Assembly (NCBI RefSeq): GCF_009914755.1
Contig: NC_060934.1
Source: the human T2T-CHM13v2.0 reference genome, Homo sapiens
Strand: one strand, 5' to 3'
DNA length: 64,000 nucleotides
Shown here piece by piece: positions 1 to 64,000 of the stretch. Both the position numbers and the translations under genes were made by a program. Numbering within the stretch: position 1 is the first letter of the stretch; every line of letters starts with the position of its first letter. The notes below the pieces were generated by a model that saw only the letters and a list, made by a program, of their open reading frames with translations, had not been told where the DNA came from and ran no database searches.

Positions 1-1274
1 TGCAGAAAATGGAAGCAGAAGGAATACTTCCCAGTACCTTTTATGAGGCCAGAATTACTTTAACACCAAAGCCAGATTAAAATCATTACAGAAGAATAAA
101 CTAGACTCCAACATGTCTTATAATTATAGCTCAACAGAATATTAGTGAGTCAAAGCCAACAATGTATTTTTTGAAATACACTACAACCAAGTGGGATCAT
201 TTCATACCTGAAGTAAAGTATACAAAAGAATGATTCAACATTCAAATATCAATCAATGTCATCCATCATGACAACAAGCTAAGAAGAAAAATCATATGCT
301 CATATCAATAGATGCAGAAAAAACATTTGACGAACCTCACAACCATTCAAAATAAAAATTCTCAGCAAACTAGGAATAGAGGGGAACCTTTTCAACTTGA
401 TAAGAAGATATCTACCAAAAACCTACAGCTAATATCATACCTAATGGTGAGAAACTTAATGATTTTCCCTTAAGATTAGAAATGGCAAGGATGTCCTCCC
501 ATACGATTTCACTTGACATCATGCCCAAAATGCTAACTAGCACAAAAAGACAAAAAAGTGTAATTGAAAATATACAAATGGGAAAGGAAGACATAAAACT
601 GTCACATGAATGACTCTGTAGATTTAAAAAATATATATATATAAGTAACAAATGAGTATATCACGGTCACAGGGAACAATATTAACATATATAATTATTT
701 TGTATACTAGGAGTAAACAATTGGAATGTAAAATGTAAAAAAGGAATACAATTTACTATTGCACCAAAAGAATGAACTCTTTTGTTAGAACAAATCTAAC
801 AAAATATTTAAGTATCTACATGTGGAAAACTACAAAATTGATGAAAGAAATCAAATGACATTTAAATAAATGAAGAAATATTTCATGTTCAAAATCCCAG
901 CAAGTTATTTGTTAGATATCACCAGCCTGATTCAAAAGTATGAAGAAATGCAAAAAATCTAGAATTGTCCTCTAATGAAGAAGAATGAAGTTAGAAGATT
1001 CAAATCATCCAATTTCAAGATTCGCTATAAAGTTTATTGTAATCAAGACAGCGTGGTTTCAAAAACAGAATAAACACATTCATCAATGAACAGAATATGA
1101 AGCCAAGCAATAGATCCAAACACATTCACTTAATTCTTTATGTTGGCCTAAAGGTAATTCAATGAAGACACAGGCTTTTTAAACAAATTATGTTGGAACG
1201 GTTGCACACCTATTTCCAAAAAAAAAAAACCTAGACACAGACTGTACAATTTTCACAAAAATTAACTCAAAATG

Positions 1275-1487
1275 GGATATAAAAGCATAAGAATGACATA
1301 ATGGACTTTGAGGACTCAGGGGAAAAGGATGAGAAGGAAGTGAGGGATAAAAAACTGCAAATTGGGTGAAGTGTATACTGCTTGGGTGATGGGTGCACCA
1401 AAATCTCACAAATAACCACTAAAAAACTGATGTAATCAAATACCACCTGTTCTCCAATAACCTATGGAAATAAAAAATTAAAATACC
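1275..1487 (+). mobile_element. Short L1PB/L1MA-type 3' end nested in the older L1
   Basis: aatggactttgaggactcagggg...gggtgatgggtgcaccaaaatctca; 15-bp TSD AATTAACTCAAAATG at 1260-1274 and 1488-1502. Confidence 0.8.
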
Positions 1488-1829
1488 AATTAACTCAAAA
1501 TGATGCATAAACATAAATGTAAAATACAAAGGTGCAAAACTTCTGAAAGAAAATGCAGAAAATCTACCTGACCTTCTGTTTGATAAAAGTTTCTAAATAC
1601 AGCTCCAAAAGCATGATCCATTCACACTCAAAAAAAGATTCATAGGTCAGGCATTATTAAAATTAAAAATGTCTGCTCTGCAAATGGCATTTAACAGAAT
1701 AAAAATGGAAGCCCAAGAAAATGAGTAACTATTTGCAAAACACATATGTGATAAAAACACTTGACTCTAATATATACGACACTCTTAAAATTCAACAATA
1801 AGAAAACTAATGCCTCAATTAAGAAATGG

Positions 1830-2217
<388 letters not shown>

Positions 2218-3990
2218 TCAATATTATATGTCATTGTGGAAATATAAATTAAACTAGTGGCAAAACTCACTACACATCTATTGTTATTCTTAAACCCACC
2301 AAAATAGCAATGCCTGGCAGGAAAGCAGAGCCAGCAGAACTCTTGCTCATTGTTGGTGACTACAAAATGTCGCAGACACTGGAAGACAGTTAAGCAGTTT
2401 CTTATAAAACTAATCATAGTCTTCCATATGACCCAGTAGTCATGCCCCTAAGTATTGACACAACTGATCTGAAAAGTATGTTTAGACCAAACCCTGCAAG
2501 CAAGTATGTATGGCAGCTTTATTCATAATTTCCCAAGACAGAAATTAACCAATACGTCCTTCAGTACTTGAATGGATACACAGACTGTGGTTCACCATGG
2601 AATACTTCTCAACAATAAAAAGGAATGAGTCACAGAGCCTTACACAGACATGGGTGAATCTTCAGTGCTTCTTGCCAAGTGAAAGGTGCCAGTCTGAAAA
2701 GACTGCATAGTGTGCCATTCCATTTCTATGACATTCTGGAAAGGGCAAAACTATAGAGGTTGTAAAAAGATAAGACATGGTCAGAAAGAGGGCAGAGTTA
2801 GAGAATAAAAGAGTAGGTGAAGTGTGTGGGGATTTTCAGGGCAGTGAAACTTTATGGTACTGTAATGATAAGTACATGACACCACGTCGTTGTCAAAACC
2901 CACAGAAAATTACAGCTCAAAGAGTAAAACCTTGCTGCATGTAAGCTTAAAATAAATCAGTTAGGAGGTCAGGGGAGCCCAGCATAGAATACATCTGACG
3001 AAAAAGTCTTACTTAACTATATTAAAAATGCATAAAACAACCTCCCTGAAGGGGATGGAGGAAAGAGGTGCTGATCTGAGTAATTTTTGAAATGAGACTT
3101 GTCTGTAAGGGACTGTCCCTAAGTCCTGCAGTCTGGCTGATAAAGTTGATTCCCACTAGGGAAACCACTATGCATGTAAACTTATATTGAGCAGTTAAGT
3201 ATATCGATGGTAGCTGCTGCCACCCTGGTGTTCATTTCAGGAGTGGGACGTTATAGATAGTGAAGAGGAGCCAGCTACAATGATCCTTATGAGTTGAGGT
3301 GGAGGCCTCAGTATGAACTTGCACACAGCTTCATGTTATTAATTCAGTTTTGGTAAACACATGTTTATATATTAAAATATTACATTTACAGACACACGTA
3401 CATACATGGGATAGTGTACACACCTGCATTTCTGTGCTGTGTCAACTGAGAGGACCTAGAAGCAATGACCCACCAATAGCAGCCTCCATACCTAGCACCT
3501 AGATCTTGGTTTCTAATACCATCTTCCAGTGGAAGGAACCAGGACTTACTGAAGAAATGTCTGAGTCCAGGACTGGTCCAGGTAATTTACAAGATAAGCC
3601 CTAGCATCACTGTAGTGCCAGAAGGTCAGAAAGTTTAAAAACAAACAAAAGAACAACAAACCCACAATGCTATGAGTATGTTGGAAGAACCCAAGAGAGA
3701 ACTGAAAGGGCTCCCAATGGCCAGAGACGGAAAAACTTAAATAAGTAAAGTAAATAAAGCACATACTATTGGGTCATAACCCAAAATATAAAATAAATAT
3801 TTATGAATCCATACTGATATCAACAGCTGAATGAATTAACAAGTAAATATTAACAATTAACAAGAAGAATAGACATATCTCTCATGCAAAATAATTCGTA
3901 ATAATCATTGTAGATATTCTGCCATCAGAAAGTTGGAACAGGACTCCCTACTTCTTAAGTGTGGCAATGGCTACATAGTGACTTCCCTTT

Positions 3991-4223
3991 ATTTTTTATT
4001 TATTTATTTATTTTTTTTTTGAGACAGAGTCTTGCTCTGTCACCCAGGCTATAGCTGGGACTACAGGCACCCGCCACCATGCCCGGCTAATTTTTTGTAT
4101 TTTTAGTAGAGACAGGGTTTCACCGTGTCAGCCAGGATGGTCTCGATCTCCTGACTTCATGATCCGCCCGCCTCGGCCTCCCAAAGTGCTGGGGTTACAG
4201 GCCTGGGCCACCGCGTCCAGCCA
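3991..4223 (-). mobile_element. AluY-like element with ~80-nt internal deletion
   Basis: Poly-T then gagacagagtcttgctctgtcacccaggct joined directly to atagctgggactacagg; TSD TGACTTCCCTTT at 3979-3990 and 4224-4235. Confidence 0.9.
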
Positions 4224-6062
4224 TGACTTCCCTTTCTAAGAATACAGAGTGGAAAAGTGGACAAAATCGGACACTTTGTCATGGAAACCCCTGAAAAACC
4301 CTACCTTACCAGGTGTTCAAAGCTAACATCAACAGTGATATGTTAGCAATAACAGCAAATAGCCAGTACTGATGTGATAGAAATGGCATTTTACCTCTGT
4401 AATCTTATTCCCAACAATCACAACCTCAGTCTAATAATGAGAAAAAAGAAAACAACAGACAAATTCAAGTTTAGGCATATTTTGAAAAACATCTAACCAG
4501 TACTCCTTGAAACCGTCAAAAAAGGTCATTAGAAACAAAATCTGAGAAGCTGTCATAGCCAGAAGCCTAAAAAGACATAATAACTGTAACTAACATGGTG
4601 TCCTGGGTGGGGTAGGATCCTGGGACAGAAAAATTAAATAAATACATAGGTAAAAAACAAGAAAATCTAAATACATTAGGGGCTTTAGGGAATAATATGT
4701 TGATATTGCTTTATTAATTGTGACACATGCACCATACTAAGATCAGATGCTAATGACAGAAGGAGGAAACAGTGGGGGATGTGTGGAAACCCTCTAATTG
4801 TTACAATTTTTCTATAAACCTAAAGCCACTCTAAAATAAAAAGTTTATTTTAAAATACGTAATGCCCGTAATTTTTAAATGTGTAAAAATTTAATTTGTT
4901 TTAGGTGATAGTCATTTGACACTTAATATATGAAAATATTTTGCAATAAAAACAGTTATGTCACATTAAAAGTCACTGATTCATAGTTTTCTAATGAAAG
5001 AGTAGCATATTACTGTTGTTAGGAATCTTTTGTTTGAGTCCTATCACTTTGTATTGTCACACTAGGCAAAAATATCATAATCCAAGTATATATTTCTAAA
5101 ATTAAATTCCCATAACTCAAAGGAATTTAAATTTAACAATGGGTAAATCTTCCTCGGGTCTTTCCATATGGTTTTATATGACTCATCTATAAAAGAAGCC
5201 CCTAACGGACTCCTGTTCCTTATATTCGGCTTTTCTAGAACCGGCAGCAGTCTTGGATGTCACAGTGTACCTCGGCTCTGCATTCTACAAAAAAGGATAA
5301 TAGAATTGATGTGCAACAAACATTTTATTCTAATACATCTATTAAAGAGATTTGCTATGAAGCATTCAAACAATAAGTATGCAGTTTGACTGTAAGAGTT
5401 TTGCTTTTTAAACAATCATTTGAGTTTAGAATCTGGGAGAAAGGTCAGTGCATCAATAACATTGTTCTCTCTTTGGAAAAAGAGAAAAAAAAGTCCTGAG
5501 ATAACATCTAAGAATTTAGTTTTCTAAATGTCTTGGCATTTGGATTGGAGTTTTAACCTGGCATAAACATTATTACAATTGAATACATACTTGTTCCAGT
5601 GAGCATCAGATTTGGTGCTTAAGTAAGAATTATTGATGATTAGTAAATTGTTAGAATTAGATGTAATATTCTAAATCTTGTTTTAAATCCACTTTGAGAA
5701 ATATAAAATGCCATACCCTTTTCCAGCCAACAAATCAAATAAAAAAGTAATAATCATTTTAAAATTATGCTTTTCTTCTTAATTTATATTTTGCCATTTT
5801 TCTCACTTTTCTTTTAAAAAAACAACTAAACTAATATGTCTCATTAGGAATCCCTTGAGTCAAATCTCATATGAGATTAAGCCAATGTTGAGAATTCCAA
5901 GAAAGAGAATTCAAAGGTAGGCAGAAAAAGGTATTTGAAGTTAGCCGGCTAATTTGCCATATGTAGAAAAACTATAACTACCTGCTTAGATACACCTTTT
6001 TCTAAAATTGGATTTATATCTTCAACAAAATAAAATATTCTATTTACATGTGCGTTATGCTG

Positions 6063-6225
6063 TGCCTTGCTTGTCAAAATGTTTCCCATGGATCAGGCAC
6101 ATCAGCATCACAGGTAGCTGGTTAGAAATGCACTCTTGTCTCCACCTGAGATCTACTGAGTAAGAATCTACACTTAGCAAGATTTCCGGGTGGTGTGTGT
6201 GCATATGAAAGTTTGAGAAGCACTG
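6063..6225. mobile_element. MER5A-like hAT-Charlie MITE
   Basis: catcagcatcac...gttagaaatgca...tactgagtaagaatct...aaagtttgagaagcactg matches the MER5A pattern. Confidence 0.75.
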
Positions 6226-9200
6226 TTCCATACAGCCACTGTTATTTGAAACAATATTTTTACCAGTACGTGCTATATAAAATTCAAGCTAAAGTTTAAT
6301 TTGCTGTTACTGCTTTTGTTATTTATTCATTTCATCTCCTTTTCCAAAATTTTCTCCTCCCTAGCACTGCGGCAATCTGCCTCTGTAATTGGTCTCTGAC
6401 ATCTCCGTTACATCATGGCCCCAAAGAAGCCACCGTTCTTGAGGAAGCATGGGAGGTAGAAAATTATACCATTAATTTTTGCATTATTTAAGTAAGTAGT
6501 TAACAAATGACATACATATAATTTTTAAAAACAAACCACTATCCAATAACTCTATCAAGATTTCCAAAACAATTATTTCGAAGGTTAAGTTAAAGGCATT
6601 TGCATACACAGAATTTGAAGCCACCAGATAAAAAGATCTAGAAGATGTTCTCAAAAGTTTACAATATCTGAAATGCAAAGCAAGAATTTGTATTTTGACA
6701 TTGGGCTCTAATGAAAGAGATTGTGCATGTATATATGCATGCGTATTTTAAAAACCCTTATTAAGATTTTAATTTGCCATCAAGGGCAACTTGTCATACG
6801 AAGATGAAACTATTTTATGATTCATTAGCCAAGTGTGACTGAGACAGCTGAGATTAATTTAATCTTGGCTTTTATGCATTAGTATTCAAAAGGAATCTGA
6901 AGCAGAGAGCAGCACTTGGTTTTATTTTTATAATGAAGGAAATATTTTGCAGCTTCTCTGTTTTGATGATCACAATGAGCTGGTGGATTAAATGATTCTA
7001 TAGTTTAACACAAATATGGATTAAGAATGAAAGCTATTTCCATGATGTCTTGCTGTCCTTTAGACACATGCTTGAATGACACTGTTATGAGAAGCAGAAG
7101 CTGTAACATTTACTCTGGAAAACAAATGTTTACCTCAAGCAGCAACTGACATTTCTAGCTTCTTGCATGAATATCAGGCACTGCTTCAAATCACTTACCA
7201 GCCTCAGTCCTTGTATCTTGGTCTTGGGCCTCAGGCCAGTATTAGGTGAGGGGACCTGACCTGACTGAAACCAGGATGCCTTAAGCACACCAACAAGGGG
7301 CTCTCCCAAGTCTACATCCTCAACACCTGAGCCCTGATTAAGCACATCGTCACGATGATACACTGCGGTTGCCATTACTATTGATGGCATGTCTATAGAG
7401 ACCTCTGGCTAAAAAAGACCCTAGGTCTTCCTGTCAGCGGTACTTCTTTCCTCTTCTGCTGCGTGCATATAATCCATCATGACAGTAAGCAGAGCTCTTT
7501 AATTCTCTATCCCCTTTCCATTATAACAATGAAACATCCCTCTTAATCTCTTAATTGCTGCAACAACTGTATGAGTCATCATTCTGATATTTCCCCCCAT
7601 TCACCTCTCCTTCTTCTCTCGATGCAAGTCTATGGAGCCAAATTACACACATTCACACACATATTTTTTTTTTTACCATTAACAATGATTATTATTATTG
7701 GCAGTGTATCATATGTCATGCATCCCATAAGCTCCAAGTTTTTTTATTCTAGACATCCCAAGCAATTTGCAGTTAACTCTCAGCTACAATACTTTAACAT
7801 TATTAGTCTGTGTCACAAATTTAGCATTTATATTACATTGTTGTATGATTATATACACATAAGTTCTGACCCCTCAACTGAACTGTAAGTTTCTTAAAGT
7901 TAATGATTGTATCTTACTGTACATAATAGGCTCAGAATAAATATTGGAGAATTGTTTGAAAAGCCATAATGAAATATTTTCAGAAGCTGAAAAAGAACAA
8001 ATAAAAATACACATACAGAACTATAAGATACTCTACCCACACATGAAGAGAATCAGTCAAAAGCAATATTTAAGGGGAAACAAAATTTAGAGCTCTAACT
8101 CGGATCTGCAAAAATGTGACCTTATTTCTCTTTAATCTCAAGTTTCTTACATGCATCTCTATCTTTCGATAGCAGTAAAGAACCCTGCTAATAAAAGGAG
8201 AGCTTGATAATTTCTTACTTAACTCTTAGTTCTCTTAAGTAAATGATGAATTCAGGATTTCAAACTCAGTAGTTGAAAGTTGAACCTCCATTATGGGCCC
8301 CTGACCCCACATCCTTTGTTCTTTCCCTATTCCCTTTCCTATCCGTGAGGAACATGTTCACATAACGTTGTGGGAGCATCGTTATCTTTAGGCATCCATG
8401 AAATATGTTCTAATATTCTTCCACAGCAGGATTTACTAGGGATCACCTATCCAACAACATACCCTGGGGGCAGTGGAGAGAGCAGCAGTCCTCCCTAAAC
8501 ACGTGTTTAGGTCATGTGCAGTTATTTCTATAACAAAACACACTATAGAAAAACCATGAGGAAGCAAGCCCCAGAGACCGAAGACAGACTCAAGGTAATG
8601 TTTGTGTGCTCACTCTGCCAATGACAGTATTTTCCCTATCCAGCTCTACGACATGGTTTGTTGCCCCTGGTATTAGAATTTCATCACACCTGGGATTTTC
8701 CCAAGTACAACTTGATAGCTTAGCTTCTGAGACTAGAGTTCCACACAGGCATTCTGGCACACAGTGAAATCAAGCTTTAGAAGAAAGCTGCCCATGTCAC
8801 TTGACATGAAACCGAGCTGCTAGTGTGTCTTACCACCCTAGTCAGAAGCAGCTGGAGAGCATGGTTCCCAGGCCCTTCTTCTGGGGGAATGTCTGGCCTT
8901 AAAAGTGGCTAAGTGGGTCATATGATCTAATTCTGTGCAGTTGAGGATATTCAAGACCAGCTTCCTAGAGAAGTAAGAAGGGTATTATGGGAATGAACGT
9001 CTTCTTCCTCTTTGAGTTGGTAGTTGCTGAGATTGCCAGGTAGAGAAATGAAGAGTGAACAACAGAAATTATTTAGAAAATCCAGTGATCGCTGGATATA
9101 TCTGGCTGATCAGCAGGTTTCTCAGTCCAAAATTCTGAGCATCTCATGTGGCATTATCTAAACAGACACACAAAGCCAATAGGTAATGGAAATGGGTCTG

Positions 9201-10335
9201 GAAGATGACCAGCAAGTAATACCTTACCAAAAACTTTCAGTTCTGATGTTGATGAACAGTTATACACTCCTGTTCTCTCTTCCCTGGTGAGAAGGCCATT
9301 CCTAGACTGCTTCTCCACTCCACATATTAACGGCCCCTGGAAAGCCACTGTATTCATCTCTCCTGTGTGAAACCCCAACATTCAAACACTGACCATTGTT
9401 TTCAGACCAAACTGAAGTTCCGTTACACAGGTAGGCTGCTCCGTTAGCAGTCATTTGTCTACACCCTATACTTCACAGTAAGTTAATGATACAGCTCAAG
9501 AAATGCCTTTTCTGACTGTATCTTTTAATATATGGACCATATCCACCAAGTCAAACTTCAATTTCTATTTCCAAGTGCATATGTGCCACATTTTGGAGCA
9601 GTGAAGACATGTTAAAATGTGACTGAGAGGTTAAGTATGGCTAAAAAAATTAATCTTCTACTTTTTTCCTTGTTTCTTATTGAAATGGATTCCGTAAATA
9701 TTAGTTGGAGAGGTAATTGCTTACTACAGTTAGAAATAAGACAATAAGTAGTTTAGGGAAAGTAATTATATTTATATAGCCTTTGCTTAGATTTCAAAAA
9801 TTATATGTTTTATAGTTATGACTTTAGAATACAACTGCCTGCATCCTGTTTAGCTCAACGTCCAGATAACACCAGCAAAATGGGTTCTCCTTCATCAGTC
9901 TATTGGTAGCTCTCTCTTTTTCTTTAATGTATTCTTAAATACAGCATTGGAATTTCATAAGGACAATATTCTAGGAATGCCCCAAAGAAATATGTGCAAT
10001 CTGACCTAACATCACATCTTTCGTGAATGACTTGGAAAAGGTAATGTTGTGACTGGTTCATTGTAATTCAGCACATTTAACCTACAGTTACAACAATCAT
10101 TATTCCCAAAAATGTGTAAGATAGCCAGGGTATCAGAGAGTCTGTCCAGCCTGTTCCCTTAGCTACTGATACCTGTCAGACCTCACATCCTGATCTGAAA
10201 TTGAAAAGTGTTACAATAACAACTACAGGTTGTCGTGTTGTTAGTTTTGTCCAGGCAAATATATGTATTTATAGCCTCTAGGATCCATGCAGGTACCATA
10301 GTCTTGTAACCTCACCCCTCTGTTCACCATTGACT

Positions 10336-10590
10336 GTGTAGAACAGTGGCTAAGACCACAGGTTATAGAGTTAGAGACTTCCTTCTGATACTTCCTGGTG
10401 GAATGACAGTGGACAATATCTGTAGTATCTGTAAAGCCTCAGTTTTATCTGCTTTCAAAATGGTAATAGTATTATCTACCTCATAAGTTGCTTATGAGGA
10501 TTAAATGAGATAATATATATAAGGCATAACTTACAGTGCCTTGTGGTTAGTAATTACTCGTGAAATGTTAGCTATCATTGCTGTCATTAT
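10336..10590 (+). mobile_element. MIR SINE
   Basis: gcctcagttttatctg...aaaatggtaata...tacctcataagttgcttatgaggattaaatgagataat core. Confidence 0.8.
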
Positions 10591-13526
10591 TTTAATATAC
10601 AACCAAGATTAACATTATGTGAGGCCCCACTGGCAGGTCAATTCCCTTCAAATATTATTTGGCTATTTCTGAGTTATTGACTCTCATCTTCATAAGAATC
10701 AGTACCTAAGGTTTTAACAAATAGAGATATTTTATTTGTATAAATAATCATCTCAAATAAATTTACTACTTGCTGTCTGAATAAATCCTGGTTTTAAAAA
10801 TGACTGCTGGAAAATTTGCGATTTATACCAATATCAATATAATAGTAACTTTCCCTAAACATCCAAAATGTTGATACTAAAAATATAACTTTTTTGCCAT
10901 TTGGAGTTTTCAAAAGCAAATCTATTTGGGTAAACGGTGGTCTAAACCTGTTTGGACCAAATAAAATCATAAAAATATTTAAACCATTTACTTCTTCAAC
11001 GAAGCACATTTGTGAATAAAACATTGGCAAATATTAAATTAGATCTCTTTATATAATTAATGACAAGAGAGAAAACTAGCAAAATGTTAAGGGAAACATT
11101 ATTTTTTATATAAATATAGAAAGCCTGAGAAATACATGTTTGGATAGAGTGAGACATTTCACTTTATGTCATAAATACCATGTTTTAATGTTTCAAAATT
11201 TCAATTTGAAAGGGGGAAATATGTAATGTTTCTGCCAACAGCACTTACATAAATTTCATGCATGCTTGGTCTATTCCTTCTAAAATGCATTTTAAAAGGA
11301 AGATTTAAAAAATACGAAAACAGCATGCTTATTATCCACAGTACCTTATTTATAGGCTTGCTCCACAAGTCACTGTGAGACCACAGCCTGGAAATGATTT
11401 TTCTTGTGCTTTTTCTTTATCTACCACAAGGAGGAAGATGTCATCAGCCATATCTATAACATGGCAAGAGGAACAAAAATTAAAAGCTGTGGCTTATGAT
11501 TAAAGGCATCCTATAAAATATGTGCTTGCTGAAACGCCATCGGCTAACTCCAAATATGTATGGAACTAAGTGTAAAGTTATGGCTGGCAAGTTGCTTTGT
11601 GTCATTTTCTTGTCGACGCTCAACATGCAAAGTAGCACCAGCACTCTGTGCAAATAGAACAGCAATGATACGGCAAAATAAGGAAGGGCTGGCTGGATTA
11701 GCAACAATGATACCAATACACTAACATACTAATGCACCTGACATTCTAATACCCAGGGGCATGAGGGCGTGGTCAAAATTCCATAGACTCTTGAATCTAC
11801 TATAAAAGCACACTAACTTAGATTACTTAAGTGGAAAATTATTTTGAATAATGTTTCAATTATAGAATACTGTAAGGATTTACACATTTATAATTTCAAG
11901 TACAGATAATCATACTGTGATATTTGTCATTGAGTTACGGTAATGTGATCAAGCTTCTACAAAAGGTGGATTAATTTCATCTTCAGCAGGCAATGCTGAC
12001 TTTCTGATCGAAGTAAAATAGCTCTTCTAACATACGCATCTGCTTTGGTGGCATAAGCCTAGAAATTATCCTTTCCTGAGTCACCAGTAATTAAAAATAG
12101 TAGAGAATATTCGGCCAAAAATAAATAGGAGGAGAATGAAAAATAATGTCTATGTGCAAATATAGTGTAGACCAAAATTGTTTTGGAGAAAAACATAAGG
12201 GATGCTTATCTAATATAAGTCTTAACACACTTCCAGGCAAGAAAGGTAATTGTAATTGGAGAGTTAAGACATCTGAATTACTGCTAGAAAGCTCATTCTG
12301 CTAAAAGTTGCATATCTAGGGGGTTACTAATATGCCAAAATTATCTTTATCATTAAGTAAGAGATGTAACAAAGAAGAAATGACGTTCAGAACTTAATAC
12401 TAGCAAGCATGGTGTTTTGAAAAACATGAAAAATGTATAAAGTAAAATAGCAAGAATACACTATACCACTTTCAAGATACATAGCAGCAATTGAACAATG
12501 TTTAAATTGATTTTTCAACAAATTTGTCACAATTCTCATTTTAATGGATTTACAGTTTTTCATCTTAAGTGTGCGCCATATATTTTCTAATCAGTTCTGT
12601 TATTTACTGCCTTATATAGCTTAATGCTTTATACATCAGCTTCTGTGCTTTGTATTTTATTGAATATGTACATGGAAAATTAATCCATGATCTTCTAATT
12701 GCCAAGTAAAAAAAGTCATGCGTCACTCTTCATACAATTGATTTCTCTGACTCATTTGACAATGTTGAGTATTTAATGACACTCTCTTCTCTTTACATAA
12801 TAACTCTTACTCATCGTATGTCTTGGAATAACTTTCAGATTTGTATTTACTAACTTCTTCTCTGCCCATTTCATTAATGTTAATAATGTCAGTATCCTAT
12901 CCTCAGTTCTTCTACTCTTATTAAATAAATTCAGTTTATACTTTGAGTCACTACCATAATCCAGAAAAGCAAAAATTAGTCAAACGTGCAGGAAAATAAT
13001 GCAGTACATGCCATTATAAATGTGTCTAGGATGATAAAAATGCTGAGAAGTGTCGATAGGGTGGCATCTATCAAGGGCAGTGAAGGCAGGTGGGAGGCAT
13101 CACGGCCCGTCTTAAGATCTTATTCGTGGGACAGTGAATGCATCTGTGCCTTGGAGACTAGCACAGCCATCTCAACAGTGAGGAAGCTCAGCCCACAGTG
13201 AACTGTGCTCTATTTACTGTACTTCCCACAGTTCAGTGTCCAAACTGAGCACTGTTGCCGTGAAGATGTCAGGGTGAACGAGGAGCCCTGTGATCTCCTG
13301 AGGTTCAAGAGAGACTTCAGAAGGTATGGAGCAGCCATTTCAGAAATGGTGGATTATATTTTATTTTCTTGTATTTTACTTATATTTTGGTTAATACTTT
13401 AACCAAACCTTTTTTGTACTACCATACACCCAGTGTTTTTGCAGTAGAGGATGTTGTAGCCAAAACTTGGACCTTTAAAAACAGACCCAAGATAGCCTAC
13501 ACCTCTGGTGTTAACAGCAGCTCTTG

Positions 13527-13829
13527 GGTAGGGCAGGGTGGCTCACGCCTGTAATCCCAGCACTTTGGGAGGCCAAGGGGGGCAGACCACTTGAGGTCAG
13601 GGGTTCAAGACCAGCCTGGCCAACATGGTGAAACCCTGTCTCTACAAAAAATACAAAAATTAGCTGGATGTAGTGGCAGGTGCCTTTAATCCTGGCTACT
13701 TGGGAGGCTGAGGCACGAGAATTACTTGAACCTGGGAGGTGGAGGTTGCAGTGAGTCAAGATTGATCACGCCACTGCACTCCAGCTTGGCGACACAGCAA
13801 GAATCTGTCAAAAAAAAAAAAAAAAAAAG
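13527..13829 (+). mobile_element. AluS
   Basis: Full dimer with poly-A; TSD AACAGCAGCTCT at 13513-13524 and 13830-13841. Confidence 0.95.
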
Positions 13830-13939
13830 AACAGCAGCTCTCATACATATAATAGAATTCTTTAACAGTAAAATATCTTCTATATTTCAATAGATGTATT
13901 TTGCTCTAGAAATTATGAAATGATATCATAAGATAACCC

Positions 13940-16900
13940 TGTTTAGTTTGATCAACAAGATTTTGTCTATAGAAACTAGTAATATTTCTAGGAAACCTCT
14001 AAATATTTGGAACTGTAACAACATATTTCTAAATATTCTATGAAAAAAGGAAAAATATATTGGAAATTTGCAGAAGTCTTACTAGAAAAGATATCCTCCA
14101 GTAATTGGGATTGGCATGTTTTTTCAATTTAAATCAAACACAATAAGAACTCCAGAGGAATTCCACTTAGAAATAAAATAGCACATTTCAAAATCACCCA
14201 TGCTTCAAATAGAAAATCACAAGAGAAATTAAGATATATTTTGAACTGAATAAAAGTGAAAACAGAGTATGGTAGTATTTGTGATATTCACCTGAAGTAT
14301 TTCTCACAAGGAAATTGATTATCTTAAATAGCAGCATGTAGAAAAAGAAAGGTTTTCTGAAACTTAATGAAACAAAAAAAAACACAATGAAAAATTAACA
14401 AAGCAGAAATTGTTTCTTTGAGATTAAGTTGTCAGAACTCTAGTAAGATTATTCAGAGAAAGAGAGAAAATAGCTGTATAAGAATAGCTATATTTATAAA
14501 CATACCTAAATTCAGCTATTCTCTCTGTATTTATACTGTGTAATATAAATATAGTATAAAAACAGCTATTCCCATGCAGGTATTCTTACTATAAAATAGA
14601 ATTCACAACAAAATCTTTGTCAAGGGAAACACCAGGATAAGATAGGTTCACTATTAAATTCCTAAGATATTTTATGTAGAAATAATAACAATTCCAGAAG
14701 CTTTTTAAAAAAAACATAGGACAAAATGTTCCCTAACTCATTTCATAGGAGCAAATAACCTTGATACCAAAGCCTGGCACAAGATATCAAAAGAATATAC
14801 TTGAAGATTTAAATAATATAAAAACATAATCAAAATATTAAGAAATTAAGTAAAACAATATTTAAAAGTAAAATACACCACAAGCAAGTAGGATTTATCC
14901 TGGGAATGCAAAGTTCGTTCAGTAGCAAAAATCAATCAATGTAATTCACTACAGAACAGAATAAGAAGAAAATATATAATCACCTTATAGATGCAAAAAG
15001 TGCATTTGACTAAATTATGCATCTATCCATGAAAAACTGTCAAAAACACAATGAAACTGTCTTAATCTGATTAAGGCCATGTTAAAAAAAAACTATAGCT
15101 AACAAAATAATTCATGTGAATGACCAAATGTCTTTCTTCTAAGATCAAAAAAAAAAAAAAAGAAAGAAAAAAAAGGAAAGTAAGTCTGCTCTACATACTT
15201 GTAGCCAGTACTTCACTGGAGCTCCTAGCCAGTGGAAAAAAGCAAGAAAAATAAGAAAGATTTAAAATGAAGAACTAAAATAGCCTCTTTTTATAGATTA
15301 TATTATTGTTCCTATATAAAATCCTAAGTAATCAAAAATTGATCTGCCAAAATTAATTAATAAATTTAGCAAGGGTTTAGGTGGCAAGCCCTTTGGAAAA
15401 AATAAATTAGAATTCTAAATATATTCAAACAACTAGAAAATATAATTTTAAGTGGTTTATGCCATAAAATACCAAGAAATATAATTAACAAAATTATGGA
15501 TAACATCTATGATGAAAAACATAATGTTGAGAGAAATAAAAGACTATCCAAATATAAATATACAGTATGGCAATGGTATCAATAGGACATCAATTCTTAC
15601 CCAAATTTATTTATACAGTAAATGCATTTTTAATCCATATCCTGACAGATATTTCTGCCACAGAAACTGATAAGCTCATTCTAAAATGTAAGTAGATATC
15701 AAAGAATCTAGAAAAGCAAAAATAATTTTGAAAAATGAAGTTGAAAGAGTTACACTATATTATTTCCAGACTTACTATAAAGCAACAATAACCAAGATAT
15801 TTCAGAGTTAGTATAAATTTAAACATATAGATCAGTGGAACAGAAAAAAAGTCAGAAATAGACCCATACATATATGGTCAATGAATTTTTTACAATGACA
15901 AAAATACGTTTCAATGGAAAAAGATAAATTATTCAACAAATGGTGTCTTAACACTTGTATGAAAAAGAAAAGCAACCTCTATCTCACACTATGAAATTTA
16001 TTTGAAGTGGATTAGAGAGAACTTATTGTAACAGCTAAAATTATAATACTTCTTAAGACATAGATGGAACACAAAAAGCATAAAACATACATTTTTTTAG
16101 AAAGGATAAATTAAACATCATAAAAAGTAAAACCATCTGCCTTTCTAAAGACAGCATTAAGGAAATAAAATTAGAAACCACAGACATGGAGGAAAAATAT
16201 ACATTTATCTAGCACATACAAATGATTTTTACAATAAGAATTAATAACACAAACAAGCCAAAAGGACTTAAGTAGGTACTACTTCACAACAGAATGGTCA
16301 ATAAATACATTAGAAGAGGTTCAACATCATTGGTGATCAGAAAACTGCAAATTAAAACCATAATGAATGAGATACCAGTTTATAACAAATATAATATCTA
16401 AAATTAAAAGACTAACAATACTTTTAGTGAAAATGCATAGCCACTGCAGACCTCCTATGCTGCTGTTGGTGAATTTAAAATTATGGCCACACAATCCCAC
16501 ACATGGATACCTACTCAAAATAAATAAAACTTATTTCTAGAAAAAGACTTGTACGTGGCAAGACTTGTACATAACCCCAAATCAAAAACAACCCAATGGT
16601 TCAGGTACAAGCAAATGAATTTAAAAATTGCAGCATATTCATATAACTGAGAGCTACTTAGCAATGAGAAAGGACTAACACACAACCTGGATGAATCTCA
16701 AAAACATGCTGAGTAAGAGAAGCCAGAAATAAAAAAAACGCAACAGCGTGCATCCATCTATTTGACGTTGTGGAGCAGCTGAACTGAGCAATTGTGATAG
16801 AAAGATGAGTGAGTGGGGTTGGAGGAAACCTGGGATGACTCTTATGGACAATGATGATGCTCCTGTCAGCACACACTTAAAATGTTTCCTTTTTGTTGTA

Positions 16901-16941
16901 TGTAAATTATACCTCAATATAGATGACAAAAAAAAATAAAA
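13940..16941 (+). mobile_element. Ancient L1M (L1ME-like) ORF2 remnant and 3' end
   Basis: A-rich degenerate ORF2 (ggatttatcctgggaatgcaa, atagatgcaaaaagtgcatttgac, atagatcagtggaacaga) ending in tgtaaattatacctcaata. Confidence 0.8.
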
Positions 16942-17305
16942 TAGAGTATTCCATTTTAAATGACAGCACCATGAACATGGTGAACACTCAGTTTTTGAGC
17001 TGTTTTACGACCAATGAGCTCATTTTACTCTACAGGAAGTTTCAGTTGTGTGACTATAAGGAATAATTAAAGGCATCACAGAATTTTAACACCCTGTGTG
17101 TTTTTAAAAATTGAATACAATTTATAGATGTGGTTAAATGTAAGCTTCCTGTCGCCTTGCTACTTTGAGGATTTGGGAACTCTTGAAACCGGCTAAAAGA
17201 AGAACAAATAAAAGGCCATGGAAATTATAATGTTCTGACCAAATGCCCCCCAAAAAATTAAAAAAAAATAAATTTAAGAGAGCGCGGCAGGTTTTGGAAT
17301 AGATT

Positions 17306-17848
17306 TGTTACTGGATTTGTCAGATCCAAGAGAAGATTCTTGGATCTCATGAAGGAAGGAATTCAGGGTGATTCACAAAGTGCAGTGAAAAAACTGGGTT
17401 TATTAAAAGTTACTTTATTATAGAGTAGGGCACCCTCGGAAAGCAAGAGGAGAAACCACCAGGCTTTGTTTTAAGTTTTCCTTATATAGGGGTCTTGTCT
17501 ATGTAAAGACTAAGCTAAGCTGTATCTACGTGCAGGTAAGCAGGCATCCTGACACATTTATTGCTGTATTGATTTAAAGAAAACTAGCCTTGACCGTCTA
17601 GTGTGTGAGTACATCAAAGCATAACTATTATTATCTTCAAAACATATATTGTTATGGGTATTGGGACATCTGGACTCTCTGTTGTTGTAGGAGTGTGTCC
17701 TTGCAGGTACCTTTAAGCTGTTTCCTTTAATACAAACATCCCATGAATATGGGTCATGACCGGCAAGGCATGCGTTTTGCTAGTCTCAGAATGGAACTAA
17801 ACTAAAAAGGCATTACATTGTCCCTCCTTGGCTCCTGCTTCCCTGACA
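17306..17848 (-). mobile_element. Solo ERV1-class LTR (MER41-related)
   Basis: TG...CA termini; gatccaagagaagattcttggatctc...gaattcaggg...gtttatt resembles a reverse-complemented MER41-type U5/polyA region; imperfect 4-bp TSD gatt/aatt. Confidence 0.7.
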
Positions 17849-17969
17849 AATTGACCATCATTAGAATGTCTGGAGTGTGGCAAGTGATGGGTTAACCACC
17901 AGTACTATAGACATTATTCTAAGGAGTCCAGAGTCTATATATGAGGCACACATAGTTTAACATAGATAA

Positions 17970-18312
<343 letters not shown>

Positions 18313-19039
18313 TCAAATATTTCTTAATTACAAAAAAATTACAGTTGAGTGGGGGATTACATATGTTAAAAGAATTTACATAAAGCTGGAAAACACTGAC
18401 ATCTGCTCTTTTTGCTCAAAGTACTTCAAGAGTACCCAGGATGTAATTAGACAAACATATGTATACAGTAAGAAAAAAATACGTTATTAAAACAATTGAG
18501 ACTAGGCTGTGTCAGAAATAAAATGTTTAAACACTCAAGTGATCTAGGTATCTCTCTGCAGAAAGATAAATTATGTTGCAGTAATATTTTAAAGAGAGGA
18601 ATTTTTAGTTTCTGCAAAGACACAGAAAAATAAATGTTTATTTACAGGAATTTTGTTCAATTATGCATTCCAGTTTTCTAAACCTGAAAATGCCTTAGAA
18701 TGTGTGAAAGGAAAGCCACCTGTCATACTTCTATAAGCAAAAATCCAAAACATATGATTTCTAATGATGTAGGCATATGGCCTTTAAAAGTTATAAAATT
18801 CACTTGCGTTGAAAATGATTTTTTAAATTGCAAAGTCTCTATCCAGATTATAGCCGGATACTCAATCCTTTTCTGCAACTAAGGACTCATTATCATTATT
18901 TCATGGAGAGGTGTTTATGTTCTGTGGAGATTCCTGTGAGCTTCTACCTCTGCTGGTGTCTTGGGGTTCTCTCTTGGGGGCTCAGAATTCCCTGCACTCC
19001 ATCCCTCAGCCACGTGAATGACACAGATTTTCCCTGTTT

Positions 19040-19332
19040 CTGCCAGTCAGAAACCTTTGCTTATGCTCTTCTCTTGGTCTGAAATGCTGTCCCCCTACTC
19101 CCACCTGCTAAATCCTCCTTGCTCTGAAGTCTGAGAAGCCTTCTCTGACCCCAGTTCCTCCCTAGGAATTCCCCCTCCAGCTGTGTTACAACTATCTCTT
19201 TGCTGTACTCTCTTTCCTACTGGATTCCATAAGGGCAGAGCCTGAGTTCTGTTCATCATTCATCACCAAGAACTAGCAAAGGGCCTGGAATAAAGTAACA
19301 GGTAGCACTTGTCAGATAAATCAATCAATGAA
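19040..19332 (+). mobile_element. L2 3' end
   Basis: cctttgcttatgct...gaaatgct...ttccataagggcagagcc...ctagcaaagggcctgg...atcaatcaatgaa. Confidence 0.6.
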
Positions 19333-19389
19333 GGTGGGACAGCAGCAGCTACTTTGCTTCTTTTTTTTTTTGTTTGTTTTACTTTTCTT

Positions 19390-19514
19390 TTTTTTAATTA
19401 ATTAATTTATTTTTTATTATTATTATACTTTAAGTTTTAGGGTACATGTGCACAATGTGCAGGTTAGTTACATATGTATATATGTGCCATGCTGGTGCGC
19501 TGCACCCACTAACT
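19390..19514 (-). mobile_element. Extremely 5'-truncated young L1 (L1PA2/3-like) 3' tip
   Basis: attatactttaagttttagggtacatgtgcacaatgtgcaggttagttac...gctggtgcgctgcacccactaact preceded by a T-rich tail; lacks the Ta-specific CTTAGAGT. Confidence 0.9.
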
Positions 19515-20059
19515 TCTTTTTCTTCCTGAGCTTTCATTTTGTGGTGGTAGCTGTTGCTCTGTGAGGCGGGTGGAAGTCCTTCCAAGGCCTGAAATGGATT
19601 CTGTAATCTTTCATGGTATGTTCTCGATTTCTACTCCAGGTGTGAGAGAGGACTTCTTCTCACATTCACAAACCTCTCTTAGCTGATTTAGCTTGGTTAC
19701 TTGGAATAAGAATTTCACAGTTCATGGAACATAATGAAACATGTCCTGTGCTGGCAGAAGTGATTTTGTGTCAAAAGGAACTAATTTTTAACCTACCTAC
19801 ATCATTACCTACATCTATTAAGCTGAACAATTTCAATTATTTTTGATGGGCTCAGTTTCTCACTTATGAAATGAGGGATTGAAAGATATGATCTTAGTGG
19901 TTCTGAATAATACATAGCTCTCAGATAAAATTACCAAGGCTCTCACAGCATATATACTCAGAAATATGTGATGCAAATGTGTGGTTTAAAATATATTGTG
20001 CATTCTGTAAATTAAATCTTATGAATCAATTGTATTAGCAAATGTGACAGTGTAACAAA

Positions 20060-23110
<3,051 letters not shown>

Positions 23111-23139
23111 CAGGGGTTGCATTTGGGAGCTGTGTATAT

Positions 23140-25003
23140 GTGTCTTAAACCTGAATCTCCTTTCTCTTATAATAACACCAGTTATTGGATTTAGGGCCAA
23201 TCCCAACCCAAAATGATGTCATCTTGAAATTCTTCCTTTAATTGCATCTTCTAAAATCTTTACTCCAAAAAAAGGTCACATTCTGAAGTTCCCAGTGGAC
23301 ATATCTTTTGGAGAGGCACCATTACAGCCCTCTACCATCTGCCTACTGTCTACTCCAAATCCATGTCTGCTCCATGAGAAGGTGACATCTACCTCATCCC
23401 AACATCCCTGACAATTTTAACCCGTTGGACTATCTATTCTTAGCCTCAAATCTCACAAAAAATATTATCAAGTCAAAGATACCAAATCTAATCATCTAAA
23501 TCAGATATGGGTGAAACTTTGGGAAGGATCCATCCTAGGGTGATGATATTCCTCTCCTTCTGTGGACTTCTGAATCTAGCAAACAAGTTATCCGCTCCCA
23601 AGATACATTGGTGTGTTTACATCTTCTCCATTTAAAACTAGGAAGACATTTGTTATTGCTTTTTCTTTTATTCCAAAAAGGAGAAAAACGGGAGGGATAA
23701 AGGGGACACTGGAATTAAGCAAAACCTAGCACAGCACATTCTATTAGGTTTTACGGCCTGAGAACAATCTTTTGCGGCATGATCCTGCACACCCTGGGCC
23801 CACAGCAGCTCCGTGGATGGCCCCTGCCCCTGGGCCTGCAGCAGTGCTGTGACTGGCTTCTGGGTGCAGGTGGCGGTAGCTCAGTCGCTCTCTACATCCA
23901 CACCTCTGTCCTTGGAGTCATTCTTCCTTTTTCTGAAAGGGTAGAGCATGTTGGCTGTCAAGTAGCCCTACTGGCGTTTCCTGCTTGTAAAGTTTATAAG
24001 TCCCATGACTTTCTCTCATTTTGTCTTGTCTCTGTCCCTTTGGGTCAAAGTTGGCCGTGTTTCTACTGATTTAACATTCTCAAAATCCTCATAGGTTCCT
24101 GTGTATATCGAGGGAATCTATGTCACTAGACAGAAGAGTTCTCCAGAATTCTTCCTGGGTAACCCTGTCTCTATTCCTGGATTCTGCTGAGATTGGATCC
24201 GCGATACATGCCTAATCTTTTCAGTGAAAAGTTTTCTGGGCACTCCCTTGGTGTTCATTACAGAACATCCTTTCTCTGTCCACAGTGAATTTCCTCATCA
24301 CGGTATCCTTTGCTTTCCAAAAAGGCTCAGAACTTCCTAAGTCATCAGGTCCTGGTTCCTTTTTTGCTCCAACATTCTTTCCTCAAATTATCTCTCTCCT
24401 CTCATATTTTACCAAAATGATTAAGAAGAAACCAGGCCTTACTTTCTTCACGTTCCTTGAAATACCCTCAGCTAAATAGACAGCTTCACTGCTTACAAAT
24501 TATCCTTTGCACTCAACCTCAGAATACAACTCAGGCAAATTTCTGCCACTTTATAACAAGGATTTCCTTTCCTAGCATTTCCAGTAACACTTTTCTCATT
24601 TCCATCTGCGATTTCTGCTGAGGTCTCCATGTCAGCAGAATCACTGTAAGCATTCATATTTCACCTCAGCAGAATCACCTTAAGCACTCATATTTCCCCC
24701 AACAGGCTTGTCCAGGCAAGCTAGATTTTTCTGTCATTTGCCTCAAAGTTCTTCTAGCCTTTAACCCCCAATTCCAAAACCACTTCCACATTTTTAGATA
24801 TTTGTTACAGAAGGACCTTGTTTCTTAGTAGCAAAATCTGTATGGGTTTGCTAGAGCTGCAATTACTAATGACCATAAACTTGTGGCTTAAAACACCAGA
24901 AACTTGTTCTTCCATAGTTCCGAAGATTAGAAATCCAAAAGGAAAGCGTCAGCCGGGTTGGTTCTTTTTGGAGACACTGAGGGAGAATCAATTCCATGCC
25001 TGC
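23140..25003 (-). mobile_element. MLT1 (MaLR) element: partial LTR, internal region, partial LTR
   Basis: LTR piece 23140-23337 (cttataataacaccagttattggatttagggcc...aaggtcacattctga), about 1.5 kb of MaLR-internal-like sequence, then caaaatctgtatgggtttgctagagctgc...ggcttaaaacaccagaaa from about 24838. Confidence 0.75.
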
Positions 25004-25162
25004 TAAACAGAGAAGCACATGGAGGCTGTGCTAAAGGATATGGAATTTCATTCATCTTTCATGTAGCAATTCCACAGTGAGTGGTCCAGGCTGTGGAGCA
25101 GTTTGCTGTATGGAATCATTTACTTAGGCTCCTCTCATAGTATTATTAAACCACACTCTAGG

Positions 25163-25936
25163 CAACAGATCTCACCCTTATCATATGTAGTGCTCTCTTT
25201 TGGCAGCATGTTAAAGCCTATAGACTCCTCAAAAAGAAATAATAATATAAATGGCCAGGCATGGTGGCTCTCACCTATATGCCTATAATCCCAGCACTTG
25301 GGAAGACGACTTGAGCCCAGGAGTTCAAGACTAGCCTGGGCAACATAGGGAGATCCCATCTCTACAAGAAATTTAAAAAGTAGCCAGGCGTGGTGGCATA
25401 CACTTGTGGTCCCAGCTACTTGGAGGCTGAAGTGGGAGGATTGCTTGAGCCCAGAAGTTGGAGGTTGCTGTGAGCTATGATCGCACCACTGCACTCCAAC
25501 CTAGGTAACAGAGCAAGAGCAAAAACAAACAAACAAACAAAAAACAGACGGCTACAAAGGAAACAAAATGAATATAGTTTTCAAAATATAAAAATATAAA
25601 AACAAAATATTTGAAAACTGTGTTATGGTAACATATGTTTCTTTAATAAGACATTAAATAACCCAGTCTGAAGGAGGAACTTGGTGCCCAGCATCACTTT
25701 GAAGTGGTGATGAGCATAAACGATACACTTATTTTGAAGTCTCTTCCATTACTGTGATACGATATGAAATCATCTAACGTTTCAGTTGGTGGATCAGAGG
25801 CACTGCTAAAGCTATTGTTTCTTTTTTCCTCATTGCTAGTTAAAGGCAATGATAAATTTTTTAGAAGTTCATACAAATAAGGTAATAATTATGATTTTCA
25901 TAACTAGTTCATGGAAACCTAGGCTAAGATTCTGTG
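25163..25936. mobile_element. Charlie4a-like hAT transposon interrupted by an AluJ
   Basis: tttggcagcatgttaaagcctatagactcc...acaaaggaaac...tttgaagtggtgatgagcataaacgata...gttcatggaaacctaggctaaga follows the Charlie4a consensus as I recall it. Confidence 0.7.
25253..25545 (+). mobile_element. AluJ
   Basis: cttgagcccaggagttcaagactagcctgggcaacatag...gtgagctatgatcgcacc, with an (AAAC)n tail. Confidence 0.9.
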
Positions 25937-26045
25937 CCCTGGAGGCTTTTTCTACTTTGTAGATTTGAAGCCAGGCCACTGGTATGTCCATGTTCTATAG
26001 CAGACGGGAAAGAAAAGTCCAGAGCAGAGAGCTCTGTGACTGAGG

Positions 26046-26187
26046 TGCACATGCACACACACACATGCACAAACACATGTACACATGCACACATGCACAC
26101 GCACACAGACACGCACACACGCACACACACACATGCACACATACACGCATGCACACACGCACGCACACATATGCACACACGCACACA
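26046..26187. repeat. Degenerate (CA)n/(CACATG) microsatellite
   Basis: About 140 bp of alternating purine-pyrimidine sequence. Confidence 0.95.
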
Positions 26188-26869
26188 TTCCCTTCACTCC
26201 ATTCAACTGGCCTGAACTCCGTTGTGAAGATGGAAGGGAATGGAGGAATATGGTTGGTGTGGGTGGCCACATTCCTAGCTAAAACTTAGAAGGAAGGTTC
26301 AGTTACTTTGAAAATGAGCGGAGACTGGATACTGGGATCTTCAGCATTTTCTATCACAACATCCCACCAACCTCATATCCAGGTCTGTAGGGTCCTTGGA
26401 TCATTGTCTGCCAGTGATTCTTGGTCAGAGCCACAAGCTCAGCGCCTCCACGTTCCTCTTTACCTACCTTGGAAAGGAGGGATGAGTCTTAGTCACCTCC
26501 TTGCAAGTTCCCTTGGCTTCTTATTCACCTTGCCTAGACTCTTCGTGAACCGAATGCCCTAGGGAAACACAGCTTTTCCCAAGACAGTCACACGCACTCA
26601 CCTGGAACCAGAAGATTGTAGCATTGTCTTTGCTCAGGGCCTAGGCATCTGCTAGTCTAACATTTCAATAACCAAGAGAGTCATTGGAGTGACTTAGAGG
26701 ATCAAGGATAACTGTGCTCTCATGTGAAAATATAGCTCTGCCCACCCAGAAGGGCAGCCAACACCTTCTTGATTATGGGTGTCTTATTCCACTTATTACT
26801 CCATTAAACTAAGATATGGTCCCTGGGGCAGGGGAAAGGTGGGTGGGTGGGGAGATGTTAAGGTTGGTT

Positions 26870-27320
26870 TTATAGGTGTTGCATTTCAGGTCCCTGTGGG
26901 ACTGTTGAAGGGAGATTTTTAGGAGGCAGCTGAACATTCTCCGTGGATCTCTAATGAGAGGTCTGCACTGAAGATATAAATGCTAGAAACATCAGCCTAG
27001 AGCTAATCACAGAAGGTCTGAGAGAGAAAAGGATGCCCCTAGGAGCATGTGGGATAAAAAGTGGAGACGGTAGGGCTGAGATCTGAAGAGCATCAACACT
27101 AAAGAGACGGTATCAGAAGAGATGTCTACATGGGAAACTGCATGAATGTAGCCAGAGAAATATAGGTCAAGTAAGATAAGGGCTGAACATTACCAATGTG
27201 TTTAAGGTGTACATTGGCAACTTTGAAGAGACAAACTTCAGTGGGAGAAAGTGCAGGCTTTGGGAACTGAAAGGCAGGGAAGCAATGGGATTTAATGCTT
27301 GTGAAGTTCTCTTTCAGGAA
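26870..27320 (-). mobile_element. L2 fragment
   Basis: aggaggcagctgaa...gagaggtctgcactgaagatataaat...catcagc and tggcaactttgaagagacaaacttcagtgg are L2-like. Confidence 0.5.
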
Positions 27321-28030
27321 GTGTATTTCTAAAAACCATGGCCCTTCATGGGCACGGTAACCTGGAATGTGTGGGGATATCTGCAAGTGTCACGATGGGT
27401 GTGGGTGTCACTGTTATTTAGTAGAGCATGTCAGGGGATCCGACTGTCCTACAGTGAGTGGGACAGCAGCCACCGCCATGCAGAGCCATCCTCCTCCTGC
27501 ACAGCCTGCCAGGGCCCTGCTGCTTACTCACAGACTCTCAGACACTAATCTATTTCTCTGAGCCTCCACAAGCTTAAATAAAGCACACATTTTTGCATAG
27601 TTTTAATATACACTAAATTTTATAGAAATTCAATTAATGTTTAAATTGAGAGAAGATGGTAGTTTAAGTTCAGAAATTTACCCTAAACTCTCCATATTTC
27701 AGGAAAATCATCACAAAGAGCATTGCTCTTATGGCATTTAAGCATCCGATACAACTCACCTATATCAAATTGCTCCGTATTTGAATGTAACTGTCACCTT
27801 CACAGTGATTTTACACATAATGGATGTGCAGTTGGGTGTGTCTTAGTATTTAAATACTAAAATCATATCATTTTATCTTAAATTATCTTCCTTTTGTTTC
27901 TCCTTTACATTACAGTCAGGGCAGTATGTTGACTTTCAAACATTGTTTGTGTGGTTATATAACATTATCAGATTTTCTATCAGATCATGAAGCGGGGGTG
28001 TTGGGCACCCTTGCATTGAAAGCTCTGTTC
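27320..28030. mobile_element. MER20/MER20B-like hAT element
   Basis: ggaatgtgtggggatatctgcaagtgtcacgatggg...ctgttatttagtag...tgtcctacagtgagtgggacagc resembles MER20-family ends; extent uncertain. Confidence 0.5.
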
Positions 28031-28782
28031 TGATTTCACAACTCCTGGATCCACTCTCCAAGCCCAAACCCCTTCCTGAGAAACATTCTAGGTATAACTG
28101 ATGAACCTGAGATGTCATGAGAGCAGGGCAAGGCCAACAGGATGCTCTCTTCCTGGAATGTGGATTTGGATTTCAAACTCTAACGAGTGTCTGTAAGCCG
28201 CTTAACTGGTGTCCTGCAGGCAGGGCTGAGGAGAGTTTGGGTTGTTTTGACTCATGCACACCCAAAATCAGAACATGTTTGTTTGCAAGGAGAGAAAAGA
28301 ACAAAGCAGAAGAGAGACACAGAGATGAGAGGTTTGTCACCTTGGGTCACAGCGAGCCTGTGGCATGGTTCCCTGGGAGGCCCTGCTGCCCCTCTGCCTT
28401 CCCTTAGGTGCCTCAGATCTGTACCACAGCCCTTGGTGCTGCGTTCTGCCAGCTCAGAGGGGTTTTGTTAATTGCAACCAAAAAGACTTGCTTAAGTATT
28501 TTAATTTCCACTTCCTAGTGGTTTTAATTAATAGTTGTTAGATGAATTAATGTAAAAACAAATGAATAAAGTAACCGCTTTAGATGAATTTTAAAAATTT
28601 TATTAAAAACATGAATATTATTTCTTCAACTAATTATCTACATCAGTGTTTTTTATGATTTCTCTCCAATTCCACCCTTTCCCCCACCAAAAAAGAGACA
28701 GTTGTCTTTCAGACACTCTTAGGATTACCTCATCCAAAATATTTGTTTTAAATGAAAAGACTTGATTTGTGAGGGGGATGTG

Positions 28783-28787
<5 letters not shown>

Positions 28788-28818
<31 letters not shown>
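28788..28818. repeat. (TG)n microsatellite
   Basis: About 15 perfect TG units. Confidence 0.95.
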
Positions 28819-28823
<5 letters not shown>

Positions 28824-31800
28824 AGCAGAAAAAGAGGGGAGGATAAGGTCCTTTTCTATGCAACTCTCTGAGCAAAAACAATGCAGTCCTTTAAAAAATT
28901 GTTATCTTCTAATGTTAAAATAGCTAATTCTTATTTAAAGATTTAGTTGTAAGTCTTAAAGAAAATGTTACAGTCTTTTAAAGATACAAGAAGTGTTAAG
29001 GGCTTCTCCACTTTTATTGGGCTGTTGGATTGGGTATTAAAATTGAGAAATATGCCTTATAAAGTTGTTTTTAATTGTAAATAAGTTCATGCATTGTTAA
29101 ATTCAATTCTTGAAATATTCTGTTTCTAAGCAAATACACAACAGTACATAGCCAGTTTGCTATAGTTTCATGTTTTAAATTTTGTGTACATTTCATGTCA
29201 CATGTTTCTTAATTTTTAGATGTTTACATATCTGAGCCTATGTTATCCTTGTACAAGTTTGATGGGAAAGCAACCAACACACTGATCTTTTATTCTTATT
29301 CAATTTTTCTTTCATAGGTAGATTTCTGCACTAGTTTTATTTTACCTGAATTTGATCAGATGTTTTAAATGATCCAAATTCCTAGCACTAGAAAAAATCC
29401 AGGCTTTTGTAGTTTATGTTGTTGTTGAACGAGAAGAAGACCAGACAAGTAGACACACGTTTACTAATCATAGGGGTGACTTCCTTTCCAGTGTTCAGCA
29501 AGGGATGGGGTATAAGGCAATGCCAAACTTCAACCTGCCCATCAGGTGAAAGAGTGAAGAATGTCTAATGTAGAGTTGTTCTTGAAACTAGGCCAGATGA
29601 TGTCACATACTGGCTTAATTTTTTCTATTGGATGCTTAATTATTTGAGGATTCTGCAGGAAAAGTCCGGGTTGAGTTGGCTTGTTCAATACTAAAATATT
29701 TTTCTCCTGCTAAAGCACACACATTCGCTCACAGCAGTGTATATGGAACTTATAGATGTTTATTTTTACCTCTTTTTTTCTTTTCCCTTCCTTTCTTACT
29801 CTCACTACCTAAGTTCAAGGTCTGTGGACTGTGTACTTGTGGAGGAGGAGCACCAGGAAGGGGAAGGGAGGGATTCCTGCTGGCAGGAACCATGGAGAGC
29901 ACATCCCTACCTAACCCTGCAGAAAAGTAGCCACAGCTCAAGGAGGTCTCTCATGTAGATCTATAGAGTAGCCCGTGCAAAATAGCATCTTTCATCACAG
30001 AGTGACTGACTTTTAACAAAGCAATAAAGCTAAGCCTCTTTGGCCCATCTACCAGAATGAGGACACTGCGTTGTTAAGAAATCACTCAATTAAAATAATA
30101 TTTGTCGAAATTGTACTTGACCTGTAATCAAGAGCGACATTTGACACCTTAGTGCAGCTTCTCAAATGTTACTTATTATGACTTGGAAGGGTAACAATAA
30201 ACAAAAACAACACAACAAATAAATACAACAAGAGGCAAATCACACTTCCCTTTGGTTTCAGAATCTACAATGACTGCTTGAACATTTGCCTAGTTTAGGA
30301 ATATGTCTTTGTCTCAGGATTTTAGGGGTGCAGAAAGGAATGAGAGTATATGGAGCCCACCTTTTCTGAACTAGCTTTCCCAGTAGCCTGGAAACAGAAG
30401 GATTTTCTTGCTTGGTAGAGAGTATTGAACCCTGTCCTTCTGTGTGTCCAGGCCAATGTCTGTCGAGAGCTTGACTCTCTGTGCTGGAACTAACCTTGTC
30501 CATCTTCCCATAGTTCAGTATTGTCTTCCTCAAAATAAAGGAAATTATCTCCAACTTCTTGAAACATGCAGAATTTTAAAATGGTTTTCTTTATAAAAAC
30601 GATAATATCAGCATATTTTCTAAACTGCTTGTTAGAGGTATAGAGTTGTGCAGCTTAGATTTGGCTGTTGTGTCAGACCTCTGTGTTCCAGTCCTCCTGT
30701 GGAGTGGACCTGTGACATCAGAACACACAGAGGTGGGGACTGGAATATCTCAGAGTTTCCCCAGGGGCTCCAAAGGGCTGGAAGTGTGGGTCCCACCTCC
30801 TTCCATGAGGGGCAGAAGAAATGTGTTGAAAACCAGCGATGGACAGGTGATGCATCAGGCTCTCAAGTCTCATTTCTAGATTCCATCATCCACATCAATT
30901 TTTCATCTATTACTTTTACTCATTGTAGGCTTTTAATGAGATGTAGAGAAAAATACAAGCTGAAAAGAATCAACAACATTTTACTTCAAAAGATTAAAGA
31001 CATAATTACCAGTGGTTGGTAGTACGTCTATGAGGAGCAGCGAAGGCATCGCTCATCTCGGGCTTTTGAGACGCGTGCCATTATCAAGCCTAACCGTGCA
31101 AACCAGAGATGCAGAGCTGACTTAAAAAGCTGCTGTTTTGTCCCAAGAAAATCCCTTAATACAGTATCTGTTTTTCATAGTAGTTTGGCTAAGCTTCTGA
31201 CATTACCATGACTTGCTTGCCCATGTTTCTAAACCATACTGACTCAAGGAAAAGGAGTCTTTGGAGAGAGATAACATGCAATTGAAAATCTGATGATATT
31301 TTGCATAGTCAGAAAGACTTTTCCTGCTTAGAAAATGTTTTCTGTATAACACAGATGTGTTTTTCAATGCCTTGGAATTTCCTCTTTAGAAAATATGTTG
31401 AGTCAACCGAATTTTTAAAGAAAATAATTATATCCTGAATTTAGCTCTGCTGAAAGAGCATGCAAAAGTTGCAATCATGTCCTTTGTAAATGTGTTTTAA
31501 AGTTTTCCCAGAGTTTATCACGTGAGGATGAAATGAAGGAGCTGGGGTCTCAGGGTTAATGTATACTTTGATTTGCAGAAGAATAAGAAAGTGTATACAG
31601 GTAAAAATAAAATACATATGTGCCAACATGTACATTATCACTAATCCTCAAAATTTAAAAACCTCTACTTTTTAATATTCAAAATCCTTATTGGTCCTTA
31701 TTTGGAATATGTTTATCATTAAAAGATTCCTAGTAAAATAAAGATTGGAAGTGGGTAAATGTGTGAATATGGTAGAAAGGTCTCTTCATGTTTCCAGTTT

Positions 31801-32358
31801 CCAGGGAGGATTACAAACAAAGCCACTTTAAATGTTTTTTTCCAAAGTGACTATACCATTGGCATTTCTACCAGCAATAGAGGAGAGTTCTGTTTGGTCA
31901 GCATCTTTGCTGACACTTATGTAGCCAGTGCTTTTTTATTTTGATTATTCTAATAGAGGTGTAGTAGTATCTTATTGTGGTTTAATTTGAATTCCTGTAA
32001 TAATTAAGAATATTCAGCATCTTTTCACGTTTATTTTCTATTCATATATCTTGGTGAAATGTCTTATCAAATATTTTGCCCAATTTTTATTGCTCTCTTT
32101 CTTCACTATTGAATTTTCAAAGTTTGTTATATATTTTGAATGTTACTTATTGATTAAATATATGTTTTGCTAGTATTTTCTCATAGTGTTTGGCTTGTCT
32201 TTACATTTTCTTAACAGGGTCTTTCAAAAGGCAGGATTTCTTAATTTCGATTAATTATATTTGACCTTTTCTTTCAAGGACAGTGTTTTTATTCTTATAT
32301 CTAAGAACTCTTTGCTGAACTTACGGTCATCAAGTTTACTTCTAGAAATTTTATATGT

Positions 32359-33059
32359 CAAAACCACAATGATATACCATCTCACGCCAGTCAGAATGGC
32401 GATTATTAAAAAGTCAAGAAACAATAGATGCCGGCAAGGCTGTGGAGGAATAGGAAGGCTTTTAAACTGTTGGTGGGAATGTAAATTAGTTTAACAATTT
32501 TGGAAAACAGTGTGGTGATTCCTCAAGGATCTAGAACCAGAATTATCATTTGACCCACCAATCCCATTCCTGGGTATATACCCAAAGGAATATAAATCAT
32601 TCTACTATAAAGACACACGCACATGTATATTTACTGCAGCACTATTCACAATAGCAAAGACTTGGAACCAACCCGAATGCCCATCAATGCTAGACTGGAT
32701 AAAGAAAATGTGGCACATATATACCATGGAATACTATTCAGCCACAAAAAGGAATGAGATCATGTCCTTTGTAGGGACATGGATGAACCTGGAAGCCATC
32801 ATTCTCAGCAAACTAACACAGGAACAGAAAACCAAACACTGCATGTTCTCACTCATAAGTACGAGTCGAACAATGAGAACACATGGACACAGGAAGGGGA
32901 ACAACACACACCAGGGCCTGTTGGGGGACGGGGAGCGAGGGGAGGAAACATACAGGACAAGTCAATAGGTACAGCAAACCACCATGGCACACGTGTACCT
33001 ATGTAACAAACCTGCATGTTCTGCACATGTATCCTGGAACTTAAAGCAATTTTAAAAAC
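32359..33059 (+). mobile_element. 5'-truncated L1PA (about L1PA8-10) 3' end
   Basis: ORF2 C-terminus (WIKKMWHIYTMEYY) plus 3' UTR; TSD aaattttatatgt (32346-32358) / aaactttatatgt (33060-33072). Confidence 0.93.
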
Positions 33060-33762
33060 AAACTTTATATGTTTTAATATTTAAGTCTATAATCTATTTT
33101 GAGTTAATTTTTCTATACAGTGCAAGATATGGGTCAAAGTGCAATTTTTATGCATACGAATATCCCAGCATCGATTACTACAAAGACTTTCCTTTCTCAA
33201 TTGAATTGCCTTTGCAAAGCTTTGTAGAAAATCAATTGACAATATTTAGCAAGTCTATTTCTGGACTCTTTTCAGTTTCATTCATTCAGGTGTCTATCCT
33301 TCTGCTAATGCCACACTGACTTGACTACTGCAGCTTTACAGTGAGCCTTGAGCCAGGTAGCGTGAGCCCTCCAATTATGTTCTCCCTTTTTCAGTGTGGT
33401 TTGGGTTATTCTTTTGAATTTTTACTAAATTTTAGAAGCACTGTGTCAACTCTTATTTTAAAAATCACGTGTCATGTTGATTCAAATTGCATTAATTCTA
33501 TAAATTAATTTGGGGAGAAATGACAATATCACTTGAGTCTTCCAGATCATGACTAGAGAACATCTTCATGTCTTTTTAGGTGGTCTTTAATCAATGTTTC
33601 TTTCATACTTTTTTTTAAATTTTTTGACATACAGGTCATTCACAGAGTTTGTTACATTTATACATCATAATTATTTTAGGTTTTTGGTGCTATTAAAATG
33701 GCAGTCTTGAAATTTCAATTTCAAATTGTTCATTGCTAGCACATTAACATGCAACTGATATT

Positions 33763-34064
33763 TATTTATTTATTTATTTATTTATTTATTAGAGATGGGG
33801 GGGTCTCACTCCATCACCTAGGCTGGAGTGCAGTGGCACAATCATAGCTCACTGCAGCCTCAAACATGGAGGCTCAAGCAATCCTCCCACCTCATAGCTG
33901 GGATCACAGGCACAAACTAACATGCCCAGCTAATTTTCTTTTTTCGTAGACACAGGGTCTTGCTATGTTGGGCAGGCTCATCTGAAACTCCTGGCTTCAA
34001 GGGATCCTCCTCCCTCCACCTCCCAAAGTGCTGGGATTACACATATTAGCCACCGCACCCGGCC
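33763..34064 (-). mobile_element. AluJ
   Basis: (TTTA)n tail; atcatagctcactgcagcctcaa...gctcaagcaatcctcccacc. Confidence 0.9.
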
Positions 34065-34067
34065 TGA

Positions 34068-34370
<303 letters not shown>

Positions 34371-35509
34371 CCCGGCCTGGTTTTTAAACATTGTTTTGCT
34401 AATATCATGTTTCAGTTCTAGTAGCCTCCTATGGATTCATTTGTATTTTCTTACACAATTACACTATCTGTAAATAGAAACAGTTTTTTTTTGTTTTGTT
34501 TTGTTTTGTTTTTTTTTACAATCTATGTGCTTTCATTTCTTTTTTCTTGTTCCTTATTGAGCTACCTACAATGACCAATAAAAATAGTAACAGGGGACAT
34601 CCTTTTCTTGTTCCTGATTTTAGAAAGAAAGCATTCAATCTTTTACTAATAAATGACTTCATTTGTAGGTATTTTGTGGGTTTTTTTTTTTAGTTGAGGA
34701 CTTTTTATTGTATTGAATGAATAAACATTGAATTATTTCAGGGTTTTATTTGCATCTCAAAAGATGATCATATGCTTTTCCTTCTTTAGTCTGTTAATAT
34801 GGTTTATTAGCATTGATTAATTTTTGAATATTAAACCACCCTTTCATTTTCAGAATAAACCACACATGGTGATGACGTGATGCCATTTTTACATGCTGCT
34901 GGTTTCGCTTTGCAAACATTTTTAGAATAATTCACATCCTTTCTCATCCAGTGCCATTGTCTTCTGCCTGAAATATTTGCAATGCCACATTAGTCATTTC
35001 CTCCAATCTTATCCCCACTTGAATCCACTTGAGTCCCAGCACCATCCATCCAAAGTAGAATATCAATCATCCCTCTTTCTTAGCTTTCTAAAGACCCCTT
35101 TCATCTCTAAGTGTATAAATTCCTCAGCATATTAAAAATGGATCTCTAGCAAAAGCCTGCAGCTTCATCTCTTCTTTTTCCTGAAATATTGTGGTCTACA
35201 AAAGCTACATTTCTTGTCTTTCTGTGACTCTACTGTATTGCTCACACTATTTCTTTTCCTGGATTTTTTTTATACCATATTTATTATGAAGACATATTTT
35301 CATCATTTTTTATGTCTCCACTCAGGCACCCTCTCATTCTCCAAGAAAAGGCTATTTTCCTCTTTTGTGTATACCATAATGGGCAGTTCAGATACCTATT
35401 ATATATGGGTATATATTCACATGCAAATATGTGAAAGTGAAGTTACCTATCTAAAGGTTGCCTTCCTTATAAGTCTAAGCTCCTGGAGAGCAATTCAGGT
35501 GGTATTACA

Positions 35510-35853
<344 letters not shown>

Positions 35854-37339
35854 TAATGTTTGTTGAACTATTCTGGGTTAAATAGCACTGACATGGGTGG
35901 ATTCTTGAGGAAAGATGTCACCATGATTTGTGTCTCATTAGCCAGCGTCCCTACAACTTTGTGGAGCACTGGCTGGAGCGAAGAGTGACTAGAAGTGAGA
36001 TAATCCTCTTCTGCAGTTCTGCGTTCACTGTCTGTAATGCCCTTTGGACTCACAGACTACATCAAACTTACAATGAATGCAGAGAGTTCTTTACTACAAA
36101 TATATCTATCTAAGCACAGACACAGCAAGTTTTCAATTCCAAAAGGCTCATAGAACTGTTGGTTCCATCCCTTTCCCAATGTGTAAACAGGTTTTCCATT
36201 GTGAGTTGCACAGAGGAATTATAGCAGTGTCCGGTAAGACCGGGTGATCCAGGAATGGAAGACGGGATGAACAGACAGATGAAGGAACCTGAGAAACGGA
36301 GGCTTGGGATAGACCCAGGGTATCTTCTTTCCACCTTTGTTGGAGATCCTTGGTTAGGAGACCGTAGGACAAAAACTGTCGGGCTGTTCTCTGTCGTCAG
36401 CGCTGGGGCTTGAGAGCAACATCATGGGATATTTACTGTTCCTTCGCAGATACCATTCACAAATGGCCAGAGTCTTAATGGTGTTGTTTGGAGTAGAGAA
36501 TTAATAGGGGCAAAGCTCTAATAGCCTCGAGGAAGCTACGGTTTTCTGCTGAGAAGTGTGTAAGGGTTGCTGCAGGACAACTCTGCAGCGGAAGCAGACA
36601 ACCCAGTTGTTAGTTCCTGAGGAGAGAGGCCTGTCCTCCCACCTCTCCTTAAGGAGCCATTTCTCTCTGCTTCTCTACCCGCTGATGACATCCAAGCTCT
36701 TCTTTGTGCCAAGTTTTCCCTCTTTCAATGAAGCCTTGCCCTCAGCAAATAAACACAGTCCAATGCCCGTTAACAAAAAGGCAACAAAGCAAAACTAAAA
36801 CAACAAGGGCAAAAGAAATCTAAACCCAAAACACAAGAAAGTATCGTCACTCTGACCTCATCTGGCTTTCATCCAATCTCTCCATTCACAGCCAAATTCT
36901 GTAGAGAAGAGTGCAGGGCCTACACATCCTGCCTCCTCACTTTTCATTTACTCTTGAATCTTACGCGATGAATCTTGCGTTCATGTGGGTCACACTGAAG
37001 CCGCTTGTGTGAATGTCACCAATGAACTTGTCACTGCTTCACCTTCCCCTCCTTTAAGCAACTTTTCAGGCGAGTGTCTGAGATGCCACCATATAAAAAT
37101 CGGAATGTCTTTAGCTTTGTTTTTTTAAAAAATGGGTAAAAATGAAAGACTCTATAAGGAAATTTTATTATCTCAGGCAAACTAGCCACACTTGGCAACA
37201 AGAGCTCCCAATATCTGGAGTCCCCAAGATTAATTCATCATCAGGGCCCACATCATCAAGGCGCTACTGCTGCCTTTTTCAATGTGGCCATGTTCAGATG
37301 TTATGCTGATTTGGGGGCTCGATCCACTCGAGCTTTCGT

Positions 37340-37340
<1 letters not shown>

Positions 37341-37374
<34 letters not shown>
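37341..37374. repeat. (GT)n microsatellite followed by a GA-rich tract
   Basis: About 17 perfect GT units. Confidence 0.95.
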
Positions 37375-37377
<3 letters not shown>

Positions 37378-38137
37378 AGAGAAGGCATAGGAAGTTGGAA
37401 GGAAGAGAAAGAGGGAAGGAGGGAGGAAGAGTAATAGAGAGAAATAGAAACAGAGAGTGCTGTGTGCATGTGTGTGACATGTGACAGTGTGAGAGTACCT
37501 GTGTTTGGAAAGAGCAAAACCAGACACATCACTGTCCACCAAATGCAAGGAAATTGTTTCTTCCCCAGCTTTGAGAACCTGAAAAAATTTTCTAGGAATC
37601 CTTCGGCAGCCTCTTGTCCCAGCATAAATGATTCACAGCCTAAAAAGAAAAGACTCCCCTTAGCTTATGAGTTCCTAAGTAGAAAAAGTCCTATTTGGGC
37701 TTAGGAGCCATTCCCCCCTCTAAATGATTCAATCCAATAGGGAAGGGGACCACAGGACAGGCTTACGCTCATCAGGACTGTCCTGATTCACGAAGAAAGG
37801 GGTGGCCAGGTTCTGCCAGTGTGGATGGAGGAGCAATGCTTGTTGAGTGGACGACCAGTAATGCCTGCCAAACTCCTTCCACTGGGTTCTCCTTTCCTAG
37901 TTCTGCAGTACAAGCTTCATGGTCTCAGCTTCTGCCCATCCATCAGTGTCCTTGTTAATGGAGGTGTTCAGGACCCTCTCCCATCACTTCTTCCTCCCCA
38001 CTCTCCACTCACAACTTTGGGCCTGTCCACCGCCTGAATGCGCTTGACCTGGACATCCATTTATCTAGGAGAGCTATCTCACTTGTGTTCAAATTGGTAT
38101 TCTCTCCAATAGATAAGACAGAAAATCTGAACTAATC

Positions 38138-38335
38138 ACACACACTTATACACACACAAATGCACTCACACTCAGACACACACATTCATACACAGACATG
38201 CACAGAAATACAGACACACACATACACACACACACCAACACATGCACAGACACACAGACACCCTCAGACACACAGAGACACACACAAACACACACAAACT
38301 CATGGACACACACACAATGACACAGATGCACAGAC
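38138..38335. repeat. Degenerate (CA)n/(CAGA) low-complexity tract
   Basis: About 200 bp CA-rich. Confidence 0.9.
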
Positions 38336-38687
38336 TCATTCCAAATCTTTCCTCTTGCCTTGCACTTTTATGATTAGTGAATTAAATCATAACCCACACC
38401 ATTACCCAAGCCAGGAACCAGTGAATATTCCTGGCTGTTACTCCTCTCTTGAGCCCCACAGTTGCTGCAAGGAGTTGTGTCCTGCTGATGGCTCCCCTTC
38501 CACATGTCTCACCACCTTCTCCTCTCCTGCACACTCTGAGATTGTTTAGTGCAGGCCTGTACAATTGCACACAGGTGCTGCCTGTCACCCCAACAGCAGG
38601 CTTGTTCTCTCCATCTGCACCCAGAGAGAGGCTTTGCAGCTGGGGGTGCGAATGTGGCAGAATTTCCATCCTTTCCAACACACATTC

Positions 38688-38975
38688 ATTTTATGGCCCA
38701 GAATGTGTTCTCTTCTCTCTTGGTGAATGTCCCAAATGCCTGTGAGCAGAATGTGTATTTGCTTCGATTGGGTGTGGTCACTAATGTCCCGGGCAGGGTA
38801 GAGTTGTCCAGCTCTTCTGTCTTTCCACAGATTGTCTAGGCACTGATTCTATCCATTACTGTGTTGAAATCTCTAGCTAGAATTGCAGACTTATTTCCCC
38901 TTTTCAGTTCTATCAGCTTTTGATTCCTGTATTTTGAAACTCCAATATGAAGCCCACACTCATTTAGGATTAATA
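38688..38975 (-). mobile_element. L1M fragment
   Basis: ttttatggcccagaatgtg...ttggtgaatgtccca...agaatgtgtatt...gtgttgaaatctc...ttctatcag...tgtattttgaa. Confidence 0.7.
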
Positions 38976-39842
38976 TGGAAGCCAGCCTTTAAATAAGAAT
39001 TTTATCTTAAAATTAATATCACTCTGTCATCTTAAGAAGATGTGAGGCCTGTGAGAGCAGGTACTGTGTATTTTGTGTCTGTATTCTTTCTGTTTCACAC
39101 TGCAACCATAATCGATGATGAATAAATAATGTTCCCTCTTGAAGATCTGGTCCCTGTCTCCAGGGCAGTGCTATGTAAAAAAAAAAGAGCAAATTCCTGC
39201 CTTCTAAACACTCCTCCACACCAACAAACACACTGTGCTAGGAAAGCAGCAGTGATGAAGGTGCTGGGCCTCCGGTGGAAAGGTAACACACATTTCCCAT
39301 CCTCGGGAGCTTGCAGCACCGGCAGATAACACAGTATGCTTCTATGCCAGGGTGGACCCAGGAGTCCGTCCTCCCTGTCACTTACGAGACTGGAGTCCTG
39401 GAAAAGTTACTGAACTTCTCTGTGCCTTGGTTTATCCATCATGAAAGTCGGGTTAAAAAGAATACCCCACCCCTAGGGTGGAAGTGGGACTTGCTTGAAT
39501 TGAAACAGTTGGTTTTTAAGTATTTTGCATAGCTGTTATTATTAAATTAACATCAAAAAAGTTGCCTGGTTATTTTAATATGGTCTTCACATAGGCAGTA
39601 CAGCCGGCCAGATTTAGCATTTGCATTTATAACTGAGTCTCTCTTCTGCCTCCGTGAGACTTCCCAGGAGTTGCTTTGATGCTGCAGGGAGTCACACATC
39701 TCCAGATGCATCACTGGTGACTCAGCAAGCACCTGACCTGGTCCGTCACACATGGGGCTTATGTGCTTAACTCCTATGCGATGATGATTCTTCTCTAGTT
39801 CTTGGGGGTCGTTCCCTTGCTCCTACTGTACTGGCTGTTTAA

Positions 39843-40197
<355 letters not shown>

Positions 40198-40724
40198 CAT
40201 AGATGTCATTGAAATTCAAGGGGGAAATCATTTGGAATGATCACAGCGACTGGTCCAGAGATGACTAACAGCTTAAAATGACCCCACCTGAAACAGCGGC
40301 GATCAGTGGAATGTCCAAGTATATATATATATATTTTTTTAATGAAGCTCTTTTGGACCAGAAACCCTAAGAATGTTTAGTCTGGAGTTCCATAATTATA
40401 AAAAAAATCTTCTGAAGTTAATCACCGTTTTTATCTGAAACCATACTCTAACTCAGTAACTCTTTCTCAGGGTTTACTTTCTCTTGAGCCACAAGCATCC
40501 ATTTGTCCCCTACCAAAGGGACTAGACTTTCATGATGGATAAAAGGACACTAGTGCCAGGTAGCTTCTGCTTCTAAATTTTGGTTTAAAAAATGAAACAT
40601 CTCCTTTTAGATATTCTAAAAAGTCATCTCCCCTAAAATCATGAAGCCTGGTTTATAAACTTTATAGAAGAAACTAGGTCTTTGAGGCTAACACATATTA
40701 GTGTATTAAAAAATACGGTAAACC

Positions 40725-41025
40725 AGCCGGGCACAGTGGCTCACGCCTGAAATCCCAGCACTTTGGGAGGCCAAGGCAGGTGGATCACTTGAGGTCAGGA
40801 GTTTGAGACAAGGCTGACCAACATGGTGAAACCCCGTCTCTACTAAAAATACAAAAATTAGCCAGGCTTGGTGGCATGCTCCTGTAATCCCAGCTACTCG
40901 GGAGGCTGAGGCACGAGAAAGGCTTAAACCGGGAGGCAGAGGTTGCAGTGAGCAGAGCTCCCATCACTACACTCCAGGTTGGTCAACAGAGCAGGACTCT
41001 GTCTCAGGAAAAAAAAAAAAAAAAA
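40725..41025 (+). mobile_element. AluS
   Basis: Dimer plus poly-A. Confidence 0.95.
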
Positions 41026-41577
41026 GGTAAACAAACATTGCCTTAAACAAAAATTGTATCTTATAAGATTTTACAAGTTGCACATTATCAACACATTCTA
41101 GTTAAATGCTTAAAAATTACTTCACAATTAACCCTATGGATTTTTAAAAGAAGGAAAGCTTAGACACAAACTCAGGAGCCAGATTGTTTTCCAACCCTTG
41201 GGCCTGCCACTTACTAAGTGTACCAGCCTCCCTCGGAGTCACTCTATTCCTCGTGGAATCTGAATAGTAAGTGTACACTTGACAGAACATACGGAGTGGT
41301 AATGTGAAACAAAAATATAGAATATTTAAAGGACTTACCTAACAGTAAGAAAAAAAATAAGTTCACTTAAAAGTGTTTTTATTTTCTTATTTGCAAAACA
41401 CCCCTTATTGTGGTAAGGTCTAACAATATACTATACATGTAAAAGTTTTACAGAAAATTACTGTAGCTTTCGATAATTTAATATATAACTGAAATACTTG
41501 AGATGGCATAATTCGATTTTATGTCAGTAATATCGAGTGAGACTAATCAAGATAGCAAGATTATGTTGCAAAATTAA

Positions 41578-41977
<400 letters not shown>

Positions 41978-42010
41978 TCACCTCCACACAGCTCTGTCTG
42001 CATTTTGAGC

Positions 42011-42450
42011 AATGGCCACCAGAGGGCAGGAAGAACCAATCTATAAAGCACACAAGGGTTTCACCAACTTTGAAGTCCTCCGTTAGAAGGCAAGTTGTCC
42101 ACTAATATGTAGGAACGATTAATGGCCACCAGAGGGCAGGAAGAACCAATCTATAAAGCGCACAAGGGTTTCACCAACTTTGAAGTCCTCCGTTAGAAGG
42201 CAAGTTGTCCACTAATATGTAGGAACGATTAATGGCCACCAGAGGGCAGGAAGAACCAATCTATAAAGCGCACAAGGGTTTCACCAGCTTTGAAGTCCTC
42301 CGTTAGAAGGCAAGTTGTCCACTAATATGTAGGAACGATTAATGGCCACCAGAGGGCAGGAAGAACCAATCTATAAAGCGCACAAGGGTTTCACCAACTT
42401 TGAAGTCCTAACTTAGAAGGCAAGTTGTCCACTAACATGTAGGAACTATT
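42011..42450 (+). repeat. Minisatellite/VNTR, 4 x 110 bp, each unit with a CTCF core motif
   Basis: Units start at 42011, 42121, 42231 and 42341 (aatggccaccagagggcaggaagaaccaatctataaag...). Units 1-3 differ by 1-2 nt; unit 4 differs by about 5 nt in its 3' part. Confidence 0.97.
42013..42361 (+). promoter_or_regulatory. Four tandem forward-oriented CTCF motifs (TGGCCACCAGAGGGCAGGA)
   Basis: Motifs at 42013, 42123, 42233 and 42343 closely match the CTCF consensus TGGCCACCAGGGGGCGCTA. Binding is not shown by sequence alone. Confidence 0.75.
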
Positions 42451-42877
42451 TTTAATTATACCATTATTTTCCCTCAATTTTATTTATAAACTAATGAATT
42501 CACAAAATATTTCCAAAGCTCAAGTGAAGTACATCCTAATCAACTTGATTTACAATTTGTGATTTTTCTCTGAATCAATCTATAAATAATCAATAAGAAG
42601 ATAATTATTTAGAAAATGAGGCTCCGAAAAATATGTTGGCTTTACATTTTTTGCCTGTGCAAGTAAATATAAAAATGTCTTTTCTCACATTTCTTCCATT
42701 TATAAACCGTTTTTAAAAATCATAAATTAAGACATGTGTGTTTTAAAAGTCTCACAACATGCAGCATTTTAAAAATTGTCTTATGCTTTACTGCTCCCTC
42801 CCGTAGGTAATCACTGTTACATTTCTCATTTACTGCAAAATTCTCTGTGCATATGGAGCACATAGATGGATAGATAG

Positions 42878-43205
42878 ATGGGGTGTGTGTGTGTATATGA
42901 ATGTGTATGTGTCTTTGGGGTGAGTGTGTCTATGTGGGTGTATGTATGTGTGTCTATTTGTGTTTATTTGTGTCTCTGTGTATGTGTATGCATATTACAT
43001 ATGTGTATGCACGTGTGTGTATACAGTATATGTGTGTGTGTCTGTGTACTTGTGTCTGTGTATTTGTGTGTCTGTGAGTACATCTTTGTGTGTATGTCTA
43101 TGTGCCCATGTCTGTGTATTTGTATGTATGTATGTGTGTATTTACATATGTGTATGTTTGTATATGTATGCATATGTGTATATGTGTGTGTATGTATATA
43201 CAGTA
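42878..43205. repeat. Degenerate (TG)n/(TATG)n low-complexity tract
   Basis: About 330 bp TG/TA-rich. Confidence 0.92.
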
Positions 43206-43250
43206 TATTAAGTGTTTGAATGTATGTATCATATTTATCAAATTCCACGT

Positions 43251-43614
43251 TGTATTAATTGTTCTCACACTGCTATAAATGACTACCTGACACTGGGTCA
43301 TTTATGAAGAAAAGAGGTTTAATTGACTCACAGTTCTGCATGGGTGGGGAGGCCTCAGGAAACTTACAACCTTGGCAGAAGGCAAAGGGGAAGCCAGCAC
43401 ATCTTAACATGGCCGATCAGGAGAGAGAGAGAGGGAAGCGGGTACTGTCACACACTTTTAAACCATCAGATCTCATGAGAACTCACTATCACGAGAACAG
43501 CAAGGGGGAATCTGCCCCCATGATGCAATCACCTTCCACCTGGTCCCTCCCCCAACACTGGGAATTACAAGTCAACATGAGATTTGGGTGGGGACATAAA
43601 GCCAAACCATATCA
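43251..43614 (-). mobile_element. Solo MaLR LTR (MSTA/THE1D-like)
   Basis: tgtatta...aagaggtttaattgactcacagttc...gagatttgggtggggac...ccaaaccatatca; 5-bp TSD CACGT at 43246-43250 and 43615-43619. Confidence 0.93.
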
Positions 43615-43792
43615 CACGTCTTGCTTTTTCACTGAATGTGGGACCTTGGACACTTTCCCTATCAGCATGTGTGGCTGCACCACATGGATTTCAGTAGTGG
43701 CAGAATATTCCCTTCTATAGATTCCACAATTCATCCAATCAGTCTTTATTCTTCCAATTTAAGGCAAAACAAATTCCAATGTAAAAGCTTAA

Positions 43793-44108
<316 letters not shown>

Positions 44109-44532
44109 TTAATATTAAAAATAGTTGTTGTTTCCTTCCAGTGGACTTAATTCCAACCAGGCTGGTGAAGAAGCCAGTTGGATAGCCAGTCCCTGCTGAA
44201 GGTGGATGGCCCCTGCTCTTGTCTCCCGGTTATCAGGCTCTCGCTGCTTTTGGGCCAGAGGAACAGGGCGTCCTCCTTGAGGCTGCGAGTCGTCCCTCTG
44301 AGTGCCTCTCACCAAGGGATGAAGCAGCAGCCATTTGGCCAGAGAGCAGTCACTCACCCATCCTTGGGTCCAGGAGAGGCATTGCAGGCTTTACCCTCAG
44401 ATCTTTCTTTCCAAAGCTCCTTCTCTTCACCCTGTATCCAGGGCACTTGGCCTGAAGAGCCTTTGTCTTCTGGAAGCTTCTGCTGCCTTCCCTGCCCAGA
44501 TCCCTCAGACAAGGAGCTGTAAGGCCCAACTC

Positions 44533-44751
44533 CAGGAGGAAATAAAGGAAGAGGGAAGAAGGAGAAGCAGAGAGAGGAGAGATGCATAAATTAATACCTC
44601 CAGAAGCAGCCTTGCTACAGACACATCATTTGTTCCTATTTTTTTCTCTGTGTCACACAGTGCTATAATGCAGAGGAACTGCTGCTTCGAAGGGTACGTG
44701 CCTGCACAGTCTGAGATTGGCAAGTTGCTATCCCCTGTGTGTCCCCATCGA
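44533..44751 (+). repeat. Local direct duplication, copy 1 (219 bp)
   Basis: Aligns by hand to 45997-46215 with about 17 substitutions and 2 single-base indels (~91% identity). Confidence 0.92.
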
Positions 44752-45996
44752 GGGGGACAAGACCCTTTCCTTCCACATTCTCATGTGTACACGACGGGGC
44801 TTTAACATTTACTCATATATATACCATCTTCTTGTCATCTAGAGTTTCAATTCTTTCATTATAAAGAATGTGGTAATTGTTCATTTGTTTACATCTTTAT
44901 CATTTATATTATTCTCCTAAATTCTTGCCCAAGACATTTGAAGCACCCTAAAACAAGAAGGCATATCTGGGTAGTTCAAACTAAGATTTTATGAAAAGAT
45001 GCAAATCATTTACAGAAAGGACAAATATATTCTAGACATCTGAGATTGAATTGTTGTAAATTTGACTATGAGCTATAAAAGCTGACATATAATATCAACA
45101 ATATTATTATCTAATATTATCTAATATTAGATATCATCCCATAAATGAATGCTTTCATATTATTCTAAACAAAAAATTTAGAATAAAAACCTACAGGAAA
45201 TTATCTTATAGTTCTAAAATATGGGCTACCTTTCCAACTTAAAAAAAAAAAAGCACAGTGGTAGTAAAGAGAAGTAGAGAGGAAATGGGGAGTTTTCCAT
45301 ACTGAAGAATATCTGCAATGAAGACCTGGGTACATTTTTTTAAATTACAAAACTAAAAAAATAAAGGCATCTAATATATAATTCAGTGTGGGAAAATAAA
45401 AACAAATTGCTAGTTTAACTTACCAATACTGTGAGCAATTTAAAATTGTTAGATTCCACCAAATAATTGTTAAATGAGATAAGCCAGGTAAATGTCCTAG
45501 CACAATACCTGAAGTACGGTATTCTCAATAAATTTCAGTTATTGTCATTTCAGTAGTTACAATTATTTTCAAAAGTTGTTTAATCTTTTTTTCTTCCAAT
45601 CCATGTTAATTCTAACTGACTCAGCTTAAAAGGAAACTACTTCAAGATTGAATTTGAACTAGAAATGGGATCCCCTTGTAGTGATGTTTGAGAGAGCAGG
45701 GATTACTCTCCTTAAGGCTTCTATTTAACTAAAATTTTATTGGAACTGGATAACATGTGGAGGTCGGTCATAATCAATCACTGATAGACATAAATCTGCA
45801 AAGAATTCACTTGAGGGGGAGATGAGTGTCTTCCACCCCATTCAAGGTTGCCATTTTCCACAAAGTTCAGGCAGTGGAGTGAAATGCCACAATAATACTC
45901 TATTAAATCAACACATTGGTAATGTGATGGCAACACCTGTAGCCATTTCAGATACAGGCAGAAGCTCGCAGTTATTAAAGCCACATGGAGAGGGTA

Positions 45997-46215
45997 CAGC
46001 AGGAAATGAAGAAAGAGGGAAGAAGGAGAAGCAGAGAGAGGAGAGATGCATAATTTAATACCTCCAGAAGCAACCTTGCTACAGACCATCGTCTGTTTCT
46101 ATTTTTTTTCTCTGTGTCACACAGTGCTATAATGCAGAGGAACCACTGCTTTGAAGGGTATATGCCTGCACAGTCTGAGATTGACAAGTCGCTGTCCCCC
46201 GTGTGTCCCCATCGA
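45997..46215 (+). repeat. Local direct duplication, copy 2 (219 bp)
   Basis: Same orientation as 44533-44751, offset 1464 bp. Confidence 0.92.
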
Positions 46216-46677
46216 TGAGAACCACATTTATGGTTCTTGTGGTTGCTTGGACAGTCTTTATTTTCATCATGAGACAAAGATAAGGCAGACATTTCTGGTG
46301 AAAGTCTAACAGTTAAGTTGTGGTAAAAGATAGGATAGTTGGCGTTGGGCAACTTCAGTGAAAAAGAGCTCCTTATAATATCATAATCTTGTCCTCAGAA
46401 ACTCGTGGACTATTATTTGTGGCTGCCTTTTCATCCTTTACTTTAGCAACTTACCGGTTGCTTTCTGTGTATGTGGGGCCAGTTTATGTGAGATTTGAAG
46501 AAGGGATTTTCCTTTATTGGGAATGTCTAATGAGCACTTACAAGCAGAATTTCCTCCCGATTTTTTTCCTCTGCACTCTGAATACTGGAAAGTGTTTTGA
46601 GGGCCTTCTGACAGTACACCACAGTGATTTTTTTTTCTGTCGTAATCCATTTATGACTAAAAAACATGATGCTTTTT

Positions 46678-46963
46678 GTTTTTGAGATAGAGTCTCGCTC
46701 TGTCACCCAGGGCAGAGTGCAGTGTCACAGTCTTGGCTCACTGCAGCCTCTGCCTCCCAGGTTCAAGCGATTCTCCTGCCTCAGCCTCCTGAGTAGCTGA
46801 GATTACAGGCATGCGCCACCACGCCTGGCTAATTTTTGTATTTTTAGTAGAGACAAGGTTTCACCATGTTGGTTAGGCTGGTCTCGAACTCCTGACCTTG
46901 TGATCCACCCGCCTCAGCCTTCCAAAGTGCTGGGATTACAGGCATGAGCCACCGCATCTGGCC
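46678..46963 (-). mobile_element. AluS
   Basis: 14-bp TSD ACATGATGCTTTTT at 46664-46677 and 46964-46977. Confidence 0.95.
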
Positions 46964-49208
46964 ACATGATGCTTTTTTTTTGGTTGCTCACATGACAAGC
47001 TATTATTTTTGTGTCACTTTAAACAGAACTTAAGGTATAGACTTCATGCATTCCCTCTTGAGCCCTCTTCCATTACAGCAGTTAAATTTTGTCCAGATTC
47101 TGTAAACTAGTATTGCTGCCTGAGTGGCCGTGGTATTTCCTTTGAGCTGAACTTGGCCATTTTAGCTTCTTATTAGACAAAACAGTATACTTGGAGTCCT
47201 GGTGAATAACCAGACAAATGGAATTTCTTGTCCACAAAGCTCTAGCACAGTGGTTCAGCGCAGAGGCCCATGCTTCCCTACTTGATCTTGTCGTCACTGG
47301 CTCAGCCAAATGCTATTTCTCAAAGTTCATAAATCTCACATCCTCTTTGTGGAGTCTTTCCCCTTTTTGTACATGTATAATCCCCGGCCTCTAAGTAGTC
47401 TATTCACTTCTAAAGCTGTTGACTTGGCAAGATAACAACTGCATCATTCACACAAGCAAATCTGCTCTTGGAGGACAAAAAGAGGTTTATTTTGGCTTAG
47501 ATGACTCCGATTGGTCATCTCCATTGAAACCTTGGCAGAAGATAGGTCCCTTGGCTACTGGGGAGAAAAGTCAAGTAAACCTTTAGTGCCAGGAATGGTG
47601 TTTGTAAAGATTCGGCATGAAGTGGTACATTTCGTCCTTGGGCTTCTTACTGGCTTCAACCCAAACAGAATCACTTAGTGCTGTTCCCCGGGTTAATGAT
47701 GTTATTAGAACAATTGACTCAAAGCAAGAACTGAAAGGCTGAGTGCTTTGTTGTGAGGTGTGCAAAAATTCAAGTCTATCAAAACAGGCTTAGCAGAGCT
47801 GCCACCAGCAGGACAGCGTTTAGCTTTTGTTTGCTGCTTCTTTGATTCTTCATGGGCAGCTGGCATTTCTGTTGCTGGTTTCTACTCTCTCATCCCTAGT
47901 GGACCCTACGTTTTCTCCCCTGAGTGTGCTTATCTGTCCAGCTGCAAAAAAAAAAAAACAAAAGGTGTGCTGTTGTTTCTGCACTTCTCCCTGTCCTCAT
48001 CTCTCAACATCATATGTGTGCAGAGAAATCACACTTGTTGCTCTGTTGTCTCAAAAGGTCTAGCCCTGAGTTTGCTGAGGTGATGATGAAGGTTGTGTGA
48101 AGCTGTGTCAAACACTGAGAAACATACACACAGGCTGTAGCAGATGTGTGTTATTCCCTCAATGCATGCACCAGTGATGGGGATTTAGAATGAGCCACTG
48201 TGCAAAGATGCCCCAGAGAGACTATTCCCTATACATTATTATTCAGTGTAAGATACCCAATAAAGCAACTAGATAAAGAAATGCCTATATCTAAACCTAA
48301 AATATTCACTCACTCCCAGCGTTAACTTCCCTCATCCTTAAGAACAGGCTATCCATGGAGCTACCAAAATGCACTTTTAAAAAGTGTGTTCATGCTGCAC
48401 TTCATATTCATGCTCCCTTTTCCCTTGACAATGTGTTATATGTTGAGAATCTTTAAATAAAACTGCTCAACCACCAAAAAATTATTTCTCCCCATTTCTA
48501 TTCATCAGTACTTCTTATCTTGAAGGCTGATTTCAATAATCATTTATCCCTCACAACTTCATACAATTTCTTCCTTTTAGAGTCCCACTGAATATCATTT
48601 ATATTTATCCCACGCTATTTTTTTATTCTAGTTTATATTATTACTTGTGAACTTTCCTAATCTCGTCTCCCAAACACACAAACCCTTTAGCTACTTCCAT
48701 GGGAGGCTATCTTATCTATTACTCTCCACACCCCCAGCCACGGGATATGCAGGAGACACTAATGGATCTAGTATATCACACAGGAAGCAGATCACCAGGA
48801 CGACAATTACAATCAGCAAATCCCAGTATCCACTAAAGACAGTGACAAGGGTAAAAAGACAATAGCTGAGAGCGAGGTAATAAGTGTTCATGAAGAATTT
48901 CTTAAGCCTCAGCATCTTAGCAGCTATAGCAGAATGCCATAACAAAGACAAAAGTATTTTGAGTGTGAAGTTATACCATGACATACAAATGCATCTGTCA
49001 ATGAGGCCGTTAGAAATCTTCCAGACCAAAGGTCCCAAACACCCACCATAACCTTCTGATTCAATAGGGCACATATGGGGAAACTGTACTGTTAAAAAGC
49101 ACTTCTACCAAGAAAAGGCAAAAAATGTCCCCTCACCACTCCTTCTCAACACTGTACTGGACATCCTAACTAATATAATAAGACAAAAAAGGAACTAAAA
49201 GGTATACA

Positions 49209-49514
49209 GGCTGGGTGCAGTGGCTCACGCCTGTAATCCCAGCACTTTGGGAGGCCAAGGAGGGTGGATCATGAGGTCAGGAGTTTGAGACCACCCTGAC
49301 CAACAAGATGAAACCCCATCTCTACTAAAAACATAAAAATTAGCCAGGCATAGTGATGCATGCCTGTAATCCCAGCTACTCATGAGGCTGAGGCAGGAGA
49401 ATCGCTAGAACCCAGGAGGCAGAGGTTGCTGTGAGCCGAGATCCCGCCACTGCACTCCAGCCTGGGTGACAGAGTGAGACTCTGTCTCAAAAAAAAAAAA
49501 AAAAAAAAAAAAAA
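49209..49514 (+). mobile_element. AluS
   Basis: Dimer plus poly-A; TSD aaaaggtataca / aaaagatataca. Confidence 0.95.
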
Positions 49515-50409
49515 GATATACAGTTTGGGAAGAAAAAAATTAAACTGTCTTTGTTCACAGGTGACATTATTTGCTATCTTAATTTAATTTCCAAAGAATT
49601 GATGAAAAGCTTCTGAAACTACTAAGCAATTATAGCAAGGTTGCAGAAGACAAGATTAATATACAAAAATCAACTATTTTCCTATATACCAGAATTCAAC
49701 AAGTGGTATTTGAAATTAGAAGCACAGTACCATTTACATTAGCACCCCCGAAAATGAAATACTTATGTATAAATCTAACAAAATACGTATGAGTCCTATA
49801 TAGGAAAACTACAAAACTCTGATGAAAGATGTAAAAATAAATAAATAAATCGAGTGATATTCCATGTTCATGAATACAAGGACTCAATATTGTCAAGACA
49901 TCAGCTCTCCCCAAATTGATCTAAACATTCAGTGTAATCTCATCAAAATCTTACTAAATTATTTTGTGGATAAACTGAATCCATAGTTCATATGAAGAAG
50001 CAAAAGACACAGAATAGATAACTCAATATTGAAGGAAAAGAACAAAGTTAGAGGACTCACACTACCTGACCTCAAGACTTACAATAAATCTACTGCAGTA
50101 ATCAAGACAGTGTGGTATTTATGAAACAGGCAAATGGATCAATGGAACAAAATAGCACAGAAATAGATCACCACAAATATAATAAGCTGATGTTTGACAA
50201 AGGAGCAAAGGCAATACACTGGAGAACTTTCAGTCTTTTCAACAAATGATGTTGGACATCCACATGCAAAAAAATAAATCCAGACACAGATCTCACACTC
50301 TTCATTAAAATTAACTCAAAGTGGATCGAAGGCCTAAATGTAAAACACAACACTATGAAACTTCTAGAAAATAAGAGAAAATCTAGATGATCTTGGGTTT
50401 AGTGATTTT

Positions 50410-50713
50410 TTTTATTTTTATTTTTTATATTGATTACTGTGTTCCAGGATATTCTAATTTACTAATTTTTATTTTAATTTTTTTCTGTCTAGTCTCTGAT
50501 TTTTTAATTTTAATTTTTATTTCAATTGTTTTGGGGCGACAAGTAGTGTTTGGTTGCATGGAAAAGTTATTTAGTGGTGATTTCTGATATTCTGGTGTAC
50601 CCATCACCAGAGTAGTGTACATTGTGCCCAATGTGTAGTCTTTTATGTCTCACTCCCCTCCCAGCCTTCCCCCTGAGTCCCCGAAGTCCATTATATAATT
50701 CTTATGTCTTTGC
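50410..50713 (-). mobile_element. L1PB/L1MA-type 3' end inserted antisense into the older L1
   Basis: agtggtgatttctgatattctggtgtacccatcacc...ccctgagtccccgaagtccattat; flanks agtgattttt / aatgactttt. Confidence 0.75.
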
Positions 50714-51109
50714 AATGACTTTTAAAATACAACATCAAAGGGATGAGCCATGAAAGAAATAATTGATAAGCTCACTTCGTTAAAATAAAAATTTTTTTAT
50801 TTTGCTAAAGACAATGTCAAGGAAATGAAAAGACAAGTTACAGACAGACTGGGAGAAAATATTTACAAAGACACATCTAATAAAGGACTCTTATCCAAAA
50901 TACACAAAGAACTCTTAAAATCCAACAATAAGAAAATGAATGACCCAAATAAAAAATGGGCAAAAGACCTGAAAACACACCTTATCAAAGATATACAGAT
51001 AGCAAAGAAGCAGAGTAAAAGATGCTCAACGTCATAGACTTATGGAATTTCTGTTAAAACAATGAAATAGCATGATACACGATTGCAGTGCAGTAGAGCT
51101 TCCCCCAGG

Positions 51110-51433
51110 AATACTGTTCCCAGACTTGTGCAGGGCTGGTTCCCTCACTCTTTGCCTTTCTGTTTGCAGCATAAATGCCACTTCATTGAGGTGTTGAGGA
51201 TTCCCTCACTCTGTCCCTTCCGCCTCTCACCACAAGCACCTGCTTTATTTTACTATAGCACCTGCTCTTTTTTTTTCTCATGCATTTGCTTTTATGCTCT
51301 GTCCATTCATTCCTACAGATGGTGAGCTCCTGAGGGCAAGGCCCATGCAGGTCATTTTCAGCACTGCACCCTGGCCTAACTTGCCCCGTGCACAGGTGAG
51401 TGCTCCAGGCACAGTTTCTGAATGAATAAATGA
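51110..51433 (+). mobile_element. L2 3' end
   Basis: gtgagctcctgagggcaagg...gtgcacaggtgagtgctc...tgaatgaataaatga. Confidence 0.65.
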
Positions 51434-52339
51434 GAGTATCGAAGATCCCCCTTCCCACCTGTGAGGAGCTCACATTGTGGAGATGGATGCTCACAGGAGA
51501 TGCAAGTTGGGTGGGAGGCAGGGGGACACCCAGAGTGACCCTGGGAGTTTCTCTGGCTGCAGCCGCCCCATTGAGCAGAATGGGCAGCGCCTCCCCTGAT
51601 GGCCAGCACTGAAGACCCAGGCAAGGAACCTAAAAACAAAGCCCTCATCTGGGTGTGGGTGTCCTCAAGGCAGTAGGACTCCCAGGGCTGAGGGGGGCAA
51701 TGAAGGGGGAGCTGTAAGCTCCAGGAGAGATAAGAGGGGCGTCGGAAGGCTCCCTTGACCCCTCTTTCCCTCCACTGGCCCTGGGGGAGCCCAGTCCACT
51801 CATAAGGGGGGTGTCCAGTCCACCCCATCCACTTCCAAACGGGGGCCCGAGGCTGCAAGCAAGGACGCTCCCCTCCACATGCAGGGCTCGGCCTCCCCTG
51901 CACCACCCAGGACCCCCGCTGTCCTGCAAGCCCCAGCCGCTCTGGGCCAGGACCCAGGGAGTGGAAGGCATTTTCCAAGGGCACAGTGGCTCCCTGACGG
52001 GGAACCAAGGCCAGGCACGCTTCTCCCAGACTGGGGGCCTCGGGGCACCTGAGAATGGCCATCCTTGGTACAAGAGAGCGGGGACCCACTCCCGCGCACC
52101 CTGTGCCCCAGGGGACGCAGGACTCTGCACCCTGACCCTAGAGCTTGCCCTAGGATGGCCCGGCCATGGCGAGGCCCTGGAACGGTGAAGACTCTCTGCC
52201 CATCAACCTAGCACCTCTGCCCTACCCTCAGTCGCATATGCACCCGGTGCGAGGGAGAAGGCAACCAGGAGGTCACACCTAAGGGGGGGGCGTGAGCGGC
52301 AATGCCAGCCGATTGTAAAACCTTCCCTGCTCCTGCGTG

Positions 52340-52590
52340 GCTCTGCAAGCCAATCGAAAATTCCGTCGTCTATGCCGCCAGCCAATCAGGATGTCCAGAG
52401 CGCGGTGCTTCCAGCCATTTGGGACTCCAGCTGGCTCTGCGCCTCCAGCCAATCGGGGTGCCCGTCCTTAATACAACCAGCCAGTCAGTGCCCGGCGCGC
52501 GACACCAGCAGCCAGTCAGGAAGCCCTGCGTTCATGCTTCCAGCCATTGTCGGAGTGTCAGCCGTCACAAGGCACTTCCAGCCAGTCGCA
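52340..52590 (+). promoter_or_regulatory. Phased CCAAT (NF-Y-type) box array
   Basis: AGCCA(A/G/T)T motifs start at 52348, 52380, 52413, 52447, 52479, 52510, 52542 and 52580. Three are perfect AGCCAATC (52348, 52380, 52447). Confidence 0.75.
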
Positions 52591-52646
52591 ACGGCGGGTC
52601 GCCAGCGCCTCAGTAGCTCGCGCGGTGCCTGTCGGTAGTCGCGTGC

Positions 52647-52670
52647 GGGGCGGCGGGGCGGCGGGGCGGC
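52647..52670 (+). repeat. (GGGGCGGC)x3 GC-box repeat just upstream of the start codon
   Basis: ggggcggc ggggcggc ggggcggc followed by cggcggcggccATG. Confidence 0.85.
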
Positions 52671-52681
52671 CGGCGGCGGCC

Positions 52682-52720
52682 ATGGGAGATATCCCAGCCG
52701 TGGGCCTCAGCTCCTGGAAG
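52682..52720 (+). CDS. AKR1E2: AKR1E2 coding exon 1 (MGDIPAVGLSSWK)
   Basis: ATG in strong Kozak context (GCGGCCATGG) inside a CpG island; 39 nt ending AAG|GTGACG. GLSSWK corresponds to the AKR GLGTWK motif and joins exon 2 in phase 0. Confidence 0.95.
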
Positions 52721-53151
52721 GTGACGCGGTCGCGGGCAGGGAGGCGCGCCTGACCTAGGGGAGCGCGGGACTTGGGGGCGCCCGATGGGACCCAGGCCGG
52801 GGCTGGGGAGAAGTGCGGCGGCCTCCCCTCCGCCTGGCCGACGCCCGGGAAAGGCGCTGCTGAGGTGGCCGCCCACCGCCCACAAGCAGCCCGGCCCGGC
52901 CTTTCCTAAAACGGAGTCGGTGCTGCCCGCCGAGGCGCTCTCTGGGAGAAGCGGGAACCTCGGCAGCCAAGCCTCAGACTCTGGGGCTGCGGCCGCGGCG
53001 TTGGGCGGGGCTGCTCTGTGGAGAGGCGGAGCCCTTGAAGTTACTCAGAACTGGAGCGGGGATGCCGAGGGGAGGCCTTGGCGGCGCTGGACTCGGCCGG
53101 AACAGGGAACCTCGAAGCCTCCTCTCCAGCAAAGAGAGAAAGAAAAGTTGG

Positions 53152-53460
53152 GGCCGGGCGTGGGGTGCGGGCTTGTAATCCCAGCACTTTGGGAGGCCGA
53201 GGCAGTAGGATCGCCTGAGCTCAGGAGTTCAAGACCAGCCAGGTCAACATGGCGAAACCCTGTTTCTACAAAAAATGAACAAATCAGCTGGGCTTGGGGG
53301 TGCGCGCCTGTGGTCCCAGCTACTCAGGAGGCTGAGGTGGGAGGATCACTGGAGACCAGGAAGTCGATGCTGCAGTGAGCTTTGATGGCGCCACTGCACT
53401 CCAGCCTTGGGGACAGAGCCAGACCTTGCTGGAAAAAAAAAAAAAAAAAAAGAAAAAAGG
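53152..53460 (+). mobile_element. AluJ in AKR1E2 intron 1
   Basis: ggccgggcgtgg...gaggtgggaggatcact...gctgcagtgagct...poly-A. Confidence 0.92.
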
Positions 53461-53554
53461 AAAATTGGAATTGCTGATTAGGCTTTAAAAGAAACTTTGG
53501 GATCTCATGTTGTTCCCTGTTTAGAAGCAACCTGCCCTGATGCCTGAGACATAT

Positions 53555-53885
53555 AATCGCTCTGTGCATTTATGGGGTGCAGCGTAATGTTTTGAGCCGT
53601 GTATACAATTGCAATGTGGTTAAATCAAGCTAATTAACATATCTATCACCTCTCTCAGTTATTATTGTTTGTGGTAAGATGTTTGAAATGTCTTGTTATT
53701 TTGAAATACACATGTGTAGTAAATTATTGTTGACTGTTGGCATCCTAGTGCGCAGTAAGTCTTAAAAGCTGTGTCTCCTGTGTGTTTGAAACTTTGTACC
53801 CTTTGATCAGCAACTCCCCATTCCCTCCTTCCTCACCTCCCCCAGCCCCCAGCGTCTTATAACCACCATTCTATTCTACGACCTT
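53555..53885 (-). mobile_element. L1MA-type 3' end
   Basis: taaatcaagctaattaacatatctatcacctc...gaaactttgtaccctttga...taaccaccattcta. Confidence 0.8.
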
Positions 53886-54439
53886 TCTCTGCTTTGAACT
53901 TCACAATTCCTGCCAGTGATTTGAGACAGCACTGACTAAAAAGCGTTTAAAATTTGATCTTTAAAAAAAAAAAGCTAAACTTAGTTGTTGATAAAAGCTA
54001 TAAGAAGTCATATAGGAAGTTAGTTACTGAAGGAGTCAGAATGTTCAAGGCCTGCTCATGAAAATATTATTTAAATTATTTCTCTTACCTGCTTACCAAC
54101 TCTTAGAGGCTAGGAGTGTCGTTTTGTTCATATTGGTTCTCAGCATCTAGTGAAGGACGTGCATCTGTCAGCCCTTCATTCAGTAAGCACTCGATGGATT
54201 AAACTGTTGAGTCTCTTGCTTCCCTTTATTTCTGCAACAATTTGGTGCAGGAGTCCAGACTTTCGTGCACACAGGATAAGGAAAAATTAGTGAAAACTGT
54301 GCTTAACAGGTCAAAATATTCTATTTATTTTTCTTGGACTGCAGGTGCATCAAATTGGATTAATCATAATCACTCATCACTGGTCTATGCAAAGGCTTAT
54401 TTTTACTTGTCTATTTTTAATAGTGAATAAACATCACAG

Positions 54440-54715
54440 ACCTATCCGTTATCTGTTGCCCCAGAAATGCTGCATCAATGGCCAAACACCAGACCTCAGT
54501 GGTGTACAGCAGCAAGTGTATTCCTCCCACACGGGAGGTCAGGAGAGCAGCTCTGTGGACCTTGGCTGGGCTCAGTTGGGATGGTTGGGGCTACTCCACT
54601 TGGCTCCGCACATCTCCTGTCCTCGTGCGGTTAGTTAGGGAGTGTTCTCAAGATGATGGCTGAAGCACAAGAGAGCAAGGGGAGCAGTGAGATGTCTGGA
54701 GACCTCAGCCTGGGC
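54440..54715. mobile_element. Old MLT1-type LTR fragment
   Basis: gttatctgttgcc...aatgctgcat...acctcagtggtgtacagcagcaagtgtatt...gatggctgaagcacaagagagcaag. Confidence 0.5.
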
Positions 54716-54744
54716 TCTTCATTATTAGGGGCCACTTGATCCAT

Positions 54745-56350
54745 CTGTGTGCCTGATCGGTGCTGTCTTAATTACTACAGTTCCTTGATAAGCGCCCATA
54801 CCTAGTAGGACAGGTCACCTCTCCCTGCTGTTGTAGATTTACAGTGTACAATTTGATGAGTTTTGACAGATGCATGTACCTGGGTCCTGGCTTTTTATTT
54901 TGGCACCTTACTCTCCACTGTAAGTTTTAGAACTAGCTTAGAAGGTTCCATGAGAAACTTTATTGGGGTTTTGATTGGAACTACATTAAATCTGTAGACC
55001 AGCTTGGAGATAATTGACACCTTTGTAATGTTAAATCTTAACTTTTCTACAAGCATGGTATTCTTCTCTGTTAATAAATTGTCCTGAATATGGTTCATTT
55101 CTAACATCTTTTCATATGGTTGTATAGTTTTTCCTGAAGAGAATATATGTCTTTTGTTGGAATTATTATTGGGTTCTTGATAGTGTGTTATACTACTGGA
55201 AATTATATTTCTCTGAAATTACATTTTCTACTTGTTTCACCTGCTATATTCATTACACTTCCAGCCACTTTACTAAACTGTACTGTTATTTCTGTTAATT
55301 TGTGTTACATTTGTTTGGATTTTCTACACAAATGATCATATCATCAGCAAATAATGGTAGTTTACTTTCCTTTTTTTCCAGTCTTTAAGCTTAAAATTGC
55401 TTCTTCTTAGTTGTTCAGGTGCTTCTGGAAAGCACCTCCAGCACAGTGGCCATTCTTGTTTTGTACCTGATTTTAAAGGATGTAAGATGGATATTTTTTA
55501 ATATTGATACTCTTTATCAGATTAATTCTTTTCCCCGACTTACTGGGAGTTTAGATTTTGAATCTAAACTGGTATTGAATCTTAACAAATATTGATTGAG
55601 TTGACTTTTGTTTTTGTACTTTAATCTGTTAATATTGATGAATTACAGATTTTCTAATATCAAACCATCCTTAGATATCTGAGATACACTCAACATGGGT
55701 GTGGTATATTATCTTTTCATAAATATTGTTGCATCCAATTTGCTTTTATTTTACTTATGAATTTTGCAACGGTATTCATGAATAAGATGAATGTGTGACT
55801 TTTAATATTTTTGTCTGATTTTGATTCAGGGTTATGCTAGTTTTGTAGAATGAGTTGAGATAAGTCCGTCTTTTTCTGTTGTTTGAAAGTCTGTGTTAAA
55901 CTGAGATGATTTTTTTCTTGAAAATTTTATGAAACTGGTGGTTTTCTCTTTTTTTTGAATTCCTTGCATTCTTTAATAATTATGTAACTATTCAAGCTTT
56001 ATTCTTGGGTTAAATTTTTCTAGGAATTTTCCCATTTTATCTCATTTTTCCAAATTATTGACATATAGTTATTGGTAATATTTTCTTTTAAGTCCATTTT
56101 ATCTGCATGTTTTACTGTCCATTCGTGTCAGTTTTTTAAAAAGTTGGCCTCTTCATCAACCTAGCCAGAAGTCTGTTTATTTTACTGAAGTTTTTCAAAG
56201 AACTGACTTCTGGTTTTGTTGATCTTCTCTGTTACATCTTTGTTTTCTATTTTATTGATGTTATTCTTAATCATATTTTTATCTTTCCATCCAATTTCTT
56301 GGGTTCTTTTTCTAACTTAAGATGGATACTTGGTTCATTAGCTTTCAACC
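54745..56350 (-). mobile_element. Ancient L1ME-like remnant
   Basis: ttttgattggaactacattaaatctgtaga...atcatatcatcagcaaataat...gggttatgctag...agaatgagttg. Confidence 0.75.
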
Positions 56351-57032
56351 ACTCTGAATCTGTTGCCTATAAAATGAAGATAATTATGCTGCTCTAACTC
56401 CTAGGGTTACCGTGAAGCTCCAGTGAGAAAGTGGTTTGTGAACTATAAAGCCCTTGTCAGTCTTCAGTTTAATGAGACTGCAAACCCGCCCACCCCCATA
56501 GTCTTCCCTAGTTCTAGTCCCTTCCCTTGCCTGAGCTTCATTTAGAGTGACTGTTCTCTTTTCTGAACTACCTTATTGCTTGTAGCATTATACATTCATT
56601 TAGGTTTTGTTATATACTTCTTTTTGTATGGATACCTTCGTGTGAGTCTACACCTCAGCCTTTATTATTGGACGCTGTGGTATCTGAGTGTACAGGATAA
56701 ATCTTAAGCCTCTTTGCATCTCAGTTATTATTCATTCTATACTTTTTTATTGCTTTGATCATTCAGGAAGCATACCATCTAGCTCAGTTTTCTGCAGACA
56801 CTAAAAATAACCTATAGTTTTTTTTTCCCAAAATATGTAAAGGAGTTGGAACTTAGATTATTCATAAATTCCTTCATAACTGATATTGCCTGTTTTTAGA
56901 CTGATTATACTAGTACCAAATTAGTGACTTAATTTTTTATGTATTATGTTGTCCACATGCTTGGGTGAAAGGGGAGATTTGTGTTGGATTCCTCTGACTG
57001 TGAGAAGACACTTTGTTTTGTTGGTTTTGCAG

Positions 57033-57200
57033 GCTTCTCCAGGGAAAGTGACCGAGGCAGTGAAAGAGGCCATTGACGCAGGGTACCGGCACTTCGACTG
57101 TGCTTACTTTTACCACAATGAGAGGGAGGTTGGAGCAGGGATCCGTTGCAAGATCAAGGAAGGCGCTGTAAGACGGGAGGATCTGTTCATTGCCACTAAG
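57033..57200 (+). CDS. AKR1E2: AKR1E2 coding exon 2 (ASPGKVTEAVKEAIDAGYRHFDCAYFYHNE...EDLFIATK)
   Basis: Acceptor ttggttttgcag|GCT and donor AAG|gtaggg; 168 nt. Contains the AKR signature GYRHFDCAYFY with catalytic Asp35 and Tyr40, and Lys69 at the exon end. Confidence 0.97.
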
Positions 57201-57678
57201 GTAGGGCTTCTCTATGCAAGGCTGGCAGAGCTTGGGTAATGCTACATCTCTGGAGGGCTTTCTACTTTCTTCATGGGAGTTGATGACTTTGTTTCATACT
57301 CAAATCGGAATAAACAAGAATATTCACAGCTTCATGAGCATGCTGAATTATATTGTGTGCAGGTTTGTTTCATATTATTTACTTGGTCATTCAGGTAGGA
57401 GTACACAGATATCCCCCAATTAACAATACATTATCAAAATTCAGTTAGTGATGGGCACTTTGACTACAGTGGTGAATAGGACAAAGTCCTAGCCCTCATG
57501 AAGTCTGTTTACACAGCGATTCCTAAATTCAGAATCACTGGGGTGATTGTTAAATGCAGATTCCAAATTCTACCCCACATCTGTTGAAGGAGAAACTCTG
57601 GGTGTGGAGGAAGCAGCTTGAGCACAGGCATAAGGCAGGAAGCAGCACGGCAGGTGCAGGGGTTTGTAGGAAGCTTGG

Positions 57679-58042
57679 TGTATTAGTCCGTTCTCATGCT
57701 GCTGTACGAACATACCTGAGACTGGGTAGTTTATAAAGAAAAAGAGGTTTAATTGACTCACAGTTTCACATAGCTGGGGAGGCCTCACAATCATGGCAAA
57801 AGGCGAAGGAGGAACAAAGGCACGTCTTACATGGTAGCAGACAAGAGAAAGTGTACAGGGGAACTGCCGTTTATAAAACCATCAGTTGTCACGAGACTTA
57901 TTCACTATCACCAGAACAGCATAGGAAAAACTTGCCCCCATGATTCAGTTACCTCCCACTGGGTCCCTCCCATGACACGTAGGGATTATGGGAGCTACAA
58001 TTCAAGATGAGATTTGGCTGTGGACACAACCAAACCAAATCA
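57679..58042 (-). mobile_element. Solo THE1 (THE1C-like) LTR in intron 2
   Basis: tgtattagtccgttctcatgctgct...caattcaagatgagatttgg...ccaaaccaaatca; 5-bp TSD CTTGG at 57674-57678 and 58043-58047. Confidence 0.95.
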
Positions 58043-58059
58043 CTTGGTCTCTCTGGACC

Positions 58060-58470
58060 ACACAATGTCAGGTTGCAGGAGTAATGAGAAGTGAGGCTGA
58101 GTGGTGGATAGGCTAAGCCATGGAAGTTCAGCTGTGCCCTGTCAGGAGCTGTGCTTTTACCTAGAGACAGAGGAGCCCTGTTTCATTTTTAAATAGGGCA
58201 GCTTGTATCATATGTGAGTGCAACTTGTGTTGTATATAGGATATTTTAGTAGGTGAAAGAAGCTTGCATTTGAGGCAGAGGCAGGAGGCCAGGTAGGAGA
58301 CATTAACAGCAGTGCAGGTGGAAGATGATGAAGGCCTGCACTGGCACAGTGGGTGAGGGAGGGAGAAGAGGAAATGGATGTGGAGGGTATTGGGAGTCAG
58401 GACCTGTGGAAGATGCAGAGTGGACTACGATAGTGGAGAATTCAAGAATTCCTTTGCTTTTGATTTGGAA
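58060..58470 (-). mobile_element. L2 fragment
   Basis: gaggcaggaggccaggtaggaga...gcagtgcaggtggaagatgatgaaggcctg is L2-like. Confidence 0.55.
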
Positions 58471-59708
58471 GCAGAATGTTAAGACCATGAGATCAGGAGT
58501 CATGGGTTCATGGTCTAGCTGCCATTCAGGAGCTGTGAGTATTAGGGATTAGATGGCTCAGGCTCACAGCTTCATTATTTGTAAAATGAGACTTTGGATT
58601 TGAGAATTTCCTGAGTAACTTCCCAGCTAAAGTTTCATACCTCAAGATTCAATGTTGTTTCTATAGTTGAATTGCCTTCTGTTTTACTTTATGGAAGTTA
58701 ATGTTCTTCAGGCACCATTGCTATCTGCACTAGAGCAGAGGGTGGTAAGAGAGCAGCCTTGGTGTGTGCTTGGCCAAGCGGGGAGAATGTCTTCTGAATA
58801 GTCCAGGTAGGGATGTGAGCAACTGGAGATTTCTAAGGCTCACCCTGCAATTTGGAGCAAGTTGCTTCTGTGTGGATCGTAGTCAGCAGTGGAAATATGT
58901 TCATTATTTTGGAAATTTGGAAAAGTCATAGAAATGTAATTAGAAATAAATAAATCACACATATAAGCACCACATGGAGACAACTGTGATTAACAATGGA
59001 ATACATTTACTTCCAGCATTCATTTTTTTATTTTTGTGAAGATACTGTGCTCGTTTGTTTTCATTTATTTGATTCCCCTTTCTTTTACTTTCTTTTACTT
59101 TACTTTCTTTTACTTTACTTTCATGTTTTTCCCTTGCTGTGATGGAGCCTTCAGGTTAGCTTATGTCACAGTCAATAAAAGTAAAATGAGGGGAAAAACA
59201 CAAGTTTTTCTACATAATGAGAGTGTGGAAGGAGATAGCTAAAAGAAGTAAGGCAGTGTGAGCTAACTCACCTATAGGCTAACCCACATGGTTACAGTGC
59301 CTTAGGAACAGAGAACTCTTAATACGGAGTCTGTGTAAGTGAGAAACACAAGATAGAGATTCTTCTGATTTTTCGTCATATCTTTTCTGCCTGCAGGAAT
59401 TTCATTTTCGTTTTTGTTTTTGGTCCCAATGAATCCAAATAACCATCAAATATCTCTTGGATTCCTGAGCTTCCCTTGAGGAGGAGTCAGGCAGAAGGAT
59501 CCCAGCTTTGGAGCCTCTCCCTGCAGGTGTCCTGGAACTCTTCTGAGGATAATGTCCCTGTCCTCCCATCAGAACTTGCCGTGTTGTATTTGTGGTCATC
59601 TCATCTTGGCTATTTTGGGTTCAAGACAGTAGCTTTGTGGGGCTACAGAATGGGTGCCATGCTGGCTCTGGGTGGGCACGTGTGACGCTGGTCCCCTCTC
59701 CTTTGTAG

Positions 59709-59825
59709 CTGTGGTGCACCTGCCATAAGAAGTCCTTGGTGGAAACAGCATGCAGAAAGAGTCTCAAGGCCTTGAAGCTGAACTATTTGGACCTCTACCT
59801 CATACACTGGCCCATGGGTTTCAAG
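59709..59825 (+). CDS. AKR1E2: AKR1E2 coding exon 3 ([39 protein letters not shown])
   Basis: Acceptor ctctcctttgtag|CTG and donor AAG|gtaccg; 117 nt. [10 protein letters not shown] motif with catalytic His102. Confidence 0.97.
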
Positions 59826-60864
59826 GTACCGTTCAGTAGGTAGTTCGTTCTGCAGTTTGCAGGACCTTCCTCCCCGTGCTCACACCCTGTCTTGCGGTGG
59901 GGAGAGCATGGACCAGCATTCAGGGCAGGGGTTCCCAGGCTGCATCTGCCACATGCTAGCTGCGGCATTTGGGCAGTCCTCTTGATATCTCTGGGCCTCA
60001 GTTAAGGAGAGGCTTGGCTTGACCTCTGAGGCCCCCACAGGTCTGTCTTTCAAGCCAGTCGCTTTTTTTCCAAGCCAAGAGAGCAGTAGATTTTTTTCCC
60101 TTAGGTTTTTAGGTGAAAGCAGTGATCAGATGAGGAAATACTGCTGCTCAGAGAAAGTTCCCAGTGAATTCCTAGGCCTTGTCTCTTCTTGCAGGTTCTG
60201 TTCTCTTTGGGGAGTAAATGCTGTTTTGCAATATGGGAGATATTTGCTTGTTCACCTGCAGCAGGGTCCAGTGGGTTGTGCTGGTAGTTGACTTTTCCAC
60301 TTGGTTTTATTCTCTTAATTGCTTCACAGTGTGTCTGGAGCATGCATCTGAGCCATGGCTCTGTCACTAAGCTACCCCAGTCTGGCCGTGCAACTTCCCT
60401 ACTCTAGGCAACCTGCTTCTGCCTCACACGGGTCCTGGCCAGGATGTCCCTGCATATTTGCCCTGGGCTGTGATGACAGCCTGCCTGGGCAAGGGCCTGA
60501 TCACACAGTTGACACCTGTGAAATACAGAAGCCCTTGCAGGGATGTTCTTCCTACAATGGAATGGGTGACTGCTGCTCAGCAGTCTTCTACATACCAACC
60601 TGTGAGAAGGTCCCTTTATGTGTGCCACACTGTTGGTTACTGTTTTAGAGTAAAATAACAAAAAACACTTCATTCCTAGCACAGCTTTACTTAACTAAGG
60701 CTTTGTATCTAGTTTCCATAAACGATGTGGGCAGCTGTCCGTTAGTGACACTGACTAAGAGGGGAAGATACCCAGAGGGCAAAACCAGAGTGTTGTCTGT
60801 GCCTTGAAATTCATTGCATGCAGAAAATCATAATTAAAACAATGGCTACAGCTGTATTACACTC

Positions 60865-61040
60865 ATTGCCAGCCAGCATTGTTGTAATTATGTACCCAGA
60901 ACTATGTTAGGTACTTTACACATATTAACTCATTTAATTCTCATGACAGTTCTACAAAGTTGACACTATTAACATCCCTCTTGGAGAGATGATGAAACTA
61001 AGATACAGAAAGTTTAAGGTTTAAGTTAGATTATTGGAGC
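60865..61040 (-). mobile_element. MIR SINE
   Basis: ccagaactatgttaggtactttacacatattaactcatttaattctca...agatgatgaaactaagatacagaaagttta. Confidence 0.8.
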
Positions 61041-61977
61041 CCAGAAGCATATGCTCAGGTCAGACATTTGTTACACTTTCCTTGCCCTCATCCTTTAGCA
61101 GATTCCTGTCTTTGGATTTCTGGGTCGTAGAAAAGGAAAAGGTCTCAGATCATCCAACAAATTACAGAAGAGAATAATGCAGCATCGTCAGCATGTCTTC
61201 TGGCCAGTAGGAACTGCTAGGCCTTGTGTGATGCTGGACAATTAGATCAGGGTCCGAGTATGAGTCCCGGGCTGCAATTTTGTGGAGGCTTGGATAAATG
61301 GCAACATGGGATGTGGCTTTAAAGTGAGACTGTTAGTTACTTCAGCTCATCATGGAAAATGCCTCTTTCATGTGTATCAGGCTGGAACATGTGACATTCT
61401 TCCACTGTTGTTTAGGAGTGTGATTAGGTGTCATTAAATAAACATGCCTATGCCATTCACCCTTAACATGCTACGTGGGAGTACATGAGGGAGGTAGCTG
61501 GATTGCACGTCAGTGCTTCTCTGAAAGATGACTTTAGGTTCTTGCCCTTTCAAGATGTTTCTCTCTGCCCTCTACCTCCTGTGTACCTTTGTATTCTCAC
61601 TTCCTTACCTGTCATCATGATGGGGATTCTAAGAAAGAAGACAAGACCCTAACAGTGGAGTTAGGAGAGGGTTGATTGGGCTCTATAAGACATGAAGAAA
61701 ATGCACTCCTCACCCATTCTTTACCCGAAATTAGTAAACTATTTTCTGGAGGCAATGGGAGAGGACAACCTTGCATCAGTAAGGATACAGGGTCTTCCTT
61801 TCCCATCTTGTGAGAGATGAACAGTGAACATCAGGCTGGCAGAGGCTTTGCCAGCCATCCAGTCCACCAGCCATTCATCTTTTCTTAGAAAGGTGAAGAC
61901 TGGGCCTGGTCACATGGCCAGGCTGGGGTTGCTTAGTGACAGGGCTGTGGCTTGGATGCAGGTCTCCTGACACATGG

Positions 61978-62010
61978 TTTTTTTTGTTTTGTTTTGTTTT
62001 GTTTTGTTTT
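61978..62010 (+). repeat. (TTTTG)n tract upstream of the exon 4 acceptor
   Basis: tttttttgttttgttttgttttgttttgtttt. Confidence 0.9.
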
Positions 62011-62038
62011 CACACATCTCAACTCTCCTTCTTCGCAG

Positions 62039-62173
62039 CCTCCTCATCCAGAATGGATCATGAGCTGCAGTGAACTTTCCTTCTGCCTCTCACATCCTCG
62101 AGTGCAGGACTTGCCTCTGGACGAGAGCAACATGGTTATTCCCAGTGACACGGACTTCCTGGACACGTGGGAG
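62039..62173 (+). CDS. AKR1E2: AKR1E2 coding exon 4 (PPHPEWIMSCSELSFCLSHPRVQDLPLDESNMVIPSDTDFLDTWE)
   Basis: Acceptor ctctccttcttcgcag|CCT and donor GAG|gtgagc; 135 nt, open in phase 0. The last 26 codons are homologous to the loop-A exon of AKR1B-type genes. Confidence 0.9.
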
Positions 62174-63822
62174 GTGAGCTGAGCCACACCACCAGGCAGC
62201 CTCATCCTGTGTGGGTCTCCACCCAGGATGCAGTGAGCCCTGAGCTGCTTGTGTTCAAAGACATCAAGGTTGTCTACCTGAGATGTGGGGTTTGTGGAGC
62301 AAACAAGGAATCAATACCCGAAGAACTCAGAGACCTCAGTGACTTTCTTGTTACCTTTGGTTTGGTATGGTGCAGTTCTCTTGACACATTTGAGGGGTAG
62401 CTCATTATAGACCTCACTTTTTTTCTCAAATATTTATTTATTTTTTTATTAAAAACCATATTTATTTCAGAAAATACAGGAGAGTTCTTCTGCATTAAAC
62501 TAACATTAAAAATTTTATTTTCCTGGCACCCAGCAGTAACCACTGTTAATGTTTTATAGTTCCTTTTTCTCTCAAGCATTTCAGAATGATAAAGTTGGCA
62601 GCATGGAAGCTCAGGCTGGGGAGGTGAGACCAGTGTCGGGGAAGGTTACCAAGTGTCAGCCCATTTCCAGGGTTCAGACCAAAAACAGCCCTTTACTGCA
62701 GGGGCTTGCAGTAAAGACTTGAGCAGGAAATTAAGGGGGTGGTGGATTTGAGAGGTTCCTGGAAGTCGACCCACAGGCTGGGGTGGGTCTCAGGCTTGGG
62801 CTCCAGCATGGCTGACCGAGCACGTGTGGTCTTACAGTCTTGCTAACCATCATGTGGGATGGGACATCACATTTGAGGCCCAAGAAGAAAGTAAGCTTAA
62901 GCTTAAGCTTGCTGAGGTTAGGACAGAGCTTGCTGGGTGAAGCTCTCCAGGGAGGAGGCCAGAGGGAACCCTCGGACAGGGAGGAGTCCCAGGCTAGGCT
63001 CCCCCCATCAATAGAAGACAAAGACTGACCTAAGGTATCTGAGATGTCAGGACCAGGGCCCATGGGCCTCAACTCTTTCTGTCACAATGTTTTATGTCCT
63101 AAAAGATTTGGGTTAAACTCTAGGGTGCTCATGTAGCACCAGCGAGGTTCCGGTGATTGTTGCAGAGTTGAGGCAGTAACTAACTGCTGCGTGTTGGCCC
63201 ATTGGTCACTCAGGACTTGCTGCTGACTACGGACCCTGGCACGAAGCTATGCTCTTCCTGAAGCTCCGGGGCAGCCTGGCTTGCTGGTCAGTGACCAGCT
63301 CAGAGCTTTAGGTTGCTCTGCCCTAAAGTGTCTTAAAATAGTAAGTGGAGAAGGTGGGATAGGAGAATGGTGATGTATCCGTGTGCTTAAGAAGGTCAGT
63401 GTCTCAGTGGAAAGAAAGGTGAACAAATAAAATCCGCAGCAGACATGCTTGCCAGACATCAGGAGGAATAGGAACAAGAAGAGCTCACATGTGTCGAGTA
63501 CTGGACGCCAGCCTTAGCTGACACTTCCTGTGATTCCACATAACCCCTAAACATCCCCGTGGCACAGGCCATGTAGACCTGTCCTGAAGCTGAGAAAATT
63601 GGGGCCAAGTGAGGCCATGCAACTTGCCCAGCATCCCCTAGCCAGAAAAGATGGGACTGAAATCAGACCTTGAGTGCAGAAATGCTTTTGAAGCTTCAAG
63701 TAAAATATTGTAAAAATATTGGGTCCAACCAGTTTTAGAATACCATACAGAACTGCTGAGGGACGTAGATTGTCAGTGCAGTAGACAGAAGCTTCACACC
63801 CAGCAGAGTCGTTCTCTTATAG

Positions 63823-63945
63823 GCCATGGAGGACCTGGTGATCACCGGGCTGGTGAAGAACATCGGGGTGTCAAACTTCAACCATGAACAGCTTGAGAGG
63901 CTTTTGAATAAGCCTGGGTTGAGGTTCAAGCCACTAACCAACCAG
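63823..63945 (+). CDS. AKR1E2: AKR1E2 coding exon 5 ([41 protein letters not shown])
   Basis: Acceptor ttctcttatag|GCC and donor CAG|gtaagc; 123 nt. AKR signature [11 protein letters not shown]. The gene continues beyond the window. Confidence 0.97.
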
Positions 63946-64000
63946 GTAAGCCGATGGAAGCATCAGAGAGTTTAACCTGTGTGGCTGGTCCCCCAGCTGC

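What the first reader, a model, noticed from the sequence alone, without database searches (positions are those of the whole stretch)
42011..42450. A VNTR that multiplies a CTCF site: 4 x 110-bp units, each with a forward CTCF motif
Seen: four 110-bp units, each starting aa-TGGCCACCAGAGGGCAGGA. Units 1-3 differ by only 1-2 nt, which implies a very recent expansion. Established: this closely matches the CTCF core (TGGCCACCAGGGGGCGCTA), motif orientation sets loop direction, and tandem co-oriented sites strengthen boundaries. Inference: one ancestral CTCF site was amplified into a copy-number-tunable insulator or loop anchor about 10 kb upstream of AKR1E2, pointing toward that gene and, from memory, the AKR1C cluster beyond. 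Repeat length could then act as a dial on chromatin insulation. This is the best candidate for an undescribed system in the window.
Basis: partly seen in the sequence, partly recalled or inferred. Interest (0 to 1): 0.85.

Follow-up and report, generated by a model that had tools for sequence, protein, structure and literature searches.

The report
Four-copy minisatellite carrying a CTCF-type site
A 110-base stretch of unique DNA about 9 kb upstream of AKR1E2 has been duplicated head to tail into four copies, each with a strong same-direction match to the CTCF binding motif; it is a real and uncommon example of a kind of element that is already known, and whether CTCF binds it has not been shown here.

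Summary
Window 42011-42450 is an exact 4.0 x 110-bp tandem array. Each unit carries, on the + strand, a sequence that matches the recalled CTCF core consensus at 14 of 15 places, missing only the last. These are the only four such matches in the 64-kb window.

The unit and its 19-base core are unique to this locus in T2T-CHM13, so the array arose by local duplication and not from a transposon.

RefSeq already annotates the array as a 'NANOG hESC enhancer' and holds a 50-bp 'active region' at a unit junction. The locus therefore has experimental regulatory annotation already.

CTCF occupancy, looping, insulation and any copy-number effect could not be tested here. 'Very recent expansion' cannot be inferred from one or two differences. 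An unusually short projected RefSeq element hints that the array's length differs between assemblies.

The class is known. CTCF-core minisatellites exist elsewhere in this genome. Subtelomeric 61-mer arrays carry CTCF/cohesin peaks. The idea that VNTR length sets the number of CTCF sites is in print for HRNR.

Verdict: a new member of a known kind, of modest interest.

The parts
42011..42450 (+). Tandem array of four 110-bp units (42011-42120, 42121-42230, 42231-42340, 42341-42450). Unit 4, at the edge, is the most diverged.
   Evidence: TRF gives period 110, 4.0 copies, 97% matches, score 831. Unit differences are 1, 0, 1 and 5, and the flanks do not continue the period. The unit is found nowhere else in the genome.
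42016..42030 (+). CTCF-type core, unit 1. It matches 14 of 15 places of the recalled consensus; the miss is the last place.
42126..42140 (+). CTCF-type core, unit 2.
42236..42250 (+). CTCF-type core, unit 3.
42346..42360 (+). CTCF-type core, unit 4.
42118..42125 (+). Eight-base word made by the unit 1/2 junction, with a homeodomain-type TAAT core (motif recalled). The same word recurs at 42228 and 42338. It is absent at the left edge of the array, so a one-copy allele would lack it.
   Evidence: for positions; for the flank sequence
42006..42450 (.). RefSeq functional element 'NANOG hESC enhancer'. It coincides with the array, starting 5 bases before it and ending at the same base.
   Evidence: That it comes from the ChIP-STARR-seq study (PMC6084406, passages read) is my inference from the name.
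42090..42139 (.). RefSeq functional element 'active region_2923', 50 bp. It covers the tail of unit 1, the junction, and places 1-14 of the 15-place match of unit 2. The same 50 bases recur at 42200 and 42310, so its placement on the first junction is arbitrary.
   Evidence: That it comes from ATAC-STARR-seq in GM12878 (PMC9435738, passages read) is my inference from the name and the 50-bp bin size.

Best explanation
What it is. A unique, non-transposon 110-base segment held a strong CTCF-type site. It was duplicated head to tail into a four-unit minisatellite, giving four same-direction sites 110 bases apart. The duplication is shown; the rest is inferred.

How it most likely works.
- It acts as one clustered CTCF-binding element in open chromatin.
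- With all motifs on the + strand, it would stall cohesin arriving from the AKR1E2/AKR1C side. It would then serve as the left-hand anchor or border of that domain, facing the roughly 1-Mb stretch with no protein-coding gene between KLF6 and AKR1E2.
- Several sites mainly raise the chance that at least one is occupied at any moment. Such a gain saturates quickly. For illustration only, assume each site is occupied half the time: one to five sites then give about 0.50, 0.75, 0.88, 0.94 and 0.97. A change of one unit around four copies should therefore matter little.
- The core holds no CpG, so binding would not be directly switched off by methylation of the core.
- The episomal reporter activity recorded in RefSeq may come from other short motifs in the unit or at the junctions. 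It is compatible with CTCF binding.
For: Array and unit identity.

Motif quality:
- Each unit matches 14 of 15 consensus places and misses only the last.
- The three other 1-mismatch hits in 304 kb miss at internal places.

Motif rarity: in chr10:4,574,001-4,878,000 there are 8 hits with up to 1 mismatch, and 4 of them are in the array. The nearest full match is 34 kb downstream at 4,850,156.

Local origin: the unit (4 of 4 BLAST matches) and the 19-base core (4 of 4 pattern matches) occur only here.

Open chromatin, by inference: 'active region_2923' matches a data set whose 50-bp bins were cut only from accessibility peaks of GM12878.

Position: the array's two elements are the only RefSeq functional elements between 4,665,894 and 4,826,991. 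They lie 8.9 kb before the first protein-coding gene after KLF6.

Precedent:
- Subtelomeric 61-mer arrays of 2-7 copies are spanned by CTCF/cohesin ChIP peaks (PMC4032850, passages).
- Tandem CTCF sites act as insulators (PMC7087399, abstract).
Against: - No binding, cohesin, Hi-C or expression data could be consulted, so occupancy rests on the motif alone.
- In the ATAC-STARR-seq study, CTCF motifs were enriched in distal silent regions, whereas this bin is called active.
- The ChIP-STARR-seq paper's main text does not mention CTCF: 0 occurrences.
- No reverse-strand consensus hit lies between the array and 4,878,000, so no convergent partner was found in the part I could read.
- The consensus used is recalled and is not a scored matrix.
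- The four motifs are one event, and one CTCF-like match per 64 kb is not rare in itself (expected 0.34).
Confidence: 0.5

Rival explanations
1. The array is chiefly a multi-copy enhancer, as RefSeq labels it. Repeated short motifs in the unit bind activators and drive transcription, and the CTCF-like core is incidental or only helps keep the site open. The candidate motifs are an ETS-type GGAA word overlapping the 3' end of the core, CCAAT, a MYB-type word in units 1-3, and a homeodomain-type TAAT word born at each junction. All these motifs are recalled.
For: - Two reporter-based annotations fall on the array: 'NANOG hESC enhancer' at 42006-42450 and 'active region_2923' at 42090-42139.
- The hESC study called a region active from its most active plasmid, at a threshold checked against luciferase assays.
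- ETS motifs were among the most enriched in active ATAC-STARR regions.
Against: - The element carries the NANOG label only, without the H3K27ac or H3K4me1 labels that many neighbouring classes have.
- The active region is a single 50-bp bin, the smallest size called, at adjusted P < 0.1.
- Its sequence occurs three times, so read placement is ambiguous.
- The short words are 5-8 bases long and common by chance.
- Episomal activity need not reflect the chromosome.
Confidence: 0.25
2. The array is a neutral minisatellite with no role in the chromosome. A unique segment that happened to hold a CTCF-like word was duplicated by replication slippage or unequal exchange. The reporter calls are false positives or episome-only effects.
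For: - Only four copies; no coding or RNA signal.
- One consensus-like word per 64 kb is close to the chance expectation of 0.34.
- No paper found describes a function here.
- The unit decays at CpGs as unconstrained DNA does: unit 1 lost one CpG and unit 4 lost two of three.
Against: - The cores are identical in all four units, although unit 4 has 5 changes elsewhere.
- Two independent assays flagged the site.
- A match at all 14 informative places is rare locally: one other in 304 kb.
Confidence: 0.2
3. The array is an unannotated promoter. Each unit has a CCAAT word and a TATAAA word six bases apart, which could start transcription once per unit.
For: CCAAT lies at 42036, 42146, 42256 and 42366. 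TATAAA lies at 42042, 42152, 42262 and 42372.
Against: - RefSeq lists no transcript or CAGE cluster here.
- The two words are far closer together than in usual promoters (established knowledge).
- There is no CpG island: 1-3 CpGs per unit and 44-46% G+C.
Confidence: 0.05

Closest known systems
Subtelomeric 61-mer repeat arrays that bind CTCF and cohesin (TERRA promoter region)
   Same: These are short tandem arrays of a few copies: 2-4 at most chromosome ends and 7.3 at one internal site. Each unit has a CTCF core, and the arrays are spanned by CTCF/cohesin ChIP peaks (PMC4032850, passages). The same kind of array turned up in my genome pattern scans at chr9:150.39 Mb and chr18:250 kb.
   Different: The 61-mer arrays have a 61-bp unit, are G+C- and CpG-rich, occur as a multi-locus family at chromosome ends, and are tied to TERRA transcription. 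The array here has a 110-bp unit of 45% G+C, is single-locus, is interstitial next to a metabolic gene cluster, and has no shown binding.
HRNR coding VNTR proposed to add CTCF sites with length (Lu et al. 2023)
   Same: [quoted passage not shown]
   Different: The HRNR repeat is exonic, kilobases long and highly variable. Its case rests on population genotypes and expression data, which are lacking here.
Macrosatellite and large tandem CTCF arrays (DXZ4, ICCE, the 1q23.3 tRNA VNTR)
   Same: They are tandem units that each carry a CTCF motif or binding. They are copy-number variable and are proposed boundary or superloop anchors (search listing and abstract starts only: PMC3218863, PMC6125249, PMC4041453).
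   Different: Their units are 3-7 kb and their copy numbers are tens to about a hundred (abstract starts). Here the unit is 110 bp and there are four copies.
Clustered same-direction CTCF sites at domain borders (Pcdh, Igh, beta-globin)
   Same: Several co-oriented sites act together as directional insulators and balance contacts (PMC7087399, abstract).
   Different: From what I recall, not from the abstract, those sites are not near-identical head-to-tail copies of one short unit, as the four sites here are.

Membership tests
CTCF binding site | Match to the CTCF core motif at its informative places | tested here: met
   Each unit matches 14 of 15 places of the recalled IUPAC consensus and misses only the last. 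There are 4 hits against 0.34 expected in the window. Only one other full core occurs in 304 kb. No scored matrix such as JASPAR was available.
CTCF binding site | Occupancy by CTCF in cells (ChIP or footprint), usually together with cohesin | not testable with these tools
   No ChIP, CUT&RUN or footprint data can be reached. The only indirect sign is that the 50-bp RefSeq 'active region' fits a data set drawn from accessible chromatin.
VNTR (variable number tandem repeat) | Head-to-tail array of a unit of 7 bases or more | tested here: met
   4.0 x 110 bp, 97% matches.
VNTR (variable number tandem repeat) | Copy number differs among genomes | tested here: inconclusive
   Only one genome was readable. 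There is a hint. The RefSeq element on the array is 445 bp on CHM13, the second shortest of 3143 such elements on chr10. Their source floor is 500-502 bp, and only 6 of 3143 are under 495 bp. Of the other 5 short ones, 4 hold a tandem or homopolymer tract.
Insulator or domain border / loop anchor | Reduced contacts across the site, or enhancer blocking in an assay | not testable with these tools
   No contact maps or assays were available.
Insulator or domain border / loop anchor | A convergent (reverse-strand) partner motif downstream | tested here: inconclusive
   No reverse-strand hit lies between the array and chr10:4,878,000. The AKR1C side beyond that point could not be fetched.
Transposon-borne CTCF site | The unit or core recurs as dispersed copies in the genome | tested here: not met
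   The unit gives 4 of 4 matches inside the array, and so does the 19-base core. The array is not among RefSeq's masked repeats of 100 bases or more.
Macrosatellite CTCF arrays (DXZ4 type) | Kilobase-sized units in tens of copies | tested here: not met
   110-bp unit, 4 copies.
Enhancer (reporter-defined) | Drives reporter transcription | not tested
   Public annotation only: 'NANOG hESC enhancer' and 'active region_2923'.

The most novel reading that the evidence does not exclude
The array is a natural allelic series. Unit number sets the dose of forward CTCF sites (n). It also sets the dose of a junction-born homeodomain-type site (n-1) that a one-copy allele lacks. People with different unit numbers would then differ measurably in how sharply the AKR1E2/AKR1C domain is walled off from the KLF6-side desert, and so in expression of these steroid- and drug-metabolising genes. 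This would be a short, single-locus, non-subtelomeric minisatellite acting as a graded boundary. My genome scans found no other array with a native period over 100 bases and three or more full cores in the 95-215-base range.
Probability: 0.1. Interest if true: 0.6.

Novelty: new member of a known kind. Interest (0 to 1): 0.3.

Why it matters
If CTCF does occupy the array and unit number varies among people, the locus would be a small, clean natural test of how the dose of identical, equally spaced CTCF sites affects a domain border. It sits next to genes of steroid and drug metabolism (AKR1E2 and AKR1C1-4). Current work mostly asks this question with engineered insertions. If CTCF does not bind, the array is an ordinary minisatellite that two reporter screens happened to flag. 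It would then be a reminder that repeats complicate such screens, because the annotated 50-bp active region maps equally well to three places.

Tried and rejected
Transposon origin: rejected. The unit and the 19-base core occur only in the array, and the array is not masked as a repeat.

RNA gene: rejected. The Rfam scan of 41600-42900 at E <= 1 gave 6 matches. All lie at 41644-41954 in the neighbouring Alu, all are below their gathering scores, and none is in the array.

Coding repeat: rejected. The unit length is not a multiple of three. Only 3 ORFs of 30 aa or more overlap 41980-42480; all three start in the Alu and none runs past 42051.

Dating the expansion: abandoned. One or two differences per 110 bases, one of them a CpG change, give no usable date. 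No primate genome was available.

Convergent partner search: incomplete. I read 200 kb upstream and 40 kb beyond the window and scanned 304 kb.

Genome census of CTCF-core arrays: partial.
- Four gap ranges were run, covering periods of about 95-215 bases. They gave 61, 13, 52 and 17 matches against 0-1 in the controls.
- The matches fall in a handful of loci. Shorter and longer periods were not run.
- The tool warns that its counts are lower bounds and that closed regions are hidden.

Literature for this locus:
- AKR1E2 + VNTR: 0 papers.
- AKR1E2 + CTCF: 5 papers, 4 listed, none relevant by title.
- AKR1E2 + tandem repeat: 6 papers, none relevant by title.
- The 2024 VNTR map paper has no 'AKR1' in its main text.
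They may list this locus. They include the VNTR catalogues of PMC10234305 and PMC11701250 and the region tables of PMC6084406 and PMC9435738.

Linking the two RefSeq element names to their source papers is my inference from the names and sizes. The annotation file gives no reference.

Full report
1. THE OBSERVATION

The sequence at 42011-42450 is a clean tandem array.
- Tandem Repeats Finder reports period 110, 4.0 copies, 97% matches, no indels and score 831.
- Cut in register, the four units differ from their consensus at 1, 0, 1 and 5 positions. Units 1-3 differ from each other by 1-2 bases, and unit 4 differs from them by 5-6.
- Neither flank continues the period, so there are exactly four units.
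- It is the only complex long-period array in the window. At TRF score 150 or more, the whole 64 kb yields only this array and a CA-rich tract at 26048-26185.

The distance to the AKR1E2 start is 8.9-9.3 kb rather than 10 kb.

2. THE MOTIF

No scored CTCF matrix was available, so I used the 15-place IUPAC consensus that I recall from the literature.
- With up to one mismatch, it hits the 64-kb window four times. All four hits are in the array, all are on the + strand, and all miss only the last and least informative place. Dinucleotide-preserving shuffles expect 0.34 hits, and none of 100 reaches four.
- I then scanned 304 kb of contiguous sequence, chr10:4,574,001-4,878,000 (200 kb upstream, the window, and 40 kb beyond). 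There were eight hits, four of them in the array.
- The three other one-mismatch hits miss at internal places. The only full match lies at 4,850,156 on the + strand, inside AKR1E2.
- The array therefore holds the only good core between 4,685,808 and 4,850,156.
- The four sites are copies of one event. Statistically this is one good motif that happens to sit in the one minisatellite of the window, not four independent hits.
- The core holds no CpG. The three CpGs of the consensus unit lie elsewhere in the unit.

3. ORIGIN

- A BLAST search of the whole T2T-CHM13 genome with one unit returns four matches, all within the array, at 100, 99, 99 and 95% identity.
- The 19-base core string occurs four times in the genome, all here.
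- RefSeq's soft-masked repeats of 100 bases or more stop at the neighbouring Alu (41646-41975) and resume at 42935.

The unit is therefore unique DNA that was duplicated in place. It is not a piece of a dispersed element.

The differences fit ordinary decay. Unit 1 has lost one CpG. Unit 4, at the edge, has lost two of its three, one of them within a three-base change.

One or two differences in 110 bases cannot date the expansion. The count is too small, CpG changes are fast, and arrays can be homogenised by exchange between units. 'Very recent' is possible but is not shown. No primate genome could be consulted.

4. WHAT IS ALREADY ANNOTATED

The RefSeq functional-element track places two elements on the array.
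- 'NANOG hESC enhancer' at 42006-42450 is almost exactly the array.
- 'active region_2923' at 42090-42139 is 50 bases long. It covers the tail of unit 1, the junction, and places 1-14 of the 15-place match of unit 2.
- These are the only functional elements listed between chr10:4,665,894 and 4,826,991.

By their names and sizes, I infer the two source studies.
- The first comes from the ChIP-STARR-seq study of human embryonic stem cells. There a region's activity is that of its most active plasmid, and the 'active' threshold was set at 138 reads per plasmid (PMC6084406, passages).
- The second comes from ATAC-STARR-seq in GM12878. There accessibility peaks were cut into 50-bp bins and called at adjusted P < 0.1 (PMC9435738, passages).

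If that inference is right, the array lies in accessible chromatin of lymphoblastoid cells and was pulled down with NANOG antibody in stem cells.

Two cautions apply.
- The 50-base sequence occurs identically three times (42090, 42200, 42310), so its placement is arbitrary.
- In the ATAC-STARR study, CTCF motifs were enriched in distal silent regions, not active ones.

The ChIP-STARR paper's main text never mentions CTCF.

5. A HINT OF LENGTH VARIATION

- On chr10, RefSeq lists 3143 elements of the 'hESC enhancer' classes. Of these, 877 are 500-502 bases long, which looks like the floor of the source set.
- Only 29 are shorter than 500 bases and only 6 are shorter than 495.
- The one on this array, at 445 bases, is the second shortest.
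- An element that is too short on CHM13 suggests that CHM13 has fewer bases there than the assembly on which the element was defined.
- As a control I fetched the five other short elements. Four of the five contain a tandem or homopolymer tract. The shortest, at 360 bases, contains a 105-base-period array of 1.8 copies.
- The simplest reading is that the array differs by a unit between assemblies: 445 + 110 = 555, an ordinary size in that set.

This is circumstantial. It does not prove polymorphism, and the number of alleles is unknown.

6. SETTING

- The array lies 8.9 kb before AKR1E2, the first protein-coding gene after KLF6. About 1 Mb holding only lncRNA, miRNA and pseudogene annotations lies between those two genes.
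- AKR1C6P, AKR1C1, C2, C3, C8 and C4 follow from 4.87 to 5.22 Mb.
- By the usual convention (established knowledge), a + strand motif is the left-hand partner of a convergent pair.
- I found no reverse-strand consensus hit between the array and 4,878,000.

7. MECHANISM

My best explanation, at about even odds, is that the array is one clustered CTCF-binding element that faces the AKR1 side and helps close that domain off from the desert.
- Shown: the array, the motif quality, the common orientation, the local origin and the position.
- Inferred: occupancy, cohesin stalling, and any border.
- On spacing, 110 bases is too short for a nucleosome between two occupied neighbours. Occupied units would therefore form one continuous open stretch (inference from established nucleosome size).
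- On dosage, extra identical sites mostly raise the chance that at least one is occupied, and that gain saturates. With an assumed occupancy of one half per site, one to five sites give about 0.50, 0.75, 0.88, 0.94 and 0.97. If there is a 'dial', it should be nearly flat around four copies. This calculation is illustrative, not measured.

Rivals.
- A true multi-copy enhancer, about 0.25. The unit holds an ETS-type word overlapping the 3' end of the core, plus CCAAT, TATAAA, a MYB-type word in units 1-3, and a TAAT-type word created at each of the three junctions (positions; motifs recalled). All are short and common by chance.
- A neutral minisatellite with reporter false positives, about 0.2.
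- An unannotated promoter, about 0.05.

Nothing suggests an RNA gene or a coding repeat.

8. COMPARISON WITH WHAT IS KNOWN

I scanned the whole genome for two cores in the same direction. The gaps of 83-113, 113-143, 143-173 and 173-203 bases gave 61, 13, 52 and 17 matches. A reversed-pattern control gave 0-1.

The matches fall in a few loci:
- a 53-base-unit array at chr7:363 kb;
- 61-base-unit arrays near the ends of chr9 and chr18, with single matches on chr8 and chr19;
- a 74-base-unit array at chr2:114.40 Mb;
- repeats spread over chr14:100.2-101.1 Mb, with relatives on chr15 and chr16;
- three isolated pairs, on chr4, chr10 and chrX;
- this array.

CTCF-core minisatellites are therefore a small but real class in this genome. 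Within the range scanned, this array is the only one with a native period above 100 bases and three or more cores. The tool warns that its counts are lower bounds.

In print:
- CTCF and cohesin ChIP peaks span the subtelomeric 61-mer arrays, which have 2-4 copies at most ends and 7.3 at an internal site (PMC4032850, passages).
- Tandem CTCF sites act as insulators (PMC7087399, abstract).
- Large CTCF-bearing tandem arrays such as DXZ4, ICCE and the 1q23.3 tRNA repeat are described (titles and abstract starts).
There, predicted site number tracks length at r = 0.996 and tracks predicted folding change at r = -0.838 (PMC10234305, passages).

I found no paper on this particular array. AKR1E2 with VNTR gave 0 papers. 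AKR1E2 with CTCF gave 5, none relevant by title. AKR1E2 with tandem repeat gave 6, none relevant by title.

9. VERDICT

- Binding, looping, tunability and recency are untested.
- The claim of an undescribed system does not hold.
- I file the array as a new member of a known kind, CTCF-motif tandem arrays, already flagged by RefSeq as a regulatory element.
- Interest is modest, at 0.3. It would rise if long-read genotypes show several alleles and contact maps show a border here.

Noticed in passing
L026:2156-2170 (chr10:4,850,156-4,850,170, + strand; 12 kb beyond the window end): The only full 15 of 15 match to the recalled CTCF consensus in the 304 kb scanned. It lies inside AKR1E2, has the same direction as the array, and falls within the RefSeq element 'tiled region #4775; K562 Activating DNase matched' at 4,850,029-4,850,323.
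   Followed up: partly
window 42006-42450: The RefSeq 'NANOG hESC enhancer' here is 445 bases on CHM13. That is the second shortest of 3143 such elements on chr10, whose source floor is 500-502 bases. Four of the five other short ones hold a tandem or homopolymer tract. This hints that the array differs in length between assemblies.
   Followed up: partly
window 41646-41975: A + strand Alu with an A-rich tail ends 35 bases before the array. It accounts for all the weak Rfam matches (SRP and Alu-derived miRNA families, all below gathering score). There is no sign that it took part in forming the array.
   Followed up: partly
window 42883-43200: A long, impure GT/TG-rich microsatellite complex starts about 430 bases after the array. 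RefSeq masks it in part (42935-43105 and 43111-43211).
   Followed up: no
window 52991-53070: A RefSeq 'silent region_2078' of 80 bases lies just after AKR1E2 exon 2. It is the nearest other functional element to the array on the gene side.
   Followed up: no
G000:C7:363156-363856, G000:C2:114404255-114404638, G000:C9:150391638-150392378, G000:C18:250572-251249: These are other minisatellites of this genome in which every unit (53, 74 or about 61 bases) carries a full CTCF-type core in one direction. There are also related repeats scattered over chr14:100.2-101.1 Mb, chr15:19.08 Mb and chr16:32-35 Mb. I did not check which genes lie at the chr14, chr15 and chr16 sites.
   Followed up: partly
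L029:357-547 (chr10:133,197,265-133,197,455): A 105-base-period array of 1.8 copies lies inside the shortest projected 'H3K4me1 hESC enhancer' on chr10 (360 bases). It is probably another place where CHM13 and the source assembly differ in repeat copies.
   Followed up: no
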